A DNA stretch of 64,000 bases from NCBI GenBank assembly GCA_938008885.1, contig CALLIV010000116.1, positions 1,366 to 65,365 on the forward strand. The letters run 5' to 3'. The notes under the pieces were generated by a model. The model had not been told where the DNA came from. It saw only the letters and a list, made by a program, of their open reading frames with translations, and searched no databases. This document shows, one piece after another, positions 1 to 64,000 of this stretch. Position numbers and translations under genes: made by a program. The stretch is from an uncultured Rhodospirillales bacterium (GTDB lineage: Bacteria > Pseudomonadota > Alphaproteobacteria > Acetobacterales > Acetobacteraceae). How positions within the stretch are numbered: the stretch's first letter is position 1; every line of letters begins with the position of its first letter.

Positions 1-1
1 C

Positions 2-1282
2 AAGCGGTTCTACATGATCTGCGTGGCCCTGTTCACCGCGGCGTCCGTGATGTGCGCCCTGTCCACCTCCCTCGGGATGATGCTAATCGCGCGGGTGATC
101 CAGGGGATCGGCGGCGGCGGGATGGCGCCCACCGAACAGTCGATGTTCGCCGACACGTTCCCGGCGGAGAAGCGCGCCCAGGCCTTCGCGCTCTATGGCC
201 TGACCGTGGTCAGCGCCCCGGCGATCGGGCCGGTGCTGGGCGGGTGGCTGACCGACCACGCGTCCTGGCATTGGGTGTTCCTGATCAACCTGCCGGTCGG
301 GCTGCTGTCGCTGTTCCTGGTGCAATGGCTCGTCGTCGAGCCCAAGGCGCTGCAGGAGGACCGGCGGAAGCTGCTGGCGGGCGGGCTGAAGATCGACGTC
401 GTCGGCGTGATCCTGGTCGTGCTTGGCTTCGGCGCGCTGCAGATCATGCTGGACCGGTATGAACAGGACGATGGCTTCTCCTCCGACTTCATCACCGTCC
501 TCGGCCTGACCGCGGCGGCGTGCCTCATCGGGCTCGTGATCTGGGAGCTGCTGCAGGATCATCCGGCCGTGAACGTGAAGCTGCTGCGGGTGCCGGCCTT
601 CGCGATCTCCTGCACGATGATGTTCGCCGTCGGCTTCATCCTGATCAGCACGACCCAGTTGCTGCCGCAGCTCGCCCAGAGCCTGCTGGGCTACGACGCC
701 ACCACGGCGGGCGAGACGCTGGGGCTGGGCGGCGTCGCCTCGCTCGTGCTCATGCCGGTGGCGGGGATCGTGACGGGACGGCTGATCCAGCCGAAATGGC
801 TGATCCTCATGGCCATCCTGGGCACCGGCTGGTCGATGATGAGCGCCGCGTATCTCAACCTCGACATGTCGTTCTGGAACATCTCGTTCACGCGGATCAC
901 GCAGGTGATCTGGCTGCCGTTCCTGTTCATTCCGCTCAGCGCGGTCTCCTATGTCGGCGTGCCGCCGGACCGCAGCAACGACGCCTCGGCGCTGATCAAC
1001 CTGATGCGCAATCTCGGCGGCAGCGTCGGCGTATCGTTCACCACGACGATGCTGGCGGAACGCACCCAGTTCCACCATGCGCGGCTGGCGGAACACATCA
1101 CCGCGTACAATGGCTACGACTGGTCCACGCCGCTTGCGCCGATCAATCGGATCATCGAGGCGCAAGCGTCGATCATGAGCTACCTGGACATCTTCTGGGC
1201 GCTGGGCATCGTGGCTTTCCTGATCTGGCCGCTCGTGCTGCTCTTGCCGCGCGTGCCGAAGGGAACGGCAGCGGCGCATTGA
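2..1282 (+). CDS. DHA2 (EmrB/QacA-type) MFS efflux permease, 5'-truncated by the window edge
   Basis: Frame is open from base 2 (KRFYMIC...). MFS motifs RVIQGIGGG and APAIGPVLGGWL; multiple hydrophobic helices; NLMRNLGGSVG. Confidence 0.9.
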   Translation, partial: KRFYMICVALFTAASVMCALSTSLGMMLIARVIQGIGGGGMAPTEQSMFADTFPAEKRAQAFALYGLTVVSAPAIGPVLGGWLTDHASWHWVFLINLPVGLLSLFLVQWLVVEPKALQEDRRKLLAGGLKIDVVGVILVVLGFGALQIMLDRYEQDDGFSSDFITVLGLTAAACLIGLVIWELLQDHPAVNVKLLRVPAFAISCTMMFAVGFILISTTQLLPQLAQSLLGYDATTAGETLGLGGVASLVLMPVAGIVTGRLIQPKWLILMAILGTGWSMMSAAYLNLDMSFWNISFTRITQVIWLPFLFIPLSAVSYVGVPPDRSNDASALINLMRNLGGSVGVSFTTTMLAERTQFHHARLAEHITAYNGYDWSTPLAPINRIIEAQASIMSYLDIFWALGIVAFLIWPLVLLLPRVPKGTAAAH

Positions 1283-1313
1283 CGATGAGCTTCTCTTCCA
1301 ACGGCGGGATTCG

Positions 1314-2861
1314 ATGTTCGGCATGACTTTCCTCAAGCGCGGGACGGCGTTGGCGTCCGCCTCGCTTCTCGCGGCACTCCTGCCGCTGGGCGGCTGCACG
1401 GTCGGTCCCGATTTCTCGCCGCCCGCCTGGATCTCGCCGGCCTCGTGGTTCGGCGGCAAGCAGGAGCCGCCGCCCCAGCCGAAGCTCAGCTACGCGGTGG
1501 CCGAACCGATCAACCCCGACTGGTGGCGGCTGTTCGAGGACGGGCACCTGACGGAACTGGAGGAACGCGTCGCGGCGGAGAACCTGGACGTGCGGATCGC
1601 CGCCATCCGCTTCGCCGAATCCCGCGCCCAGCTCGCCAGCATCCGCTCCTCGGAATTCCCGAGCCTGAATGCCAACGCGTCGTATGAGCGGCAGAAGCCC
1701 AGCAACAACGGCGTGTTCGCCGCGGCCCCGAACGCGGTGGGCGCGAACGGCGCGTTCGGCAACACGACGGGCGGCGTCTCGGGACGCAACATCTCGGCCT
1801 TCGACGTCTACCAGGCGGGGTTCGACGCGTCGTGGGAAGTCGACCTGTGGGGGCGCGTGCGCCGATCCGTCGAATCGGCGACCGCGAGCGAGCAGGCGGC
1901 GGAGGAGGCGCAGCGCGCCACCCTCTTGAGCAACCTCGCCGAGGTCGCGCGTGACTACATCCAGCTGCGCGGCACGCAGGAGCAGTTGCGGATCGCGCGC
2001 GAGAACCTGCGGACGGCGCGGCAGAGCCTGCGCCTGACGCAGCAGCGCGCCGCCGGGGGCGTCACGACGGACCTCGACGTGGCGAACGCCTCCGCCCAGC
2101 TTCGCACCACGGCCGCGCAGATCCCGGCGCTGGAACAGCGGGAGGCGGCGCTGATCAACGCGCTGAGCCTGCTGCTGGGGCAGCCGCCCAACGCGCTGCG
2201 GGCCAAGTTGCAGACGCCGCTGCCGGTGCCGCCGGTGCCGCCGACCGTGCCGGTCGGGCTGCCCTCGGAACTCGCGCGCCGGCGTCCCGACATCCGCCAG
2301 GCGGAAGCGCAACTGCATGCGGCGACCGCGGATATCGGCGTCGCCGTCGCGGATTTCTATCCGTCGCTCACGCTGAACGGCAGCGTCGGGCTGCAGGCGC
2401 TGCAATTCTCGCACGCGTTCGACCTGAACTCCCGCAACTACGCGCTGGGACCGGGCCTGACCGTCCCGCTGTTCCGCGGCGGCCAGCTGCGCGCGCAACT
2501 GCAGTTGCGGGAGGCGCAGCAGCAGGAAGCCGCGATCAACTACCAGAAGACGGTGCTGCAGGCCTGGCACGAGGTGGACAACGCGCTGACCGCCTATCGC
2601 ACCGAACAGGAGCGGCGGGTGCAGCTGCAGCAGGCGGTCGCCGAGAACCAGCGTGCGGTGTCGCTGGCACAGAGCCGCTACCAGCAGGGGGTTGCCGACT
2701 TCCTGACCGTGCTGGACGCCGAACGGAGCCTGCTGTCCTCGCAGCAGGCGCTCGCCGACAGCACGACCAACGTCTCGGCGAACCTGGTCGCCCTGTACAA
2801 GGCCCTGGGCGGCGGCTGGGAAACGAACATGCCGCTTCGCCAGCAGACCGCTCGGAAATAG
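1314..2861 (+). CDS. Efflux outer-membrane factor lipoprotein (NodT/TolC family)
   Basis: Lipobox LPLGGC followed by TVGPDF; SWEVDLWGRVRR, ELARRRPDIRQAE and ALYKALGGGW motifs. Confidence 0.92.
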   Translation: MFGMTFLKRGTALASASLLAALLPLGGCTVGPDFSPPAWISPASWFGGKQEPPPQPKLSYAVAEPINPDWWRLFEDGHLTELEERVAAENLDVRIAAIRFAESRAQLASIRSSEFPSLNANASYERQKPSNNGVFAAAPNAVGANGAFGNTTGGVSGRNISAFDVYQAGFDASWEVDLWGRVRRSVESATASEQAAEEAQRATLLSNLAEVARDYIQLRGTQEQLRIARENLRTARQSLRLTQQRAAGGVTTDLDVANASAQLRTTAAQIPALEQREAALINALSLLLGQPPNALRAKLQTPLPVPPVPPTVPVGLPSELARRRPDIRQAEAQLHAATADIGVAVADFYPSLTLNGSVGLQALQFSHAFDLNSRNYALGPGLTVPLFRGGQLRAQLQLREAQQQEAAINYQKTVLQAWHEVDNALTAYRTEQERRVQLQQAVAENQRAVSLAQSRYQQGVADFLTVLDAERSLLSSQQALADSTTNVSANLVALYKALGGGWETNMPLRQQTARK

Positions 2862-2947
2862 GCACGGCGGCGTCGCACCACGGGACCGATGGGCCGGCCG
2901 GTCGGTCGTTAACGCGATGGTAGGCGTGCGGCCTCATCCTTTGCCGC

Positions 2948-4246
2948 ATGCGGACAAGACGGACGCAGGCATGGCGGGCGGCGGTCGCGGGCGCGACGAT
3001 GGCGTTCAGCGTCTTCGCGGCGGCGCGGGCGGGGGCACAGGCGATCGCGACGCTGTTCCCCGAGGGTGTGCCGGGGTTCGACGTGAGTCCCGGCGTCACG
3101 GTCCGGTCCCGCCTGCGCCCTGGGCTCGAGCCGCCCGGGCTGCGGATCGGCAGCCTGATCGTGCGTCCCGCGGTGGAAACCAGCGTCGGCTATGACGGCA
3201 ACCCCTCGGGGACCGTCCCCGCGGAGGGGAGCTGGCTCGTCCGGACGCAGCCCTCGGTGCTGTTCGGCACCGATTGGTCCCGCCACGCGCTGGGCGGCTT
3301 CGTCTCGCTCACCGACACGCGCTATCTCGACACGCCGGCGCAGAGCCGGACCGATGGCAGTGCGCTCCTGGGCGGGGCCGTCGATCTCGGGCGCGACCGC
3401 TGGTCGCTCGCCGTCGCGCATCTCGCCCAGCATCAGGACGCGAGCCAAGTCGGCGCGCTGCCGACCGACCGGCCGGTGTCCTTCACGATCGACACCGCGC
3501 GGACCAGCTACGCCGCCTCGTTCGGCCGCTGGACGCTGACCCCGGCGGCCGAGATCGCCCGATGGCGCTTCGATGCGGCGAGCGTCGCCGGTGCCACGGT
3601 CAGCCAGGCCTATCGCGACCGCCTCGTCTCCCAGGGCGGCGTGACCCTGCGCTACGCGCTCGCGCCCCGGCGGGAGCTGGTCGCGGTCGGGCGAGTGGTG
3701 GGCCAGGGCTATCCCGACACCCCGATCGGCCAACCGTCGCAAGCTTCGCTCGCCACCCAGTTGCTCGTGGGGATCGACTACGAGGCTGACGCGCTCTGGC
3801 GCCTGCGCCTGCTGGTGGGCGGGGAAACGCGACGCTTTGCCGCCTATCGCAGCCACGACGCGCTGATCGCGGAGGCGGAGGTCGCCTGGATGCCCTCCGG
3901 CCTGACCACGATCCGCGGCACGTTGGGGCGCAGCGTGGAGGACGCGGCGCAGGAGGGCGTGTCGGGCTACACCTACACGTCGGGGCGCCTGACGATCGAC
4001 CACGAATACATGCGCGAACTCGTGCTGAGCGCGTCGGCCGGGTTGCAGCACGCCGCCTTCCTGCAGGGCGGGTCGCAGACCGGCTACACGATCGGCCTTG
4101 GTGCGACCTGGATGGTGAACCGGCTGATGCGGGTGTCCGCGACCTACGATCTGCGCGGGTTGAGCGGCGGGCACGCAGGGACGCAGGCGACGGCCGGGCC
4201 GAGCACACACAGCCTCGCCCTGCTCACGGTCCGCTTCGGCCTGTGA
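2948..4246 (+). CDS. Outer-membrane beta-barrel protein, polysaccharide-export associated (BBP2-like)
   Basis: Signal peptide (AGAQA), amphipathic beta pattern, terminal aromatic residue (VRFGL), EPS gene context. Confidence 0.7.
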   Translation: MRTRRTQAWRAAVAGATMAFSVFAAARAGAQAIATLFPEGVPGFDVSPGVTVRSRLRPGLEPPGLRIGSLIVRPAVETSVGYDGNPSGTVPAEGSWLVRTQPSVLFGTDWSRHALGGFVSLTDTRYLDTPAQSRTDGSALLGGAVDLGRDRWSLAVAHLAQHQDASQVGALPTDRPVSFTIDTARTSYAASFGRWTLTPAAEIARWRFDAASVAGATVSQAYRDRLVSQGGVTLRYALAPRRELVAVGRVVGQGYPDTPIGQPSQASLATQLLVGIDYEADALWRLRLLVGGETRRFAAYRSHDALIAEAEVAWMPSGLTTIRGTLGRSVEDAAQEGVSGYTYTSGRLTIDHEYMRELVLSASAGLQHAAFLQGGSQTGYTIGLGATWMVNRLMRVSATYDLRGLSGGHAGTQATAGPSTHSLALLTVRFGL

Positions 4247-4303
4247 TGCCGGTCAGCCCCTCCGCCCGTCGGCACAACCCATGGGGCCGGCGCGAGGAGC
4301 GCG

Positions 4304-4362
4304 CCCCGTGACCGTCGCCCCATGACCGTCCGCCCCATGACCGTCCAACCCGTGACCGTCCC
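4304..4362 (+). repeat. Four tandem 14-15 bp units (ccccRTGACCGTC), each carrying a start codon
   Basis: ccccgtgaccgtcg / ccccatgaccgtccg / ccccatgaccgtcca / acccgtgaccgtccc. Confidence 0.85.
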
Positions 4363-5086
4363 GCTGCTCGGGCTCGACTGCGCGGCGATGGATGCCCCGG
4401 CGGCCGCGGCGTGGCTGGCCGCACGTCCGGCCGATGCCCCGTTCGGATACGTGGTGACGCCGAACGCGGACCATTTCGTGCGGCTGGCGGGCGATCCGGG
4501 TCTCGCTGCGATCTATCGCGGTGCCTTGCTGCGGCTGCTCGACTCGCGCGTGGTCGCGCGCGCCGCGCGGCTCTTGGGACTGGCGGTGCCGCCGGTCGCA
4601 CCCGGCAGCGACCTCACGGAATGCCTGCTGGCCGCGCATGTGCGGCCCGAGGATCCGGTCACCGTGATCGGGCTGACGGACCCGACGGTGCGGCGTGTCG
4701 CGCAGCGTTTCGGCCTGTGCATGCCGGCGCATCATGTGCCCCCGATGGGACTGGCGCAGCGACCGGAGGCGATGCAGGCGGCCGTCGACTTCGTGCTCGC
4801 CCATCCCGCCCGCTTCGTCTTCCTGGCGGTGGGATCGCCGCAGCAGGAGCAGCTTGCGGCGGCGATCGCCGCGACGGGGCGGGCACGCGGGGTCGGGCTG
4901 TGCATCGGGGCGAGCCTCTCCTTCCTTGCGGGCACCGAACGCCGCGCGCCACGCTGGATGCAGTGGATCGGGGCGGAGTGGGCCTTCCGGCTGCTGCGCG
5001 CGCCGCGCCGCCTCTCCCGCCGATACCTGTGGGACAGCCCGCGCGTGTTCGCGCTGCTGTGGCGAGTTCGGATCACGCGGCGCTGA
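4322..5086 (+). CDS. WecB/TagA/CpsF family glycosyltransferase
   Basis: YVVTPNADH, FLAVGSPQQE, LCIGASLSF and GAEWAFRLLRAPRRL motifs. Confidence 0.9.
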   Translation: MTVRPMTVQPVTVPLLGLDCAAMDAPAAAAWLAARPADAPFGYVVTPNADHFVRLAGDPGLAAIYRGALLRLLDSRVVARAARLLGLAVPPVAPGSDLTECLLAAHVRPEDPVTVIGLTDPTVRRVAQRFGLCMPAHHVPPMGLAQRPEAMQAAVDFVLAHPARFVFLAVGSPQQEQLAAAIAATGRARGVGLCIGASLSFLAGTERRAPRWMQWIGAEWAFRLLRAPRRLSRRYLWDSPRVFALLWRVRITRR

Positions 5087-6158
5087 CCCGCCGGCGCTGC
5101 GCGGCGGGGGGAGCCATGCGATCGGACGGACGCTCCCAGAGGGAGAAGAGGGCGGGCGCCGGGGCTGTCGGTGTGGAGGGCGCGGGCAGGGGGGCCAGGA
5201 GTTCCTGGCGGATCCGCCGGTACCATGCGCCGCGCGGCGCGCGATCCACGGCCTGCAGATAGCTTCGGACATCGTCGGGCAGCCGACGCGCCGGCGCGGG
5301 CAGCGGCATGCGCGCCGCATCGGCGATCGCACGGCGGGTTTCGGGCAGCAGGCCGTTGCGCCAGCCCTTGGCGAGGTAGGCGGCGATCCGGGGCGAGAGG
5401 GACAGCCAGTCGACGCCGATCTTGCGGGCGATGTAGAGCCGATTGCGGACGTGATGGTACCATCGGGCATCCGACCAGCGTACCCGCTGCTCTCCGCTGA
5501 CCTTGTGCGTGACCACGAGGTCGCCGTGGTAGCGGACCGTCCACCCGGCCGCGAGCAGGCGGAGTGAGAGGTCGAACTCTTCCCAGCAGAAGAACAGGGC
5601 CGGGTCGTAGCCGCCGGCCTCGTTCCAGGCGGTGCGCCGGATGACGTGGCCCGCGCCCACGAAGGTCGCGGCATCGAACCGCGCCGCGGCGCGCGGCAGC
5701 AGCGCGGCGGGGTAGCCCCAGGAGGAGAGGTCGTCGGTGTCGCGCCCATGGGCGAGGATGCGGCAGCCCAGCGCCCCGATGCGGGTCTGGGCCGCGAGAT
5801 CCGCGCGGGCGCGTGCCAGCGTGTTGGGGGCTGCGAATTCCGCATCGTTGTCGAGGCCGGCGATCAGGTCTCCATGCCCGAACGCGGCCGCGCGGTTGCG
5901 CCCGGCGGGGACGCCCAGGTTGCGGTCGAGGCCCAGGAAGGTGACGCCGGACCGCCCCTGCACGAAGCGCGCGATCCGCGCCCGTGCCGGCGGGGCGGAG
6001 CCCTGGTCCAGCACCGTCACATGCCGGCTGACACCCTGCTGTGCCAGGGCGGAGGCGATGGCGGCGCAGGTCTCCTCCGCGCGGTCGAGCGCCAGGATCG
6101 TCACGTCCACGTCGTAGCGGCCGTCCGGCGGCCGGGTGGCTCCGGCGAGATGGCGCAT
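5073..6158 (-). CDS. Glycosyltransferase family 2
   Basis: Start reassigned to ATG 6158 (TGATG overlap with the upstream stop). Motifs VTVLDQGS, NLGVPAGRN, LDNDA and FFCWEEFDL. Confidence 0.88.
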   Translation of the reverse strand: MRHLAGATRPPDGRYDVDVTILALDRAEETCAAIASALAQQGVSRHVTVLDQGSAPPARARIARFVQGRSGVTFLGLDRNLGVPAGRNRAAAFGHGDLIAGLDNDAEFAAPNTLARARADLAAQTRIGALGCRILAHGRDTDDLSSWGYPAALLPRAAARFDAATFVGAGHVIRRTAWNEAGGYDPALFFCWEEFDLSLRLLAAGWTVRYHGDLVVTHKVSGEQRVRWSDARWYHHVRNRLYIARKIGVDWLSLSPRIAAYLAKGWRNGLLPETRRAIADAARMPLPAPARRLPDDVRSYLQAVDRAPRGAWYRRIRQELLAPLPAPSTPTAPAPALFSLWERPSDRMAPPAAQRRRVSAA

Positions 6159-7312
6159 CAGAGCACCCCTCCCATCGGGCGGATTCCGAGATAGGCCATC
6201 CGCTTGAGTTCCTTTCGCCCGCGCGAGAGCGCGTCCAGCACGAGCCCGCAGGTCAGCGCCAGGAAGGAGAGCAGCACGAGCCCGGTCGCGAGCAGTGCGG
6301 TCGGCAGGCGCGGCACGAGGCCGGTGCCGACGAATTCCCACACCACCGGCAGACCGAGACCGAGCCCGGCGACCAGCATCGCGAGCGCGGTCAGGCCGAA
6401 GGAGAGCAGCGGCCGCTCGTGCTCGATCAGGTGCAGGATGGTGCGCAGGATGCGCCAGCCGTCGATCAGCGTCCGCAGCTTGGAGCTCGAGCCCGCGCCC
6501 CGGCCGCGATAGGGGGCCGAAACCTCCTGCATCGGCATCCGCAGCTCGAGCGCGTGGACGGTGAACTCGGTCTCGATCTCGAACCCGGCGGACAGGGCGG
6601 GGAAGGATTTCACGAAGCGCCGGCTGAACACGCGGTAGCCCGAGAGCATGTCGCTGACGCCGCAGCCGAAGGCGTGGCGCACGAAGCCGCTGAGCAGGGT
6701 GTTGCCGATGCGATGAAAGCGGCGATAGGCCAGTTCCGCCTCATCCGACACGCGGGCCGCGGAAACCATGTCGAGCTGCTGCTCGTGCATCAGCCGCAGC
6801 ATCGCCGGGGCCGCTGCGGCGTCGTAGGTGTCGTCACCGTCCACCAGCACGAAGGCGTCCGCGTCGATGTCGGCGAACATGCGACGGACCACGTGGCCCT
6901 TGCCCTGCAGCCGCTCGTTGCGGACCAGCGCGCCGGCCGCGCGCGCGGTGAGCACGGTGCGGTCGGTCGAGTTGTTGTCGTAGACGTAGATCGTCGCCTG
7001 GGGCAGCGCGGCCTGGAAATCGGCCACGACCTTGCCGATCGCCGCTTCCTCATTGCAGCAGGGGATCAGCACCGCGACGCGCGGGGCCTGGATGAACCGG
7101 TCCGCGGACGGCAGGGCGGGCGCGGAGCATTGCTGTGCCAGCACGTCCTGGCCCGCACCCTCCCGCGCGAGGGGCTTGGCGGGCGACGGCCGTTCGGGCC
7201 AGCCGCGCGGCCGGACGAACTCTGCCGTCGGGCGCTGGGGGGGCGCCGTCTGTCGCTTGGGGGAGGCGAGCCGGGGCGGGGCGACGTCGTCACAGAGGAT
7301 GGTGTCGGGCAT
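6158..7312 (-). CDS. GT2, DPM1/GtrB-like polyprenol-phosphate glycosyltransferase with C-terminal TM pair
   Basis: VAVLIPCCNEE, VYDNNSTD, LVDGDDTYD, DMLSGYRVFSRRFVKSFP and FEIETE motifs; the true start may be downstream. Confidence 0.88.
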   Translation of the reverse strand: MPDTILCDDVAPPRLASPKRQTAPPQRPTAEFVRPRGWPERPSPAKPLAREGAGQDVLAQQCSAPALPSADRFIQAPRVAVLIPCCNEEAAIGKVVADFQAALPQATIYVYDNNSTDRTVLTARAAGALVRNERLQGKGHVVRRMFADIDADAFVLVDGDDTYDAAAAPAMLRLMHEQQLDMVSAARVSDEAELAYRRFHRIGNTLLSGFVRHAFGCGVSDMLSGYRVFSRRFVKSFPALSAGFEIETEFTVHALELRMPMQEVSAPYRGRGAGSSSKLRTLIDGWRILRTILHLIEHERPLLSFGLTALAMLVAGLGLGLPVVWEFVGTGLVPRLPTALLATGLVLLSFLALTCGLVLDALSRGRKELKRMAYLGIRPMGGVL

Positions 7313-7324
7313 GGCGCACGCTCC

Positions 7325-8062
7325 TCAATAGGCGTTGCGCATGCCGAGAACGCTGACGAGCGTACGGCAGAGGATCAGGACGTCGAGTAGCAGCGACCAG
7401 GTGGCGATGTATTCGAGGTCGCAATCGATGCGGCGGAGGAGCTTCTCCTCCGTGTCGGTCTCGCCGCGCCAGCCGCGCACCTGCGCCAGGCCGGTGATGC
7501 CGGGGCGAACGGCATGACGGGCGGCGTAGTGGGGTGCCACGTCCTCGAACGGGCGGCCGCCGGCGCAGGTGCCGGGCGTATGGGGCCGGGGCCCGACCAT
7601 CGACATCTCGCCGCGGAGCACGTTGACCAGCTGCGGCAGCTCGTCGAGGGAGGTGCAGCGCAACCAGTGGCCGACCCGGGTGATGCGCGGATCGCCGCGC
7701 GTCGCCTGCCGGCAATCGCCCGCGGACGGTACGTGGTCGTACATCGTGCGGAACTTGAGCAGGCCGAAATGCCGCTGCTGCAGGCCGATGCGGCGTTGGC
7801 GGAACAGGGCGGGGCCGGGACTGTCGAGCCGGATCGCGATCGCGACCAGCAGCATGAGCGGGGCGAGCACCGCCAGCATCACGGTGGCAAGGGTGAGGTC
7901 CAACGCCCGCTTCGTCGCAGCTGTGGCCGGGTTGTGCCCCACGCGCCGCATGGCGGGCGGGGAGCGTGCGGCCAGCGACTGGCGATAGGAGATCGGCTCG
8001 AGGAGCAGATCCGACTCTCGGGCGGGAAGGCGCGCGAGGGCGTGGCCGGCATAGTCGAACAT
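7325..8062 (-). CDS. Bacterial sugar (priming phosphoglycosyl) transferase, short form
   Basis: KRALDL, FRQRRIG, LKFRTM, SLDELPQL.NVLRGEMSMVGPRP and RPGITGLAQV motifs; start ATG 8062 or 8095. Confidence 0.92.
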   Translation of the reverse strand: MFDYAGHALARLPARESDLLLEPISYRQSLAARSPPAMRRVGHNPATAATKRALDLTLATVMLAVLAPLMLLVAIAIRLDSPGPALFRQRRIGLQQRHFGLLKFRTMYDHVPSAGDCRQATRGDPRITRVGHWLRCTSLDELPQLVNVLRGEMSMVGPRPHTPGTCAGGRPFEDVAPHYAARHAVRPGITGLAQVRGWRGETDTEEKLLRRIDCDLEYIATWSLLLDVLILCRTLVSVLGMRNAY

Positions 8063-8244
8063 GGTCTTGCCCTTCGTCGGTTTTCCGACGGGCAAGTCAT
8101 GGCGCTGGAGAGGTCAGCGCGCGGTTAACGCCGCATGCGGCGGTAGTGACGCATGAAGATTTTTCTCACGCGCCGCTCAAACGCTCCTCGCGTGCCGCCC
8201 GCTTGCGGTGCCGACGGCCGGGACGCCTGCGCGTCGGGGGCACC

Positions 8245-8700
8245 TCAGCGGAACACCAGCCGGCGGGAGAGGCTGAAATTGACGAACATCCCGGCGACCG
8301 CGCCGGCGGAGGTGGCGATCACCGGCTGGCGCGCGGCGAGCGGGATGAAGGCGACGCACAGCACGTAGGTGCCCCGGTTCAGCACGAACCCCACCAGGTT
8401 GGCGGCGATGAAGCGGGCCCATTGGTGGTGCGCGGGGCCGCTGCCTTGGCCGCGAAAGGTCCAGATCCGGTTGAGCAGCCAGGTGGTGGTGGCGGCCGTG
8501 CCATAGGCGGCGAGGCCGGCGCCGTAGAGGCCGAGGGAACCGCGCAGGGCGTAGACGGTGGCCGTGTCGACCACCAGGCCGGCCAGGCCCACGGTGCCGA
8601 ACTGGGTGAACTGGACCAGGGTTCGCAGCCGGTCCTGGGTGGCGTGCCGCGCGAGCGGGGGCGGCAGGCGGCGGGCGAGGCGGCGCAGCAGGGCGTGCAT
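8245..8700 (-). CDS. GtrA family polyprenol-phosphate sugar translocase
   Basis: QFGTVGLAGLVVD, WLLNRIWTF and NFSLSRRLVFR; four TM segments. Confidence 0.88.
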   Translation of the reverse strand: MHALLRRLARRLPPPLARHATQDRLRTLVQFTQFGTVGLAGLVVDTATVYALRGSLGLYGAGLAAYGTAATTTWLLNRIWTFRGQGSGPAHHQWARFIAANLVGFVLNRGTYVLCVAFIPLAARQPVIATSAGAVAGMFVNFSLSRRLVFR

Positions 8701-8772
8701 CGCGGGCGCTTACCCGTTCGGGGCCGGCCCGGCAATGCCGCGGGCCAACCCCGGACGGGCATGCGCATCACA

Positions 8773-9705
8773 TCAGAGCGCGAGGCGCAGGTAGCCGCCG
8801 ATCTCGCCGATGATGCCGCGGCGGAAGGCGAGCACGCAGACCATGAAGATCACGCCCTGGGTCACGGTCACCCAGGCGCCGAACTGCGCCAGGTAGTTTT
8901 CCATGCTGACCAGCACCGTGGCGCCCATGATCGGACCGAACACCGTTCCCAACCCGCCCAGCAGGGTCATCAGCACGACCTCGCCCGAGGTCGCATAGTG
9001 CACGTCGGTCAGCGTAGCGATGCCGAACACCAGCGCCTTGGTGCCGCCGGCGACGCCCGCGATCAGGCAGGACAGCACGAAGGCGATCAGCTTGTAGTCG
9101 TCGGTGCGATAGCCCAGCGAGATTGCCCGCGGCTCGTTCTCGCGGATGCCCTTCAGCACCTGCCCGAACGGGGAGTGGATGATCCGGTGCACCATCAGGA
9201 AGCCGAGGATGAAGATGATCGCGACGACCCAGTACATCGTCATGTCGTTCGACAGGTCGAAGATGCCGAACAGGTTGCCGCGGGGCACCTGCTGGATGCC
9301 GTCCTCGCCGCCGGTGAACGGCGCCTCGAGGCAGAAGAAGTAGACCATCTGCGCGAGTGCCAAGGTGATCATGGCGAAGTAGATGCCCGAGCGGCGGATC
9401 GCCAGGTAGCCGAGGACGAGGCCGAGGGCCGCGCCGGTGAGGCCGCCGAGGGCGATCGCGACCACCGCGTCGATGTGCCAGTGCTTCATGGTCCAGGCGG
9501 CGATGTAGCTGCCCATGCCGAAGAAGGCGGCGTGGCCGAAGGACAGCAGCCCGACATAGCCGATCATCAGGTTGAACGCGCAGGCGAACAGCGCCATGCA
9601 CAGGATCCGCATCAGGAAGACCGGATACAGCACGTAGGGGCAGATCACGATCAGCGCGATCATCACCAGGAAGGCGATGGACTGGGCGCGGGAGAAACCG
9701 AACAT
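8773..9705 (-). CDS. livM: Branched-chain amino acid ABC permease (LivM)
   Basis: Start reassigned to ATG 9705. GLLSFGHAAFFG, GIYFAMITLA and SPFGQVLKGIRENE motifs. Confidence 0.9.
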   Translation of the reverse strand: MFGFSRAQSIAFLVMIALIVICPYVLYPVFLMRILCMALFACAFNLMIGYVGLLSFGHAAFFGMGSYIAAWTMKHWHIDAVVAIALGGLTGAALGLVLGYLAIRRSGIYFAMITLALAQMVYFFCLEAPFTGGEDGIQQVPRGNLFGIFDLSNDMTMYWVVAIIFILGFLMVHRIIHSPFGQVLKGIRENEPRAISLGYRTDDYKLIAFVLSCLIAGVAGGTKALVFGIATLTDVHYATSGEVVLMTLLGGLGTVFGPIMGATVLVSMENYLAQFGAWVTVTQGVIFMVCVLAFRRGIIGEIGGYLRLAL

Positions 9706-9707
9706 CC

Positions 9708-10595
9708 TCAGGCGGCCTTTCCGAACAGGCCACGCGGCCGGGTCAACAGGACGATCACCATCACCAGGAATACGACGGTGGCGGAAGCCTGGGGATAGAA
9801 GACCTTGGTCAGACCCTCGATCACGCCGAGGGCGAAGCCGGTGACGATGGACCCCATGATCGAGCCCATGCCGCCGATCACCACCACCGCGAAGACGGTG
9901 TTGATGAAGTTCGTCCCCATGTTCGGGTTCACCGAGTAGATCGGCGCGGCCAGCACGCCCGCGAAGGCCGCGAGGGCGACGCCGCCGGCGTAGGTCAGGG
10001 TGATCAGCCGCGGCACGTCGACGCCGAAGGCCTGCACCATGGGCGCGTTCTCGGTCGCCGCGCGCAGGGTGGCGCCCAGCGAGGTCTTCTCGATGATCGC
10101 CCAGGTGGAGAGGCACACGACCAGGGCCGCCAGCACCACCCAGCCGCGGTAGTTCGGCATGAACATGAAGCCGAGGTTGGTCGCGCCCTGCAGCACGGCC
10201 GGGATGCGGTAGGGCATGCCGGAGGAGCCGTAGGCGTTACGGAACAGGCCCTCGATCACCAGGGCGAGGCCGAAGGTGAGCAGCAGGCCGTACAGGTGGT
10301 CGAGCTTGTAGAGCCGGCTGATGATCGTCTTCTCGAGCAGCAGCCCGAAGATGCCGACGATCAGCGGGGCCAGGATCAGGCTGGGGAAGTAGCCGATTCC
10401 GGCGTAGTTCAGCAGCATCCAGGAGACGAAGGCCCCCATCATGAACAGCGCCCCATGGGCGAAGTTGATGATGTTGAGCATGCCGAAGATCACCGCCAGC
10501 CCCAGCGAGAGCATGGCGTAGAACGCACCGTTGATGAGCCCGAGCAGGAGCTGCCCGAAGAGCAGCGGGCCGGGAATGCCGAAGATCATGAACAT
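9708..10595 (-). CDS. livH: Branched-chain amino acid ABC permease (LivH)
   Basis: GMLNIINFAHGALFMMG and LRAATEN motifs. Confidence 0.9.
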   Translation of the reverse strand: MFMIFGIPGPLLFGQLLLGLINGAFYAMLSLGLAVIFGMLNIINFAHGALFMMGAFVSWMLLNYAGIGYFPSLILAPLIVGIFGLLLEKTIISRLYKLDHLYGLLLTFGLALVIEGLFRNAYGSSGMPYRIPAVLQGATNLGFMFMPNYRGWVVLAALVVCLSTWAIIEKTSLGATLRAATENAPMVQAFGVDVPRLITLTYAGGVALAAFAGVLAAPIYSVNPNMGTNFINTVFAVVVIGGMGSIMGSIVTGFALGVIEGLTKVFYPQASATVVFLVMVIVLLTRPRGLFGKAA

Positions 10596-10628
10596 GGAGA
10601 TTTCCCGGCCGCGCCGTTCCCTTCGTTC

Positions 10629-11852
10629 TTAGGACTTGATGAAGTAGCAGTGACCATCGGCCAGCGGGCGGAACGCCTCGTCGCCGGGGGTCATCGCCAC
10701 CTGCTTGTAGTAGTCCCACGGACCCTTGCTCTCGGAGGGCTTCTTCACCTCGAAGAGGTAGGCGGGGACGAGGTTGCGGCCGTCCTCACGGATCTTGGTC
10801 TTGCCGAAGCAGTCGTCCTCGACCGGCATCGCCTTCATGCGGTTGACGGTGGCGACGCCATCCTTCTTGGCCTCGGCGGCGCCCATGTCGGCGACGGTCT
10901 TCAGGTAGTGCAGGGTCGCCGAGTAGCAGCCGGCATGGATCATGTTCGGCCAGTTGTTCGGCGTCTTCGGCTTCACGCGGTTGGTCCAGGCGCGCGTGCG
11001 GTCGTTCAGGTCCCAGTAGAAGCTCTCGGTCAGGTTCAGCCCCTTGGCGACGTCGAGCCCGAGGGCGTGCACGTCGGTGATGAACATCAGCATCGCCGCG
11101 ATCTTCATCGACTGGTTCAGGCCGAACTCGTTGGCCTGCTTGATCGAGTTCACCGTGTCGCCGCCCGCGTTGCACAGGCCGAGGACCTGCGCGCCGGAGG
11201 CCTGCGCCTGCACCAGGAAGGAGGAGAAGTCGGTCGTGCCCGGGAAGGGATAGGCGGAGGAGCCCATCACCTTGCCGCCGGCCGCGTTCACCAGGGCCGA
11301 GGTGTCGGACTGCAGCTGCTTGCCGAACGCGTAGTCGGCGGTGAGGAAGTACCAGTTCTTGCCACCGGCCTTCACCATGGCGCCGCCGGTCGACTTCGCC
11401 AGCATGTAGGTGTCGTAGGTCCAGTGGATGAAGTTGGGCGAGCACTGCTCCCCGGTCAGCGCGGCGGAGGCGGCGCCGGAGTTCAGGTAGACCTTGTTCT
11501 TCTCCTTCACCACGCCCTGCACGGCGAGCGCGACCGAGGAGGTCGGCACGTCGAGCAGCATGTCGACGCCGTCGCGGTCGAACCACTGGCGCACGATGGA
11601 GACGGCGAGGTCGGGCTTGTTCTGGTGGTCGGCCGAGATGACCTCCACGTTGAAGCCCTTGCTGCCGAATTCCTCGACCGCCTGCTTCGTGCAGATCACC
11701 GAGGTGACGCCGCCGGTGTTGGTGTAGGGGCCCGACTGGTCGTTCAGCACGCCGATCTTGATGGTCGGCGTGCCTTGCGCGCGGGCGCGGACGAGCGGGA
11801 ACGCCGATGAGGCGGCCGCGGCGGATAGCAGGGTACGGCGTGAGATGGTCAT
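10629..11852 (-). CDS. Liv-type ABC substrate-binding protein with Tat signal
   Basis: Start ATG 11852 behind AAGGAG. SRRTLL twin-arginine motif; IKIGVLNDQSG and ADHQNKPD motifs. Confidence 0.92.
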   Translation of the reverse strand: MTISRRTLLSAAAASSAFPLVRARAQGTPTIKIGVLNDQSGPYTNTGGVTSVICTKQAVEEFGSKGFNVEVISADHQNKPDLAVSIVRQWFDRDGVDMLLDVPTSSVALAVQGVVKEKNKVYLNSGAASAALTGEQCSPNFIHWTYDTYMLAKSTGGAMVKAGGKNWYFLTADYAFGKQLQSDTSALVNAAGGKVMGSSAYPFPGTTDFSSFLVQAQASGAQVLGLCNAGGDTVNSIKQANEFGLNQSMKIAAMLMFITDVHALGLDVAKGLNLTESFYWDLNDRTRAWTNRVKPKTPNNWPNMIHAGCYSATLHYLKTVADMGAAEAKKDGVATVNRMKAMPVEDDCFGKTKIREDGRNLVPAYLFEVKKPSESKGPWDYYKQVAMTPGDEAFRPLADGHCYFIKS

Positions 11853-11869
11853 TGGGCGCTCCTTGGTCG

Positions 11870-12181
11870 TCAGGTCGTCACCAGCGGGCAGACACCCCCG
11901 CCGCCCGGGCGGATCGCCGGATCGGCTGGGGTGGCGGCCTGTGGCTCGTCGTCGTTCCACGCTTCCTTGCCGTCGAAGGGCGTTCCGCCCCCGTGGAGAT
12001 GGAACGGCTGGATCTTGCGTCCGTCGGTGCGGATGGCGCTGGCGGGGACGCCACGGCCGATCCGGATCGTCGCCGTCGCCGTCCCCATCGCCGTCTCCGC
12101 CGTCTGCACGCGCGCACGCGCCGCGGACCCGGCGGCCACGGCCGTGGGGCAGGCGATCAGGGCGCGGTGGGAGAGACGCAT
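11870..12181 (-). pseudogene. Internally deleted mini-paralog of the adjacent binding protein (pseudogene or small protein)
   Basis: N-terminus (MRLSHRAL..RARVQ..TIRIG) and C-terminus (IRTDGRK..W..TPADPAIRP..C) align with the two ends of the 10629..11852 protein; GAGGA RBS is present. Confidence 0.7.
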
Positions 12182-12358
12182 TGGCGGTTTCCTCTGGTCA
12201 CCATTGTCTCGGCGGCGAAGCTCTCGGCGGAGATGTCGTGAGCGGTGGTGGTCGTGGCCGTTGGCGTGGGTGGCGTGGTGTGCGGTGGCGTCGTGTGCGT
12301 GGCGGTGATGTCGGGGGCGGGCCGGGACGTTTCCCGTGGAACGACCGGGTGCGGCCGG

Positions 12359-13054
12359 TCAGACGCCCAGGTATTCGTGCAGCTTGTCCATGCTCGATTC
12401 GAGCTGGTGGTTCGGGATCATGTCGACGACCTTGCCGTGCTCCATGACGTAGTGGCGGTCGGCGACGGTCTGGGCGAAGCGGAAGTTCTGCTCCACCAGC
12501 AGGACGGTGAAGCCGCGCTTCTTGATTTCGCGGATGGTCCGGCCGATCTGCTGCACGATGACCGGCGCGAGGCCTTCGGTCGGCTCGTCCAGCAGCAGCA
12601 TCTTGGCGCCGGTGCGCAGGATGCGGGCGATCGCCAGCATCTGCTGCTCACCGCCCGACAGCCGGGTGCCGTGCGCGGTGCGGGCGCGTTCCTTCAGGTT
12701 GGGGAAGAGCTGGTAGATCGTGTCGATGTCCAGTCCGCCCGGTGCGACCACCGGGGGCAGCATCAGGTTCTCGGTGACCGAGAGGGAGCCGAAGATGCCG
12801 CGCTCCTCGGGGCAGATCGCGATGCCCGCCTTGGCGACGTGGTTCGGCATCATCTTGATCGTCTCGGCGCCGCGGAAGCGGATGCTGCCTTCGCGCCGGG
12901 GCACCAGGCCCATGATCGACTTCATGGTCGTGGTCTTGCCGGCACCGTTGCGGCCCAGCAGCGTCACGACCTCGCCCTCGCGGACCTCGAGGTCCACGCC
13001 GTGCAGGATGTGGCTCTCGCCGTACCAGGCGTTGAGTCCCTTGATCTCAAGCAT
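12359..13054 (-). CDS. livF: ABC ATP-binding protein LivF
   Basis: Walker A GRNGAGKT, LSGGEQQMLAI and LLLDEPTEGLAP. Confidence 0.95.
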   Translation of the reverse strand: MLEIKGLNAWYGESHILHGVDLEVREGEVVTLLGRNGAGKTTTMKSIMGLVPRREGSIRFRGAETIKMMPNHVAKAGIAICPEERGIFGSLSVTENLMLPPVVAPGGLDIDTIYQLFPNLKERARTAHGTRLSGGEQQMLAIARILRTGAKMLLLDEPTEGLAPVIVQQIGRTIREIKKRGFTVLLVEQNFRFAQTVADRHYVMEHGKVVDMIPNHQLESSMDKLHEYLGV

Positions 13055-13799
13055 GCTCGCTTCCCAGGTAGGCGGCGACGACCTCGGGGTTCTTCGAGAC
13101 CGAGGCGTAGTCGCCTTCGGCGAGCACCTTGCCGCGGGTCAGGACGGTGATGGTGTCGCACAGGCCTTCCACCACCGAGAGGTTGTGCTCGACCATCAGG
13201 ATCGTGCGGTTCGCGCGAATGCGGCGGATCAGCTGCACGATCAGGTCGACGTCGCTGTGCGTCATGCCGGCGGTGGGCTCGTCGAGCAGCATCATCTCGG
13301 GATCGAGCGCGAGCGTGGTCGCGATCTCGAGCGCGCGCTTGCGACCGTAGGGGAGCTGCGTGACCGTGGTCTCGGCGTAGCCCGACAGCCCGACGTCGTA
13401 GAGCAGCTCGTGCGCGCGGTCGTTGTAGACGTGCAGCGCGCGTTCCGACCGCCAGAAGTCGAAGCTCGTGCCGCGCGCGCGCTGCAGCGCGAGCCGGACG
13501 TTCTCGAGCGCGGTCAGGTGTGGGAACACCGCCGAGATCTGGAAGCTGCGCACGAGGCCGAGCCGCGCGACCTGGGCCGGCTTGAGACCGGTGATGTCGC
13601 GGCCCTTGAAGCGGATCTTCCCGCGCGTCGGCTGCAGGAACTTGGTCAGCAGGTTGAAGCAGGTGGTCTTCCCGGCCCCGTTCGGGCCGATCAGCGCATG
13701 GATCGTGCCGGTCCGGACGCGCAGGTCCACCCCGTCGACTGCGACGAAGCCGCTGAATTCGCGGGTCATGCCCGCGGTCTCCAGGATGGTGTCGTTCAC
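13047..13799 (-). CDS. livG: ABC ATP-binding protein LivG
   Basis: GPNGAGKTT, LPYGRKRALE, LLDEPTAG and EHN motifs. Confidence 0.95.
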   Translation of the reverse strand: MNDTILETAGMTREFSGFVAVDGVDLRVRTGTIHALIGPNGAGKTTCFNLLTKFLQPTRGKIRFKGRDITGLKPAQVARLGLVRSFQISAVFPHLTALENVRLALQRARGTSFDFWRSERALHVYNDRAHELLYDVGLSGYAETTVTQLPYGRKRALEIATTLALDPEMMLLDEPTAGMTHSDVDLIVQLIRRIRANRTILMVEHNLSVVEGLCDTITVLTRGKVLAEGDYASVSKNPEVVAAYLGSEHA

Positions 13800-14337
13800 C
13801 CCCGGACGTCTCCCATGAAAACGGATTGATCCCTGTGGGGCGGGTGATTTGCATATCGTGGCGCGGGGCGCAAGATTGTTTCAGACGAAGGCAAGCCGGT
13901 GAGCGGCGTTCCCGCTGCGATCCGGAGGCTGGCCAGAGCCCATGTGACCGCGGCTGCCGTACCACGAACCCGTGCTTCACGGGCGATCGGCGGTCGAACC
14001 CCTTGCACCGGCCACGAATGATGCCCCGTGCGGTCGGAGCCTTGCCTCCGCGCGCGTTCTTCGTGCCCGGCCATGCCTCGATGGGATACACGCTGGACAT
14101 AGACCCGTTACACGCGGATGGGACGAGCTCCATCGTGCCCGTCGCTCCGCCCGTCTCCTCGATCCGATCCTGCCGGCCGGCCCTCCGCCGTCCAGGTGGA
14201 GCCATGAGCGCCGGGAGGGCGCACCGACCGTGCCGCGACACCGCATCCATCCGACCTCCCTCGACCGTGCCCAGGCCCTGGCCTCGGGCGACGCACGTGG
14301 CCCATCCCGTGACCACGCGCCCGCCCACGCTCGGCGT

Positions 14338-14387
14338 CATCCCTGGGGCCACCCCTGGGGCCATTCCGGGGGCCATGTCCCCGGGGC
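14338..14387. repeat. 12-bp tandem repeat (caYYccYggggc), three units plus one variant
   Basis: catccctggggc cacccctggggc cattccgggggc catgtccccggggc, about 22 bp upstream of the RND operon start. Confidence 0.7.
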
Positions 14388-14409
14388 GGCGATCCGTCCC
14401 GCCGCCCGC

Positions 14410-15978
14410 ATGAACGCGATGTCATCTTCCCCGCCGCGCGCCCCGGCCGGCGCTTCGCCCGTCACCGGCCTGGGGCGGGTCGCGGCGCGTCTCGCCCTGG
14501 TGGCGGTGGCCGCGGGCCTGCTCGCCGGGTGCAGCCTCGGCCCGGACTACCGGCGGCCGGACCAGGAAATCCCGGCCGCCTACCGCGCGAGCGCCGCGAC
14601 CGAGGCCCAGGCCTGGCCCTCGCCCGAATGGTGGCGCGGCTTCCGCTCGCCGGAGCTGGACCGGCTCATCGCCGAGGCGCGGGCGGCCAATTTCGACATC
14701 GCCGCCGCGATCGCGCGGGTGCGGCAGGCGGACGCCCAGCTCCGCATCGCCGGCGCCGGCCTGCTGCCCACGCTGGACGCGACCGGCAGCGCGCAATGGC
14801 AGCGGACCGGGCTGCGCACCGGCTCCAACCGGCTCACCAGCTCCTCCGGCAACAGCGCGATCGAGACGCGCAGCTACGCGGTCGGCCTCAACGCCGCCTA
14901 CGACATCGATTTCTGGGGCAGCGCGCGGGCGACCCGGTCCAGCGCCGCCGCGCTCGCGCTGTTCAGCCGGTTCGACCAGGAGACGGTGGCGCTCACCGTG
15001 GTGAGCAACGTCGCCACGACCTGGTTCACCGCGCTCGCCTATGCCGACCGGCTGGCGGTCGCGCGGCGCAACCTGGCGGATGCCGAACAGACGCTGGCGG
15101 TCATCCGCGGCCGGTTCGCGGCCGGCACCGCCAACGCGCTGGACGTCGCGCAGCAGGAATCGCAGGTCGCGATCGAGCGGGCCGTCATCCCCAACCTGCA
15201 GAACCAGATGGAACAGCAGGTGATCGGCCTCGGCATCCTGATCGGGCGGCCGCCCGAGGCGGTGACGGTCCAGCCCGGCACGCTGGACACGCTGGCCCTC
15301 CCGGAGGTCGCGCCCGGCCTGCCGTCCACGCTGCTCGAGCGGCGGCCCGACATCGCCTCCGCCGAGGCGCAGCTCGTCGCCCAGAACTTCAACATCCAGG
15401 TGGCACGCGCCGCGTTCTTCCCGACGATCCAGCTCACCAGTTCGGCGGGATACCAGGCCGCGGCGCTGAACCAGCTCGTCGGGCCGGGCGGCATGCTGCT
15501 CTCGCTGGCGGCGGGGTTGACGCAGCCGATCTTCGACGGCGGGACCCTCCGGGGCCAGCTCGACCTCAGCAAGGCGGAATATGCCGAATACCTCGCCAAC
15601 TATCGCAAGGCGGTGGTGCAGGCCTTCACCGACGTGGACCTGGCGCTGACCGCCTGGCGGTTCACCTCCGAACAGGAGAAGCTGCAGCGGGAGGCGGTCG
15701 CCCGCGCGCAGCGGGCCGCCGATATCGCGCGGGCGCAGCTCCAGGCCGGGACGGTGGACATCACCACGGTGCTGACCGCCGAGACCACCCTGTTCAACGC
15801 CGAGGACACGCTGGTGCAGGTGCGCCTCTCGCGGTTCCAGGCGCTGCTCTCCCTCTACAAGGCCCTGGGCGGCGGGTGGGAGCGCCCGGCCGGCGCGATC
15901 CCCGACCTGGTGCCGCCGCTCGATCCCGGCCAGGTGCTGGGCGGGGTGGCGCTGCCCGTCGGAGGCAACCTGCGATGA
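14410..15978 (+). CDS. RND outer-membrane factor lipoprotein
   Basis: Start reassigned to ATG 14410. Lipobox LLAGC then SLGPDY; LLERRPDIASAE and LYKALGGGW motifs. Confidence 0.92.
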   Translation: MNAMSSSPPRAPAGASPVTGLGRVAARLALVAVAAGLLAGCSLGPDYRRPDQEIPAAYRASAATEAQAWPSPEWWRGFRSPELDRLIAEARAANFDIAAAIARVRQADAQLRIAGAGLLPTLDATGSAQWQRTGLRTGSNRLTSSSGNSAIETRSYAVGLNAAYDIDFWGSARATRSSAAALALFSRFDQETVALTVVSNVATTWFTALAYADRLAVARRNLADAEQTLAVIRGRFAAGTANALDVAQQESQVAIERAVIPNLQNQMEQQVIGLGILIGRPPEAVTVQPGTLDTLALPEVAPGLPSTLLERRPDIASAEAQLVAQNFNIQVARAAFFPTIQLTSSAGYQAAALNQLVGPGGMLLSLAAGLTQPIFDGGTLRGQLDLSKAEYAEYLANYRKAVVQAFTDVDLALTAWRFTSEQEKLQREAVARAQRAADIARAQLQAGTVDITTVLTAETTLFNAEDTLVQVRLSRFQALLSLYKALGGGWERPAGAIPDLVPPLDPGQVLGGVALPVGGNLR

Positions 15979-16134
15979 CCAGGAACCGCTCGGTTTCGTC
16001 ACGGGGGCGCCAGCCCGACGAGGAGCACGACCGCCGGCCCGACGGCGCGCAGGGCCGCCGGCGGAATCGGGCGACCGGCCATTGGCACCTCGCCCCCGTG
16101 TCCCGATATCGCGTCCAGCCCCGGAAGGACCGAC

Positions 16135-17397
16135 ATGGATAGCCTGACCCGAGACCCGGTGGAGCTGCGTCAGCGCGCGCGCGTGCGGCGGTGGCCCATG
16201 CTGCTGCTGTGCCTGCTCGCCATCGCGGCGATCATCGGCGCGGTGTGGTTCTGGCCGTCCGGGTCCGGCGGGCCGGCCAGCCGCAACCGGGTCAGCGGCC
16301 AGCCCATCCCCGTCCTCGCCGCCCCCGCCGCAATCCGCGACATGCCCATCTTCCTCGACGGGCTCGGCACCGTGCAGGCCTTCTACACGGTCACGGTGAA
16401 ACCCATGGTCGACGGCCCGCTGCTGTCGGTGAACTTCACCGAGGGGCAGGACGTGAAGAAGGGCGACGTGCTGGCGCGCATCGACCCGCGCACCTACCAG
16501 GCCGCGCTCGACCAGGCGGTGGCCAAGAAGGCGCAGGACGAGGCGCTGCTCGCCAACGCCCGGTCCGACTATGCGCGCTACCAGAAGCTGGTGGCGAACA
16601 ACTACACCTCCGCCCAGCAGGCCGACACCGCCAAGTCCCTGGTCGCGCAATACGAGGCGCAGGTGCGCCAGGATCAGGCGCAGATCGAGACCGCGCAGAC
16701 CAACCTCAGCTACACCACCATCACCTCCCCGATCGACGGCCGGACCGGGATCCGACAGGTCGATCCGGGGAACATCGTGCATGCCTCCGACGCGACCGGC
16801 ATCGTCGTGATCACGCAGCTCCAGCCGATCTCGGTGGTGTTCACCCTGCCGCAGCAGGAGCTGCCGGCCGTCGCCAAGGCGCTGCGCGCGGGACAGCCCA
16901 AGGTGCTCGCCTATGCGGAAGGCTCGAATGGCGGCGCGGCGACGCTGCTCGACACCGGGACGCTCGCGGTGCTGGACAACCAGGTCGACTCGACCACGGG
17001 CACGATCAAGCTGAAGGCGACCTTCCCGAACCCGGACCACACGCTGTGGCCCGGCGGGTTCGTGCGCGTGCAACTCCAGGTGGACACGGCGCATGGCGCG
17101 GTGGTCGTCCCCCCCGCCGCGGTGCAGCGCGGGCCCCGCGGCCCCTACGTCTTCGTCATCGACGGCGAGACGGTGAAGCGCCAGGCGATCACCACCGGCT
17201 ACGAGGACGAGCACGCCTCGATCGTCACCAGCGGCCTGAAAGGGGGCGAGAAGCTGGTGACCGACGGCGCGTCCCGCCTGTCGGACGGCAGCAAGGTGGC
17301 CGTCGTGCCGCCCGCCGGAGCCGCCCAGGCGCCGGGACCGGACCAGGTGAGCCCGCCCGGCGCCCGCCGGCCGCGCAACGCCGGCGCACCCGGGTGA
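16135..17397 (+). CDS. mdtA: RND periplasmic adaptor, MdtA/MuxA family
   Basis: N-terminal TM; GLGTVQA, ITSPIDGRTG, DNQVDSTTGTIKLKA and LWPGGFV motifs. Confidence 0.92.
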   Translation: MDSLTRDPVELRQRARVRRWPMLLLCLLAIAAIIGAVWFWPSGSGGPASRNRVSGQPIPVLAAPAAIRDMPIFLDGLGTVQAFYTVTVKPMVDGPLLSVNFTEGQDVKKGDVLARIDPRTYQAALDQAVAKKAQDEALLANARSDYARYQKLVANNYTSAQQADTAKSLVAQYEAQVRQDQAQIETAQTNLSYTTITSPIDGRTGIRQVDPGNIVHASDATGIVVITQLQPISVVFTLPQQELPAVAKALRAGQPKVLAYAEGSNGGAATLLDTGTLAVLDNQVDSTTGTIKLKATFPNPDHTLWPGGFVRVQLQVDTAHGAVVVPPAAVQRGPRGPYVFVIDGETVKRQAITTGYEDEHASIVTSGLKGGEKLVTDGASRLSDGSKVAVVPPAGAAQAPGPDQVSPPGARRPRNAGAPG

Positions 17398-17458
17398 CAC
17401 CGATGGGCCTCTTCGCTCGTCGGTATCATGGACTGGGGTTGGTGGGGCAGCCGGCGCC

Positions 17459-20400
17459 ATGAACATCTCCGCCCCGTTCATCAGCCGGCCGATCGCGACC
17501 TGGCTGCTGGCGATCGCGATCCTGCTCGCGGGCGGCCTCGGCTACCGCGCACTGCCGGTCTCGGCGCTGCCGGAAGTCGACTTCCCCACGATCCAGGTCG
17601 TGACGCAGCTTCCGGGTGCGTCGCCCGAGACGGTGGAGGTGCTGCTCACCGCGTCGCTCGAGCGCCAGTTCGGCCAGATCCCCGGCCTGCTGAACATGAC
17701 GTCGCAGAGTTCCGAGGGGACCAGCCAGATCACGCTGCAGTTCGACCTGAACCGCTCGATGGATTCGGCGGCGCAGGACGTGCAGGCGGCGATCAACGCG
17801 GCGGCGGGCACGCTGCCCGCGAACCTTCCCTATCCGCCCACCTATTCGAAGGTGAACCCGGCCGACGCGCCGATCCTGACCATCGCGCTCACCTCCGACA
17901 GCCTGCCCATCGACGTGGTCAGCGACGCGGCGGACACGCTGCTGCAGCCGAAGCTCGCGCAGATCGACGGCGTGGGCCGCGTGACCGTGCAGGGCGGCAT
18001 GCGCCCGGCGGTGCGGGTGCGGGTCGATCCCGCGCGGCTCGCCGCCTACGGGCTGTCGATGGAGGACGTGCGCACCGCCGTCTCCCAGTCCACCGTGAAC
18101 GGTGCCAAGGGCGGGTTCGACGGCCCGCGGCTCGCCTTCGCCCTCGGCGCGAACGACCAGCTCGTGGATGCGGCCGCCTACCGGAACCTGGTGATCGCCT
18201 GGCGCAACGGCGCCCCGGTGCGGCTGTCGGCCGTGGGCAGCGTGATCAGCGGGGTGGAGAACGACCGCGTCGCGGCCAGCTGGAACGGCACGCCCGCCGT
18301 GGTGCTGGACGTGCAGCGCCAGCCCGGCGCCAACATCGTGCAGACCGTACAGGCGGTGAAGGCCCAGCTCCCGGTCCTGGAGCGGGCCATGCCGTCCGGC
18401 ATCAGGCTGACCATCGCGAGCGACCGCACCGAGACGATCCGCGCCTCGGTGGCCGACGTGCAGTTCACGCTGGTGCTGGCCGTGGGACTGGTGGTGCTGG
18501 TGATCTTCGCCTTCCTCCGCTCCTGGCGCGCCACCTTCATCCCCGCCGTCGCGCTGCCGCTGTCGCTGATCGGCACGTTCGGGGTGATGCACCTGCTGGG
18601 CTACGCGCTCGACAACCTCTCGCTGATGGCGCTGACGGTCGCGACCGGCTTCGTGGTCGACGACGCGATCGTCATGATCGAGAACGTGGTCCGCTTCATC
18701 GAGGAGGGCGTCTCGCCGCTGCAGGCCGCCTATCGCGGCGCGGCGCAGATCGGCTTCACCATCGTCTCGCTCACCGTCTCGCTGATCGCGGTCTTCATCC
18801 CGCTGCTGTTCATGACGGGCGTGGTCGGGCGCCTGTTCCAGGAATTCGCGGTCACCCTGTCGGTCGCGGTGGTGGTCTCGGCCGTGGTCTCGCTGACGCT
18901 CACCCCCATGATGTGCGGCCGGTTCCTGCGGCCGGCCCGTGAAACGCCGCCCGGCCGCCTCTCGCGCTGGAGCGAGGGCGCCTTCGAGCGGCTGCTGGGC
19001 GCCTATCGCCGCTCGCTGGACTGGAGCTTCGGGCACCAGACCCTGGTGCTGGTCGTCGCGGTGCTGACCCTGGTGGGCACGGTGGTGCTCTACGTCGTGG
19101 TGCCCAAGGGCTTCCTGCCGCAGCAGGACACCGGCGTGCTGCTCGCGGTGACCGAGGCGTCCCAGAGCGTCTCCATCCCCCGGCTGGTCGAGCTGCAGGA
19201 CCAAGTTGCCGCGAAGGTGCAGGCCGACCCCGCCGTGAGCGGCGTCGTCTCCTTCGTCGGCGCCGGCACGATCAACGCCACGCCGAATGTCGGGCGCCTG
19301 ACCATCTCGCTGAAGCCGCTGCGGGAGCGGGACGGCGCGCCCGCGGTGATCGCGCGGCTGCAGGCGGCGATCGCGGGCATCCCCGGCATCACCGCGTTCT
19401 TCCAGCCGGTTCAGGACATCCAGATCGGCACGCGGGTCAGCCGCACGCAATACCAGTATACGCTGATGGACACCGATCCGGCGGAACTCGCGACCTGGGC
19501 GCCGAAGCTGCGCGCGGCGCTGGCCGCGCTGCCGGAGCTGCGCAACGTCGCCTCCGACCAGCAGAACGAGGGCTTCCGCACCTTCGTCACGGTCGACCGC
19601 GCGGCGGCGATGCGGCTGGGTGTCACGATGCAGGCGGTACAGGACGTGCTGTACGACGCGTTCGGCCAGCGCCAGATCGCCACGATCTTCGGCCAGGCCA
19701 ATCAGTACCGCGTCGTGCTGGAGGCCGATCCGTCCTGGCAGGCCGATCCCACGTCGCTGCGCCTGCTGCGCGTGCCCGGCACCGACGGCGCGCAGGTGCC
19801 GCTGACCGCGATCGCGACGCTGCACCAGGGAATCGCGCCGCTGGTCATGACGCATCAGGCGCAGTTCCCCGCCGTGACGCTGAGCTTCGACCTCGCGCCC
19901 GGCGCCTCGCTGGGCCACGCGGTGGACGCGATTGCCGCGGCCGAACGCCAGATCGGCATGCCGGACACGATCAGCGGCACCTATGCCGGCGACGCGGCGG
20001 AGTTCCAGCGCTCGCTCGCCGCCGAACCCTGGCTGATCCTGGCCGCGGTGGTGGTGATCTACATCGTGCTGGGCGTGCTGTACGAGAGCTGGATCCACCC
20101 GATCACCATCCTGTCCACGCTGCCCTCGGCCGGCATCGGGGCCCTGCTGGCGCTGATGCTGTGCGGCGCCGACCTGTCGCTGGTGGCGCTGGTCGGCATC
20201 GTGCTGCTGATGGGCATCGTGAAGAAGAACGCCATCATGATGGTGGATTTCGCGATCGAGGCGGAACGCGAAGCCGGCGCCGCCCCGCTGGCCGCGATCC
20301 GCGAGGCCTGCCTGCTGCGCTTCCGCCCGATCATGATGACGACGATGGCGGCGCTTCTCGGGGCCTTGCCGCTGGTGCTGGAGCACGGCTCCGGCTCCGA

Positions 20401-20548
20401 ACTCCGCTGGCCGCTGGGTGTCACCATCATTGGCGGGCTGCTGCTGTCGCAACTGCTGACGCTCTACACGACGCCGGCGATCTACCTGGCGTTCGAGCGC
20501 CTCCGCCTCCGCTACGGCGGCACCCCGGCCCCGGTGCCGGCGGAATGA
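17459..20548 (+). CDS. mdtB: RND transporter, MdtB/MuxB family
   Basis: FISRPIAT, GFVVDDAIVMIENV, GIVKKNAIMMVDFA and RFRPIMMTT motifs. Confidence 0.95.
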   Translation: MNISAPFISRPIATWLLAIAILLAGGLGYRALPVSALPEVDFPTIQVVTQLPGASPETVEVLLTASLERQFGQIPGLLNMTSQSSEGTSQITLQFDLNRSMDSAAQDVQAAINAAAGTLPANLPYPPTYSKVNPADAPILTIALTSDSLPIDVVSDAADTLLQPKLAQIDGVGRVTVQGGMRPAVRVRVDPARLAAYGLSMEDVRTAVSQSTVNGAKGGFDGPRLAFALGANDQLVDAAAYRNLVIAWRNGAPVRLSAVGSVISGVENDRVAASWNGTPAVVLDVQRQPGANIVQTVQAVKAQLPVLERAMPSGIRLTIASDRTETIRASVADVQFTLVLAVGLVVLVIFAFLRSWRATFIPAVALPLSLIGTFGVMHLLGYALDNLSLMALTVATGFVVDDAIVMIENVVRFIEEGVSPLQAAYRGAAQIGFTIVSLTVSLIAVFIPLLFMTGVVGRLFQEFAVTLSVAVVVSAVVSLTLTPMMCGRFLRPARETPPGRLSRWSEGAFERLLGAYRRSLDWSFGHQTLVLVVAVLTLVGTVVLYVVVPKGFLPQQDTGVLLAVTEASQSVSIPRLVELQDQVAAKVQADPAVSGVVSFVGAGTINATPNVGRLTISLKPLRERDGAPAVIARLQAAIAGIPGITAFFQPVQDIQIGTRVSRTQYQYTLMDTDPAELATWAPKLRAALAALPELRNVASDQQNEGFRTFVTVDRAAAMRLGVTMQAVQDVLYDAFGQRQIATIFGQANQYRVVLEADPSWQADPTSLRLLRVPGTDGAQVPLTAIATLHQGIAPLVMTHQAQFPAVTLSFDLAPGASLGHAVDAIAAAERQIGMPDTISGTYAGDAAEFQRSLAAEPWLILAAVVVIYIVLGVLYESWIHPITILSTLPSAGIGALLALMLCGADLSLVALVGIVLLMGIVKKNAIMMVDFAIEAEREAGAAPLAAIREACLLRFRPIMMTTMAALLGALPLVLEHGSGSELRWPLGVTIIGGLLLSQLLTLYTTPAIYLAFERLRLRYGGTPAPVPAE

Positions 20549-20841
20549 GCGGCACCGTCGCGTGGACGGCCGTGCGCGCCGTGTGGTGGCCGGCCGTGCG
20601 CCCCCTGTCGTGGGCGGTCGCGCAGGTCCCCGTGTCATGGCCGCGCGCGCCCTTCGTGTCATGGCCGGCCTTGTGCCGGCCATCCACGACTTCGCCACGT
20701 GCGGAAAGGAAAGCCGTGGATGGCCGCGACAAGCGCGGCCATGACACGAGGGCGGTCGACAAGCGCGGCCACGACACGGGGCGCGCAGGCCGCCACGACA
20801 CGGCGCGCGCAGGCCACCATGACACGGGGGGGCACCCCTGA
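20545..20841 (+). CDS. Repeat-derived 98-aa ORF bridging mdtB and mdtC (expression unproven)
   Basis: ATG 20545 overlaps the mdtB stop (ATGA); its TGA 20839-41 overlaps the mdtC ATG (TGATG); the frame is open throughout. Confidence 0.45.
   Translation: MSGTVAWTAVRAVWWPAVRPLSWAVAQVPVSWPRAPFVSWPALCRPSTTSPRAERKAVDGRDKRGHDTRAVDKRGHDTGRAGRHDTARAGHHDTGGHP
20655..20748. repeat. REP-like palindrome (GTCATGGCC...GGCCATGAC), flanked by degenerate arm duplications across 20555-20830
   Basis: cgtgtcatggccggccttgtgccggccatccacg ... cgtggatggccgcgacaagcgcggccatgacacg. Confidence 0.88.
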
Positions 20842-23800
20842 TGCCGCTCCCGAAATTCTCCGGCTTCTCCGGCATCTTCATCGCGCGGCCCGTCGCGACG
20901 ATCCTGCTCTCGATCGGCCTGCTGCTCGCGGGCGCCGTGGCCTACCGGTTCCTGCCGGTCGCGGCGTTGCCCAGCGTCGATATCCCCACCATCGTCGTGA
21001 TGGCATCACGTCCCGGCGCCGACCCCGAGACGATGGCGAACTCCATCGCGGCACCGCTCGAGCGGCGCCTCGGCGAGATCCCCGGCGTGACGGAGATCAC
21101 CTCGACCTCCTCGATCGGCAACACCTCGATTGTCATCCAGTTCGAACTCGACCGCGACATCAACGGCGCGGCGCATGACGTGCAGGCGGCGATCAACGCC
21201 GCGACGACGGACCTGCCTGGCGACCTGCCGACCAGGCCGTACTACCGGAAGTTCAACCCGGCGGACACGCCGATCCTGACGATCGCGCTCTCCTCCGACA
21301 TCCTGTCCACGGCGCAGATCTACGATGCGGCCGACACGATCCTGGCGCAGCGCCTCTCGCAGGCCGAGGGCGTGGCGCAGGTCTCGGTGAACGGCGCGGA
21401 GAAGCCGGCCGTGCGCGTCCGCCTCGATCCGCAGCGGCTCGCCGCCACCGGCCTGTCCAGCCAGGACGTGTACACCGCGCTCCGCAACGCCAACGTGCTG
21501 CAGCCGACCGGCGGGTTCCAGGGACCCGCGCGGGCCGAGACGATCGGCGTGAACGGGCAGATGTCGCAGGCCGACCAGTACGCGGGTCTCGTGCTGAAGG
21601 CGGGACCCGACACCGTGCTGCGGCTGTCGGACGTCGCGACCGTGGTCAACGCGACCTCGAACGCGCGGCTCGCCGCCTGGAACGGCAAGCAGCCGGCGAT
21701 CCTGCTCACCATCACCAAGGCGGCGGGCGCCAACGTCATCGAGACCGCCGACCACGTGCGCGCCCTGCTGCCGCAGCTCATGTCCTGGCTGCCGCCCGAC
21801 ATCAAGGTCACCGTGATCAGCGACCGCACCGCGACGATCCGCGCGAGCGTCGCGGACGTGCAATGGACGCTGCTGCTGACCGTCGTCCTGGTGCTGATGG
21901 TCGTGCTGGTGTTCATGCGCCGGCTGGTGCCGACGGTCGCGGCGGCGGTGACGGTCCCGCTGTCGATCGCCGGCACGCTCGCCGGCATGTGGTTCCTGGA
22001 CTACTCGCTCGACAATTTCTCGCTGATGGCGCTGACGATCTCGGTCGGCTTCGTGGTCGACGACGCGATCGTCATGATCGAGAACATCGTCCGCCACCAG
22101 GAGCAGGGCTACCCACCGCTGGAAGCCGCCGTGCGCGGCGCGAAGCAGATCGGCTTCACCGTGCTGTCGATCAGCATCTCGCTGGTCGCGGTGTTCATTC
22201 CGCTGATCTTCATGGGCGGCGTGATGGGGCGGCTGTTCCACGAATTCGCGATGACGCTGACGCTCGCGATCGTCGTCTCCGCCGCCGTCTCGCTTACGCT
22301 CACCCCGATGATCTGCGGCCGGTGGATGCGGCCCGAAGCGCCGCGGGAGTCGCACGGGCTGGTATGGCGCGGCATCGACCGGGCGATGCGCGGCACGCAG
22401 CGCTTCTACGCCCGCACACTCGACTGGGCCCTCGCGCACCGCGCCTTCATGCTGCTGATCACCCTGCTCACCGTGATCGTCACCGTCCGGCTCTACGGCA
22501 CCGTGCCGAAGGGGTTCCTGCCGCTGCAGGACACCGGCATCGTCATGGGCTCCACGCTCGCCGACCCCAACATCTCCTTCCAGAGCATGGTGCAGCGCCA
22601 GAAGCAGGTCGTCGACGTGCTGCTGAGCGACCCCGCGGTGGTCAGCGTCGGCTCCACCGTGGGCGTGTCCAGTGGCTGGGCGTCGCAGAACCGCGGCCAG
22701 CTCACGCTCGCGCTGAAGCCGGTGTCTGAGCGCGACGCGACGTCCGAGGAGGTGATCGCGCGCCTGCGTCCCAAGCTCGCGCGGGTCGGCGGCGTGCAGA
22801 CCTTCCTGTTCTCGGCCCAGGATCTGCGCGGCGGCGGCCGCTCCGGCGGTGCGCAATACCAGTTCGCGGTGATCGCACCCGACCTCGCGGAGCTGCGGCG
22901 CTGGGCGCTGGCGCTCGAGGAGAAGCTGAAACAGACGCAAGGCATCGTCGACGTGACGTCAGACCAGGACCGCGCCGGTCCGCAGGCGGACGTGGTGATC
23001 GACCGCGACGCGGCCGCGCGGCTGCAGGTGAGCGTCAGTGCGATCGACGCGGCGCTGAACAACGCCTTCTCGCAGCGCCAGGTCTCCACGATCTACGCGC
23101 AGCGCAACCAGTACAAGGTGGTGCTGGAGGTGGATCCGAAGCTGCAGACGGATCCGTCCATGCTCGACCGGATCTATGTCGGCGCGAGCAACGGCACGCA
23201 GGTGCCGCTGTCGGCGGTCGCGCATTTCGAGCGCGGCACGGCCCCGCTCGCGGTGCGCCACCAGGGCCAGTTCCCCGCCGCCACGCTCAGCTTCAATCTC
23301 GCGCCCGGCATGGCGCTGGGCGATGCGGAGGAAGCGGTGCAGCGGGCCGCCCTGGAGCTGCGCATGCCCGAGGACGTCCGCACCGAGTTCGCCGGCAACG
23401 CGCGATGGCTGCAGCAATCGCTGTCCAGCCAGCCCCTGCTGATCGCCGCCGCGCTGATCGCGATCTACATCGTGCTGGGCGTGCTGTACGAGAGCCTGCT
23501 GCACCCGCTGACGATCCTGAGCACCCTTCCATCCGCGGGCTTGGGCGCGCTGCTCGCGACGCTGATCACCGGCGTGGACCTGTCGATCATGAGCATCATC
23601 GGCATCATCCTGCTGATGGGCATCGTGAAGAAGAACGCGATCATGATGGTGGATTTCGCCCTGGAGGCGGAGCGGGAGCGCGGGCTGTCCGCCTTCGAGG
23701 CGATCCACGAGGCGTGTCTGGAGCGGTTCCGTCCGATCATGATGACGACGCTGGCCGCGCTGCTGGGCGCGCTGCCGCTGGCCTGCGCGTTCGGCACGGG

Positions 23801-23954
23801 CGCGGAGCTGCGCCGGCCGCTCGGGATCGCGATCGTGGGCGGCCTGATCGTCTCGCAGATGCTGACGCTCTACACGACGCCGGTGGTCTACCTGGCACTG
23901 GAACGCCTCGCCGGCCGCCGCCGCGCCATCCCGAAGCCGGCCCCGGCGGAATGA
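20841..23954 (+). CDS. mdtC: RND transporter, MdtC/MuxC family
   Basis: FIARPVAT, GFVVDDAIVMIENI, GIVKKNAIMMVDFA and ERFRPIMMTT motifs; second RND paralog of the operon. Confidence 0.95.
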   Translation: MPLPKFSGFSGIFIARPVATILLSIGLLLAGAVAYRFLPVAALPSVDIPTIVVMASRPGADPETMANSIAAPLERRLGEIPGVTEITSTSSIGNTSIVIQFELDRDINGAAHDVQAAINAATTDLPGDLPTRPYYRKFNPADTPILTIALSSDILSTAQIYDAADTILAQRLSQAEGVAQVSVNGAEKPAVRVRLDPQRLAATGLSSQDVYTALRNANVLQPTGGFQGPARAETIGVNGQMSQADQYAGLVLKAGPDTVLRLSDVATVVNATSNARLAAWNGKQPAILLTITKAAGANVIETADHVRALLPQLMSWLPPDIKVTVISDRTATIRASVADVQWTLLLTVVLVLMVVLVFMRRLVPTVAAAVTVPLSIAGTLAGMWFLDYSLDNFSLMALTISVGFVVDDAIVMIENIVRHQEQGYPPLEAAVRGAKQIGFTVLSISISLVAVFIPLIFMGGVMGRLFHEFAMTLTLAIVVSAAVSLTLTPMICGRWMRPEAPRESHGLVWRGIDRAMRGTQRFYARTLDWALAHRAFMLLITLLTVIVTVRLYGTVPKGFLPLQDTGIVMGSTLADPNISFQSMVQRQKQVVDVLLSDPAVVSVGSTVGVSSGWASQNRGQLTLALKPVSERDATSEEVIARLRPKLARVGGVQTFLFSAQDLRGGGRSGGAQYQFAVIAPDLAELRRWALALEEKLKQTQGIVDVTSDQDRAGPQADVVIDRDAAARLQVSVSAIDAALNNAFSQRQVSTIYAQRNQYKVVLEVDPKLQTDPSMLDRIYVGASNGTQVPLSAVAHFERGTAPLAVRHQGQFPAATLSFNLAPGMALGDAEEAVQRAALELRMPEDVRTEFAGNARWLQQSLSSQPLLIAAALIAIYIVLGVLYESLLHPLTILSTLPSAGLGALLATLITGVDLSIMSIIGIILLMGIVKKNAIMMVDFALEAERERGLSAFEAIHEACLERFRPIMMTTLAALLGALPLACAFGTGAELRRPLGIAIVGGLIVSQMLTLYTTPVVYLALERLAGRRRAIPKPAPAE

Positions 23955-24049
23955 GAGGTCGCGGAGGCGCTTCGAGATGGTGGCCGAGCGTTCCTTGCGC
24001 GACGTCTGTGCGTCCCCTGCGCGACGTCTGTGCGCGCCGCTGGAGCTGC

Positions 24050-24343
24050 GATTCAGCACAGAGTTGAGGCGAGGGGAGGCGAGCCACAGAGGGGCCGCAG
24101 CGGCCCGGATCGTCCGGGGGATTTCCGCATCGGAACCGCGCATCCCTCCGCGCGAAGCGCAATGATTTAGGATGAGTTGAGTCTTTGTCGCCATCTCGGT
24201 GAGCCCGGACGCGGGCGGCGGGCGCGACGATGCGGTCTCCTCGTGCCCCTACGTCCAGCCATCGATCGGCCTGTCCCCGGATCTCTCCCGGGTCCGGCGC
24301 CCTCTGTGGCTCGTCTCAACTCGCCTCAACTCTGTGCTGAATC
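24050..24343. repeat. 44-bp inverted repeats (24050-24093 and 24300-24343) enclosing about 205 bp of non-coding DNA
   Basis: gattcagcacagagttgaggcgaggggaggcgagccacagaggg versus the reverse complement of ccctctgtggctcgtctcaactcgcctcaactctgtgctgaatc; 3 mismatches. Confidence 0.85.
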
Positions 24344-24465
24344 AAAGCTCGTGCCGCCAGCACGGACGCAGCCGCCCTGACGCACCGCCACAACCCGCTC
24401 AACCCTCCACCCCAGGACCGCTCGGCCCCCACCCCCGGGACCACCCGGCCCTCCAGCCCGAAGAA

Positions 24466-24516
24466 CCTCCCGTCCTCCCTCCCTCCCGTCCTCCCTCCCT
24501 CCCGCCCTCCCTCCCG
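24466..24516 (-). repeat. 16-bp tandem repeat x3; G-tract array on the minus strand
   Basis: cctcccgtcctccctc twice, then cctcccgccctccctc. Confidence 0.85.
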
Positions 24517-24574
24517 CTGGCCAAGCTCCCGGAATCGCGATAGCCCTGGCGGATTCGCGAGGGGAGACCGCTGC

Positions 24575-26116
24575 ATGAACGGCGCCGAAAGCCTGGTCCA
24601 CACGCTGCTCAAGAGCGGCGTCGACACGTGTTTCTCCAATCCCGGCACGTCCGAAATGCACTTCGTCGCCGCGCTCGACCGGATCCCCGGCATGCGCTGC
24701 GTCCTCGGCCTGTTCGAGGGCGTGGTCACCGGCGCCGCCGACGGCTACGCGCGGATGGCCGGCAAGCCCGCCGCGACGCTGCTGCATTGCGGCCCCGGCC
24801 TCGCCAACGGCCTCGCCAACCTGCACAACGCGCGGCGCGCCCACACGCCGATCGTCAACATCGTCGGCGACCACGCGACCTATCACCGCCCGCTCGACGC
24901 CCCGCTCACCGCCGACACCGAAGGCTGGGCGCGCGGCGTCTCCGGCTGGGTGCGCACCGCGATGGACGTGAAGACGGTCGGCGCCGATGCCGCGGGCGCG
25001 GTGCAGGCTGCCATGACCTCCCCCGGCCAGATCGCGACGCTGATCCTGCCGTCCGACACGTCCTGGAACCCCGGCGGCATCGTCGCCGAGGCGCTGCCGC
25101 GCGTGCCGGCCCCGCTGTCCTCGCCCAACCAGATCGACGAAGCCGCCGCCGTCCTGCGCCGCGGCGGCGACGGCATCCTCCTGCTGCTCGGGGGCAAGGC
25201 GCTGGGCGAGGCAGGCCTTGCGCTCGCGAACCGCATCAGCGCCGCGACCGGCTGCCGCCTGATGGCCGAGGGCTCGAACGCCCGCGTCGCCCGCGGCCGC
25301 GGGCGGGTCGCGGTGGATCGCGTGCCCTACGTGGTCGACGCCGCGGTGAAGGCGCTGTCCGGCACGACGCAGCTCATCCTCGCCGGCGCGCGCAAGCCGG
25401 TCACGTTCTTCGCCTATCCGAACAAGCCGCAGACCTCGGTGCCCGAGGGGGCGGAACTGCATGTGCTCGCCCGGGTCGAGCAGGATCCGGTCGAGGCGCT
25501 CGCCCGTCTCGCCGACGCACTCGGTGTCCCCGACGCCGCCGCGCCGGATTACGGACCGGCGCCGGAGGCGGGGCGCGGCAAGCTGACGCCCGAGAGCGTC
25601 GCCGCGACCGTGGGCGCGCTGATGCCGGAAGGCGCGGTGATCGCCGACGAGTCGGTGACGTACGGCCGCGGCTTCTTCCCGCTCACCCGCAGCGCCGCGC
25701 CGCATGACTGGCTGAACGTGCTGGGCGGCGCCATCGGCGGCGGTCCGCCCATGGCGACCGGCGCGGCGCTGGGTGCGCCCGGCCGGCGCGTGATCAACCT
25801 GCAGGCCGACGGGTCCGCGATGTACACGGTGCAGGCGCTGTGGACCCAGGCGCGCGAGAAGCTCGACGTCACGACCGTCATCTTCTCGAACCGCAAGTAC
25901 CAGATCCTGCTGGGCGAGCTCGCCAACGTGGGCGCCAATCCGGGGCGCACGGCGCTCGACATGATGGACCTGGGCAATCCCGACATCGACTGGCCGAAGC
26001 TGTCCGCGTCGATGGGCGTGGAAGGCGCGACCGCCGATACCGCGGAGGGCTTCGCCGACCTCCTCGCGCATTCGCTGAAGCGGCCCGGCCCGTTCCTGAT
26101 CGAGCTGCTGGTGTAG
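24575..26116 (+). CDS. Thiamine-diphosphate-dependent enzyme (acetolactate synthase large-subunit-like)
   Basis: NPGTSEMHFV, LFEGVVTGAADGY and the ThDP-binding ADGSAMY...N motif. Confidence 0.9.
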   Translation: MNGAESLVHTLLKSGVDTCFSNPGTSEMHFVAALDRIPGMRCVLGLFEGVVTGAADGYARMAGKPAATLLHCGPGLANGLANLHNARRAHTPIVNIVGDHATYHRPLDAPLTADTEGWARGVSGWVRTAMDVKTVGADAAGAVQAAMTSPGQIATLILPSDTSWNPGGIVAEALPRVPAPLSSPNQIDEAAAVLRRGGDGILLLLGGKALGEAGLALANRISAATGCRLMAEGSNARVARGRGRVAVDRVPYVVDAAVKALSGTTQLILAGARKPVTFFAYPNKPQTSVPEGAELHVLARVEQDPVEALARLADALGVPDAAAPDYGPAPEAGRGKLTPESVAATVGALMPEGAVIADESVTYGRGFFPLTRSAAPHDWLNVLGGAIGGGPPMATGAALGAPGRRVINLQADGSAMYTVQALWTQAREKLDVTTVIFSNRKYQILLGELANVGANPGRTALDMMDLGNPDIDWPKLSASMGVEGATADTAEGFADLLAHSLKRPGPFLIELLV

Positions 26117-26138
26117 CGGCGCCCGCCGCGCCACGAGC

Positions 26139-26167
26139 CGGCGCGCCGCTGCATCCGCGGCGCGCCG
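26139..26167. terminator. GC-rich hairpin between convergent genes (possible terminator)
   Basis: CGGCGCGCCGC-tgcatcc-GCGGCGCGCCG, an 11-bp perfect stem; the U-tract is weak. Confidence 0.45.
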
Positions 26168-26233
26168 TTCCCGATTCCCAAGGCCGCCGCGCCAGCCTCC
26201 CCGCGCGGGCGTTCCGGTTTCCCCGCTGCGCCG

Positions 26234-26644
26234 CTACATCTTTCCAGGTGCGAGGAAGCGGTCGATGCGCCGGTGCTGGAACAGCCACCGGCCGCCCTGG
26301 CGCACCACCACGTCGAAATACGCGCCGCCCGATCCGATCGCCGGACCCTCGGGCGTGTTCTGCACCAACGTCCAGTTCGACTGCACCTCGGCGCGATCGC
26401 CCTGAAGGCTGATCACGATGTTCGTGGTCTGGTGCACGCGGCGGGGCCGGGGGCCGGTGCCGGCGATGCTGCGGGCCTGTTCCACGATCCCGGCATGGCC
26501 GTGACCGGAGCCGAACGCGGTCTCCCAGACCCCATCCGCGGTGAAGAGCTGGGCCATCTCCTCGAACCGCCCCGCATCCAGGTGGAAGCAGTAGATTGCG
26601 AGGAGCTCGCGGATCGCCTCCCGGTCGGCCAGTGTGTCGCTCAT
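26234..26644 (-). CDS. SnoaL/NTF2-like family protein
   Basis: Start ATG 26644 overlaps the CoA-transferase stop (ATGA). DREAIRELL..Y...LD and H.TTNIVI motifs. Confidence 0.85.
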   Translation of the reverse strand: MSDTLADREAIRELLAIYCFHLDAGRFEEMAQLFTADGVWETAFGSGHGHAGIVEQARSIAGTGPRPRRVHQTTNIVISLQGDRAEVQSNWTLVQNTPEGPAIGSGGAYFDVVVRQGGRWLFQHRRIDRFLAPGKM

Positions 26645-27831
26645 GTTCGCGCCTCCATGATCCCGTCGATCTCGGCATCGTCGTAGCCCGCCTCGCGCAG
26701 GATCTCGCGCGTGTGCTCGCCCTGCCGCGGCCAGAGCCGGCGCACCGAGGCCGGCGTGCGCGAGAACCAGGCCGGCGCGGCGGGGACCACGACCTTGCCC
26801 TCCACCGGGTGCTCCATCCGCTGGAAGAAGCCGGTCTCGCGCAGGTACGGCTCCTCGAACAGATCCTCCAGCCGGTTCGCCGGACCGCACGGGATGTCGG
26901 CCGGCCGCAGCTCCGCGATCCATTCGGCCGTGGTGCGCTGGCGCATGCCCTCGGTCAGCGTCGCATAGAGCGCGTCCACGTTCTTGGCGCGCGCCGCGAC
27001 GGAGCAGAAGCGCGGATCCTCGATCAGGTGACCGACGCCCATGCTGTCGAACAGCTTGCGCCACTGCGCGTCGCTGACCGCGATCACGCTGATATGGCCG
27101 TCCTTCGTCTCGTAGGGGCGGCGGTGCGGGGTCAGCATCCTGGGATAGCCCATGCCGTTCTCCGGCTCGTCCAGCGTGCCGGCCCAGAGATGCTCGACCA
27201 GCATGAAGGAGAGGATCGTCTCCATCATCGGCACGTTCAGCTCCTGACCCTCGCCGGTGCGCTCCCGATGGAACAGCGCCATGCCGATCATGGACGCCAG
27301 AACGGTGCCGGTCAGCTTGTCCACCACCACGGTCGGGAAGTAGCGCGGCGCGCCGTCCGGTCCGGCGTTCAGCGAGGCGAGCCCCGACACGCCCTGGATC
27401 AGGTCGTCATAGGCCGGGAACTCCTGCAGCGAGCTGCCCTTCCGGAACCCGCTCGCGGACGCGTAGATCAGCCGCGGGTTGCGGGCGGCCAGCGTCGCGT
27501 AGTCGAGCCCGAGTCGCTGCGCCGCGCCGATCCGCATGTTGTGGACGAACACGTCGGCGGTCTCGACCAGCTTCAGCAGCGCCTCCCGCGCGGCGGGCCG
27601 CTTTAGATCCAGCACGAGGCTGCGCTTGTTGCGGTTCAGCGTCGCGAAGTAGCTGCCCATGCCGGGCGTGCGGGACGGCCCGATGTTGCGCGTGGTGTCG
27701 CCGTCCTTCGTCTCCACCTTGATCACGTCGGCGCCCATGTCCCCCAGCACCTGGGAGGCGTAGGGGCCGAGAACGACCGTCGTCACGTCGATCACGCGAA
27801 TGCCGGCCAGCGGGCCGGAGGCCTTCTGCAC
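26641..27831 (-). CDS. CaiB/BaiF family III CoA-transferase
   Basis: GPLAGIRVIDVT, LGDMGADVIKVE, NRNKRSLVLDLK and YDDLIQ motifs; GTG 27831 lies behind GGAGG (ATG 27843 is an alternative). Confidence 0.92.
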   Translation of the reverse strand: MQKASGPLAGIRVIDVTTVVLGPYASQVLGDMGADVIKVETKDGDTTRNIGPSRTPGMGSYFATLNRNKRSLVLDLKRPAAREALLKLVETADVFVHNMRIGAAQRLGLDYATLAARNPRLIYASASGFRKGSSLQEFPAYDDLIQGVSGLASLNAGPDGAPRYFPTVVVDKLTGTVLASMIGMALFHRERTGEGQELNVPMMETILSFMLVEHLWAGTLDEPENGMGYPRMLTPHRRPYETKDGHISVIAVSDAQWRKLFDSMGVGHLIEDPRFCSVAARAKNVDALYATLTEGMRQRTTAEWIAELRPADIPCGPANRLEDLFEEPYLRETGFFQRMEHPVEGKVVVPAAPAWFSRTPASVRRLWPRQGEHTREILREAGYDDAEIDGIMEART

Positions 27832-27965
27832 GTCGTCCTCCATCTCGATTGCGTGCAGCGTCGCCGACGCTCGTCGGGTTGGCAATGTCGGTTGCCGTCT
27901 CTAGGATTCTTCGCATCGGCGATCGCGGGATGGGACCATGGATCTGGCAGGCGCACACATGACCC

Positions 27966-29450
27966 ATGGCTGAGCGGCGCCCCAATCCTCGCACCGTGCT
28001 GCTGATCGTCGCCTCCGCGATGTTCATGGAACAGCTCGACGGGACGGTGCTCGCGACCGCGCTGCCGACCATGGCCCGCAGCTTCGGCGCCGATCCGCTG
28101 CGCATGAACGTGGCGCTGACCGCCTACCTGCTGACGCTCGCGATGTTCATTCCCGCCAGCGGGCGCATCGCCGACCGGTTCGGCTCCCGCACCACGTTCC
28201 GCTTCGCCATCGGCCTGTTCACGCTGGGCTCGATCGCCTGCGCGCAGGCGCCCACGCTCTGGACGCTGGTGGCGGCGCGCATGCTGCAGGGCGCGGGCGG
28301 GGCGATGATGTCGCCGGTCGGACGGCTGGTGATGCTGCGGGTCGTCTCCAAGAGCGAGCTGGTGCGCTCGATGGCCTGGCTGATGATCCCCGCCACCATC
28401 GGTCCGATCGTCGGCCCGCCGCTGGGTGGTTTCATCGTCACCTACCTGTCCTGGCACTGGATCTTCTACATCAACGTGCCGATCGGCATCATCGGCATCG
28501 TGCTCGTCACGATCTTCATCGACGAGATGCGGGAGCCGCGGCGCCAGCCCTTCGACGTGCTGGGGCTGGTGCTGTCCGGCACCGCGCTCGCCTGCCTGAT
28601 GTTCGGGATCGAGATCGCCAGCCGCGGCGTCGGGGCGTGGTGGATCGTGGCGCTGCTGCTGGGGATCGGAGGCACCGCCGCCGCGCTGTACTGGCGCCAC
28701 GCGAAGCGGCACGCCCGGCCGATGCTCGATTTCGCGCTGATGCGCATCGAGACCTTCCGGCTGTCGGTCTATTGCGGCACGCTGTCGCGCATCGCGGTGG
28801 GCGCCATGCCCTTCCTGCTGCCGATGATGCTGCAACTCGGCTTCGGCATGTCGGCGGTGCAGAGCGGCGCGATCACCTTCGTGGGCTCGATCGGCTCGCT
28901 CGCCATGCGCGTCTGCGCCCCCTGGTTCCTCCGCCAGCTCGGATTCCGCAACGTGCTGATGTGGATCGGCGCGCTCGCGACCGTGCTGCTGGGCACCACC
29001 GCCGCCTTCCGGCCGGCCTGGCCCATCTGGGCGATCTACGGCGTGCTGCTGGCGAACGGGTTTTTCCAGTCGCTGCAGTTCATGGCCTACAACACGATCG
29101 CCTATGCCGACGTGCCGCGCACGGACATGAGCGCCGCGACCAGCTTCTACACCACGTTCCAGCAGATGTCGCTCACGCTGGGGATCGCGATCTCGGCCGC
29201 GGCGCTCGCCGGATCGGTCGCGCTGACCGGACATGGCTCGCCGCATCTCGGGGATTTCTCCGCGGCGTTCCTGTTCGTCGCCACGGTCTCGATGATGGCG
29301 CCGCTGCTGGCGACGCGGCTTGCGCCGGGGGCAGGGGCCGAACTCTCGGGCCATCGGGACACGCCGGGTCGGCGGAGTTCGGATTTCTCCGCGGCTCCGG
29401 CCGCCGTTGCGGTGCCCGTTCCGAGCGGGAAGGATGGGGAGGCGCGCTGA
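27966..29450 (+). CDS. DHA2-type MFS transporter
   Basis: MEQLDGTVLATALP, GRIADRFG, RMLQGAGGAMM and GPIVGPPLGG motifs. Confidence 0.92.
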   Translation: MAERRPNPRTVLLIVASAMFMEQLDGTVLATALPTMARSFGADPLRMNVALTAYLLTLAMFIPASGRIADRFGSRTTFRFAIGLFTLGSIACAQAPTLWTLVAARMLQGAGGAMMSPVGRLVMLRVVSKSELVRSMAWLMIPATIGPIVGPPLGGFIVTYLSWHWIFYINVPIGIIGIVLVTIFIDEMREPRRQPFDVLGLVLSGTALACLMFGIEIASRGVGAWWIVALLLGIGGTAAALYWRHAKRHARPMLDFALMRIETFRLSVYCGTLSRIAVGAMPFLLPMMLQLGFGMSAVQSGAITFVGSIGSLAMRVCAPWFLRQLGFRNVLMWIGALATVLLGTTAAFRPAWPIWAIYGVLLANGFFQSLQFMAYNTIAYADVPRTDMSAATSFYTTFQQMSLTLGIAISAAALAGSVALTGHGSPHLGDFSAAFLFVATVSMMAPLLATRLAPGAGAELSGHRDTPGRRSSDFSAAPAAVAVPVPSGKDGEAR

Positions 29451-29476
29451 GCCTGTGCAGGGTCGGTGTCTGAAGT

Positions 29477-29899
29477 GGTTTCACCACGGAGGAAGCAGGA
29501 GGGCCACGGAGGGCCACGGAGGATGATTTCGCTGCGCGGTGCGGCGCGCGGCGGAGTGCTTCCAGGCGCAGCGTCCAGGGACGTCGCGAAGCGCACAGCG
29601 GATATAGATGAAGCGTGCAGGTGATGAGGCGATCAGGCGACGAAGGCGAAGCGTCACGTGCCGCATGCGGCGGCTCCACTCGACGAGACCGACGACGCGA
29701 CGAGACGAGGCCGACGCATCTATGCGGCCAACCCGAAGCCTCGAAGCGGCACAGCCAGAGCGTGCATCCGGCGCAGGCGAAGCATCCACTCGGCGCGCAG
29801 CGCCCCGAATCGACCCGGCGGTTGCGCGTGACCCGCGGTGTCGCCCTGGTCCGACCTCCCGTGGCCCTCCGTGGCCCTCCGTCTCCTCCGTGGTGAACC
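29477..29899. repeat. About 45-bp inverted repeats (29477-29522 and 29855-29899) enclosing about 330 bp
   Basis: ggtttcaccacggaggaagcaggagggccacggagggccacggagg versus the reverse complement of cctcccgtggccctccgtggccctccgtctcctccgtggtgaacc. Confidence 0.85.
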
Positions 29900-29948
29900 G
29901 CCACGGCCGCCCACCGCAGCGGCCTCCCGGCGTACCCCCGGACGCAAG

Positions 29949-30785
29949 CTACCCGAGCGTGAGCACCGCGATGCTCACGAGCCCGACAAACCCGCAGTAA
30001 TATGCGAACGGATTCAGCGCCCAGGAATCATGGCTGCGGAAGTAGCGCATGAGAAACGCCGTGCTGGCATAGGCGGTGACACCTGCGACGACCGCCGCCA
30101 GCAGCGACATCTGCAGCACGCCCGGCGCGACGCCCTGGTGCATCAGCTTCGGCACTTCCAGCACCGTCGCGCCCAGGATGATCGGAGTCGCGATCAGGAA
30201 GGAGAAATGCGCCGCCCCCTCATGGTCGATCCCGCGCAGCAGGCCGCCCACGATCGTCGCACCGGAGCGGGAGATGCCGGGGATCAGCGCGGTGCATTGC
30301 CAGCACCCGATCAGCAGCGCGTCCTTCGGCGTCAGGCTCGACAGCGGCCGATGCCCGCCGCGGCCGCGCAGCTGCTCGCCGAACAGCAGCAGCCCGCCAT
30401 TGACGATCAGGAAGAACGCCGCGACCAGCGGCGAGCCGAACAGGCCGCGCACGAATTTCTCGAGCAGGAAGCCCAGGATCACGGCCGGGATCGTGGCGAG
30501 CACGATCAGCATGAACACGCGGCGGCTCTCGCCCACCTGGTGCGTATCGCCGATGCCCAGCACGCCGGTCCCCAGCGCCCACCAGTCGCGCCAGAAGAAC
30601 AGCAGCAGCGCGGCGGCGGTGCCCAGATGGAGCATGACGAGGAAGGGCAGGAACTCGTGCGCGCGCTGGTCGATTCCCCAGCCGAGGACGGCGGGAAGGA
30701 CCACGGCATGCCCGAGGCTGCTGACCGGGAAGAGTTCCGTCGCGCCCTGCAGGATGGCGATCAGGATCGAGTGGATGGCGTCCAT
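29949..30785 (-). CDS. uppP: Undecaprenyl-diphosphate phosphatase (BacA/UppP)
   Basis: Start ATG 30785. QGATELFPVSSLGH and ALIPGISRSG motifs. Confidence 0.93.
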   Translation of the reverse strand: MDAIHSILIAILQGATELFPVSSLGHAVVLPAVLGWGIDQRAHEFLPFLVMLHLGTAAALLLFFWRDWWALGTGVLGIGDTHQVGESRRVFMLIVLATIPAVILGFLLEKFVRGLFGSPLVAAFFLIVNGGLLLFGEQLRGRGGHRPLSSLTPKDALLIGCWQCTALIPGISRSGATIVGGLLRGIDHEGAAHFSFLIATPIILGATVLEVPKLMHQGVAPGVLQMSLLAAVVAGVTAYASTAFLMRYFRSHDSWALNPFAYYCGFVGLVSIAVLTLG

Positions 30786-30890
30786 GCCGGGTTCCTGTGT
30801 GACGCGGCGCGAGTCGGCGAATCGTATGCGCGTCATAACGGCGCGGAACGGGAAGACCAACCCCGCACGCCATCCACAGCGCGTGAGGTT

Positions 30891-31991
30891 TCAGTCGTTC
30901 AGCGGATACGCCGACATCAGCCGCTTCTGCAGCCGCCAGTGCCGCCACATGTCGCGCAGCCCCGACGGGCGCGCGCCCCGCGCCCGGTTGGCCGCGCCGA
31001 TGCGGAACGCCGCGCCGTAGTGGAAGAATTGCGCGCGCCATGCCTCGCGCAGCGTGGTGCGGCGGTCCCAGATATGCGTCGCCTCGGACCCGGTCCCGTT
31101 GATTTCGATCACGGTGAAGTCACCGCGCACCAGGGACGGCACCGACTCGTACCGCACGTCGATGCGGCCGAAATGGAAGTCGGGCAGCGCGCGGGCCAGG
31201 CGCTCGACCGCCGCGACCAGCCCGGGCGTGGCGAGGTGCCGGCCGTCCTCGAAGATCGAGCCCTTGCAGTGGTTGCCGACGAACACGAGCCGGACGGTCT
31301 CGCCCTGCCGCGGGACCTCGTGCAGCCGGTGGCGCAGCCGCTCGAGATAGAGATGCGAGACCTTGCCCGCGCGGGTGTCCGCGAGGATGAGCTGGTGCAG
31401 CGTCGACCGGCCGTCGCCGGTCACGGTGGGCGCGTGCTTGAGCGTGATCGAAGTGACGCGGCCCTCCGCCTCCCCCGGCAGGCGGACGTAGAAGAGGCCG
31501 GCTTCGAGCGGCGCTTCCACGAATTCCTGCAGCACCATGCGCGTATCGCGCGGATAGGCGCTCACGTAGCGGCGCAGGTCGCCGGCACCGCGCAGCAGCC
31601 GCACGCCCGTGCCGTTGCAGCCGATATCGGGCTTGCCCACCACCGGCCAGGCGAGGCCCGCCGCCGCCATCGCCGCCTCCGCGGCCGCCACGTCGGCATC
31701 GCCGCTCCAGTGATGGGTGGTGATGCCGGTGGTGCGGGCCAGCAGGTCGCGCGCCGCCGGCCCGACCTGGTCGAGGATGTCGAGCTTCGACTCCCCGCAC
31801 AGCCCGCCGGTCGGGATGTTCGGATTGGCCGCGGTCGGCAGGCTCATATCCCCGTACCACAGGCCGAGGCCGATCCAGTGCGCGACGACCGGGGTGTAGA
31901 ACAGCCAGTCGGGCCAGAACTCGAAATAGGAGAGCGGACCTTCGCCTCGGGCCGACTCGCGGGCGAAGCGCAGCGCGGTCTCGAGCTTCAT
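30891..31991 (-). CDS. Uncharacterised ATP-grasp-fold protein (D-Ala-D-Ala ligase-like)
   Basis: Start ATG 31991 overlaps the dedA stop (ATGA). PVVGKPDIGCNGTGV, LQEFV, GRIDVRY and VIEING motifs are ATP-grasp-like. Confidence 0.75.
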   Translation of the reverse strand: MKLETALRFARESARGEGPLSYFEFWPDWLFYTPVVAHWIGLGLWYGDMSLPTAANPNIPTGGLCGESKLDILDQVGPAARDLLARTTGITTHHWSGDADVAAAEAAMAAAGLAWPVVGKPDIGCNGTGVRLLRGAGDLRRYVSAYPRDTRMVLQEFVEAPLEAGLFYVRLPGEAEGRVTSITLKHAPTVTGDGRSTLHQLILADTRAGKVSHLYLERLRHRLHEVPRQGETVRLVFVGNHCKGSIFEDGRHLATPGLVAAVERLARALPDFHFGRIDVRYESVPSLVRGDFTVIEINGTGSEATHIWDRRTTLREAWRAQFFHYGAAFRIGAANRARGARPSGLRDMWRHWRLQKRLMSAYPLND

Positions 31992-32569
31992 CGCCGTGCC
32001 GCCTGCAGCCCGGCCGCCGCGGCGCGGCCGGCGATGATGACGAACACGACGAAGCCTGCCGCGCCGGCCCAGCGCCACGCGCCCAAATGGTCCATCAGGA
32101 AGCGTCCGACATGAAGGGAAACGGCGAACAGCAGCGTGGTCCATGCCGACGTCGCGATGACGGCGGCCGCGGCGAACTGCCGGAGATTGGCGCCCACGAA
32201 GCCGCAGGTGGTGTAGGTCGGCAAGCGGAGGCCCGGAAGGAACCGGCTGACCAGCACGACGCGGAACACGCGGCCTTCGAGCCAGGCGCGCACGGCCTCG
32301 TGCCGCTGCGGCGGCAGGTGGCGCGCGATCCAGGGCACATGGGCGGCGGCGCGGCCCAGCCCGTAGAGACCGAGGTCCCCGAGGACGATCCCGACATAGA
32401 GCGAGCCGAGGGCGAGCGGGATCGGAATGCTGCCGTCCTGCGCCTGCATCGCAGCACCGACCGTGGCGGCATCTTCGAGGATGAAGGTTCCGAGGATGAT
32501 GGCCGTGGCCTGGAGGACGGGGGATGTACCGGCCCAGAGCAGCAGCGAGGCGATCGAGGTACCAAACAT
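31988..32569 (-). CDS. DedA/VTT family membrane protein
   Basis: GTFILEDAAT, GIVLGDLGLYGLGR and SRFLPGLRLPTY motifs; start 32569 or 32617. Confidence 0.88.
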   Translation of the reverse strand: MFGTSIASLLLWAGTSPVLQATAIILGTFILEDAATVGAAMQAQDGSIPIPLALGSLYVGIVLGDLGLYGLGRAAAHVPWIARHLPPQRHEAVRAWLEGRVFRVVLVSRFLPGLRLPTYTTCGFVGANLRQFAAAAVIATSAWTTLLFAVSLHVGRFLMDHLGAWRWAGAAGFVVFVIIAGRAAAAGLQAARR

Positions 32570-32818
32570 GATCGTCCGCGAACGGCCCTTTGCTTGGGAT
32601 GGCGGTCGGCGAGACATGGGGCCGGCCCGTAGCCCGTGAGAATCACCTATGGGTGAGGGTTCACGGGACGCGTGCCGGAGGCTGTGGCATAGTCCAACAA
32701 CATGAGCACGTCACGCTGTGATCACGAATCTGTGAGCAACCCAGGCCTGCGCCATGCCTCTGGACAGGTTCGTTCCGGGTCCGGCGGGAATGAGCCTGCT
32801 GCGGGCGATCGCAATCGC

Positions 32819-33949
32819 ATGGCCGACACCACTCGCAACGGCCGCCTCCCGCTTGGCGAGGCGACACACGATCACACCGGGGACGCGCGGGCCGAGCGAG
32901 GGCCGGGTGAGCACGCTCATGCCGGGCACGGGCATGCCGGGGACGCGAATGCCGGGGACGGGCACGACCATGGCGGGCACGACCACGCCGGGCACGAGCA
33001 TGCCGAGCAGGGGCATGCCGAGCAGGGGCATGTCCACGGGGGCGGCGGCCACCACCATCACCATCATGGTCCGCCCGTGGGCAATGACCGCGCCTTCGCG
33101 ATCGCCGCGGCTGCGAACACCGGCTTCGTGGTGGCCGAGATCGGCTTCGGCATCGCGGCGAACTCCGTCGCCCTGGTCGCCGACGCCGTGCACAACCTGG
33201 GCGACGTGCTCGCGCTGCTCCTCGGTTGGGGTGCCGCATGGCTGGGGCGGCGCCCACCGCGGGGGCGACGCACCTACGGGTGGGGACGCAGCTCGATCCT
33301 GGCCGCCCTGCTGAACGCGGCGATCCTGCTGGTGGGCGTGGGGGCGATCGCGGTCGAAGCGGTGCAGCGCCTGTTCGATCCGCAGCCGGTCGCCGAGATG
33401 ACGGTGATGATCGTCGCGGGGCTGGGGATCCTGGTGAACGGCGGCACCGCGCTGCTGTTCATGGCCGGCCGGGAGAAGGACCTGAACGTCAAGGCGCAGT
33501 TCCTCCATCTGGGCGGGGATGCGCTGATCTCGCTGGGCGTGGTGGTTGCGGCGCTGGCGATCCAGGTGACCGGCCTCGCCTGGATCGATCCGCTCGCCAG
33601 CATCGGCATTGCGATCGCGATCGCCGTCGGCACCTGGGGGCTGCTGCGCGAATCGGTCGATCTGGCGATGGACGCCGTCCCGCAGCAGGTCGAGCAGGCG
33701 GCGGTGGAGGGCTGGCTCGCCTCCCTGCCGGGCGTGGTGGAGGTGCATGACCTCCACATCTGGGGCCTCAGCACGACCGAGACCGCGCTGACGGCGCATC
33801 TCGTCTGCACCGGGGAGCCGGAGGACCGGCGCCCGCACGAGGTGGCCGCGCAATTGCGCCAGCGCTTCGGCATCGGCCACGCGACGCTGCAGATCGAGAG
33901 CGCGGACGATGCGGCCCTGTGCCGCCTCCGCCCGAACGAGATCGTCTGA
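32819..33949 (+). CDS. Cation diffusion facilitator (CzcD/ZitB-like) with His-rich N-terminal tail
   Basis: ADAVHNLGD, TYGWGRSSILAALLN, FLHLGGDA and HDLHIW motifs; His-rich repeats at 32870-33070. Confidence 0.92.
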   Translation: MADTTRNGRLPLGEATHDHTGDARAERGPGEHAHAGHGHAGDANAGDGHDHGGHDHAGHEHAEQGHAEQGHVHGGGGHHHHHHGPPVGNDRAFAIAAAANTGFVVAEIGFGIAANSVALVADAVHNLGDVLALLLGWGAAWLGRRPPRGRRTYGWGRSSILAALLNAAILLVGVGAIAVEAVQRLFDPQPVAEMTVMIVAGLGILVNGGTALLFMAGREKDLNVKAQFLHLGGDALISLGVVVAALAIQVTGLAWIDPLASIGIAIAIAVGTWGLLRESVDLAMDAVPQQVEQAAVEGWLASLPGVVEVHDLHIWGLSTTETALTAHLVCTGEPEDRRPHEVAAQLRQRFGIGHATLQIESADDAALCRLRPNEIV

Positions 33950-34035
33950 CCCGCTAAGCGTTCCGGCGTGGGGAGCGGTCGTCGAGGTGATGGCTGCGGG
34001 GGAGGGCCTTTGTGTCGCGGCCGATGAAGGCCCAC

Positions 34036-34087
34036 GGTGTCATGGCCGACGGGGCCGGGGCAGTACAGCGGGCCGGGACATGACACC
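34036..34087. repeat. Short REP-like palindrome
   Basis: ggtgtcatggcc...gggacatgacacc, with the same terminal motif as 20655. Confidence 0.7.
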
Positions 34088-34100
34088 GGGCCGACGCACG

Positions 34101-34134
34101 AAAAAAGAAAGGCGGTGCCGGGTTCGGCACCGCC
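34101..34134 (-). terminator. Rho-independent terminator
   Basis: Minus strand GGCGGTGCCG-AACC-CGGCACCGCC followed by TTTCTTTTTT. Confidence 0.9.
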
Positions 34135-34190
34135 AAGTTTGGGGAGGAGTCCAAGAGAGGAGCGACCGAGAAGATCTCGTCCGCTTCTCG
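34101..34190 (-). ncRNA. Candidate ~90-nt sRNA (SuhB/alpha-r8-like architecture)
   Basis: 5' hairpin GAGAAG...CTTCTC, CU-rich tract CTCCTCTCTTGGACTCCTCCCCAAACTT, intrinsic terminator, and an upstream FNR box at class II spacing. Confidence 0.65.
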
Positions 34191-34224
34191 AGGCTCACCA
34201 TGCCGTGAGCCGCGCCGGCCGCCA

Positions 34225-34238
34225 TTGATCTGGATCAA
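34225..34238. promoter_or_regulatory. FNR/FixK box
   Basis: Perfect TTGAT-CTGG-ATCAA; centre 34231.5; candidate -10 CATGGT at 34202-34197 (minus strand). Confidence 0.8.
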
Positions 34239-34300
34239 AGCCAGCGATTTTTCGTGGCACCACGAGCCACGCCGCGCCTTCGGCGACCCGGATGCCGCTC

Positions 34301-35698
34301 TCACGCCGACGCGGCGGCGATCCGGACCAGCGCTTCGTCGCGGCCCAGCGCGGCCAGAGTCGCATCGATCCCGGGGCTCACCGTACTGCCCGTCAGCGCC
34401 GCGCGCAGCGGTTGCGCCACCTGGCCCAGCTTCCGCTCCGTCGCCTCCGCGAAGGCGCGCAACGCCGCGTCCAGCGCCGCGACGGAGAAATCCGTCTGCG
34501 CCAGGGCCGGCGCGAGGTCGCGCAGCATCAGTTTCGCCTCGGGCGTCAGCGCCGCCGCGGCCTTCGGCTCGAAGGGCAGGGGGACGACGCGCGCGAGGAA
34601 GGCGGCCGCGTCCGCCAGCTCCACCACCGTCTTCGCCCGCTCCTTGAGCGCCGGCATCAGCGCGAGGATGCGTCCCGCGGCGATCGCGCCCAGCGACAGG
34701 TCGTGGCGGTGCGCGAGCCGCTGCAGCACCTCCCTCGTCAGCCGCTCGTCATCGGCCTGGCGGATGTACATGCCGTTCAGGTGGGTCAGCTTGGCGTAAT
34801 CCATCCGCGCCGCGCCGCGGTTGACGTCGACGATGTCGAACAGCCGGACCGCCTCCTCCATCGGCACGAACTCGAGGTCGCCATGCGACCACCCGAGCCG
34901 GAGGAGGTAGTTGCAGACGGCTTCGGGGAGGAAGCCCTGCTCGCGGAACTCGAGCACCGAGACGGCGCCATGCCGCTTCGACAGCTTCGCGCCGTCGGCG
35001 CCGTGGATCAGCGGGATGTGGGCGAAGGCCGGCGTCTCCCAGCCCATGGCCTGGTAGATCTGCACCTGGCGGAACGTGTTGGTCAGGTGATCGTCGCCAC
35101 GGATGACGTGGGTGATGCCCATGTCGTGGTCGTCCACCACGACGGCGTGCAGGTAGGTGGGCGTGCCGTCGCTGCGCAGGATGATCATGTCGTCCAGCTC
35201 GCCATTCGCGACGCGGACGGTGCCCTGCACCAGGTCCTCGACCACGGTCTCGCCCTCGCGCGGCGCCTTCAGGCGGATGGCGGGGGAGACGCCCTCCGGC
35301 GCCTCGGAGGGGTCGCGGTCGCGCCAACGCCCGTCGTAGCGGGGGGAGCGGCCCTCGGCGATCGCCTGCTCGCGCATCTGCTTGAGCTCGTCCGCCGTGC
35401 AGTAGCAGCGATAGGCGCGGCCGGCCTCCAGCAACTGGTGCGCGACCTCCGCATGGCGGGCGCTGCGGGTCGACTGGAACACGGTCTGGCCGTCATGCTT
35501 GAGGCCCAGCCAGTCGAGGCCTTCCAGGATCACCTGGGTTGCCGCGTCGGTGGAGCGTTCGCGGTCCGTGTCTTCGATCCGCAGCAGGAACTCGCCGCCG
35601 GTGTGGCGGCTGTAGAGATAGTTGAACAGCGCGGTGCGGGCGCCGCCGATATGCAGCAGGCCGGTGGGGCTGGGGGCGAAGCGGGTGCGGACGGTCAT
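34301..35698 (-). CDS. gltX: Glutamate--tRNA ligase
   Basis: Start ATG 35698. [16 protein letters not shown] (HIGH), LRIEDTD, IRGDDH and KLSKR motifs. Confidence 0.97.
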
Positions 35699-35895
35699 GC
35701 GCAGCAGATAGTGCAGAACGGCGCTGGGTGGAACGCCCGGCGGCCGGGCGCGTGGACGGTGGGGATCATGGCTGCTTCGCAGGCCGGGGGCGATGGCGGC
35801 TCCTGGAGCGGGGCTCCGCTGTTGCTGATCCACGGCCTGTTCTGTGCCGTAGGCATTCACCCGCTGGTGAGAGGTGCGGGCGCACATTCGCCCGC

Positions 35896-38040
35896 ATGGA
35901 TGCCCCGCTCATCGCACCTCCCCGCCGGGGCTTCGGCTGGCTTGCCGCCTGGCAGGAGGCGGAGGCGGGGCGCTTCGCGCTGTGGCTGCCGGTGTGCATG
36001 GCGGCGGGAGTGGTCGCCTACTTCCAGCTCCGCGCCGAACCGCCGCTCTGGTGGGGGTTCGCGGCGGGCCCGCTGCTCGTGGCGGCGTGGCTGCTGCGTC
36101 CCTGGCCCGCGATGGCCGGCACGGCTGGGGGGCTGGCGGCATTCGCGGCGGGGTTCCTGGCGGCGCAGATCGCGGCGGCGCGGGCGTTGCCCTTCGACCC
36201 GGTGCCCAGTCGGGCGGCGATCGTCACCGGCTGGGTCTACGGCGTTGAGATGCTGCCCGGCGGCCGGCGGATCACGCTGATGGATGCGGTGCTGGAGGGG
36301 GCGGCCGCGCCGTTCGGCCGCGCGGTGCGCATCCGGCTGCGGGCCGGGGACCCGGCGGAGGTCGCCAGCGGCGATCGGGTGCGCGTGCGCGCGCTGCTGC
36401 ACCCGCCGATGCCGCCCGCCTATCCCGGCGCCTGGGACATGCAGCGGGACGCGTTCTTCTCGGGCCTGTCCGCCGTCGGGACCGCGCTGGCGCCGGTGAC
36501 GATCGTCGGGGAGGCGCCGAACGGTCCGCTCGTGGCGATCGCGCGGTGGCGGGAGGCGATCAATGCGCGGCTGGATGCGCTGTTGCCGCCGGGGCAGGCC
36601 GCGCTTGCGCAGGCGCTGCTGACCGGCACGCAGACGGCGATCTCGCGGCCCGATATCGAGGCGTTCCGCGACTCCGGGCTCGCGCATCTGCTGTCGGTGT
36701 CGGGCCTGCACATCGCGATCGTCATCGGCATCGCCGCGGTCGGCGTGCGCCGCGGCCTCGCGCTCTGGCCGTGGGCCGCGCTGCACTGGCCGTTGAAGAT
36801 GCTGGGCCTTGCGGCGGGGCTGGTGGCGGGCGGGTTCTACATGGTGCTGACCGGCACCCAGGTGCCGATGGTGCGCAGCTTCCTGATGGCGGCGCTGTTC
36901 GCCGTGGCGAGCCTGACCGGCCGGCGGGTGCTGTCGCTGCGCAGCCTGGGCTTGGCCGCATCGCTGCTGATCGCGCTCGACCCGGTGCAGGTGGTCGGCG
37001 CCTCCATGCAGATGAGCTTCTTCGCGGTGACGGCGCTGCTGGCCGGCGCGGAGGTGACCGGGGCCTGGCTGCGCCGGCTGGGATGCCGCGGCTGGGCGGG
37101 GTGGGGTGCGGCGGCGGCCGGTGGCGCGGTGCTGACCAGCCTTCTCGCCGGCGGCGCGACGCTGCCCTTCTCGGCCTATCATTTCGGCCGGGTGCAGAGC
37201 TGGTTCGTGCTGGCCAATCTGGCGGCGGTGCCCCTGACCGGCATCCTGGTCATGCCGGCGGGCATGCTGGCGTTGTGCCTGATGCCGTTCGGCCTGGACG
37301 CCTGGCCGGTGTGGGCGATGGGGTGGGGGATCGAGGCCACGCTTTGGATCGCGCGCGCGGTGGCCGCGCTGCCGGGGGCGAGCTTCGGGGTTCCGCACCT
37401 GCCGGGCTGGGGGTTCGCTCTGCTCTGCCTCGGCCTGCTGTGGTGCGGATTATGGCGCTCCCGCCTGCGATGGGGCGGCGCCGCGCTGCTGGCGGCGGGA
37501 CTGGGCTCCGTGGCGGTGACGCGGCCCCCCGACCTGCTGGTGAGCGCGGATGCGCGGGTGATCGCGGTGCACCTGGCCGGCGAGATGTTCGTGCAGGTGA
37601 CGCATGGCGGCGGGCGCTTCACCGAGGCGGCCTGGCAGCACCTGTGGAACACCGGACCGCCGTTCCACCTGCCGCATGAGGGGCGGGGCGTCGATGGCGC
37701 GGTGCTGTGCGAGAGGTCGGGCTGCACGCTGCGGCCCAGGCCGGATGCCGGGGCGGCGCGGCTGGTGCGGGAGGCGGAGCGGATCGGCGATTGCGGCGGG
37801 ATCGCGGTGCTGGTCTCCGCCGAACCGGCGCGCGGCCTGTGCGCGAAGCCGTGGCCGGCGCTGGTGGACCGGTTCACGGTGTGGCGGGAGGGGGCGACGG
37901 CGATCTGGCTGGAGCCGACGGGGGTGCGCCTGCTGACCGACCGCGCGGATCGGGGCACGCGGCCCTGGGTGCCGCCGGTGCCCCAGCCGCATGCACGCCC
38001 CCCGCGCTCCACGTTGCTGCCGGCGCTTGAGGACAAATGA
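35896..38040 (+). CDS. comEC: ComEC/Rec2 competence channel
   Basis: Start reassigned to ATG 35896. [22 protein letters not shown] and LANLAAVP motifs; divergent from gltX as is usual in alphaproteobacteria. Confidence 0.9.
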
Positions 38041-38105
38041 GGACGCGTGGGGGCAGGGGCGGGTCGAGCGGAGATGGAGGAGGAGAGGGACGTCCGCCCC
38101 GCCTC

Positions 38106-38256
38106 GTCATGGACGGGCTTGTTCCGGCCAACGTCCGCCCCGCCTCATCGTGACCGGGCCTCTTCCGGCCACCCTCCGAATTCCTCGTCATGGCCGGGCT
38201 TGTCCCGGCCATCCCAAGCGGCACCCTGCCTCGGGGATGGCCGGCCAAGACGCCGG
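38106..38256. repeat. REP-like cluster between convergent comEC and erpA
   Basis: gtcatggccgggcttgtcccggccatccc (38187) paired with gggatggccggcc (38234), plus degenerate copies at 38106 and 38147. Confidence 0.85.
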
Positions 38257-38280
38257 GCCCCCGCAACGACGCGAACGCCT

Positions 38281-38610
38281 TCAGTCGACCGAGAAGCTCG
38301 TCCCGCAGCCGCAGGCCGACTTGGCGTTCGGGTTGCGCACCGCGAAGTGGCTGCCCATCAGCGCGTCCGTGAAGTCGAGCTCCGCGCCCGCGAGCAGATC
38401 GAGGCTCGCGCTGTCCACCAGCACGCGCGCGGCGCCGCGCTCGATCACGAGGTCGTCCTCCTGCTTCGTGTCATCCAGCTCGAAGCGGTACTGGAACCCG
38501 CTGCAGCCGCCGGCCAGCACGGCGACGCGCAACGCTGCGTCCCGGCCCTCCGCGGCCACGATCTCGGCAATCCGCGCTGCCGCGCGGTCGGTCACGGCAA
38601 ACTGGCTCAT
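38281..38610 (-). CDS. erpA: HesB/IscA-family Fe-S carrier (ErpA-like)
   Basis: GGCSGFQY and NPNA...CGCGTSF motifs. Confidence 0.93.
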   Translation of the reverse strand: MSQFAVTDRAAARIAEIVAAEGRDAALRVAVLAGGCSGFQYRFELDDTKQEDDLVIERGAARVLVDSASLDLLAGAELDFTDALMGSHFAVRNPNAKSACGCGTSFSVD

Positions 38611-38678
38611 GCTCGCGAAGATAGGGTCGGAGCGCGTGGAATTGAAGCGGCACGCTGCGCGGTGTAAGGCCGGAGGGG

Positions 38679-39827
38679 ATGACGCTCGCCCCCTACGCGG
38701 TCCAGGCCGCCACCGCCCGCGGCCGGCTCCACCCGGAGCCGGAGGCGCCGACGCGTTCCCCCTGGCAGCGCGATCGCGACCGGATCATCCACAGCTCCGC
38801 CTTCCGCAAGCTGCAGTACAAGACCCAGGTCTTCGTCAACCACGAGGGCGATTTCTATCGCACGCGCCTGACCCATTCGATCGAGGTCGCGCAGATCGCC
38901 CGCTCCGTCGCCCGCGCCCTCGGCCTCGACGAGGACCTGACGGAGGCGCTGGCGCTCGCCCATGACCTGGGCCATCCACCCTTCGGCCATGCGGGGGAGG
39001 AGGCGCTGAACCTCACCATGAAGCCGTTCGGCGGCTTCGACCACAACGCCCAGAGCCTGCGCGTCGTCACCCTGCTCGAGAGCCGCTATGCCGGCTGGGA
39101 CGGGCTGAACCTGACCTGGGAGACGCTGGAAGGGCTCGCCAAGCACAACGGCCCGCTGCGCAATCCGCCCCCCTACATCGCCGACTACAACGACCGGCAC
39201 CGGCTGGACCTCGGCACCCATGCCTCGGCCGAGGCGCAGGTCGCGGCGATGGCCGACGACATCGCCTATCATAGCCACGACCTGGACGATGGGCTGCGCG
39301 CGCGGCTGTTCGGCCCCGACGACATCGCGCACCTGCCGATCGTGAAGGACGCGCTGGGCGCGGCCCGCCGCTCCAGCCTCGACGTGCCGCCGCCCCGGTT
39401 GCGGCACGAGACGATCCGCCGCGTGATCGATGCGCTGGTGTCCGACCTGATCGGGGAGACGCAGCGGCGGCTTGCCAGGCTCGAGCCCAAGGATGCGGAC
39501 GCGATCCGGAAGGCGCGGCAGCGCGTGGTGTCGTTCAGCGCGCCGATGGCGGAGGCGAACCAGGTCATCAAGGACTTCCTGTTCGCCCGCATGTACCGCC
39601 ACTGGCGGGTCAACCGCATGACCCGCAAGGCCCGCTCGCTGACCGAGGAGGTGTTCCGCCTGCTGCATGCCGACCCGTCCCTTCTGCCCGACGACTGGCG
39701 CGGGCGGGCAGGAGAGGGCGGCACGCAGCGTGCGGCGGTGGTCGTCGGCGACTACGTGGCAGGCATGACCGACCGCTACGCGATGGACGAGCACCGAAGG
39801 CTGACGGATATCTCGGTCAGCGGCTGA
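38679..39827 (+). CDS. dgt: Deoxyguanosinetriphosphate triphosphohydrolase (HD domain)
   Basis: RDRDRIIHSSAFRKLQYKTQV, RTRLTHS, AHDLGHPPFGHAGE and DYVAGMTD motifs. Confidence 0.95.
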   Translation: MTLAPYAVQAATARGRLHPEPEAPTRSPWQRDRDRIIHSSAFRKLQYKTQVFVNHEGDFYRTRLTHSIEVAQIARSVARALGLDEDLTEALALAHDLGHPPFGHAGEEALNLTMKPFGGFDHNAQSLRVVTLLESRYAGWDGLNLTWETLEGLAKHNGPLRNPPPYIADYNDRHRLDLGTHASAEAQVAAMADDIAYHSHDLDDGLRARLFGPDDIAHLPIVKDALGAARRSSLDVPPPRLRHETIRRVIDALVSDLIGETQRRLARLEPKDADAIRKARQRVVSFSAPMAEANQVIKDFLFARMYRHWRVNRMTRKARSLTEEVFRLLHADPSLLPDDWRGRAGEGGTQRAAVVVGDYVAGMTDRYAMDEHRRLTDISVSG

Positions 39828-40530
39828 GGGCCTGCTGCAGCTCCGCCTTGCTCATGTGTGAGCGCCCTTCGACGCCGCGGCGCCGCGCCATCGCGTAGAG
39901 TTCCGCGCGGGTCTTCTCGCGACCGCGGCTGGCCGTCTTGCGGGCCGCGCCGGCCGACGTCTTGCGCGCGCTGCCGGCCCGCTTGGGGGACGTGCTCGCC
40001 GACGGTCGCGCGGTGCTCGTGTCTTTCCGCGCGCTGGATGCGGTCTTGCGGGAGCTGCCCGTCGTGCTGCGGGCGGAGCTTGCGGCCTTCCGCGCGCCGC
40101 CTGTCGTCTTGCGCGCAGGGGCCGTCGCTTTCCGCGCGCCGTTGGTCGTCTTGTCCGCGCTGCGGCTCGCCGCCTTGCGCGGTGTGGACTTCGCCGTGGT
40201 CTTGCGCGCGCTGCCGCCGGTGCCGTTGGGTGCACTGCCGCTCTTGCGCGTGGACGCACGACGCGCGCTTCCGCGATTGATCGCGGTGCGGCCTTCCTTC
40301 TCCTGCTGGGCGGTCTCGCCGCGGCGCTCCTTCGACTTGGTGCGCGCGAGGGATTGGCGATTCCGCTTCGGGCTCTCCTGGTTGGACGCGCCCGCCTCCC
40401 GCAGCCCGATGGCGATCGCCTGACGCGGGTTCTTCACCTTGCGGCCGCCGGCCGCCTCCAACTCGCCATGCTTGAACTCGTGCATGACGCGCCCGACGGT
40501 CTTCTTCTGTTCGGTCGATTCCTTGGCCAT
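39817..40530 (-). CDS. DUF6496-type protein with a basic Ala/Arg/Lys/Thr repeat linker and a Rho-N-like C-terminal module
   Basis: VMHEFKHGEL...VKNPRQAIAIGLREA; repeats of ARK(T/A); C-terminal TRAELYAMARRRGVEGRSHMSKAEL. Confidence 0.75.
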   Translation of the reverse strand: MAKESTEQKKTVGRVMHEFKHGELEAAGGRKVKNPRQAIAIGLREAGASNQESPKRNRQSLARTKSKERRGETAQQEKEGRTAINRGSARRASTRKSGSAPNGTGGSARKTTAKSTPRKAASRSADKTTNGARKATAPARKTTGGARKAASSARSTTGSSRKTASSARKDTSTARPSASTSPKRAGSARKTSAGAARKTASRGREKTRAELYAMARRRGVEGRSHMSKAELQQALSR

Positions 40531-40539
40531 TCCGTTGCT

Positions 40540-40564
40540 CCGGTCCGATATCCAATCGGACCGG
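40540..40564. promoter_or_regulatory. Perfect 10-bp inverted repeat 9 nt upstream of the DUF6496 start codon
   Basis: CCGGTCCGAT-ATCCA-ATCGGACCGG. Confidence 0.5.
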
Positions 40565-40662
40565 GAACGAGGCCTGCACGCAGCGGTTGTTGCCGCTTAG
40601 CGCAACATTCCGTGTGCGGCGTCAGCGCGCGGTTTCCGGCTGTCCGCCTGGATCGCCTGGGG

Positions 40663-42264
40663 TCAGGCCGTCTTGCGCTCGATGTTCCACATGATCGGCA
40701 GGCCGAAATCGATGACGCCACTGAGTTCCCGGCGCCAAGCGGCGGGGCTGGAGAACTGGCCGGCGATCGGGAAGGTGGCGGCCTCGAAGGCGGCCTTCTG
40801 GATGGAGGCGGCGATGCCCTGCCGCTTGGCCGGATCGCCCTCGGCCTCGAATTGCGCGATCAGCGGTGTCAGGTCCGCGCTGCAGTAGTTGTAGGGCTGG
40901 TTGCCGGTGCAGTTGTAGCCCACGCCGGGATTGCTCAGCGGATTGGCCATGTCGAAGCCGGGATACACGACGGGCACCAGCGACCAGCCGCCCGCATCCA
41001 GCGGCGCGCGGCCGATCCAGCGCTGCGCGATGCTGGACCAGTCCTGCGTCTGGACATCCAGGTTGAAGCCGGCGCGCTTGAGCTGGTCGGACATCACCAA
41101 CCCGATCGGGTTGAGCAGCGCCGAGTCGCCGGGCAGCAGGAACACCACGCGTTCGCCCTTGTAGCCTGACGTCTTCAGCAATTCGCGTGCGTGCGCGATG
41201 GAGGAGCCGGTCAGGTCCTTGCCGGCATCGGATGCGTAGAAGGTGCCGGCCATGAACAGCGAGGCCTGGGCCGGATCGGCGAGGCCGTGCGGAAGGCCGA
41301 GCCCATCCAGCACCTCCGATCGGATCATCGCCGCTTCCGCCGCGCGGCGGATCAGCACGTTGTCGAACGGCGGCTGGAGGTGGTTGATGCTGAGCGCGGC
41401 CATCATCAGCGCCGGGCCGCCCGCCTTGGCGACGACGATGTCCTTGTTGGTCATGAAACCGGACAGGAAGTCGAACGGCGCGTATTCCAGGTAGTCGACC
41501 TCGTTGGTCTGCAGCGCCGCGGCGCGCGTCGCGAGTTCCGGCATGGTCAGCAGTTCGGCACGTTCGACCTTCACCACCTTGCCGCCGGCGAGCCCGTCCG
41601 CGGGTTCGTTGCGCGGCACGTAGTCGGGATTGCGGCGGAAGGTGGCACGCTCACCGGGCACCCACTCCTCGCGGTTGAATAGATAAGGGCCGGAGCCGAC
41701 GATCTCCTTCACCGGCGTGGTCGGCGGTGCGGAGTTGGCGATGCGCGCCGGCATGATGAACGGCACCTGCACGCTGGGCTTGCCCAGCGCGTCGAGGACG
41801 AGCCCGAACGGACGCGACAATTCCAGCACGAAATTGCGCTCATCGACCTGGCGCAGTTCCTTGGTGGCCGCCATCAGGCGGCGGCCCAGCGCGTCGCGGG
41901 CACCCCAGCGCTTGAGGGAGGCGATGCAGTCCTCGGACGTGACGGGCTGCCCGTCGCTGAACTTCAGGCCGGGGCGCAGCGTGAAGGTGTAGACCATTCC
42001 GCCATCGGTGATCTTCCAGCCTTCCAGCATCTGCGGGCGGAACTGGCCCTTGCTGTCCATCGAGATCAGCGTGTCATAAACCATGTAGGCGAAGTTGCGC
42101 GTCACGAAGGACGGGCCGGCGATCGGATCCAGCGTCTGCAGGCCGACATTCAGCACCAGCTTCAGCGGACGGTCGGAGCTGGCGGCGCGGGCGCGCCCGA
42201 CATGAATGGCCGGCAGCGCGAGCCCGGCGGCGACAAGCGTTCGACGTGACAGAGGGAGAGCCAT
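40663..42264 (-). CDS. Family 5 (Dpp/Opp-like) ABC substrate-binding protein with Tat signal
   Basis: SRRTLV motif; YDTL, YTFTLRPGLKFSDG and GSGPY motifs. Confidence 0.92.
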   Translation of the reverse strand: MALPLSRRTLVAAGLALPAIHVGRARAASSDRPLKLVLNVGLQTLDPIAGPSFVTRNFAYMVYDTLISMDSKGQFRPQMLEGWKITDGGMVYTFTLRPGLKFSDGQPVTSEDCIASLKRWGARDALGRRLMAATKELRQVDERNFVLELSRPFGLVLDALGKPSVQVPFIMPARIANSAPPTTPVKEIVGSGPYLFNREEWVPGERATFRRNPDYVPRNEPADGLAGGKVVKVERAELLTMPELATRAAALQTNEVDYLEYAPFDFLSGFMTNKDIVVAKAGGPALMMAALSINHLQPPFDNVLIRRAAEAAMIRSEVLDGLGLPHGLADPAQASLFMAGTFYASDAGKDLTGSSIAHARELLKTSGYKGERVVFLLPGDSALLNPIGLVMSDQLKRAGFNLDVQTQDWSSIAQRWIGRAPLDAGGWSLVPVVYPGFDMANPLSNPGVGYNCTGNQPYNYCSADLTPLIAQFEAEGDPAKRQGIAASIQKAAFEAATFPIAGQFSSPAAWRRELSGVIDFGLPIMWNIERKTA

Positions 42265-42288
42265 GGCGAGACCTTTCAGGCGAGGTAG

Positions 42289-43431
42289 TCAGGCCGATCG
42301 CGACGGCATCCGAAGTCCACGCGATACGAGCAGCGGCAGGACCCCGTCGGTGAACCGATCGAGGCCATCGACGAAATCGACCCAGGTCAGCAGCACGCCA
42401 TCCAGGCCGGCATCCGACAGGATCTGCAGGCGCTCCGCGATGTCCCCGGCCGTGCCGACCAGACCGGAGCCCCCGGCGCCGGCCGCGAAGCGCTGACGAA
42501 ACGCACGCACAGCCTCGGGCGAGGTCAGGATCTTCGTCTGCGATCCCACACCCGCGCTCCACGCATCCAGGCTCGGTCCGTCTTCCATCTCGACCGAGAA
42601 GTGATGCAAGTAGCGTTCCGCTTCCTCGCGCGTCTCCCGCTGCACGCAGTAGGCATAGGTCCAGACCTGCACGGTCCGCCCGAACCGATCCAATGCCATC
42701 CGCTTGTAGGCGGCGATCTGGCGGGCGATGTCCGCAGGCTCTTCCGATCGCAGGATCAGGAAGCAGATATCGGCGAATTCGCAGGCAAATGCCTGGCCGC
42801 GATCCGATCCGCCGGCATTGACGATCGGCGGACGCGGCTGCTGCAGCGGCTTCGGCATGGAGGAGCCGCGGACGACGTGGAAGAAGCGGCCTTCGTGGTC
42901 GAACTCCTCGGGTTCGACCCACAGGCGCTGCACGATCTCCAACCACTCCTGAAGGTGGTCATAGCGCGCATCATGTTCGGCCATGGGCGCGTCGAACATC
43001 GCGAGCTCCGGCCCGTTCCAGCCACCCACCACGTTCAGCGCCATGCGCCCGCCGGAGATGATGTCGATGGTCGCGCACTGCTTGGCCGCGGCGATCGGAT
43101 GCAGCGTCGGCGCATGCACGGTGGGGATCACCGCGACCTGCCGCGTCGCCTGGGCGATGGCGGCGCACCAGGTGAACGGATCGAGCGTGATGCCGCTGGC
43201 GTGGTCTGGCCGGCCGGCGATGTAGCCCTTCCAGCGGGCATAGGCGAGGATCGCCTCGAACCCCGCCGCATCGGCAAGCTGCGCAGTCTTGACCGAGGCC
43301 GGCCAGGTCGGCCGATACGCTTCCGGCACCAGCGTCTGGGCGGCGCCTTTCCCGTTCGTGCCGAAGATTCCCAGCTTGAGCCGGTTGGCATTGAACAGGG
43401 GATTGCCGCCCATCGCCGGTGCCGCGGTCAT
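42289..43431 (-). CDS. Luciferase-like (LLM) flavin-dependent monooxygenase
   Basis: Start ATG 43431 overlaps the amidase stop (ATGA). ARWKGY, TIDIISGGRMALNVVGGWN, PKPLQQPRPPIVNAGGS motifs. Confidence 0.9.
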   Translation of the reverse strand: MTAAPAMGGNPLFNANRLKLGIFGTNGKGAAQTLVPEAYRPTWPASVKTAQLADAAGFEAILAYARWKGYIAGRPDHASGITLDPFTWCAAIAQATRQVAVIPTVHAPTLHPIAAAKQCATIDIISGGRMALNVVGGWNGPELAMFDAPMAEHDARYDHLQEWLEIVQRLWVEPEEFDHEGRFFHVVRGSSMPKPLQQPRPPIVNAGGSDRGQAFACEFADICFLILRSEEPADIARQIAAYKRMALDRFGRTVQVWTYAYCVQRETREEAERYLHHFSVEMEDGPSLDAWSAGVGSQTKILTSPEAVRAFRQRFAAGAGGSGLVGTAGDIAERLQILSDAGLDGVLLTWVDFVDGLDRFTDGVLPLLVSRGLRMPSRSA

Positions 43432-44822
43432 GCGACGACCGGCGTGACGGTGTTCCGCACCCAACCAGCGATCGCTGCCAGCGTCGCGTCGGTGTGCATC
43501 TGTCCGATCACCTGCACGCCGACCGGCAGCTCGCCGATCGCCATCAGCGGCAGCGTGATGGTGGGCGAACCGAGCACCGAGGTGGGCGCGTTGAAGTTTG
43601 GCAGGCCCGTGGTGTGGGTGATGCCGCTGTCCTTCGCGCTGTTGTTCATCGGCGGCGCGGGACCGACGGAGCTGACGCTGATGAGCCCGTCCGCAAGACC
43701 AGCGATCGCGGCGAAGGCATCGCGTGCCTGCTGACGCAGCAACAGCACCTTGCGGTAGTCGTCCAGGCTCATGCCGCGGGCCAGTGTCAGGCGCGACATC
43801 ATGCTGTCGCTCAGGCCGGTGGGGAAACGCTCGACCAGGTTCTCCAGCGTCCAGCGCAGCTCGTAGCCGCACACGTCGCGGCAGATCGCCAGGCTGTCGG
43901 AGATCGCCGCTTCGAACTGCTCGATCAGCGGGCTGTCGCTGCGGCGCAGGATCGTGACCCCCGCTTTCTCGAGCTGGGTCAGCACCTGGGCGAACGCCTC
44001 GCCCACGCGCGGCTCCATCAAGGGCCAGCCTTCGCTCTCCATGACGATGAGGCGGGCGGGCTTCAGTGGTGCGCGCAGCGTGGCCTCGCCATACAGGCCC
44101 GGATGACCCGGATCGCCGCCGGAGCGCTGCCCCATTTCCCACAGCACGTTCCACATGTCGGCCAGGTCGCCGGCATGCACGCCGATATGGCTCTGGCTGA
44201 ACGCGAGCCGCTCCCCGCGATGCAGCGCGCCCAAGGTGGGCTTGATCGCCGTGTTCGCGCAGAACCCGGCGGGACGGATCACCGATCCCACGACCTGCGT
44301 GCCCAGTGTCGCGGGCACCATGCCGGCGCCCACGGCGGCGGCGGACCCCGAGGACGACCCACCCGGCGTGTGGTCCGGATTGAACGGGTTGGTGGTGGGG
44401 CCCGGATGCGACATGCCCAGTTCGGTGGTGACCGTCTTGCCCAGGATGATCGCACCCGCCTGGCGCAGCGCGAGCACGCTGGCGGAATCCATCCGGGTCT
44501 GCGCGCCCTTGAATAACGGCGTGCCCTGTTCGGTAGGCATGTCCTTGGTCTGCAGCAGGTCCTTGATGCCGACCGGCATGCCGTCGATGGAGGAAAGCGC
44601 GCGCCCAGCCTTGTAGCGCGCGGTTGCCGCGTCGGCGGCGGCGCGGGCGCCGGCCTCGTTCAGCGTGACCCACGCCTTCACCGCCGGCTCCCGCGTCGCG
44701 ATGGTGTCCAGGCAACGCTCCAGATAGGCACGCGGCGTATCGGTGCCGTCACGGAAAGCCGGCACCGCATCGTGGAAGGTCAGCGGCCGGAACGTCGCCG
44801 GATCGTAGGTCGATGAGGTCAT
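43428..44822 (-). CDS. Amidase-signature family protein
   Basis: GMPVGIKD, GKTVTTE, TPGGSSSGSAAAV and GTQVVGSVIRPA motifs. Confidence 0.92.
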   Translation of the reverse strand: MTSSTYDPATFRPLTFHDAVPAFRDGTDTPRAYLERCLDTIATREPAVKAWVTLNEAGARAAADAATARYKAGRALSSIDGMPVGIKDLLQTKDMPTEQGTPLFKGAQTRMDSASVLALRQAGAIILGKTVTTELGMSHPGPTTNPFNPDHTPGGSSSGSAAAVGAGMVPATLGTQVVGSVIRPAGFCANTAIKPTLGALHRGERLAFSQSHIGVHAGDLADMWNVLWEMGQRSGGDPGHPGLYGEATLRAPLKPARLIVMESEGWPLMEPRVGEAFAQVLTQLEKAGVTILRRSDSPLIEQFEAAISDSLAICRDVCGYELRWTLENLVERFPTGLSDSMMSRLTLARGMSLDDYRKVLLLRQQARDAFAAIAGLADGLISVSSVGPAPPMNNSAKDSGITHTTGLPNFNAPTSVLGSPTITLPLMAIGELPVGVQVIGQMHTDATLAAIAGWVRNTVTPVVA

Positions 44823-44840
44823 GGGATCGGGCTTTCCGGT

Positions 44841-45671
44841 TCAGGCGTTCTCGTGATGCGCGGCCCAGGCCTCGGCGACTTCCGAACCGGTGGCGAACCA
44901 GACGTTCGGGAAGCGCTGGATCCAGGCGATCATCTCGCGCAGCAGGGCGATGCGGCTGGGCCGGCCGGTCACCTGCGGGTGCATCACCAGGTTGTACAGT
45001 CCGCCCCAGCGATACAGTTCGCGGAACTCGTCCTGGAACACCTGCAGGATGTGGCTGTTGGGGAAGATCGGCCGCGGCGACTTGATGGCGAACAGCGCAT
45101 GCGGCGCGTCGTCGGTGCTCCAATGCCAGGGGAGTTCGATCGGGCCGCGGCTTCCGTCCGGCAGTTCCATTCGATACGGCACGACGTCGTCGAGCAGGGA
45201 GCTGTCGTAGAGGAAGTCGTGCTTCTGCAGCAGGCGGATCAGGTTGTCGCTGGTCTCGCCGGCGGGGGAGCGATAGCCGCGCGGCACCACGCCTATGGTG
45301 CGCTTCAGCGCCTCCAGGCCGCGCTCCATCTCCTCGACCTCCTGGTCGGGATGATCGGGATGCACCCATTTGTGGGAGTAGCTGTGATGCGCGACCTCGT
45401 GGCCGGCGCGGACGATCATTTCGGCCCGGTCCGTGTACTTCTCGGCGGTCCAGCCAGGCACGAAGAACGTGCCCTTCAGGCCGTACTCGTCCAGCACCTC
45501 CAGGATCTTCGGCACGCCCACCTTGGCGCCGTAGACCCCCTGGCTGAGCGTTCCGGGGCGGCGTGCGTTTTCCGGATCGCGCGACAGCCAGAGCGTCTCC
45601 GCGTCGAAATCGAATGTCAGCATGACCGCGATCTGGGCCCCGTTGGGCCATTTCACCTTCTTGTCGATCAT
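44841..45671 (-). CDS. Polysaccharide deacetylase / PuuE-like (CE4) hydrolase
   Basis: LTFDFDAE, GTFFVPG, GHEVAHHSYSH, GYRSP and HPQVTGRP motifs; start ATG 45671. Confidence 0.88.
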   Translation of the reverse strand: MIDKKVKWPNGAQIAVMLTFDFDAETLWLSRDPENARRPGTLSQGVYGAKVGVPKILEVLDEYGLKGTFFVPGWTAEKYTDRAEMIVRAGHEVAHHSYSHKWVHPDHPDQEVEEMERGLEALKRTIGVVPRGYRSPAGETSDNLIRLLQKHDFLYDSSLLDDVVPYRMELPDGSRGPIELPWHWSTDDAPHALFAIKSPRPIFPNSHILQVFQDEFRELYRWGGLYNLVMHPQVTGRPSRIALLREMIAWIQRFPNVWFATGSEVAEAWAAHHENA

Positions 45672-45685
45672 CTGGGTGTCCTTCC

Positions 45686-46471
45686 TCATGGCCAGCCGGC
45701 GCCGTCCGGCGGCGGGTGTCGCGCGGCCAGCCAGCCGCCATCGACCGCCAGCACCTGGCCGGTGATGAACGACGCATCGTCCGACGCCAGGAACGTGATG
45801 GCGGCGGCGATTTCCTCGGGCTTTCCCGATCGGCGCAGCGGCGCGGGGTCGAGCACGGCACGGCGGTAATACGGGTTCTTCAGGTGGTTCTCGGTCATCT
45901 GCGTCTCGATCACGCCGGGGGCTACCGCGTTGACCAGGATGCCGTCGGGCCCGACCTCACCGGCGAGCTGGCGGGTGAACTGTGCGACGCCCGCCTTGGC
46001 GACCGCATAGGCGGTGGTGCCGGGCCAGCCGGCGAGGCCCAGCGTGGAGGAGGTGTTGACGATGCGCCCGCCGGGGCGCGTGAGATGCGGCAGCACGCCG
46101 CGGGTGATGCGCAGCACGGCCTTTAGGTTGGTGTCGATGAACCGGTCGATCAGCGCGTCGTCGGAATCGGCCAGCCGCTTGGACCCGCCGATGCCGGCGT
46201 TGTTCACCAGGATGTCGATCCGGCCGAACGCGTCCAGCGCGGCTTGCGCCAACGCCTCCCCGGCACCTGTGGCGGTGACGTCGAGCTGGTGGGCGACGGC
46301 GCCGATCGCGGCGGCGCGGCCCGCGACGGCCGCGCTGCGGTCGGCCAGCAGCACCTGGGCGCCCTCGGCGGCGAAGCGCGCGGCGGTGGCGGCGCCGATG
46401 CCGTCGGCGGCCCCGGTGACGATCGCGACCTTTCCCTTGAAACGATCCGGATCAGGCAAGCCGGCCTCCAT
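45686..46471 (-). CDS. Short-chain dehydrogenase/reductase
   Basis: TGAADGIG, NNAG and YAVAK motifs; TTG 46459 is an alternative start. Confidence 0.93.
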   Translation of the reverse strand: MEAGLPDPDRFKGKVAIVTGAADGIGAATAARFAAEGAQVLLADRSAAVAGRAAAIGAVAHQLDVTATGAGEALAQAALDAFGRIDILVNNAGIGGSKRLADSDDALIDRFIDTNLKAVLRITRGVLPHLTRPGGRIVNTSSTLGLAGWPGTTAYAVAKAGVAQFTRQLAGEVGPDGILVNAVAPGVIETQMTENHLKNPYYRRAVLDPAPLRRSGKPEEIAAAITFLASDDASFITGQVLAVDGGWLAARHPPPDGAGWP

Positions 46472-47222
46472 CGACGGGGAGCGCGGCGCCGGTGATGAAC
46501 GAGGCGGCGTCGCTCAGCAGGAACACGACTGCCTCCGTCACCTCGCGGGTTTCGCCGAAGCGTCCGAGCGGGTGGCGGGCGCGGAATTCGGCTTCTCGGG
46601 CGGCGCGGAGTTCGGGGGTGGGGGCGCCGGCGAAGGTCGCCTCGAGCATCGGCGTCTGGATCGAACCGGGGCAGACGCAGTTCATCCGGATGCCTTCCGC
46701 GGCATGGCCGCGCGCGACGGAGCGGGTCATGCTGATCACGGCGGCCTTGGTCGCGGCGTAGGCCGGCATCGCGGGGGAGGCGACCAGGCCGGCCGCCGAG
46801 GCGAAGGCGACGATGGAGCCGCCGCCCGCGTCGCGCATCACCGGCAGCACGGCCTTCAGCGTGAGCCACGTGCCTTTCACGTTGACCGCGAACAGCCGGT
46901 CCCAATCGGCTTCCTCGACCTCGGGCAGCGGCTTCGTGGGGCCGATCAGCCCGGCGGCGGTGGCGAGCAGCGTCAGCTTGCCGAGGCCTGCCGCCGCCGC
47001 GACGGCGCGGGTGATGTCGGCTGCGACGGTGACGTCACCTGCGACCACGACCGAACCCGGGCAGGCGGCCTCGGTCGTGCGCAAGCCCGCTTCGTCGCGA
47101 TCGAACAGCACGACACGCGCGCCCTGGCTGGCCAGGCGTTCCGCGGTGCCACGACCGAGGCCTGAGGCCGCGCCGGTGACGAGCGCGACCTTGCCTGTGA
47201 AGGAGGTGGCGGACTCAGGCAT
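46452..47222 (-). CDS. Short-chain dehydrogenase/reductase
   Basis: TGAASGLG, YAATK and NCVCPG motifs. Confidence 0.93.
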   Translation of the reverse strand: MPESATSFTGKVALVTGAASGLGRGTAERLASQGARVVLFDRDEAGLRTTEAACPGSVVVAGDVTVAADITRAVAAAAGLGKLTLLATAAGLIGPTKPLPEVEEADWDRLFAVNVKGTWLTLKAVLPVMRDAGGGSIVAFASAAGLVASPAMPAYAATKAAVISMTRSVARGHAAEGIRMNCVCPGSIQTPMLEATFAGAPTPELRAAREAEFRARHPLGRFGETREVTEAVVFLLSDAASFITGAALPVDGGRLA

Positions 47223-47280
47223 GAGGGCACACGAGGTTCATCTGCACACCGCCGCATCTCTACCGTTGTGTCGACGCGAG

Positions 47281-47299
47281 CGTATTGCTATGCGATACG
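47281..47299. promoter_or_regulatory. Imperfect palindrome in the divergent promoter; candidate IclR operator
   Basis: CGTATTGC-TAT-GCGATACG, 8-bp arms with one mismatch. Confidence 0.5.
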
Positions 47300-47338
47300 A
47301 CCGCATCGGAAATCAATCGTAGGGACCGGATCTCCAGG

Positions 47339-48124
47339 ATGTCAAACCCCAAGACGCGTGACGACGCGTCCGTCGACCCGCGGCTGTTCCTGCAGACGGT
47401 GGCGCGGACCATGCGGGTGCTGGAGGGGTTCGGAAGAAAGCAGGGGCCGCAATCGCTGGCCGAACTCGCCGCGGCCGCGGAGATCGACAAGTCGGCCGCG
47501 CAGCGCATCTGCTACACGCTGCAAACCCTGGGCTACCTCGAGCGGGACGCGGCGACCGGCGGGCTGCGGCCGGGCCTCAAGGTGCTCGACCGCACCTTCG
47601 ACTTCCTGCGCATGCACCCGCTGATCGAGCGGGCGGTCCCGGTGCTGGCGGAGCTGCGGGCGATGACCGGCCAGCGCGTCGATCTCAGCCTACTGGACGA
47701 CCTGTCGATCATCTACGCGCAGCGGCTGCAGAACCGTCGGGAGACGTTCGTCGCCTCGCTGGTCGGTCGGCGCCTGCCGACCTGGTGCAGTTCGGGGGGG
47801 CGCGCGATGCTGGCCTCGCTGCCGGATGCCGAGGTGGACTCGATCCTGCACCGGTCCGATCGCCGCCGTTTCACGCCGCACACGGTCACGGATCTTGCCG
47901 CCATCTGGGACAAGATCCGCGCGGCTCGGCGCGACGGCTTCGCCTTCACGGAGCAGGAGTGGATCATGGGCGAGATGGTGGTGGCCGCGGCGGTGACCGA
48001 CGCGGCGGAGCGCCCGGTCGCCGCGATCCATATCGCGGGATCGCTGGCGGAGTGGGACGCGCGCGGCTTCCAGCTTCGCATGGGGCCGCCGGTGATCGAG
48101 GCGGCGCGTTCGATCAGCGCCTGA
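47339..48124 (+). CDS. IclR family transcriptional regulator
   Basis: Start ATG 47339. N-terminal HTH (RTMRVLE..SLAELAAAAEIDKSAAQRICYTL); C-terminal SSGGRAML motif. Confidence 0.93.
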   Translation: MSNPKTRDDASVDPRLFLQTVARTMRVLEGFGRKQGPQSLAELAAAAEIDKSAAQRICYTLQTLGYLERDAATGGLRPGLKVLDRTFDFLRMHPLIERAVPVLAELRAMTGQRVDLSLLDDLSIIYAQRLQNRRETFVASLVGRRLPTWCSSGGRAMLASLPDAEVDSILHRSDRRRFTPHTVTDLAAIWDKIRAARRDGFAFTEQEWIMGEMVVAAAVTDAAERPVAAIHIAGSLAEWDARGFQLRMGPPVIEAARSISA

Positions 48125-48183
48125 GCGGCGGCGCGCGAGGGGGTTCGCAGTCCGGCCGGTCAGCCCCCCGCGCGATCAGCGCC

Positions 48184-49113
48184 TTACCGCGTCGGGCGCG
48201 GCGGGTTCTGCGAGTAGTCGTAGAAGCCGCGGCCGGTCTTGCGCCCGAGCCAGCCGGCTTCGACGTATTTCACCAGCAGCGGGCAGGGGCGGTACTTGCT
48301 GTCGGACAGCCCGTCATACAGCACCTGCATGATCGACAGGCAGGTATCCAGCCCGATGAAATCCGCGAGTTCCAGCGGCCCCATCGGGTGATTGGCGCCC
48401 AGCTTCATTGAGGTGTCGATGCCGGAGACGGAGCCGACGCCTTCGTAGAGGGCGTAGACCGCCTCGTTGATCATCGGCACCAGGATGCGGTTGACGATGA
48501 AGGCGGGGAAGTCCTCGGCCACCGCGGGGATCTTGCCCAGCTTGATCGCCAGCGCCTGCACCGCCTGGAAGGTCGGCTCGTCGGTGGCGATGCCGCGGAT
48601 GATCTCCACCAGCTTCATGACCGGCACCGGGTTCATAAAGTGCATGCCGATGAATTTCTCGGGCCGGTCGGTCGCCGCGCCCAGCCGGGTGATCGAGATC
48701 GAGGAGGTGTTGGACGCGACCAGGCAGGACGGCTTCAGCGCGGGCGTCAGCGTCTTGTAGATCGCGCGCTTCACCTCCTCCTTCTCCGTCGCCGCCTCGA
48801 TGACGAGGTCGACGTCGGCGAAGGCGGCGTAGTCGGTGGAGGTCGTGATGCGGCCCAGCGCGGCGTCGCGATCCTCGGCCGAGACGATGGACCGGTTGAC
48901 CTGCCGGTCCATGTTGCGGCCGATCGTGGACAGCGCCTTGCTCAGCGCCTCCGGCTTGACGTCGAGCAGCGTCACCGGAACCCCGGCCAGCGCGGTGACG
49001 TGCGCGATGCCGTTGCCCATCTGCCCTGCGCCGATCACGCCCACGCGGGCGATCTCGGGCACGGCGGTATCGACGGGGAGGGTGGCCGGTGACGGCCTGA
49101 CGTCAACGTTCAT
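48184..49113 (-). CDS. hbd: 3-hydroxybutyryl-CoA dehydrogenase
   Basis: [28 protein letters not shown] and HPMGPL motifs. Confidence 0.93.
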
Positions 49114-50055
49114 TCAGGAGCGCTCCAGTTCCGTTGCCAGTTCGGGCAACGCGTTGAACAGATCCGCGACCAGGCCGTAATCGGCGACCTGGAAGATGGG
49201 CGCTTCCTCGTCCTTGTTGATCGCCACGATGACCTTGCTGTCCTTCATCCCGGCGAGGTGCTGAATGGCCCCCGAGATGCCGACCGCGACGTAGAGGTCC
49301 GGGGCGACGATCTTGCCCGTCTGACCGACCTGGTATTCGTTCGGCACGAACCCGGCGTCGACCGCTGCGCGCGAGGCGCCGACGGCGGCACCCAGCTTAT
49401 CAGCGATCGGTTCGATGAGCTTGAAGTTTTCGCCGTTCTGCATGCCACGGCCGCCGGAGATCACGACGCGCGCCGCGGTCAGTTCCGGCCGCTCGCTCTT
49501 GGACAGTTCGGCCGAGACGAAGCGGGAGATGCCGGGCATGTCGCCCACGTTCACGGTCTCGGTCGGCGCGTTGCCGCCCTCGGCCGCGACCGGGTCGAAG
49601 CTCGCCGCGCGCACGGTGGCGATCTTCTTTCCGTCGGACGACTTCACCGTCGCCATGCCGTTGCCGGCGTAGATCGGGCGCACGAACGTGTCGGCATCGA
49701 CCACGGCGGCGATGTCGCTGATCGGCTGCACGTCGAGCAGGGCTGCGACGCGCGGCAGCACGTTCTTCCCGACCGCGGTGGTGGCGGCCAGGATGTGGCT
49801 GTACGCGGGCGCGAGCTCCACCAGCAGCGCGGCCGTCGGCTCCGCCAGCAGGTGGTCGAGCGCCGGGTTGTCGGCGACCAGCACCTTGGCGACGCCGGGC
49901 AGCTTGGCGGCGGCGGCGGCGCCCGCCTGCAGGCCGGCCCCGGCCCCGGCGACCAGCGCATGGACCTCGCCCAGCTGGGCGGCGGCTGCGAGGGCGGAGC
50001 GGGAGGGCTGCTTGATGCCGGCGTCGTCGAATTCGAGCAGGACGAGGGACGTCAT
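49114..50055 (-). CDS. etfA: Electron transfer flavoprotein alpha subunit
   Basis: [30 protein letters not shown] and [12 protein letters not shown] motifs. Confidence 0.97.
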
Positions 50056-50057
50056 CG

Positions 50058-50807
50058 TCAGATCACCTTCGCTTCGGTCTTGAGTTTCTGGACGAGTTCG
50101 GCAACCGATCCCACCTTCACGCCGGCCTTGCGCTTCGGCGGCTCGCTGACCTTGATCGTGGTCAGCCGCGGCGCCGGGTCGACGCCGAGATCGGCCGGCT
50201 TCTTGGTCTCGATCGGCTTCTTGCGCGCCTTCATGATGTTCGGCAGCGACGCGTAGCGCGGCTCGTTCAGGCGCAGGTCGGTGGTGATGATCGCGGGCAG
50301 GTTCAGCGCCACCGTCTCCAGGCCGCCATCGACCTCACGGGTCACGGTGATCGTATCGCCCTCGACCGCGAGCTTGCTGGCGAAGGTGCCCTGGGGCCAG
50401 CCCAGCAGGGCGGCGAGCATCTGGCCGGTCGCGCTCATGTCGTCGTCGATCGCCTGCTTGCCCAGGATGATCAGCTTGGGCTGCTCCTGCTCCGCGATCG
50501 CCTTCAGCAGCTTGGCGACCGCCAGCGGCTGCAGGTCCGCATCGGTCTCGACCAGGATGCCGCGATCGGCGCCCATCGCGAGCGCGGTGCGGATCGTTTC
50601 CTGGCATTGCGCGACGCCCAGGGAGACGGCCACGATCTCGGTCGCGACCCCCTTCTCCTTCAGGCGGACCGCTTCCTCGACCGCGATTTCGTCGAACGGG
50701 TTCATGGACATCTTCACGCCGGCGGTCTCGACGCCGGACCCGTCCGCCTTGACGCGGACCTTCACGTTGTAATCGACGACGCGCTTGACGGGGACCAGGA
50801 TTTTCAT
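50058..50807 (-). CDS. etfB: Electron transfer flavoprotein beta subunit
   Basis: [22 protein letters not shown] and [13 protein letters not shown] motifs. Confidence 0.97.
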
Positions 50808-50948
50808 GGGGAAAGAGCCGCTTTCCTGAAGCTGAGGTGGCTGGGGTGCCGGGATTCCGAGCGGGGTCGGGTGGTATTGTCGTACGAGTGCGGGGCGAGC
50901 GCCCGGACCCTGGGACCCCGCCTGTTCGCACCTGCAATAGGGGGCCGG

Positions 50949-50977
50949 ACCTTATGCACGCCGCCCCTGCCTGTCAA
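50949..50977 (-). promoter_or_regulatory. Sigma70-type promoter for etfBA-hbd
   Basis: Minus strand TTGACA-N17-TAAGGT. Confidence 0.75.
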
Positions 50978-51018
50978 ACGGGGCATACCGGCCGGTAGCC
51001 GCCCCGGTCTTCGCTTGG

Positions 51019-51210
51019 TCAGGGCCGGAGCAGGCTCATCATGATCGCGAGCAGCACCAGCGCCGCGCCCTGCAGGATCACCCGCCAGCGCATCAACTGA
51101 TTGGACCGCTGCGGGTCGCCGCCCCGCACCATGCCGACCATCCCCGCGACCAGGACGCCGAGGGTGGCCAGCATCACCACGCCGACGAGGACAGTGAGGA
51201 ATGCATGCAT
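51019..51210 (-). CDS. HIG1-like twin-transmembrane small protein
   Basis: Two TM helices flanking SNQLMRWRVILQ; typical position upstream of etfB. Confidence 0.85.
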   Translation of the reverse strand: MHAFLTVLVGVVMLATLGVLVAGMVGMVRGGDPQRSNQLMRWRVILQGAALVLLAIMMSLLRP

Positions 51211-51307
51211 GATGGAAGAATAGGCATCGCGGCCGGATTGTCAGCCCCGCCCACGCCGGCGATCGCGCGTCAGGCGCTCGAGCTGGCCTTTCCCGGTCGT
51301 CATCGCG

Positions 51308-51373
51308 GTCCCCGTCGCTCGCCGCGACACCGTCCCGGTCGCTCCTCGCGACACCGTCCCCGTCGCCTGCCGC
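51308..51373. repeat. 24-bp tandem repeat, about 2.7 units, each with a GTCGC...GCGAC mini-palindrome
   Basis: gtccccgtcgctcgccgcgacacc / gtcccggtcgctcctcgcgacacc / gtccccgtcgcctgccgc. Confidence 0.7.
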
Positions 51374-51437
51374 AAGGCAGGACTGCGCCACGTCCGCGTG
51401 GGCCGCACCGCTTCCTGTTGACCGGCGCGCGGCGTTC

Positions 51438-54092
51438 GTGGTCGTACCCCCGCCCATGATGCGCCGGACCGTTCTGCTCCTCTGCTGCCTCCTGCTGGCC
51501 TGCCTCGTCGCCACCGGCGCCGTGCGGGCCCAGCCGAAACCGGCCGCCCAGCCACCCGCCACGGCGCAGATCAGCGCCGACCAGGCGCGGACGGCGCTGG
51601 AGATGCTGAACGATCCGAAGAAGCGGGCGGCGCTGGCCGCGACGCTGGAGGCGGTCGTCCGAGCGCAATCCCAGGCCGTTGCGCAGGCGGCCCCGAACGG
51701 GGCGGCCGGGCAAGCCGCGGGCACGACCGCACCGGCCGCCGCCGGAAAGGCGCAGAACGGCACCCCGCCGGCCAACGGCACCGAACCCGCGGCGGAAACC
51801 CAGCCCGCGGACGCAGCGGCGGCGGATGCGAAGACGCACACCACGGTGGAGGGGATCTCGATCCCGCTCGCCCCGGACAGCCTCGGCGCCCAGGTCCTGG
51901 TGACCGCGTCGGACTTCGTGAACCGTGCCGGGCTCCAGGCGATGGACGCGCTGCGCACGGTGCAGAGCGTGCCGCTGCTCTGGGGCTGGGCGGTGGTGAT
52001 GGTCACCAACCCGTGGGCGCACGACCTGCTGATCGACGTCGCGTGGCGACTGGCCATCGCGCTCGCCGCGGCGCTGGCCGCCGAATGGGTGCTGCGCCGC
52101 CTGCTGCGCCGGCCGATCGCCTCGCTCGAGGCGCTGGCGCCGAACGGGCGCGGCCGGCATGCCCATGCAGAGCTGCACGACCCGGCCGATCCGGACCATG
52201 AGACGGCCGCGCTCGATGCGGAGGACGAGGCGCTGGAGCATGAGGCGCTCGAGCCGGCCCCCGCCGCCGCGGTCCCGGCGGGCGCCCCGGCGGTCTCGCT
52301 GGCGGACGAGCAGGTCGCGCGAGCCGAGGCGGGCGAGACCGAACCCCAACCGCCCCGCGTGCGACGCCGCCCGTCGCCCTGGACGCTGCTCCGCCGCGTG
52401 CCCCTCGTCCTCGGGCGGCTGGTGCTCGACCTGATCCCGGTCGTGGCGCTCGCCCTGGTCGGGCACCTGATCGCCGGCTCGACCCTGGGCGGCACCACCG
52501 TCACGCGGCTCGTCATCCTGGCCGTGATCGACGCCGTGGCGTTCAGCTCCGCGCTGCTCTGCGTCGCCCGCATGATGCTCTCCCCCGGCACGGCGCGGCT
52601 CCGCCTGTTCCACCTGCCGGATGCGCGGGCGCATTACGCGATGCGCTGGGTGCGGCGGCTGGTGCTGATCGCGGTCTGCGGCTACGCGGTCAGCGAGGTC
52701 GGGCTGCTCCTCGGCCTGTCGGACGTGGCGCACGATGCGCTGCAGAAGGCGGTCGGCTTCGCGCTGCACGTCTGTCTCGCCATCATCGTCATCCAGCAGC
52801 GCCGCCGGGTCCGCGCCTGGCTGCGCGCGCCCGAGGGCGCGACCGGCACGATGGCCGCCCTGCGCAACCGGCTGGCGGCGATCTGGCACTGGATCGCGCT
52901 GTTCTTCCTGGCCGCGGTCTGGCTGGTCTACGCGGTGGAGGTGCCGCACGGCTTCACCGCCGTCGTCCGCTATTTCGGCCTCACCGCGCTGGTGCTGATC
53001 CTCGGCCGCCTCACGCTGCTGCTGGTCATGGGCTTCGTCGACCGCGCGCTGCGCATCGGGCCGACGACGGCGGAGCGGTATCCCGGAATGGAGGCGCGGC
53101 TGCGGCTCTATCACCCGGCGGCCACCAGCCTGACCCGCGCCGCGATCTACGTGCTGATCGTCCTCTCGCTGCTGCAGGTCTACGGGCTGGGCACGCTGTC
53201 CTGGCTGGTGACCTCGCTCCTGGGCCAGCGCATCCTTTCCTCGCTGGTGACGCTGCTGGTCACCATCCTGCTCGCGCTCGCCGCGTGGGAGGGGGTGAAC
53301 GCCGCGATCCAGAGCCATCTCGCGCGGCTGCAGCGCGAGGCGCAGCTCGCTCGGTCCGCGCGGTTGCGCACGCTGCTGCCGCTGCTGCGCACGACCCTGC
53401 TGATCACCATCCTGCTGGTCGCCGGGCTGATGGTGCTGAGCGAGATCGGCGTGAACATCGCGCCCCTGCTGGCCGGCGCCGGCATCGTCGGCGTCGCCAT
53501 CGGCTTCGGCTCGCAGAAGCTGGTGCAGGACCTGATCACCGGCATCTTCCTGCTGCTGGAGAACGCGATGCAGGTCGGCGACGTGGTCAATGTCGGCGGC
53601 CAGGGCGGCGTGGTGGAGAGCCTGTCGGTCCGCACCATCCGCCTCCGCTCCGAGGACGGGTCGGTCCACGTCATCCCGTTCAGTTCGGTCACCAACGTCA
53701 CCAACATGACGCGCGACTACAGCCGCGCCGTGATCAACGCCGGCGTCGCCTACAAGGAAGACTACGACCACGTCGTCGAGGTGCTGCGCGCCCTCGCCAA
53801 GGAGATGCGAGCCGACGACGCCTGGAAGAACATCATCCTGGACGACCTGGAAGTGTGGGGATTGGACCAGTTCGGCGATTCCGCGGTGGTGATAAAGTGC
53901 CGCATCATGTGCACGCCGTTCGGACGCTGGTCCGTCATGCGGGAGTTCAACCGCCGGATGAAGAAGCGCTTCGACGAGCTCGGCATCGAGATCCCGTTCC
54001 CGTACCGCAAGCTGGTGATCGACCAGCCGCTGACGGTGAGCGGTTCCGCCATCGAGGAGTCGCCGCATGAACAACCCCGCATCGCCGGCTGA
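51438..54092 (+). CDS. Large MscS-family mechanosensitive channel (YbiO-like)
   Basis: LAGAGIVGVAIGFGSQKLVQDLITG, GVVESLSVR and FDELGIEIPFP motifs; long N-terminal periplasmic and TM region. Confidence 0.92.
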   Translation: MVVPPPMMRRTVLLLCCLLLACLVATGAVRAQPKPAAQPPATAQISADQARTALEMLNDPKKRAALAATLEAVVRAQSQAVAQAAPNGAAGQAAGTTAPAAAGKAQNGTPPANGTEPAAETQPADAAAADAKTHTTVEGISIPLAPDSLGAQVLVTASDFVNRAGLQAMDALRTVQSVPLLWGWAVVMVTNPWAHDLLIDVAWRLAIALAAALAAEWVLRRLLRRPIASLEALAPNGRGRHAHAELHDPADPDHETAALDAEDEALEHEALEPAPAAAVPAGAPAVSLADEQVARAEAGETEPQPPRVRRRPSPWTLLRRVPLVLGRLVLDLIPVVALALVGHLIAGSTLGGTTVTRLVILAVIDAVAFSSALLCVARMMLSPGTARLRLFHLPDARAHYAMRWVRRLVLIAVCGYAVSEVGLLLGLSDVAHDALQKAVGFALHVCLAIIVIQQRRRVRAWLRAPEGATGTMAALRNRLAAIWHWIALFFLAAVWLVYAVEVPHGFTAVVRYFGLTALVLILGRLTLLLVMGFVDRALRIGPTTAERYPGMEARLRLYHPAATSLTRAAIYVLIVLSLLQVYGLGTLSWLVTSLLGQRILSSLVTLLVTILLALAAWEGVNAAIQSHLARLQREAQLARSARLRTLLPLLRTTLLITILLVAGLMVLSEIGVNIAPLLAGAGIVGVAIGFGSQKLVQDLITGIFLLLENAMQVGDVVNVGGQGGVVESLSVRTIRLRSEDGSVHVIPFSSVTNVTNMTRDYSRAVINAGVAYKEDYDHVVEVLRALAKEMRADDAWKNIILDDLEVWGLDQFGDSAVVIKCRIMCTPFGRWSVMREFNRRMKKRFDELGIEIPFPYRKLVIDQPLTVSGSAIEESPHEQPRIAG

Positions 54093-54780
54093 GGCGCTTC
54101 GCGCCGAGGGCTTCGCCTTCGTGCCCGCGCCCGAGATGCGCGCGGCGCTGGAGGCGGAGGGTCCCCTGGGCGATTGGGACGCCTTCGTCGCGAGCTGGAA
54201 CGACCTCGGGCTCGACACCTACATGGCCGATGGCGGCCGCTACCGGAAACGCCGCCATGCGGTGTTCGCCGTCGGCGAGGCCGGCATCGAGCGGCAGCCG
54301 CGCCAGCCGCACTACCAGAGCCGCGACTACAACGCGCTGAATGGCGGGATCGAGCGGTGGTTCGACCCGGTGCTGCCCGAGATCGCCGAGGGCGCCACCA
54401 TGCGCGCCGTGCTGGGCTTCTGCCACCGGCTGTTCGGCGGGCTGAAACCGTCCCCGCGCTGGAAGGTGGAGGTCCATCAGTTCCGCATCGAGGCGCGCCG
54501 AGGGGAGGCTGGCCAGCCGACGCCCGAGGGCATGCATCGCGACGGCGTCGACTACGTGCTGGTGCTTCTGGTCCGGCGGACGAACATCCAGAGCGGCGAG
54601 ACGTCGATCCACGCGCTGGACGGCCGCACCCTGGGCAGCTTCACGCTGACCCATCCGTGCGACGCGGCCCTGGTGGATGATGGCCGCGTGATGCACGGCG
54701 TGACCGCGGTCGAGCCGCAGGACCCCGCGCAGCCGGGCGCGCGAGACGTGCTGGTGGTGACGTTCAAGGCGGAGGGGTAG
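54067..54780 (+). CDS. 2OG-Fe(II) dioxygenase family protein (2OG-Fe_Oxy_2-like)
   Basis: D.YMADGGRYRKRRH, HYQS..YN..NGG, PTPEG.HRDG (HxD), HGVT and RDVLVVTF motifs. Confidence 0.8.
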   Translation: MNNPASPAEALRAEGFAFVPAPEMRAALEAEGPLGDWDAFVASWNDLGLDTYMADGGRYRKRRHAVFAVGEAGIERQPRQPHYQSRDYNALNGGIERWFDPVLPEIAEGATMRAVLGFCHRLFGGLKPSPRWKVEVHQFRIEARRGEAGQPTPEGMHRDGVDYVLVLLVRRTNIQSGETSIHALDGRTLGSFTLTHPCDAALVDDGRVMHGVTAVEPQDPAQPGARDVLVVTFKAEG

Positions 54781-54797
54781 GGGGCGGGCGCCCCTCA

Positions 54798-55027
54798 CCG
54801 TCATCGCCGGACTCCGTCTCCTCAACCGTCATCGCCGGGCCCCGACCCGGCGACCCCCACTGGCAGGAACGGTGCGCATAAGGATCCGCGGGTCGAGGCC
54901 AGCGGATGACGGAGGGGGGCCGTCGTGCGAGGCCCCCGCACGCGTCATCGCCGGGCCTCGACCCGGCGACCCCCGCCCCGAGGACCGTGCCCGTGGGGAT
55001 CCGCGGGTCGAGGCCCGCGGATGACGG
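54798..55027. repeat. Two tandem ~85-bp REP-like palindromic units (54826-54912 and 54943-55027) plus a partial unit
   Basis: GTCATCGCCGGGCC(T/C)CGACCCGGCGACCCC - variable loop - GGATCCGCGGGTCGAGGCC(A/C)GCGGATGACGG; lies between convergent genes. Confidence 0.9.
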
Positions 55028-55085
55028 AGGGGGGGCGCCGCGCGCAGCCCCCACCCGCACCGCCAGGGCCTCGGCCCGGCGCGGT

Positions 55086-56090
55086 TCACGCCATCCAGGA
55101 CGGCACCGGCAGGCCCTTCTCCCGCAGGAAGCCCGGGTTGAACAGTTTCGACTGATACCGACTGCCGCCGTCGCACAGCACAGTGACGATCGTGTGCCCC
55201 GGCCCCAGGCCGCGCGCGACCCGGATCGCGGCCGCGATGTTGATCCCGGCGGACGTGCCGACCGACAGGCCCTCGTGGATCAGCACGTCGTAGATCTGCT
55301 CTAACGCCTCGGCATCCGGGATGCGCACCGCAACGTCGATCGGCGCGCCCTCCAGGTTGGCGGGCACCCGCGACTGCCCGATGCCCTCGGTGATCGAGCT
55401 GCCCGACACGGACAGGTCGCCATTCTTCACCCAGCCATACAGGCCGCTGCCATGCGGGTCGGCGAGCACGATCCTCACCTCGGGCTTCTCCGCCTTCAGC
55501 GCCATCGCCACCCCGGCGAGCGTGCCGCCCGTGCCGCAGGCGCAGGTGAAGGCGTCGATCTTGCCGCCGGTCTGGCGCCAGATCTCCGGGCCCATGGCGG
55601 TGCGATGCCCCTCCCGGTTCGCCAGGTTGTCGAACTGGTTGGCCCAGACGGCGCCCGTCTCCTCCGCCAGGCGGCGTGACACGTGCACGTAGTTGCCGGG
55701 GTCGCGAAACGGCTTCGCCGGCACCAGCCGGAGGTCGGCGCCGATCATGCGCAGGAAGTCGATCTTCTCCTTGCTCTGCGTCTCCGGCATCACGATCACG
55801 GTGCGGTAGCCCCGCGCATTGCCGACCAGCGTGAGGCCAATCCCGGTGTTGCCCGCCGTGCCCTCGACCACTGTGCCGCCGGGCTGCAGCACGCCGCGGC
55901 GTTCGGCGTCGAGGATGATGGCAAGGCCGGCGCGGTCCTTCACCGACCCGCCGGGGTTCATGAACTCCGCCTTGCCCAGGATGGTGCAGCCCGTCGTCTC
56001 CGACGCGCGCCGGAGCTTGATCAGCGGGGTCTGACCGATCGCCGCCCCCAGGTCGTCCTGCCAGGCGGAGCCGTGATACAACTCGGTCAT
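55086..56090 (-). CDS. cysK: Cysteine synthase A (O-acetylserine sulfhydrylase)
   Basis: KAEFMNPGGSVKDR (PLP lysine), EGTAGNTGIG and CGTGGT motifs. Confidence 0.95.
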   Translation of the reverse strand: MTELYHGSAWQDDLGAAIGQTPLIKLRRASETTGCTILGKAEFMNPGGSVKDRAGLAIILDAERRGVLQPGGTVVEGTAGNTGIGLTLVGNARGYRTVIVMPETQSKEKIDFLRMIGADLRLVPAKPFRDPGNYVHVSRRLAEETGAVWANQFDNLANREGHRTAMGPEIWRQTGGKIDAFTCACGTGGTLAGVAMALKAEKPEVRIVLADPHGSGLYGWVKNGDLSVSGSSITEGIGQSRVPANLEGAPIDVAVRIPDAEALEQIYDVLIHEGLSVGTSAGINIAAAIRVARGLGPGHTIVTVLCDGGSRYQSKLFNPGFLREKGLPVPSWMA

Positions 56091-56113
56091 CGCGTCCTCA
56101 TGCTGCGGAGTAG

Positions 56114-56533
56114 TTGACTCATATGGTCGAGAATGTCTCCCCGACGGCCACCTGGGAAGCCCTGAAGGCCGACCCGCAGGCCCAGCTCGTCGACGTGCGC
56201 ACCGACGTGGAGTGGAACTTCGTGGGCGTGCCCGACCTGGCCGAGGCCGGCAAGCAGGCGGTGCTGATCCCCTGGCAGACCTATCCCACGATGCAGCGGA
56301 ACGCTGCGTTCGAGGAGCAGTTGCAGAAGGTCGGCTTCACCCCCGACCACCACATCTACTTCCTGTGCCGGAGTGGCGCACGGAGCATGGCCGCGGCGCA
56401 AGCGGCCCGCGAGGCCGGGTTCGCGCACGTGTTCAACGTGGCGGACGGGTTCGAGGGACCGCTGGACGGGGAAGGCCATCGCGGTGCGGCCGGTGGATGG
56501 AAGGCCGAGGGCCTGCCCTGGCGCCAGAGGTGA
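56114..56533 (+). CDS. Single-domain rhodanese-like sulfurtransferase
   Basis: LVDVRT..EW, FLCRSGARS and NVADGFEG...GW motifs. Confidence 0.9.
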   Translation: MTHMVENVSPTATWEALKADPQAQLVDVRTDVEWNFVGVPDLAEAGKQAVLIPWQTYPTMQRNAAFEEQLQKVGFTPDHHIYFLCRSGARSMAAAQAAREAGFAHVFNVADGFEGPLDGEGHRGAAGGWKAEGLPWRQR

Positions 56534-56668
56534 GCGGCGGGCCGCGATCGGTGGCGGCTTGCGCGCGAACGCACGGTGCCCCGGTCACGGCAGTGACGTG
56601 GGGTTGATCCGGCGACCCAGGCGCGTCGGACTTCTTCGAGCGGCGGAAACGCCGCGTGCAGGGCCTGC

Positions 56669-57032
56669 ATGGCAAACGCGGAAAGGGTCGAAGTGGAGTT
56701 GCCGCCGGATTTGGCGCAGTTCGTGCGTTCGCGCGTGGGTTGGGATTCCCTCGCGTCAGATGCCGAGGTCGGGCGTGAGTTGGTGCGCCAGGCAGCGCAG
56801 CACGATGCCATTCGGGACGAAATGCGCCGTGAGATCGCGTCTGGTGCCGCGTCCTTGCGTGCGGGCGACGCGGTGGATGGGGACGCCTTCATGGCCGAAC
56901 TCGAAGTTCTGGCCCGTGTTTTCATTCCCGGTCGTGTACGACCCCGCCGCGCAGCCCATTGGCACCGCGCGCGTGCTGCACGGGAGCCGTGATCTGGCGG
57001 CCCTCTTTACGGCGCGGCCGCCTCGCGCATGA
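56669..57032 (+). pseudogene. Decayed ParD-like antitoxin joined to an out-of-frame C-terminal ParE-like toxin fragment
   Basis: RHH-like VELPPDLAQFVRSRV ... EIASGAASLRAGDAVDGDAFMAELE, then another frame (56916-57032) gives VYDPAAQPIGTARVLHGSRDL. Confidence 0.7.
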
Positions 57033-57054
57033 GGACAGACGGAAACGCCGCCAC

Positions 57055-58176
57055 TCACCACGGGACCGGCGTCCCGTCCCAGGCGAAGAACCCGCCGGTG
57101 TCCGCGGGCGTCAGCCGGTCCATCACCGCGAGCAGCGCCGCCGCCGCGCGGCCCGGCGCGAGCAGGTCCGGCACGCCCGCCTGGAAGGGCTGGCTGAGCG
57201 CCGTGTCGACCGTGCCCGGATGCAGCGCCACGCACACGCCAAGAGGCCGCGTCCGCGCATGCTCGATTGCCAGCGTGCGGATCAGCATGTTCAGCGCGGC
57301 CTTCGAGGTCCGGTAGCCGTACCAGCCGCCCAGCCGGTTGTCCCCGATGCTGCCCACCCGCGCCGACAGCGCCGCGAAGACGCTGGGCCGGTCCCGCGGC
57401 GTGAGCGGCAGCAGGTGCTTGGCGACCAGCGCCGGTCCCGCCGCATTGACCGCGAACAGCTCCGTCAGTGCCTCCACGGACAAGGCCCTCATCGCCTTCT
57501 CGGGCATCAGTCCGGTTCGGTGCAGCCGCCCGGTGGCCACCACGATCCGCTCCGGCGCGCCGATCCCGGCAATGGCCTGCGCCGCCATGGCCAGGGTGCG
57601 CTCGTCCAGGATGTCGGCCGGGAGCCAGTCGCCCGCCCATCCCTCCGGCCGTCGACGGGAGAGGGCCACCACGCGCGCGAAGCCGGGATCGGCGGTGAGC
57701 CGGTCGGCGAGGGCACGCCCGATCCCGCCCGCGGCCCCGACCACCACGGCGATCCGTGTCACGGCCGCACCGGCCAGCAGGCCGATCACCGCACCGGCCG
57801 TCAGCACCGACCGCAACCGCGGATACCACGCCGGCAGTTCGGAGGACGTGACGTCCCACACCCAGTGCAGGCCCAGCGCCACCGCGAGCCCGAGCAACTG
57901 CACCGTCCGGTCCGGCACCACCAGCACCCCCAGCCCCACAACGCTGGGCAGCATCGCCAGCGACACGGTCGACGCCGAGGGCCTGGGCGCGCCGACCGCG
58001 AACCCCCAGCGCGCCCCGCCCAGGAACGAGAGGATCAGCGCGCCGTAGAGCGCCAGCACCTGCCCCGCGAACCCGCTCCAGCCAGGCGCGAGCCACGGCG
58101 CCAGCGGCGGCGCGAGGAAAGGGATCAGGCCGGCCGCACCATAGGCCGCCACGACGAAGGGAGGCGTTCGGGTCAT
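57055..58176 (-). CDS. In-frame fusion of a DUF3429-like membrane protein and a CsgA (C-factor)-like SDR
   Basis: N-terminal half G.AGLIPF / YGALILSFLGGARWG; from GTG 57762, VVGAAGGIG, LSARVGSIGDNRLGGWYGYRTSKAALNM and LHPGTVDT. Confidence 0.8.
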   Translation of the reverse strand: MTRTPPFVVAAYGAAGLIPFLAPPLAPWLAPGWSGFAGQVLALYGALILSFLGGARWGFAVGAPRPSASTVSLAMLPSVVGLGVLVVPDRTVQLLGLAVALGLHWVWDVTSSELPAWYPRLRSVLTAGAVIGLLAGAAVTRIAVVVGAAGGIGRALADRLTADPGFARVVALSRRRPEGWAGDWLPADILDERTLAMAAQAIAGIGAPERIVVATGRLHRTGLMPEKAMRALSVEALTELFAVNAAGPALVAKHLLPLTPRDRPSVFAALSARVGSIGDNRLGGWYGYRTSKAALNMLIRTLAIEHARTRPLGVCVALHPGTVDTALSQPFQAGVPDLLAPGRAAAALLAVMDRLTPADTGGFFAWDGTPVPW

Positions 58177-58373
58177 GCGCACACGCAAGCAGGCCCGCAC
58201 CCCATTGCGCGGGTTCGCGGCGCAGATGGGGCCGATGCGCGGCGCGGCAAGCCGTCGGCCACCGGGGGCGGCCGGCCAGGGGCAGCCGAATAGAGGCAGC
58301 CGGGCCGGGGCAGCCGAACGCGGCGAGCGGATGGGCTCGCCGCCGCCCGCCTGCGCCCCGACCGGAGCCGAGG

Positions 58374-59399
58374 CTAGAGGGTGATGACCATGCGCCCGTC
58401 GACCTTGCCCGACTTCAGGTCACCGAAGATCCCGTTGATGTCATCCAGCTTGGCCGAATGGTAGTGCACCTTGACCTTGCCCTCGGCGGCGAAGGCGATC
58501 GCCTCGGCCAGGTCCTTCCGCGTGCCGACGATGGAGCCGCGGATGGTGATCCGCTTCAGCACCACGTCGAAGATCGGCGTCTGGAAGTCGCCCGGCGGCA
58601 GTCCGACCAGGCTGATCGTGCCGTGCCGGCGTGTCAGGTCAATCGCCTGGCGGAACGCCGGCGGAGAGACGGCGGTCACCAGCACGCCATGCGCGCCGCC
58701 CGAGGTCTTCGCCACCACCTGCGCCACCGCATCCGGATCGCGCGCGTTCACCGTGGCGTCGGCGCCCAGGGTGCGGGCGAGCGCCAGCTTGTCCTCGGTC
58801 ACGTCCAACGCGACCACGTGCAGTCCCATGGCCTTGGCGTATTGCACCGCGACGTGGCCGAGCCCGCCGATGCCGGAGATGGCGACCCATTCGCCGGGCC
58901 GCGCCTCGGTCTCCTTCAGGCCCTTGTAGGTGGTGACGCCGGCGCACAGGATAGGCGCGAGGGCGGCGAAGTCCGGGTTGGCGGGCAAGCGGCCGACATA
59001 GTCCGCGGCGCCGATCGCGTATTCGGCGAAGCTGCCGTTCACGCTGTAGCCGCTGTCGTTCTGCTTCTCGCACAACGTTTCCCAGCCGGTCATGCAGTGC
59101 TCGCAGCGGCCGCAGGCGTCGTGCAGCCAGGCGATACCGACCGGGTCGCCTTCCTTCAGGCCGACCACGCCGGGGCCGAGGGCGGCGACGATGCCGGCGC
59201 CTTCGTGGCCGGGGATGAACGGGGCGGTGGGCTTGACGGGCCAGTCGCCGTCGGCGGCGTGCAGGTCGGTGTGGCAGACGCCGGTGGCGACGATCTTGAC
59301 CAGCACCTCACCGAAGCCGGGGGTCGGGACGGGCACGTCCTCGATGCTCAGTGGGGCGCCGAGGCGGCGGACCACCGCGGCCTTCATCATCTTCGTCAT
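58374..59399 (-). CDS. adhP: Zn-dependent alcohol dehydrogenase, AdhP type
   Basis: [33 protein letters not shown] and [10 protein letters not shown] motifs. Confidence 0.95.
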
Positions 59400-59444
59400 C
59401 GCTCGCTCCTGTCTTGCGCGAGCGTGATCTAGCGGCCGGCGCGG

Positions 59445-60368
59445 TCACCCGGCATTGAGGTCGATCAATCGCGTGCCGTCCTGTCGTGCCACGGGGCGAG
59501 CGGGGGCGTGCGGCCTGTTCCAGGCGACAGGCTGCGGCGCGAGCGGGATGACGCGCAGCACCACGAACCAGGGATAGCGCGTGTCCAGCACGAGCCCGTC
59601 CGGGGTCGCGAGCCGGCCCTCCGCCGTGACCGGCACGTGCTTGAGCGTCACCGCGTCCCCCACATTGCCGCCCACGACGCTGATCTGGCCGGCGATCGGC
59701 AGGGAGACGACGATATCGCAGTGCGCGGGAAACGGGTCGCCGGTCGGGAGGTCGTCGAACCGCATGGTGGCGGCCGGACCGCGCCCGACGCAGATCAGGT
59801 CGCCGGGGCGCGGGGCGTACGCTTCGGGGCGTTTGGCGTTGACCACCCATCGCGTGCTGGCGTTGCCCGTCATGCGGGCAGCGGCGTTGATGTAGGCGGC
59901 ATGGTCGGCGGCGTAGGGGAAGTAGGGGCCCGCACCGGCGATCCGCATCACGTAGGAGACGAACGCCGCCGACCAGGCGAAGGCGCCGTCCCGGCTCGCG
60001 GGGAACACCCGGCCGCCGGCATCGTGCTTGCCGGTCCAGCCACTCTCGGGGGAGCCGGCATCGAGTCCCAGCCACCAGTACTCGCCGACGCGCTGCCAGT
60101 ATCCGGACTGCCGCTCCGGTTTCTCGTCCGGCGCTGGGGGCGGACGCGAGCCCGGTGGGTCGTCGTCCACCAGCTGACCCCACAGGCGCCACTCGCGTAG
60201 TGCAATCGACACCACAGATGTTGTGGAGAACGGCTCATACGGCTTGGTCGCGAACGGGGGCACGTGCGCATCGGGCGCGATCCGTGCCGGAGCGCAGCCG
60301 GCAAGTCCGAGTCCGCACGCCGATACGATCGCAAGCGCAGGCAGGCCATTGCGAGACCAGAACGCCAC
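59445..60368 (-). CDS. DUF2272 family lipoprotein (CHAP-like putative cell-wall hydrolase)
   Basis: Lipobox LAGC; WSAAFVSYVM, PRPGDLIC and AHCDIVV motifs; start GTG 60368 or 60395. Confidence 0.75.
   Translation of the reverse strand: MAFWSRNGLPALAIVSACGLGLAGCAPARIAPDAHVPPFATKPYEPFSTTSVVSIALREWRLWGQLVDDDPPGSRPPPAPDEKPERQSGYWQRVGEYWWLGLDAGSPESGWTGKHDAGGRVFPASRDGAFAWSAAFVSYVMRIAGAGPYFPYAADHAAYINAAARMTGNASTRWVVNAKRPEAYAPRPGDLICVGRGPAATMRFDDLPTGDPFPAHCDIVVSLPIAGQISVVGGNVGDAVTLKHVPVTAEGRLATPDGLVLDTRYPWFVVLRVIPLAPQPVAWNRPHAPARPVARQDGTRLIDLNAG
59455..59468 (-). promoter_or_regulatory. FNR/FixK-like box upstream of adhP
   Basis: Minus strand TTGAT-CGAC-CTCAA (1 mismatch); candidate -10 TAGATC at 59431-59426. 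Confidence 0.65.
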
Positions 60369-60405
60369 GGACCTGCGGCGAGCCGGGGCGCACATGGCCG
60401 GCCGG

Positions 60406-61494
60406 TCAGGCCCGTTCGGGGAACAGGGCCCGCAGGCCGTCGGGCGAGGCGTCGCAGCGACCGCGCTCCGTGATCAGGCCGGTGACCAACCGAGCGGGTG
60501 TGACGTCGAAGGCCGGGTTTGCCGCGGGGCTGTCCGCCGCCGCCACCCGCACCGTCGCGATCCGCCCGTCGGGCAGGCGGCCGGTGATATCGGTGACCTC
60601 GCTGCCGCTGCGTTCCTCGATCGGGATTTCCGCCACGCCGTCCGACACCCGCCAGTCGATGGTCGAGGAGGGCAGCGCCACCCAGAATGGAATGCCGTTG
60701 TCCCGCGCCGCCAAGGCCTTGAGATACGTGCCGATCTTGTTGGCCACGTCGCCGGTCCGGGTCACCCGGTCGGTGCCGACGATCGCGAGGTCGACCATGC
60801 CGTGCTGCATCAGGTGACCACCGGCATTGTCCGCCACCACCGTGTGGGGCACGCCGTGCTTGCCCAGCTCCCACGCGGTCAGCGCGGCGCCCTGGTTGCG
60901 GGGACGGGTCTCGTCCACCCAGACATGCACGTGCAGCCCGGCGTCATGTGCCATGTAGATCGGCGACAGCGCCGTGCCCCAGTCCACGGTCGCGAGCCAG
61001 CCCGCATTGCAATGCGTCAGCACGTTGACGCGGCCCCGCGCCTCCGCGACTTCCCGCAGCAGCGGCAGGCCGTGCCGGCCGATCGCCTCGTTCTGCGCCG
61101 CATCCTCGTCCGCGATCGCGGCGGATTCGGCCCACGCAACCGCCACCCGCTCCGAAACCGGCGTGTTGCGCAGCCGCGTCAACATCCGCTCCAGCGCCCA
61201 GCGCAGGTTGATCGCGGTCGGACGCGTCTCGGCCAGCAGGGCGGCGTCCCGCTCCATCGCCTCGGTCGAGGCATCGGCCCGCAGCGCCAGGCACAGCCCG
61301 TACGCGGCCACCGCCCCGATCAGCGGCGCCCCGCGCACCTGCATGGTCCGGATCGCATGCGCGACCTCGTCGCGCCGCGTGAGCCGCAGGATCTCCAACG
61401 CCCAGGGCAGTTTGGTCTGATCGATGATGCAGAGGACACCCGGGTCGGATGAGTCCACCCACACGCTGCGATAGGGAACGCCGTCGATCTTCAC
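60406..61494 (-). CDS. mtnA: S-methyl-5-thioribose-1-phosphate isomerase
   Basis: [44 protein letters not shown] and NPAFDVTP motifs. Confidence 0.96.
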
Positions 61495-61994
61495 CGGGCC
61501 GACACCCGCTGGTGCAGCACGCAGACCAGCGTGAACAGCCGGCGCGCGGTGTCGAAGTCGATCTCGATCTTGCCGGCGAGCCGTTGCCGCATCAGCTCCG
61601 CTCCCTCGTTGTGCAGGCCGCGCCGGCCCATGTCGATCGCCTGGATGCGCGCCTCACGACCTTCTTCGACCGCCAAGATGTGGCTGTCCACCAGCAATTG
61701 GTAGTCCTTCACCAGCCGGCGAAATGGGGTGAGCACCAGACCAATCGCCGTGACGGGCACGCCCGTCCGGTCGCGGATATCGAAGATCAGGCGGCCGTCG
61801 CGGATCGCCAGATGCAGCTCGTAGGGGCCGGCCACCTGCGCGCGGGTCAGCGGCGCGAAATGGCTTGCCGCGGCCAAGTCGGTGACCGCCTGCTCGCGAT
61901 CGGCTTCGATGAACGGGGACAGGCTGGCCTGGCTCTCCCCCTCCAGCACCACGCGCGCCAGCCGGGCGCCTTCCGTCTCGGTCGTGCTGGTCAT
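61491..61994 (-). CDS. UPF0262 family protein
   Basis: Start ATG 61994 (ATGA overlap). [16 protein letters not shown] and [11 protein letters not shown] motifs. Confidence 0.88.
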
Positions 61995-62419
61995 GGGGCG
62001 TCGGCGTGCGGCTTGAGCAGGTTCAGCGCCAGCATCAGCCCGACCATCGCACCCTTGATCGGCCGCAGCAGCGCCAACGCAATGACCAGCGTGAGCGGCA
62101 CGAAGATCGCCGCCATCACCCAGTCGGGCGGCTGTTCCGCCCGTTCGAGCAGCAGCATCAGCGGCACCACGATGTGGCCGGTGACCAGGATCGTGAAATA
62201 GGGCGGCGCGTCGTCGGCCCGCGCCAGACCGACCGGGGCGTGGCAGTTGGCACAGGCATCGCGAACCCGCAGGAAGCCGGCGAACAGCGGCGCCTGCCCG
62301 CAGACCGGGCACCGCCCCCGCAGGCCACGGGCCATCGCGGTCGCGATCGTCGGCATCGGACCGGTTCCCAATGCGGGAGGAGCGGCCGAGCGGTCGGGCT
62401 GCCAGCTCGTGGACGGCAT
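61991..62419 (-). CDS. DUF983 family zinc-ribbon membrane protein
   Basis: GRCPVCG..LF..FL.V..CA.C, RADDAPPYF and LLRPIKG motifs; ATG 62419 lies behind GAGG. Confidence 0.88.
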   Translation of the reverse strand: MPSTSWQPDRSAAPPALGTGPMPTIATAMARGLRGRCPVCGQAPLFAGFLRVRDACANCHAPVGLARADDAPPYFTILVTGHIVVPLMLLLERAEQPPDWVMAAIFVPLTLVIALALLRPIKGAMVGLMLALNLLKPHADAP

Positions 62420-62527
62420 CGTGGTCCTCAATTGCCTCTCGCGCACAGATGGCGTCCGATATGCTGCGCTGCAACATCCCTTATCGCGCGTCTTGCCCGG
62501 CAACGCCAGCGGTCCGACACTGCATGC

Positions 62528-63172
62528 ATGGCCCGCATCCTGGTGATCAACCCCAATTCGTCGCGCCCCTGCTCCGACGGGATCGACGACGCGCTCGCCC
62601 CATTCCGATTTCCCCGCGGCCCCAGCTTCGACGTGGTCACGCTGGCCGAGGGACCGCCGGGGATCTACTCCTGGCAGGACTGGCACGCGGTGGTGGATCC
62701 GCTCTGCCGCTTCGTCGCGCGCGAGACGGCCGACGTCGTGGTGATCGCCTGCGCCTCCGACCCCGGCATCGAGGCGGTGCGCGCCGTCACCCCCGTCCCC
62801 GTGCTGGGCGTGTTCCGCTGCGCGGTGGCGGCCGCGGTGGCCCGCACCGAACGCTTCGGGGTGATCGCCCTGGTGGATGCCTCGAAAGCCCGGCACCTGG
62901 CCGCGCTGCGGACGATGGGGCTGGAGCAGCGCCTGGCGGCAGAGATCGCCATGAACGTCTCGATCGACACGCTGCTCGATCCCGATGCGGCGCGGGAGCA
63001 TCTGGTCGCGACCGCCCGCGACCTGGTGGCCCAGGGCGCCGGCGCGGTGATCCTGGGCTGCACCGGCATGGCGCATCATCGCGCGGCGATTGAAGCGGCG
63101 TGTGGCGTGCCGGTGATCGAGCCCTGCCAGGCCGCCGCCGCACAGGCACTCGGGACCGTCCTGGCGCGCTGA
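62528..63172 (+). CDS. Asp/Glu/hydantoin racemase family protein
   Basis: ILVINPNS, IACASDPG and VILGCTGMA (two catalytic Cys); start ATG 62528. Confidence 0.9.
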   Translation: MARILVINPNSSRPCSDGIDDALAPFRFPRGPSFDVVTLAEGPPGIYSWQDWHAVVDPLCRFVARETADVVVIACASDPGIEAVRAVTPVPVLGVFRCAVAAAVARTERFGVIALVDASKARHLAALRTMGLEQRLAAEIAMNVSIDTLLDPDAAREHLVATARDLVAQGAGAVILGCTGMAHHRAAIEAACGVPVIEPCQAAAAQALGTVLAR

Positions 63173-63208
63173 CGCGGTTCGGGGGCGGGGAGGGCCGGTG
63201 CGCGCCGA

Positions 63209-63278
63209 GATCAGCCGCCCAGGATCAGCCGCCCGGGTTTCAGCCGCCCAGGATCAGCCGCCGGGGATCATCCGCCGG
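63209..63278. repeat. Five ~14-bp tandem units overlapping the glycosyltransferase stop codon
   Basis: gatcagccgcccag / gatcagccgcccgg / gtttcagccgcccag / gatcagccgccggg / gatcatccgccgg. Confidence 0.85.
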
Positions 63279-64000
63279 TGCCGGCTGCGAGCCGCCGGCT
63301 GAGCGCGGCCGACAGCTCCTCCCGCCGTGCCCAGAGCGACCGGTACCATGCGATGCGGTCCGCCACCTGGTACGCCAGCATGCGGTTTCCGGCCACGTAG
63401 CGCCGCGCGGCCTCGCCGATCGCCAGCGCCCGTTCCGGCAGGGCCAGCAGCCGCAGCAGATGGCCGCGCAGCTCCTCCGCGTCGCGGAACAGCAGGCCGG
63501 TCTCCCCGTCGACGATGCTGTCGGCATACACGATCGGGCTCGCCACCGAGACCACCCGGCATGCGCCGGCCTCGATGAACTTCAGGTCGGACTTGGAGCG
63601 GTTGAACGTCGTGTCGCCCAGCGGCATCAGCGAAATCTCGCTGCCGCCCAGCAGGGACATGTAGGTCTCGTAGTCGCAGGTGGGGGTGAAGCGCTTGTGC
63701 GGCGTCTCCAGCGCCTCGAAGAACAGCCGGTCGTGCACGACCTCGAAGCGCAGCCGCTCTCCGGCGCCGCGCGCCACCTCGTTCAGCACCGGCATCAGCG
63801 GCTGCCAGTCCGGCTCCCGGTTCAGCGCGCCGAAGAACAGCGTGAGCCGCCCGAAATCGGCGAAATTGCGCGGCTCCGGCAACGCGGTGAGCGCGTTCGG
63901 GAACACCGCGACCTCGGGGTTGCGCTGGCGCAGCACCGCGGCCAGCGTCGGGGTGCTGGTCTGCACCGCGTGAACGCCGCGGAAGGTCAGGTGCCCGCCG
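63268..64000 (-). CDS. Glycosyltransferase (GT-B/GT4-like) C-terminal part, 5'-truncated by the window edge
   Basis: Frame is open to the edge; motifs ...FNRSKSDLKFIEAG..VSVASP..Y..IVDGETGLLF. Confidence 0.8.
   Translation of the reverse strand, partial: GGHLTFRGVHAVQTSTPTLAAVLRQRNPEVAVFPNALTALPEPRNFADFGRLTLFFGALNREPDWQPLMPVLNEVARGAGERLRFEVVHDRLFFEALETPHKRFTPTCDYETYMSLLGGSEISLMPLGDTTFNRSKSDLKFIEAGACRVVSVASPIVYADSIVDGETGLLFRDAEELRGHLLRLLALPERALAIGEAARRYVAGNRMLAYQVADRIAWYRSLWARREELSAALSRRLAAGTGG

What the first reader, a model, noticed from the sequence alone, without database searches (positions are those of the whole stretch)
20545..20841. Palindromic-repeat-derived ORF bridges mdtB and mdtC, coupled at both ends
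Seen: the 292-bp gap between mdtB and mdtC is a large imperfect inverted repeat, with a REP-like core at 20655-20748 and ~21-24-bp arm duplications on each side. It reads as an uninterrupted 98-codon ORF whose ATG overlaps the mdtB stop (ATGA) and whose TGA overlaps the mdtC ATG (TGATG). The peptide mirrors the palindrome: VSWP/SW repeats first, GHDT/RHDT repeats second. Known: mdtB and mdtC are usually adjacent and form a heteromeric pump; palindromic elements can be translated (Rickettsia RPEs), and REP hairpins affect translation and mRNA stability. Inference: selection may have kept a ribosome bridge through the inserted hairpin to preserve MdtB:MdtC coupling, or a de novo gene is arising from a repeat. 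High GC makes open frames likelier by chance, but the two exact overlaps are harder to dismiss.
Basis: partly seen in the sequence, partly recalled or inferred. Interest (0 to 1): 0.72.

Follow-up and report, generated by a model that had tools for sequence, protein, structure and literature searches.

The report
Repeat-built relay ORF bridging mdtB and mdtC
A hairpin-forming DNA repeat has landed between two efflux-pump genes, and the open reading frame running through it most likely passes ribosomes from the first gene to the second; every comparable insert I could check in this group of bacteria keeps the same arrangement.

Summary
The 292-nt mdtB-mdtC spacer is a giant imperfect hairpin (-224 kcal/mol, z -8.6). 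A 98-codon ORF (20545-20841) runs through it, with ATGA at its start and TGATG at its end.

The spacer is one copy of a genome-wide REPIN-like repeat family: 388 exact cores, about 109 hairpin cores of ~96 nt, and no RAYT found. The peptide has no homologues, no confident fold and weak coding composition, so it is not a protein gene.

Taken alone, the ORF looked like chance. Four of six frames are open, and the ATG follows from the conserved Glu-GAA plus TGA end of mdtB.

Comparison reversed that view. I examined 12 repeat-type inserts at gene junctions that overlap in insert-free relatives: mdtB/C twice, sufC/D, and three ABC-transporter pairs, in five genomes. All 12 spacers are 1 mod 3. Eleven carry a stop-free ORF overlapping both neighbours. 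Homologous inserts differ by 3, 21 and 78 nt.

This supports a two-step termination-reinitiation relay kept by selection. Translation itself was not tested.

The closest precedent is the mycobacterial MIRU. Earlier scan notes report repeat-built mdtB-mdtC spacers on other DNA.

The parts
17459..20548 (+). mdtB-like RND permease gene, ending ...PVPAE-TGA
   Evidence: ORF list. NCBIfam best hit is MdtB/MuxB at 1344 bits, and it passes the RND_permease_2 subfamily cut-off. GC at codon position 3 is 0.95.
20545..20548 (+). ATGA: relay start codon ATG overlapping the mdtB stop TGA. The same GAATGA serves as the mdtC start in insert-free relatives.
   Evidence: Sequence. Junctions of G008, G011 and G012 read GAATGAAC..., with that ATG as the mdtC start.
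20545..20841 (+). 98-codon relay ORF (P0001), proposed to be translated only to carry ribosomes to mdtC
   Evidence: Translation. No homologues. GC at the three codon positions is 0.70/0.66/0.86. pLDDT 57. The same architecture occurs at 11 other inserts.
20555..20827 (.). Composite palindromic repeat of 273 nt. Left arm: five units starting at 20555, 20579, 20603, 20630 and 20654. Right arm: mirror units ending at 20747, 20777, 20801 and 20825. All unit spacings are 24, 27 or 30 nt.
   Evidence: the repeat finder families D1-D4 and I1-I8. Own-genome BLAST gave 95 matching segments on both strands, at roughly 45-50 loci. Unit census.
20651..20752 (.). REPIN-like core hairpin, equivalent to the ~96-nt canonical element of the family
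   Evidence: I2 arms are 86% complementary. A consensus of 109 genomic copies folds at -112 kcal/mol.
20547..20554 (+). GAGCGGCA, the left foot of the closing stem; it pairs with 20842-20849
   Evidence: MFE structure. An 8-bp flank stem is not rare: about 7% of mismatched flank pairs have one.
20826..20838 (+). G7-CA-C4 run: the only Shine-Dalgarno-like stretch before mdtC, folded into a mini-hairpin
   Evidence: Sequence and MFE structure.
20839..20843 (+). TGATG: relay stop TGA overlapping the mdtC start ATG. The ATG lies in the closing stem (20842-20849, TGCCGCTC).
   Evidence: Sequence. It is the only start codon in frame after TGA 20820.
20841..23954 (+). mdtC-like RND permease gene with a rebuilt N-terminus. 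MPLPKFS (20841-20861) is added before the conserved GFSxIFIARPV. There is a 9-nt tandem duplication TTCTCCGGC at 20856-20864 and 20865-20873.
   Evidence: ORF list. Comparison with 24 relatives, which begin M(N)GFSAIF. The NCBIfam MdtC alignment starts at residue 9.

Best explanation
The spacer is a copy of a dispersed REPIN-like palindromic repeat, and the ORF through it works as a translational relay, not as a protein gene. The proposed steps are these. (1) A ribosome finishing mdtB at TGA 20546-48 restarts at the overlapping ATG 20545. This is the same GAATGA termination-reinitiation context that starts mdtC in insert-free relatives. (2) The ribosome translates 98 meaningless codons and in doing so melts the -224 kcal/mol hairpin. 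(3) It stops at TGA 20839-41 and restarts at the overlapping mdtC ATG 20841. That ATG and its weak G-run ribosome-binding site are otherwise buried in the stem. (4) Inserts that land in overlapping junctions between genes for subunits of one complex persist only if they keep this stop-free, in-phase chain. Shown here: the anatomy, the repeat family, the ancestral overlaps, and the phase and openness rule across 12 inserts. Inferred: that the ORF is translated, that reinitiation occurs at both ends, and that selection rather than insertion geometry explains the rule.
For: 1. The anatomy is exact: ATGA at one end, TGATG at the other, 98 open codons. The mdtC start and its only SD-like run are paired in the predicted structure, and no promoter-like or terminator-like site lies in the spacer.
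2. Insert-free relatives join mdtB and mdtC by ATGA, GTGA or TGATG (11 of 24 congeners; 16 of 37 wider loci at -4 or -1).
3. The same genome has two more relay ORFs built from the family, at sufC/sufD and between two ABC permease genes. Both junctions overlap in relatives, and in both the relay frame is the only open sense frame.
4. An independent test in G017 found two more, permease to ATPase and ATPase to FtsX permease. None was found at the nine gaps joining unrelated or separately initiated genes.
5. At the orthologous junctions in other species, G018, G001, G023 and G000 carry inserts of 130-610 nt that keep perfect relay ORFs. Some of these inserts belong to a different repeat family. 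Homologous inserts differ by 21, 78 and 3 nt. In the 610-nt insert the relay frame has no stop, while the other sense frames have 7 and 5.
6. A distant proteobacterial MAG (L120) has a 160-nt repeat insert between mdtB and mdtC with the same ATGA...ATGA relay.
7. Overall, all 12 spacers are 1 mod 3 and 11 of 12 are perfect. Among the 7 not found through the property itself, 6 are perfect and all 7 are in phase.
8. Published work shows that -4 and -1 overlaps are needed for reinitiation coupling and are enriched in heteromeric complexes (PMC10666635, PMC6728339). MIRUs are a precedent (PMC12548453, PMC3184786).
Against: At this locus the insert is known from one population only (contigs 99.99-100% identical), so conservation cannot be tested here. 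In this particular insert four of six frames are open, including the mdtB frame, so openness carries little weight. Doubly overlapped ORFs arise by chance at about 4% of co-directional gaps, and one bridges unrelated genes in G001 (L215). In 13 of 24 congeners, including the closest ones, mdtB and mdtC are separated by real genes, some on the opposite strand, so coupling of this pump is dispensable in the genus. A stable structure right after a stop codon is reported to insulate against reinitiation rather than promote it (PMC7518266). The statistics are partly post hoc, rest on small numbers, and use a crude gene caller.
Confidence: 0.65

Rival explanations
1. Incidental by-product. A stop-poor, 75% G+C repeat landed between an inherited ATGA (Glu-GAA plus TGA) and an inherited CCTGATG. 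The frame happens to match and nobody reads it. MdtC is made by independent initiation at ATG 20841.
For: Four of six frames are open. The frame is open from 20161. The base rate of such ORFs is 4-9%. A chance-type case bridges unrelated genes (L215). GAATGA occurs at the mdtB stop in other insert-bearing species without a relay (G006, G020, G021). Unit spacings that are all multiples of 3 occur in 18 of 61 arrays. The insert is young and confined to one lineage.
Against: This does not explain why all 12 inserts at ancestrally overlapping junctions are 1 mod 3 and 11 are open in exactly that frame. Nor does it explain why homologous inserts differ only by multiples of 3, or why a 610-nt insert has no stop in that frame against 7 and 5 in the others. 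The mdtC start has no canonical SD and is paired in the fold.
Confidence: 0.25
2. The RNA structure is what matters, not the ORF. The hairpin brings the mdtB stop and the mdtC start to the two feet of one stem, so a terminating ribosome frees the mdtC ATG and transfers to it directly. Alternatively, the hairpin acts like other intercistronic REP elements, as an exonuclease barrier or translational insulator that sets the MdtB:MdtC ratio.
For: The closing stem GAGCGGCA/TGCCGCTC puts the stop and the start side by side. The family lies mostly downstream of genes (40 convergent against 10 divergent contexts), as REPs do. The ribosome-termination-structure literature applies (PMC7518266).
Against: An 8-bp flank stem occurs in about 7% of random flank pairs. 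A structure-only model predicts no constraint on spacer length mod 3 and none on stops in one frame, yet both are seen. Non-palindromic inserts and inserts of other families obey the same rule.
Confidence: 0.07
3. The ORF encodes a real small protein, either a de novo gene or a pump accessory.
For: Gene callers predict it on 7 contigs. In four congeners a genuine ~130-aa membrane protein gene sits at this same position.
Against: There are no homologues, no family hit and no confident fold. The sequence is simply the repeat read in one phase, and other sites read the repeat in other phases. It bears no similarity to the congeners' 130-aa protein.
Confidence: 0.03

Closest known systems
Mycobacterial interspersed repetitive units (MIRUs; Supply et al. 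1997, as summarised in PMC12548453 section 11 and PMC3184786 section 9)
   Same: A dispersed repeat sitting in the spacer between genes of one operon. It carries an ORF whose ends overlap the flanking genes (-4 spacing). Tetranucleotide direct repeats flank filled sites. The arrangement is thought to let the element insert with little effect on expression of the downstream gene.
   Different: MIRUs are 40-100-bp direct tandem units of actinobacteria with the ORF built into each unit. Here the element is an inverted-repeat hairpin (REPIN-like) of an alphaproteobacterium, read in different phases at different sites. A second unrelated repeat family and a 610-nt insert obey the same rule, which points to a filter at the site rather than a design of the element. 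Sequence relatedness to MIRUs was not tested.
REP / BIME / REPIN elements of Enterobacteria and Pseudomonas
   Same: G+C-rich imperfect palindromes in hundreds of copies, mostly extragenic and downstream of genes, paired in inverted orientation into long hairpins.
   Different: No RAYT (Y1 transposase) was found in this 98%-complete genome. The Y1 genes of relatives are IS200-like and not flanked by the family. The arms are lengthened by tandem partial units of 16-36 nt. Here the element is inferred to be translated.
Termination-reinitiation coupling of overlapping gene pairs (Huber et al., PMC6728339 and PMC10666635)
   Same: ATGA and TGATG overlaps. Coupling is lost at spacers of about 20 nt. 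The overlaps are enriched between genes for subunits of heteromeric complexes, which is exactly the class of junctions where relay ORFs are found here.
   Different: Here coupling would run in two steps, through a spacer ORF of 22-205 meaningless codons instead of a direct overlap.
Bicistronic-design leader ORFs of synthetic biology, and natural ribosome-delivering short ORFs (PMC12548453; bioRxiv 10.1101/2023.02.09.527918)
   Same: A throw-away ORF ending in an overlap with the target start. It uses the helicase activity of the translating ribosome to open structure around the start codon.
   Different: This one is natural, derived from a repeat, and itself started by reinitiation from an upstream gene rather than by its own strong ribosome-binding site.
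Rickettsia palindromic elements (RPE); in-frame repeat inserts in mdtB/mdtC noted earlier in this scan
   Same: Palindromic repeats that are tolerated because they stay translatable.
   Different: RPEs sit inside a gene and become part of its protein. Here the repeat lies between genes as a separate ORF in a third frame.

Membership tests
MIRU-type intercistronic repeat with coupled ORF | Member of a dispersed repeat family | tested here: met
   95 BLAST matching segments (both strands, roughly 45-50 loci) in the own genome. 388 exact cores against 1.3 expected.
MIRU-type intercistronic repeat with coupled ORF | Lies between co-oriented genes of one operon, with an ORF whose start and stop overlap those of the neighbours | tested here: met
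   ATGA at 20545-48 and TGATG at 20839-43. The same holds at 10 further inserts.
MIRU-type intercistronic repeat with coupled ORF | Tetranucleotide direct repeat flanking the filled site | tested here: inconclusive
   The ABC permease site has ATGA(G/A)G on both sides. At mdtB/mdtC and sufC/sufD the downstream N-terminus is rebuilt, so no clean duplication is visible. A possible GGCACC repeat at 20551-56 and 20831-36 is unproven.
MIRU-type intercistronic repeat with coupled ORF | Direct tandem units of 40-100 bp, each with its own ORF; actinobacterial sequence family | tested here: not met
   The architecture is an inverted repeat with 24-30-nt partial units. The organism is an Acetobacteraceae member. 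So it works like a MIRU but is not a member of that family.
REP/REPIN-RAYT system | Short G+C-rich imperfect palindromes, hundreds of copies, mainly extragenic, paired as inverted doublets | tested here: met
   109 doublet cores of about 96 nt. 123 composite clusters, mostly intergenic.
REP/REPIN-RAYT system | A cognate RAYT (Y1 transposase) gene flanked by the repeats | tested here: not met
   PF01797 finds nothing in G000. Hits in G001, G018 and G013 are IS200-like and lack flanking units.
Termination-reinitiation coupled gene pair | -4 or -1 overlap of stop and start | tested here: met
   Both ends of the ORF.
Termination-reinitiation coupled gene pair | Downstream translation depends on upstream translation | not testable with these tools
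MdtABC / MuxABC paired RND pump | Adaptor gene followed by two different RND permease genes that score as MdtB and MdtC | tested here: inconclusive
   The best NCBIfam hits are MdtA/MuxA (374 bits, cut-off 391), MdtB/MuxB (1344, cut-off 1584) and MdtC (1224, cut-off 1774). All are below the equivalog cut-offs. MdtB passes the RND_permease_2 subfamily cut-off. The gene order fits.
Rickettsia palindromic element (RPE)-type coding insert | Repeat inserted in frame inside a protein-coding gene and translated as part of that protein | tested here: not met
   The ORF is in a third frame, separated by stops from both mdtB and mdtC.

The most novel reading that the evidence does not exclude
A general rule of operon evolution. 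DNA that lands in a -4/-1 overlapping junction between genes for subunits of one complex is retained only if it forms a stop-free ORF in the one phase (spacer = 1 mod 3) that chains two termination-reinitiation events. Selfish repeats of several unrelated families, and even a 600-nt insert, would thus be turned into translational bridges. This may also shape the repeats themselves: their array periods are enriched for multiples of 3, and their right arms are always read in the same phase. MIRUs would then be one special case of a widespread phenomenon.
Probability: 0.5. Interest if true: 0.75.

Novelty: new variant of a known kind. Interest (0 to 1): 0.62.

Why it matters
If the relay is real, it shows how tightly coupled operons for pumps, ABC transporters and Fe-S assembly tolerate invasion by hairpin repeats. 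It gives a simple sequence signature: spacer 1 mod 3, NTGA at one end, and ATGA or TGATG at the other. That signature lets annotators tell relay ORFs apart from hypothetical proteins. It extends the MIRU idea from mycobacterial tandem repeats to palindromic repeats of Proteobacteria. It also offers a natural counterpart of the bicistronic-design cassettes used in synthetic biology. Finally, it makes a long-standing question directly testable with one reporter construct: can ribosomes carry coupling across hundreds of structured nucleotides?

Tried and rejected
1. Rfam scan of the spacer found only sub-threshold hairpin look-alikes.
2. The promoter and terminator scan found nothing.
3. Homologue search for the peptide found only itself. 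Its seven contigs are the same population, and one (L128) is a chimeric assembly, so no conservation test is possible at this locus.
4. Pfam and NCBIfam on the peptide gave nothing. AlphaFold gave pLDDT 57, so no fold search was run.
5. A RAYT search, to file the family as a REP/RAYT system, was negative.
6. I considered that the 8-bp closing stem is part of the element or is significant. I rejected this: flank complementarity is 8.3% observed against 6.8% in controls.
7. I considered that all unit spacings being multiples of 3 proves coding constraint at this locus. I rejected this as proof: 18 of 61 arrays share the property.
8. I looked for the right-flank sequence CCCCTGATGCCGCTCCCGAAATTCTCC elsewhere in the genome, in case it came from a donor site. 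It is unique.
9. My first reading, 'pure chance', rested on base rates. I abandoned it after the comparative results.
10. I tested a fixed insertion geometry as a non-selective cause of the phase rule. I rejected it: the distances from the repeat units to both overlaps vary from 12 to 86 nt, and other repeat families obey the rule.
11. Several candidate tight junctions turned out not to be conserved gene pairs, or had ancestral spacers of 15-50 nt.

Full report
THE OBSERVATION. The window carries an MdtABC-like operon: adaptor gene 16135-17397, mdtB-like gene 17459-20548 and mdtC-like gene 20841-23954. ATG 20545 overlaps the mdtB stop (ATGA). Then come 98 open codons. TGA 20839 overlaps the mdtC ATG (TGATG). 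The spacer is a nested imperfect palindrome. Its core hairpin is 20651-20752, and its arms are built from 24-30-nt units. It folds at -223.9 kcal/mol, z = -8.6.

WHAT THE SPACER IS. It is one copy of a dispersed repeat family.
- The spacer gives 95 matching segments on both strands, at roughly 45-50 loci, in its own 5.58-Mb, 70% G+C genome.
- The core GTGTCATGGCCG occurs 388 times against 1.3 expected.
- The canonical element is a hairpin of about 96 nt made of two inverted REP-like units. There are 109 copies, and the consensus folds at -112 kcal/mol.
- Many copies have arms lengthened by tandem partial units with a locally uniform period of 16-36 nt.
- Copies are mostly intergenic and favour convergent gene ends: 40 convergent, 47 co-directional, 10 divergent.
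- The family is abundant only in this species and a few congeners: G017 156, G018 148, G001 137 exact cores.
- No Y1/RAYT transposase is detectable in this genome. The Y1 genes of relatives are IS200-like and unlinked to the repeat.
- The organism belongs to the Acetobacteraceae.

WHY THE ORF AT FIRST LOOKED LIKE CHANCE.
- Four of six frames across the spacer lack internal stops, including the mdtB frame.
- The relay frame is open from 20161.
- Its codon-position G+C (0.70/0.66/0.86) is not that of the genome's genes (0.68/0.50/0.91).
- The peptide has no homologue among 5.8 billion proteins, no family hit and no confident fold.
- The ATGA is inherited. mdtB ends ...Ala-Glu-stop, so GAA+TGA gives ATGA in many congeners, and in insert-free ones that ATG is the mdtC start. 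CCTGATG is the junction of other insert-free congeners.
- Doubly overlapped bridging ORFs occur in 15 of 369 repeat-free and 3 of 32 repeat-bearing co-directional gaps.
- The insert exists in only one population, whose contigs are 99.99-100% identical.
- In 13 of the 24 same-genus species searched (12 measured; G013 is split across contigs) the mdtB-mdtC junction holds 350-1600 nt of other DNA. Four species have a real ~130-aa membrane protein gene there. Seven have a small lipoprotein gene on the opposite strand.

WHAT CHANGED MY READING.
- The three repeat-derived doubly overlapped ORFs of this genome all lie between genes for subunits of one complex: mdtB/mdtC, sufC/sufD and two ABC permease genes.
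- sufC/sufD and the permease pair overlap (GTGA or ATGA) in every insert-free relative checked, so the inserts are specific to this lineage. In both, the relay frame is the only open sense frame.
- A fourth insert in a tight junction (C96, with a 4-nt ancestral spacer) has no relay, but its downstream gene has a strong GAGAGGAGG ribosome-binding site.
- Other candidates were not conserved gene pairs or had ancestral spacers of 15-50 nt.

INDEPENDENT TEST IN OTHER GENOMES.
- I fetched 33 family clusters of G017. Of 11 co-directional gaps, two had perfect relay ORFs: ABC permease to ATPase, and ABC ATPase to FtsX permease. The other nine joined unrelated genes or genes with their own ribosome-binding site, and none had a relay.
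- In 40 family sites of G001, one such ORF bridges unrelated genes (aminotransferase to chrA). This shows that chance cases exist.

THE DECISIVE COMPARISON: THE ORTHOLOGOUS JUNCTIONS OF THE TWO G017 CASES.
- Both junctions overlap in five or more insert-free congeners.
- Permease/ATPase pair: G017 (202 nt) and G018 (223 nt, homologous insert at 83% identity) both keep a perfect GTGA...ATGA relay. G000 carries an independent 259-nt insert of a different repeat family, again with a perfect ATGA...ATGA relay.
- ATPase/FtsX pair: G017 (208), G018 (130), G001 (205) and G023 (610 nt) all have perfect relays. In G023 the relay frame has no stop, while the other sense frames have 7 and 5.
- G000 has a 76-nt spacer at that pair. 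Its relay ORF ends 11 nt before a new in-frame ATG.
- Homologous inserts differ by 21, 78 and 3 nt.
- Among 37 wider mdtB-mdtC loci, 16 overlap by 4 or 1 nt. The one repeat-type insert among them (160 nt, distant proteobacterial MAG, locus L120) again has an ATGA...ATGA relay.

OVERALL COUNT.
- All 12 spacers are 1 mod 3, which is the only phase that links an NTG overlapping the upstream stop to a TGA overlapping the downstream ATG. Eleven of the 12 are stop-free in that frame.
- Seven of the 12 were not found through the property itself. Six of those are perfect and all seven are in phase.
- A neutral insert should succeed in about one case in seven to ten: 1/3 for phase, times 0.3-0.5 for openness.
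- The distances between the repeat units and the overlaps vary from 12 to 86 nt, and the left arm is read in different phases at different sites. A fixed insertion geometry therefore does not explain the rule.

MECHANISM. Reinitiation after termination needs a -4 or -1 overlap and is almost lost at spacers of 20 nt. Such overlaps are enriched between genes of heteromeric complexes (PMC10666635, PMC6728339). A 292-nt hairpin would break that coupling and bury the mdtC start, whose only SD-like element is a G-run folded into the stem. A throw-away ORF that starts at the old reinitiation site and ends on the new start would restore the chain. It would also use the ribosome's helicase activity to open the structure. 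Engineered bicistronic designs and ribosome-delivering short ORFs work in this way (PMC12548453). These steps are inferred. No transcript, footprint or peptide data could be obtained. A stable structure just after a stop codon has been reported to insulate against reinitiation (PMC7518266), which argues the other way.

COMPARISON WITH WHAT IS KNOWN. The closest precedent is the mycobacterial MIRU. It is a dispersed repeat in operon spacers whose ORF overlaps both neighbours, with 4-nt direct repeats at filled sites. It is thought to insert with minimal effect on expression (Supply et al. 1997, as summarised in PMC12548453 and PMC3184786). The present element works like a MIRU but is not one. 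It is a palindromic REPIN-like hairpin of an alphaproteobacterium, it is read in varying phases, and unrelated inserts obey the same rule. It resembles REP/REPIN elements in form but lacks a detectable RAYT. It is not an RPE-type in-gene insert. Earlier notes of this scan (unchecked) describe repeat-built mdtB-mdtC spacers of 181 and 127 nt in other genomes. Both lengths are 1 mod 3.

VERDICT. The bridge reading is supported indirectly but consistently, with confidence 0.65 for this locus. The de novo protein reading is not supported. This is a new variant of a known kind, and it is of real interest because it yields a simple, testable rule.

Noticed in passing
G000 contig C61:3109-3319 (locus L137:1410-1620, minus strand): A family repeat of 211 nt lies between sufC and sufD with a 72-codon relay ORF (GTGA...ATGA). 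The sufD N-terminus is rebuilt: MTAALPS+GAAGFL against MST+GAAGFL in relatives. All relatives checked have sufC and sufD overlapping.
   Followed up: yes
G000 contig C101:19488-19644 (locus L144:301-457, minus strand): A family repeat of 157 nt lies between two ABC permease genes with a 54-codon relay ORF. ATGA(G/A)G is present on both sides, like a target-site duplication of the ancestral GTGA junction.
   Followed up: yes
G000 contigs C114:~24899-25157 and C84:~94729-94804: A second, unrelated repeat family (CCCTCTCCCCTCGCGGGAGAGGGCCGGGGTGAGGGGG type) fills two ABC-transporter junctions. At one it forms a perfect 88-codon relay ORF. At the other it forms a 22-codon relay ending 11 nt before a new start codon. 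The same type of repeat forms the relay in locus L120:2832-2991.
   Followed up: partly
Loci L023:2030-2419, L028:2103-2513, L029:2017-2424, L032 (G004, G006, G021, G014): A conserved gene of about 130 aa lies between mdtB and mdtC on the same strand in four congeners. It has an N-terminal membrane helix and a C-terminal ...VTDIRVRGETYNP...GGWFC.RP.D.GG..RVN, with G+C at codon position 3 of 0.72-0.78. It ends 3-33 nt before mdtC. It has no Pfam hit and is a candidate pump accessory protein.
   Followed up: partly
Loci L041:1617-1856, L042:1916-2167, L016:2199-2432, L044, L019, L022 (minus strand; G001, G017, G005, G023, G002, G022; a weak copy in G018): A small lipoprotein-like gene (lipobox LAAC, then HQEGPAE.AG.SLD.AGQKVQD...GRK.DRALG) sits on the opposite strand 11-87 nt upstream of mdtC. 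A conserved GGTTGC-N~10-GGTAACG motif lies between it and mdtC. It has no Pfam hit. In these species mdtC must have its own promoter.
   Followed up: partly
Whole genome G000: The periods of the family's tandem partial units are enriched for multiples of 3. Peaks are at 18, 21, 24, 27, 30, 33 and 36 nt, covering about half of 304 spacings. Most arrays lie between convergent genes, so this is unexplained.
   Followed up: partly
Locus L215 (G001:C1:1261500-1265000), 553-nt gap: A 185-codon ORF with non-coding composition (G+C 0.70/0.63/0.69 at the three codon positions) runs exactly from a GTGA at an aminotransferase stop to a TGATG at the chrA start. The two genes are functionally unrelated.
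   Followed up: partly
Locus L245 (G023:C80:41900-43220): A 610-nt, 60% G+C insert lies between the ABC ATPase and FtsX permease genes. Its 205-codon relay frame has no stop, while the other two sense frames have 7 and 5. It could be an extreme relay or an unrecognised gene.
   Followed up: no
Locus L128 (ENA contig k141_46718), corresponding to window positions before about 20031: This metagenome contig is identical to the window downstream of about 20036. Upstream it is out of register with the window (about 66% mismatches), most likely a chimeric join with a paralogous RND gene.
   Followed up: partly
window 34037-34048 and 57756-57767: Two further single units of the repeat core lie in the window (one exact, one with one mismatch). 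The first lies just upstream of the sRNA candidate noted by another finding of this scan.
   Followed up: no

What the first reader, a model, noticed from the sequence alone, without database searches (positions are those of the whole stretch)
34101..34238. Candidate FNR/FixK-activated sRNA downstream of gltX
Seen: a perfect TTGAT-N4-ATCAA box at 34225-34238. On the minus strand, placing its centre at -41.5 puts the start at about 34190, with CATGGT at the -10 position. That start coincides with a 5' hairpin (GAGAAG...CTTCTC), followed by a CU-rich anti-SD tract (CUCCUCUCUUGGACUCCUCCCCAAACUU), a 10-bp terminator stem and UUUCUUUUUU. Known: class II FNR/FixK sites centre near -41.5, and alpha-r8/SuhB-family sRNAs (MmgR, GsrN) have a hairpin, a CU-rich tract and a terminator. 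Inference: an ~90-nt low-oxygen-induced riboregulator that pairs with GGAGG RBSs. I know of no description of one in this lineage, but have not searched.
Basis: partly seen in the sequence, partly recalled or inferred. Interest (0 to 1): 0.8.

Follow-up and report, generated by a model that had tools for sequence, protein, structure and literature searches.

The report
FNR-box-driven alphaR8 small RNA after gltX
Just after the gltX gene lies a conserved ~90-nt regulatory RNA, a diverged sibling of the alphaproteobacterial alphaR8/MmgR/SuhB family, and its promoter always carries a binding site of the low-oxygen FNR/FixK type, so it is probably an oxygen-controlled riboregulator; expression could not be tested.

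Summary
The only perfect TTGAT-N4-ATCAA box in the window (34238-34225) lies 33 nt upstream of a structured RNA that ends in a 10-bp terminator and a U tract (34190-34101, minus strand).

**Conservation.** In 33 unique homologous loci, almost all uncultured Acetobacteraceae, the box is always present. Box-to-RNA spacing is 33 nt in 32 of 33, and a CATnnT -10 sits at -12 to -7, while the spacer between them is unconserved. Canonical siblings in the same genus lack the box (0 of 21).

**The RNA.**
- It scores below threshold on Rfam RF00519, suhB/mmgR (33.8 bits against a cut-off of 41; E = 2.8e-5).
- A model built from it finds the genome's canonical alphaR8 copies in return.
- 17 of 26 base pairs covary.
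- The family 10-mer UUUCCUCCCU has become ACUCCUCCCC, shown in a hairpin loop.

**Regulators.** The genome encodes an FnrL-like protein, a FixL-FixJ-FixK cluster and Hfq. It has 17 perfect boxes where 0.16 are expected, in front of hemN, nap, HPF and others.

- The GAGAAG/CTTCTC hairpin is not the conserved fold.
- No searched paper links GsrN to SuhB.
- The RNA shares its terminator with gltX, so it lies in the gltX 3'UTR with its own promoter.

**Limits.** This scan has noted the same module before on other DNA (e1-4215913, e1-5132239).

**Verdict:** a new variant of a known kind.

The parts
34301..35887 (-). gltX (glutamyl-tRNA synthetase). This is the longest ORF; homologues align from about residue 58, so the true start is probably near 35720.
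   Evidence: Pfam tRNA-synt_1c 3.6e-94 and Anticodon_2 4.5e-30. tblastn against relatives gives 58-90% identity.
34244..34253 (-). A/T-rich tract GAAAAATCGC at about -63 to -54, a possible UP-element-like sequence
   Evidence: The 20 nt upstream of the box average 55% A+T in a 70% GC genome. 31 of 33 loci have an A/T run there. The role is inferred.
34225..34238 (.). FNR/FixK-type box TTGATCCAGATCAA, centred at -41.5 relative to 34190
   Evidence: Only perfect match in the window. Present in 33 of 33 unique homologous loci: TTGAT-N4-ATCAA in 24 and TTGAT-N4-GTCAA in 9. Absent from 21 of 21 canonical siblings.
34197..34202 (-). -10 hexamer CATGGT (family consensus CATnnT)
   Evidence: Aligned column counts are C 33/33, A 33/33, T 26/33 and final T 30/33, always 22 nt after the box.
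34101..34190 (-). Predicted sRNA, ~90 nt, with the start inferred at C34190 (or G34189)
   Evidence: MFE -42.5 kcal/mol, z = -5.5. RF00519 33.8 bits over 34097-34167. Own model R1 scores 100.1 bits here. 17 of 26 pairs covary.
34157..34189 (-). SL1, a composite 5' stem-loop: GAG:CUC, AGCG:CGCU, and inner CGAGA-UCU-UCUCG. Its 3' strand holds the first CU tract, GCUCCUC.
   Evidence: all 33 homologues fold alike. In one search, 11 of the 12 pairs in helices 1 and 2 show compensatory changes.
34139..34154 (-). SL2: UUGG[ACUCCUCC]CCAA. The loop at 34150-34143 presents the anti-Shine-Dalgarno seed CUCCUCC(CC).
   Evidence: Predicted in every homologue. The sequence is invariant, partly because the loci were selected with it, so covariation says nothing for or against. 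It corresponds to the alphaR8 10-mer with 7 of 10 identical positions.
34101..34134 (-). Intrinsic terminator: 10-bp stem, AACC loop, UUUCUUUUUU. It probably also terminates gltX.
   Evidence: In one search, 6 of the 10 pairs in helix 4 show compensatory changes (for example CG 18 / UA 15 / UG 6). No terminator lies between the gltX stop and the box.
32702..33949 (+). Convergent downstream gene, a cation diffusion facilitator. It is not part of the module.
   Evidence: Pfam Cation_efflux 1.6e-41 and ZT_dimer. It is the neighbour only here and in L051.

Best explanation
This is a small-RNA gene: a diverged paralogue ('sibling') of the alphaproteobacterial alphaR8 family (MmgR, SuhB, SisA-D; Rfam RF00519). 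It sits in the 3' untranslated region of gltX and has its own promoter.

The promoter has class II Crp/Fnr architecture: a TTGAT-N4-ATCAA box centred about 41.5 bp upstream of the start, a CATnnT -10, no -35, and an A/T-rich tract upstream.

Proposed mechanism:
1. When oxygen is low, a FixK-type or FnrL-type activator encoded in the genome binds the box.
2. It recruits RNA polymerase, giving a ~90-nt RNA that starts at about 34190 and ends at the terminator shared with gltX.
3. The RNA folds into a long 5' stem-loop, a small hairpin whose 8-nt loop displays CUCCUCC, and the terminator.
4. With Hfq, the CU-rich loop pairs with GGAGG-type ribosome-binding sites and lowers translation of a target set that is still unknown.

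Shown here: the sequence features, their conservation and fixed geometry, the RNA structure by covariation, homology to alphaR8, and the presence of the regulators, a box regulon and hfq.

Inferred: the start site, activation by low oxygen, which regulator acts, Hfq dependence, and the targets.
For: **Homology**
- RF00519 is the best Rfam match, full length (33.8 bits, E = 2.8e-5).
- The genome holds five such copies, two of them above the cut-off.
- Model R1, built only from this subfamily, finds the canonical copies at 40-55 bits.

**Structure**
- z = -5.5.
- All 33 homologues fold the same way.
- 92.6% of cells are paired, against at most 61.7% in the slid controls. 17 of 26 pairs have compensatory changes. 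0 of 500 shuffles reached the observed values.

**Promoter**
- A search with a 24-mer taken from inside the RNA, blind to the box, gave 31 of 31 usable loci with a TTGA-N6-TCAA box.
- 33 of 33 unique loci have the box, spacing is 33 nt in 32 of 33, and the -10 C and A are invariant, while the spacer is unconserved.
- Canonical siblings of the same genus have the box in 0 of 21 loci.

**Independence from gltX**
- The module occurs with the same geometry behind other genes (L015, L016, L048, L054, L059).
- FNR boxes with the same 22-nt distance to a -10 precede alphaR8 RNAs with the canonical core in two further genera (L094-L097).

**Regulators and regulon**
- An FnrL-like protein with a Cx2Cx7C motif and an ETVSR recognition helix, and a FixK-like protein beside FixL and FixJ.
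- 17 perfect boxes against 0.16 expected, lying before hemN, nap, a ribosome hibernation factor, a Host_attach protein, a CBS protein and Crp-family genes.
- hfq is present.
Against: - The start site and any oxygen response are therefore unobserved.
- The box alone cannot tell FNR from FixK, or from NO-sensing or other Crp/Fnr paralogues. The genome has about 11 family members.
- The Rfam score is below the gathering threshold, and the defining 10-mer is altered.
- A single-genome duplex scan showed no enrichment of seed-complementary start regions over shuffled seeds, so there is no support yet for particular targets.
- gltX transcription must run through the element, so some or all of the RNA could come from processing.
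- The SL2 hairpin has no covariation support because it never varies.
Confidence: 0.6

Rival explanations
1. The RNA is only the 3' end of gltX mRNA. The structured region is the gltX 3'UTR and terminator, perhaps released by RNase processing, and there is no internal promoter.
For: No intrinsic terminator lies between the gltX stop and the element. In most relatives the box starts 11-27 nt after the stop. Linkage to gltX holds across GltX identities of 58-90%. No transcript data are available.
Against: - The box, the fixed 33-nt spacing and the -10 are conserved while the spacer drifts.
- The same box-plus-RNA unit occurs behind unrelated genes.
- The RNA is homologous to free-standing alphaR8 genes.

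Processing may well add to promoter-driven synthesis, but it does not explain the promoter elements.
Confidence: 0.1
2. The promoter is real, but the box is read by a Crp/Fnr-family paralogue that answers another signal (nitric oxide as with NnrR/Dnr, redox state, a metabolite or a cyclic nucleotide). The RNA would then not be an oxygen-responsive regulator.
For: The genome has about 11 Crp/Fnr-family genes, including a third FixK/FNR-like protein and two FtrB-like proteins. None reaches an NCBIfam equivalog cut-off. Paralogues of this family often share the TTGA-N6-TCAA site (general knowledge of the family).
Against: Genes behind the other perfect boxes are the usual low-oxygen set: hemN, nap, a hibernation factor, Host_attach and CBS proteins. 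An FnrL-like protein with the iron-sulfur cysteine motif is present, as is a FixL-FixJ-FixK cluster with FixJ above its cut-off.
Confidence: 0.2
3. The RNA acts mainly by RNA-RNA or RNA-protein titration, for example as the partner of a CrfA-like sponge or by occupying Hfq, and not by repressing mRNAs at their ribosome-binding sites.
For: In Caulobacter the alphaR8 core pairs with the sponge RNA CrfA (PMC12559287). The single-genome scan found no excess of seed-complementary start regions.
Against: In the same paper CrfA is described as competing with mRNA targets for SisA. SuhB of Sphingopyxis represses thnR translation (bioRxiv 10.64898/2025.12.09.693200). The CU-rich loop is the standard anti-SD design. 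No sponge candidate was sought or found here.
Confidence: 0.1

Closest known systems
alphaR8 sRNA family (Rfam RF00519 'suhB'): MmgR of Sinorhizobium meliloti, SuhB of Sphingopyxis granuli TFA, SisA-D of Caulobacter crescentus
   Same: - It is the best Rfam match, over the full length, and the own model detects canonical copies in return.
- It has a Rho-independent terminator and a CU-rich core of the CCUCCC type followed by AAACUUGGCGG, after a weak hairpin.
- It is one of several copies per genome with unrelated promoters, as described for SisA-D (PMC12559287).
- hfq is present.
   Different: - The score is below the gathering cut-off (33.8 against 41).
- The 10-mer is ACUCCUCCCC, not UUUCCUCCCU: three bases are missing relative to the genome's own canonical copies, which read GGACGUUUCCUCCCUAAACUU.
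- The core is predicted in a hairpin loop, not in a free single strand.
- It lies after gltX, not beside an FGase gene.
- Its promoter is of the FNR/FixK type. MmgR is under NtrC and AniA (PMC7143759), and SuhB is under a LysR-type regulator.
FnrS of Escherichia coli (and AniS of Neisseria, from my own knowledge): FNR-activated Hfq-dependent sRNAs
   Same: It is a short Hfq-type sRNA behind a promoter with an FNR box. The expected logic is the same: the non-coding arm of the low-oxygen regulon represses functions that are dispensable without oxygen (FnrS role as reviewed in PMC8139620).
   Different: There is no sequence or structural relationship: no Rfam match to those families at any threshold used. 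It belongs to a different RNA lineage (alphaR8), and its activity and oxygen response are untested.
PcrZ of Rhodobacter (Cereibacter) sphaeroides
   Same: It is an alphaproteobacterial sRNA induced at low oxygen and dependent on FnrL (PMC8139620).
   Different: For PcrZ the direct regulator is thought to be PrrA, and FnrL control may be indirect. Here a consensus FNR/FixK box sits at the class II position. The two RNAs are unrelated.
3'UTR-embedded sRNAs with their own promoter (for example NarS at the 3' end of narK; DapZ and MicL, from my own knowledge)
   Same: The RNA shares its terminator with the upstream mRNA, and no terminator intervenes. NarS also depends on FNR.
   Different: The promoter lies after the stop codon, not inside the coding region. 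NarS is thought to arise by processing of narK mRNA. The RNAs are not homologous.

Membership tests
alphaR8 / Rfam RF00519 (suhB, mmgR) | Score at or above the Rfam gathering threshold (41 bits) | tested here: not met
   33.8 bits, full-length match 1-77 (E = 2.8e-5 over 501 nt; 7.4e-5 genome-wide). Two other copies in the genome pass, at 57.2 and 52.8 bits.
alphaR8 / Rfam RF00519 (suhB, mmgR) | Detectable homology to accepted members | tested here: met
   Model R1, built only from the gltX-linked subfamily, hits the canonical copies L001 (55 bits, 2.7e-12), L002 (40.2 bits) and L003 (40.1 bits). The stretch UUGGAC...CCUCCC.AAACUUGGCGG is shared.
alphaR8 / Rfam RF00519 (suhB, mmgR) | Internal single-stranded 10-mer UUUCCUCCCU downstream of a weak hairpin (PMC12559287) | tested here: not met
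   The sequence here is ACUCCUCCCC (7 of 10 identical). It is predicted as the loop plus the 3' strand of a 4-bp hairpin. It is a variant of the motif, not the motif.
alphaR8 / Rfam RF00519 (suhB, mmgR) | Rho-independent terminator | tested here: met
   A 10-bp stem plus a U tract, with 6 of 10 pairs showing compensatory changes.
alphaR8 / Rfam RF00519 (suhB, mmgR) | Linkage to an N-formylglutamate amidohydrolase gene (true of the principal copy only) | tested here: not met
   The FGase genes lie on contigs C53 and C125. The five copies lie on C43, C92, C29, C116 and C22. Siblings in Caulobacter also lack this linkage.
alphaR8 / Rfam RF00519 (suhB, mmgR) | Association with Hfq | not testable with these tools
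   Only the presence of an hfq gene could be shown (111.8 bits).
Class II FNR/FixK-activated promoter | Palindromic TTGAT-N4-ATCAA site | tested here: met
   Perfect at 34238-34225 and kept in 33 of 33 homologues.
Class II FNR/FixK-activated promoter | Site centred near -41.5 relative to the transcription start | tested here: inconclusive
   The start is not mapped. Relative to the conserved CATnnT hexamer, the centre lies 29.5 bp upstream of its first base, which puts the hexamer at -12 to -7 if the centre is at -41.5. The spacing is invariant in 32 of 33 loci.
Class II FNR/FixK-activated promoter | A cognate regulator encoded in the genome | tested here: met
   FnrL-like protein with Cx2Cx7C and ETVSR; FixK-like protein with ETVCR next to FixL and FixJ. 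The Crp-family proteins fall below the equivalog cut-offs; FixJ is above its cut-off.
Class II FNR/FixK-activated promoter | Expression that depends on low oxygen and on the regulator | not testable with these tools
FnrS / AniS families | Sequence and structure match to the family model | tested here: not met
   No such hit in the Rfam scans of the window or of 33900-34400 at E up to 10. The resemblance is functional only.

The most novel reading that the evidence does not exclude
A duplicated alphaR8 sibling gained a FixK/FnrL-dependent promoter and a shifted seed (CUCCUCCCC), and became the non-coding arm of the low-oxygen regulon in a set of uncultured Acetobacteraceae. That would make it an independently evolved alphaproteobacterial counterpart of FnrS. 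Because it sits inside the gltX 3'UTR, the same seed would be made constitutively as part of gltX mRNA and inducibly as a free sRNA, giving two outputs from one locus.
Probability: 0.35. Interest if true: 0.6.

Novelty: new variant of a known kind. Interest (0 to 1): 0.45.

Why it matters
In the papers I could search, no sRNA of the alphaR8 family is tied to oxygen, and no alphaproteobacterial sRNA has a consensus FNR/FixK box at the class II position. PcrZ is the nearest case, and its FnrL control may be indirect.

This locus gives a clean, testable example of how sibling sRNAs diverge. The scaffold stays the same while the promoter, the seed and the genomic context change.

It would also add a post-transcriptional layer to the FixLJ-FixK/FnrL regulons of soil and peat Acetobacteraceae, whose oxygen physiology is mostly known from genomes alone.

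The practical limit is that the carriers are almost all metagenome-assembled genomes. First tests will therefore need heterologous reporters or metatranscriptomes.

Tried and rejected
2. **Rfam at curated thresholds.** No hit anywhere in the window. Only the permissive scan shows the suhB relationship.
3. **Sigma-70 promoter scan.** Nothing in 33000-35000, as expected for a class II promoter without a -35.
GAGAAG/CTTCTC is rejected as the conserved fold, because most homologues have no CTTCTC partner.
5. **MAFFT plus RNAalifold.** This missed SL1 because the variable inner helix was misaligned. A covariance-model realignment recovered it. That alignment is fitted to the structure and leans towards it.
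6. **Target prediction.**
   - Method: crude GC3-based gene calls, then RNAduplex of the seed against -35 to +12 of start codons.
   - Result: the share of genes below -20 kcal/mol (0.139) lies inside the range of five shuffled seeds (0.055-0.31).
   - The top hits, such as clpX and serA leaders, are therefore not reported as targets.
7. **Palindrome over the -10.** GGCTCAC-N6-GTGAGCC (34211-34192) was considered as an operator or a processing hairpin. It is not kept in relatives, so I do not count it as part of the module.
8. **Small-protein reading.** ORFs such as 34040-34225 were considered and rejected. Homologues differ in length by non-multiples of three inside SL1 and the terminator loop.
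9. **Distribution beyond the family.** The box-plus-core pattern was found in 0 of 400 other Alphaproteobacteria sampled, in 14 of 401 genomes of the family, from 6 of 143 genera, and in 13 of 77 genomes of the genus. All are lower bounds, because the pattern fixes the gap lengths.
10. **Literature.** No paper links SuhB, MmgR or alphaR8 with FNR or FixK control. The paper on the phylogeny of the family (reference 42 of PMC12559287) was not read.

Full report
**What is in the sequence**

Read on the minus strand, the region runs in this order:
- gltX ends with TGA at 34303-34301. Its identity rests on Pfam tRNA-synt_1c at 3.6e-94.
- An A-rich tract, GAAAAATCGC (34253-34244).
- The perfect palindrome TTGATCCAGATCAA (34238-34225).
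- A 22-nt GC-rich spacer.
- CATGGT (34202-34197).
- Six bases later, TCGAGAAG.

From C34190 the sequence is CGAGAAGCGGACGAGAUCUUCUCGGUCGCUCCUCUCUUGGACUCCUCCCCAAACUUGGCGGUGCCGAACCCGGCACCGCCUUUCUUUUUU. The terminator scan finds exactly one site in 33000-35000: the 10-bp stem at 34134-34111 with its T tract. A cation-diffusion-facilitator gene converges from the other side (32702-33949).

**Is the box chance?**

No.
- It is the only perfect TTGAT-N4-ATCAA in the window.
- With one mismatch allowed there are 3 matches against 0.23 expected, and no shuffle reached 3.
- The whole 5.58-Mb genome (70.4% GC) has 17 perfect boxes against 0.16 expected from base composition.
- Those boxes sit in front of hemN, a ribosome hibernation factor, a Host_attach (PF10116) protein, a CBS-domain protein, a PfkB kinase, a BLUF protein, two Crp-family genes and the nap nitrate-reductase region. 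This is the kind of gene set usually placed under FNR or FixK control.

**What the RNA is**

At curated thresholds Rfam reports nothing in the window. A permissive scan of 33900-34400 gives RF00519 (suhB, 'makes more granules regulator' mmgR) as by far the best match. It is full length (model positions 1-77) at 33.8 bits and E = 2.8e-5, below the gathering score of 41.

The genome holds five such elements:

| Contig | Score (bits) | Against the 41-bit cut-off |
|---|---|---|
| C43 | 57.2 | above |
| C92 | 52.8 | above |
| C29 | 35.5 | below |
| C116 (this one) | 33.8 | below |
| C22 | 32.1 | below |

The canonical copies read ...CUUGGACGUUUCCUCCCUAAACUUGGCGG... This one reads ...CUUGGAC---UCCUCCCCAAACUUGGCGG....

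The family is defined as follows (Vogt et al. 2025, PMC12559287):
- a Rho-independent terminator;
- a single-stranded 10-mer UUUCCUCCCU after a weak hairpin;
- presence across Alphaproteobacteria except Rickettsiales;
- one principal copy beside an FGase gene;
- in some genera, several siblings with unrelated promoters (SisA-D in Caulobacter).

The present element therefore looks like a diverged sibling:
- It has the terminator and the scaffold.
- Its 10-mer is 7 of 10 identical (ACUCCUCCCC).
- It is not near either FGase gene.

Homology is supported in both directions. A covariance model built only from this subfamily (R1) finds the canonical copies at 40-55 bits.

**Relatives**

A DNA search in 40 relatives found orthologous regions after gltX in the same genus, and the same module in other contexts.

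An exact 24-mer from inside the RNA (TTGGACTCCTCCCCAAACTTGGCG), which contains none of the promoter, found 33 loci in the species-representative genome collection. Nearly all are metagenome-assembled Acetobacteraceae. Every locus with enough upstream DNA (31 of 31) has a TTGA-N6-TCAA box at the same distance.

Pooled and made non-redundant, the data show the following:
- 33 of 33 unique loci carry the box: TTGAT-N4-ATCAA in 24 and TTGAT-N4-GTCAA in 9.
- The distance from the box to the conserved TCGAG is 33 nt in 32 of 33.
- The hexamer 22 nt after the box is CATnnT (C 33/33, A 33/33, T 26/33, last T 30/33).
- The 22-nt spacer shows no conservation.
- The 20 nt upstream of the box average 55% A+T, and 31 of 33 loci have an A/T run there.

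By contrast, 21 canonical siblings from the same genus, retrieved without regard to any box, have none. They carry a TTGCA-type -35 instead.

This is the signature of a promoter under selection, with class II Crp/Fnr geometry. If the box centre is at -41.5, the hexamer is at -12 to -7 and +1 is C34190. The invariant G34189 is an equally plausible purine start.

**RNA structure**

The 90-nt RNA folds at -42.5 kcal/mol with z = -5.5. It has three parts:
- **SL1** (34189-34157): GAG:CUC and AGCG:CGCU around an inner CGAGA-UCU-UCUCG.
- **SL2** (34154-34139): UUGG[ACUCCUCC]CCAA.
- **The terminator.**

All 33 homologues fold into the same three parts on their own, with quite different inner helices such as GACGGGC/GCCCGUC, CCAAGG/CCUUGG and GGUGA/UCACC.

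On the model-based alignment A3:
- 92.6% of cells pair, against at most 61.7% when the partners are slid.
- 17 of 26 pairs have compensatory changes.
- No shuffle of 500 reached the observed values.

That alignment is fitted to the structure, which favours it, but the independent single-sequence folds agree. SL2 never varies, partly because the loci were selected with that sequence, so it is neither supported nor contradicted.

It is neither the minimum-energy fold nor conserved.

**Relation to gltX**

About 35 of 45 loci examined lie directly after gltX on the same strand, over GltX identities of 58-90%. The gene on the other side varies.

In most relatives the box begins only 11-27 nt after the gltX stop codon, in an A/T-rich stretch with no room for a terminator. 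In this genome the gap is 62 nt and holds a small hairpin followed by A residues, which is not a terminator.

So gltX transcripts must run through the element and end at its terminator. The RNA is embedded in the gltX 3'UTR but has its own promoter. Some free RNA could also arise by processing.

The module also stands behind unrelated genes with identical geometry (L015/L048, L016/L054, L059). This argues that it is a transcription unit of its own.

**Regulators**

The genome has about 11 Crp/Fnr-family genes.
- One, on contig C85, has the N-terminal Cx2Cx7C cysteine motif and an ETVSR recognition helix. It matches FnrL best.
- One, on contig C97, matches FixK best (ETVCR). It lies divergent from a FixL-like heme-PAS kinase (best hit sens_FixL, 1.8e-157) and a FixJ that passes its equivalog cut-off (279.8 against 255). 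napA and a perfect box lie a few kb away.
- Two FtrB-like genes and a third FixK/FNR-like gene are present. One FtrB-like gene and the third FixK/FNR-like gene are themselves preceded by boxes.

None of the Crp-family proteins reaches an equivalog cut-off, so which of them reads this box is open. hfq is present.

**Distribution**

| Group searched | Genomes with the box-plus-core pattern |
|---|---|
| Same genus | 13 of 77 species genomes (9 of 44 high-quality) |
| Same family | 14 of 401 genomes, from 6 of 143 genera; 0 hits with the reversed control pattern |
| Other Alphaproteobacteria | 0 of 400 sampled, from about 185 families |

These are lower bounds, because the pattern fixes the gap ranges. 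In two further genera of the family, an FNR box with the same 22-nt distance to a -10 precedes alphaR8 RNAs that keep the canonical GUUUCCUCCCU core and are not near gltX (L094-L097). FNR-type control of alphaR8 siblings is thus a recurrent but patchy trait of this family.

**Mechanism**

I commit to this reading. A FixK- or FnrL-type activator bound at -41.5 turns on the RNA when oxygen is low. With Hfq, the RNA then uses the CU-rich SL2 loop (CUCCUCC, plus the flanking CC) to pair with GGAGG-type ribosome-binding sites and repress translation.

This follows from three things:
- the promoter anatomy shown here;
- the family's known mode of action: seed-dependent pairing on Hfq for SisA and translational repression of thnR by SuhB;
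- the logic of FnrS.

The first CU tract (GCUCCUC) is held in the 3' strand of SL1 in all homologues, which leaves the SL2 loop as the likely seed.

I could not identify targets. A crude single-genome duplex scan gave no enrichment over shuffled seeds.

**Comparison with what is known, and novelty**

- It works like FnrS but is unrelated to it.
- It belongs by descent to alphaR8 but fails two formal tests: the gathering score and the exact 10-mer.
- Known promoters of the family are under NtrC and AniA (MmgR; PMC7143759) or a LysR-type regulator (SuhB), or are uncharacterised and mutually unrelated (SisA-D).
- Full-text searches found no paper that links the family to FNR or FixK.
- No searched paper mentions both GsrN and SuhB, and the paper read names SisA-D as the Caulobacter alphaR8 members.

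Earlier notes of this scan describe the same gltX-linked module in another genome (e1-4215913) and an FNR-box alphaR8 sibling beside hemN in Acidocella (e1-5132239). They agree with what I found, but they are not independent evidence.

I rate this a new variant of a known kind: well supported by comparative evidence, experimentally untested, and of moderate interest.

Noticed in passing
L001, L018, L026, L031, L035 and other canonical alphaR8 loci (own genome C43:45207-45280 and relatives): Canonical siblings share a promoter with a TTGCA-type -35. Just upstream lies a motif TGCTGC-N3-GCA followed by an A-run. It resembles the CTGC-N3-GCAG site I recall for PhaR/AniA, the repressor of mmgR in S. 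meliloti. I did not check that resemblance.
   Followed up: no
window 34192-34211: A perfect inverted repeat, GGCTCAC-N6-GTGAGCC, overlaps the predicted -10. It is not kept in relatives, although several have a short GGCA-N5-TGCC repeat at the same place.
   Followed up: partly
window 59455-59468: A near-consensus box, TTGAGGTCGATCAA, lies 56 nt upstream of a zinc-type alcohol dehydrogenase gene (58374-59399, minus strand). This gene is a likely further member of the same regulon.
   Followed up: partly
It is probably not a promoter site.
   Followed up: no
own genome, contig C97:83424-91738 (outside the window): A low-oxygen regulatory island: napA with a perfect FNR box at 86510, then fixL-like, a single-domain receiver and fixJ, divergent from a fixK-like gene.
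   Followed up: yes
L028, L032, L033 (relatives of the same genus): Canonical alphaR8 copies occur as tandem pairs about 200 nt apart, each with its own near-identical promoter. This matches the adjacent siblings reported for other genera.
   Followed up: no
own genome C22:4397-4471 (L005) and C29:2726-2801 (L003): Two more sub-threshold suhB-like elements have different cores (AGCCUCCCUGUAUACUU and GUUUCCCCCCCAAACUU) and their own upstream regions. The C29 type recurs in relatives (L017, L030, L036) behind a CTTGAAC...CCCTATAT promoter-like sequence.
   Followed up: no
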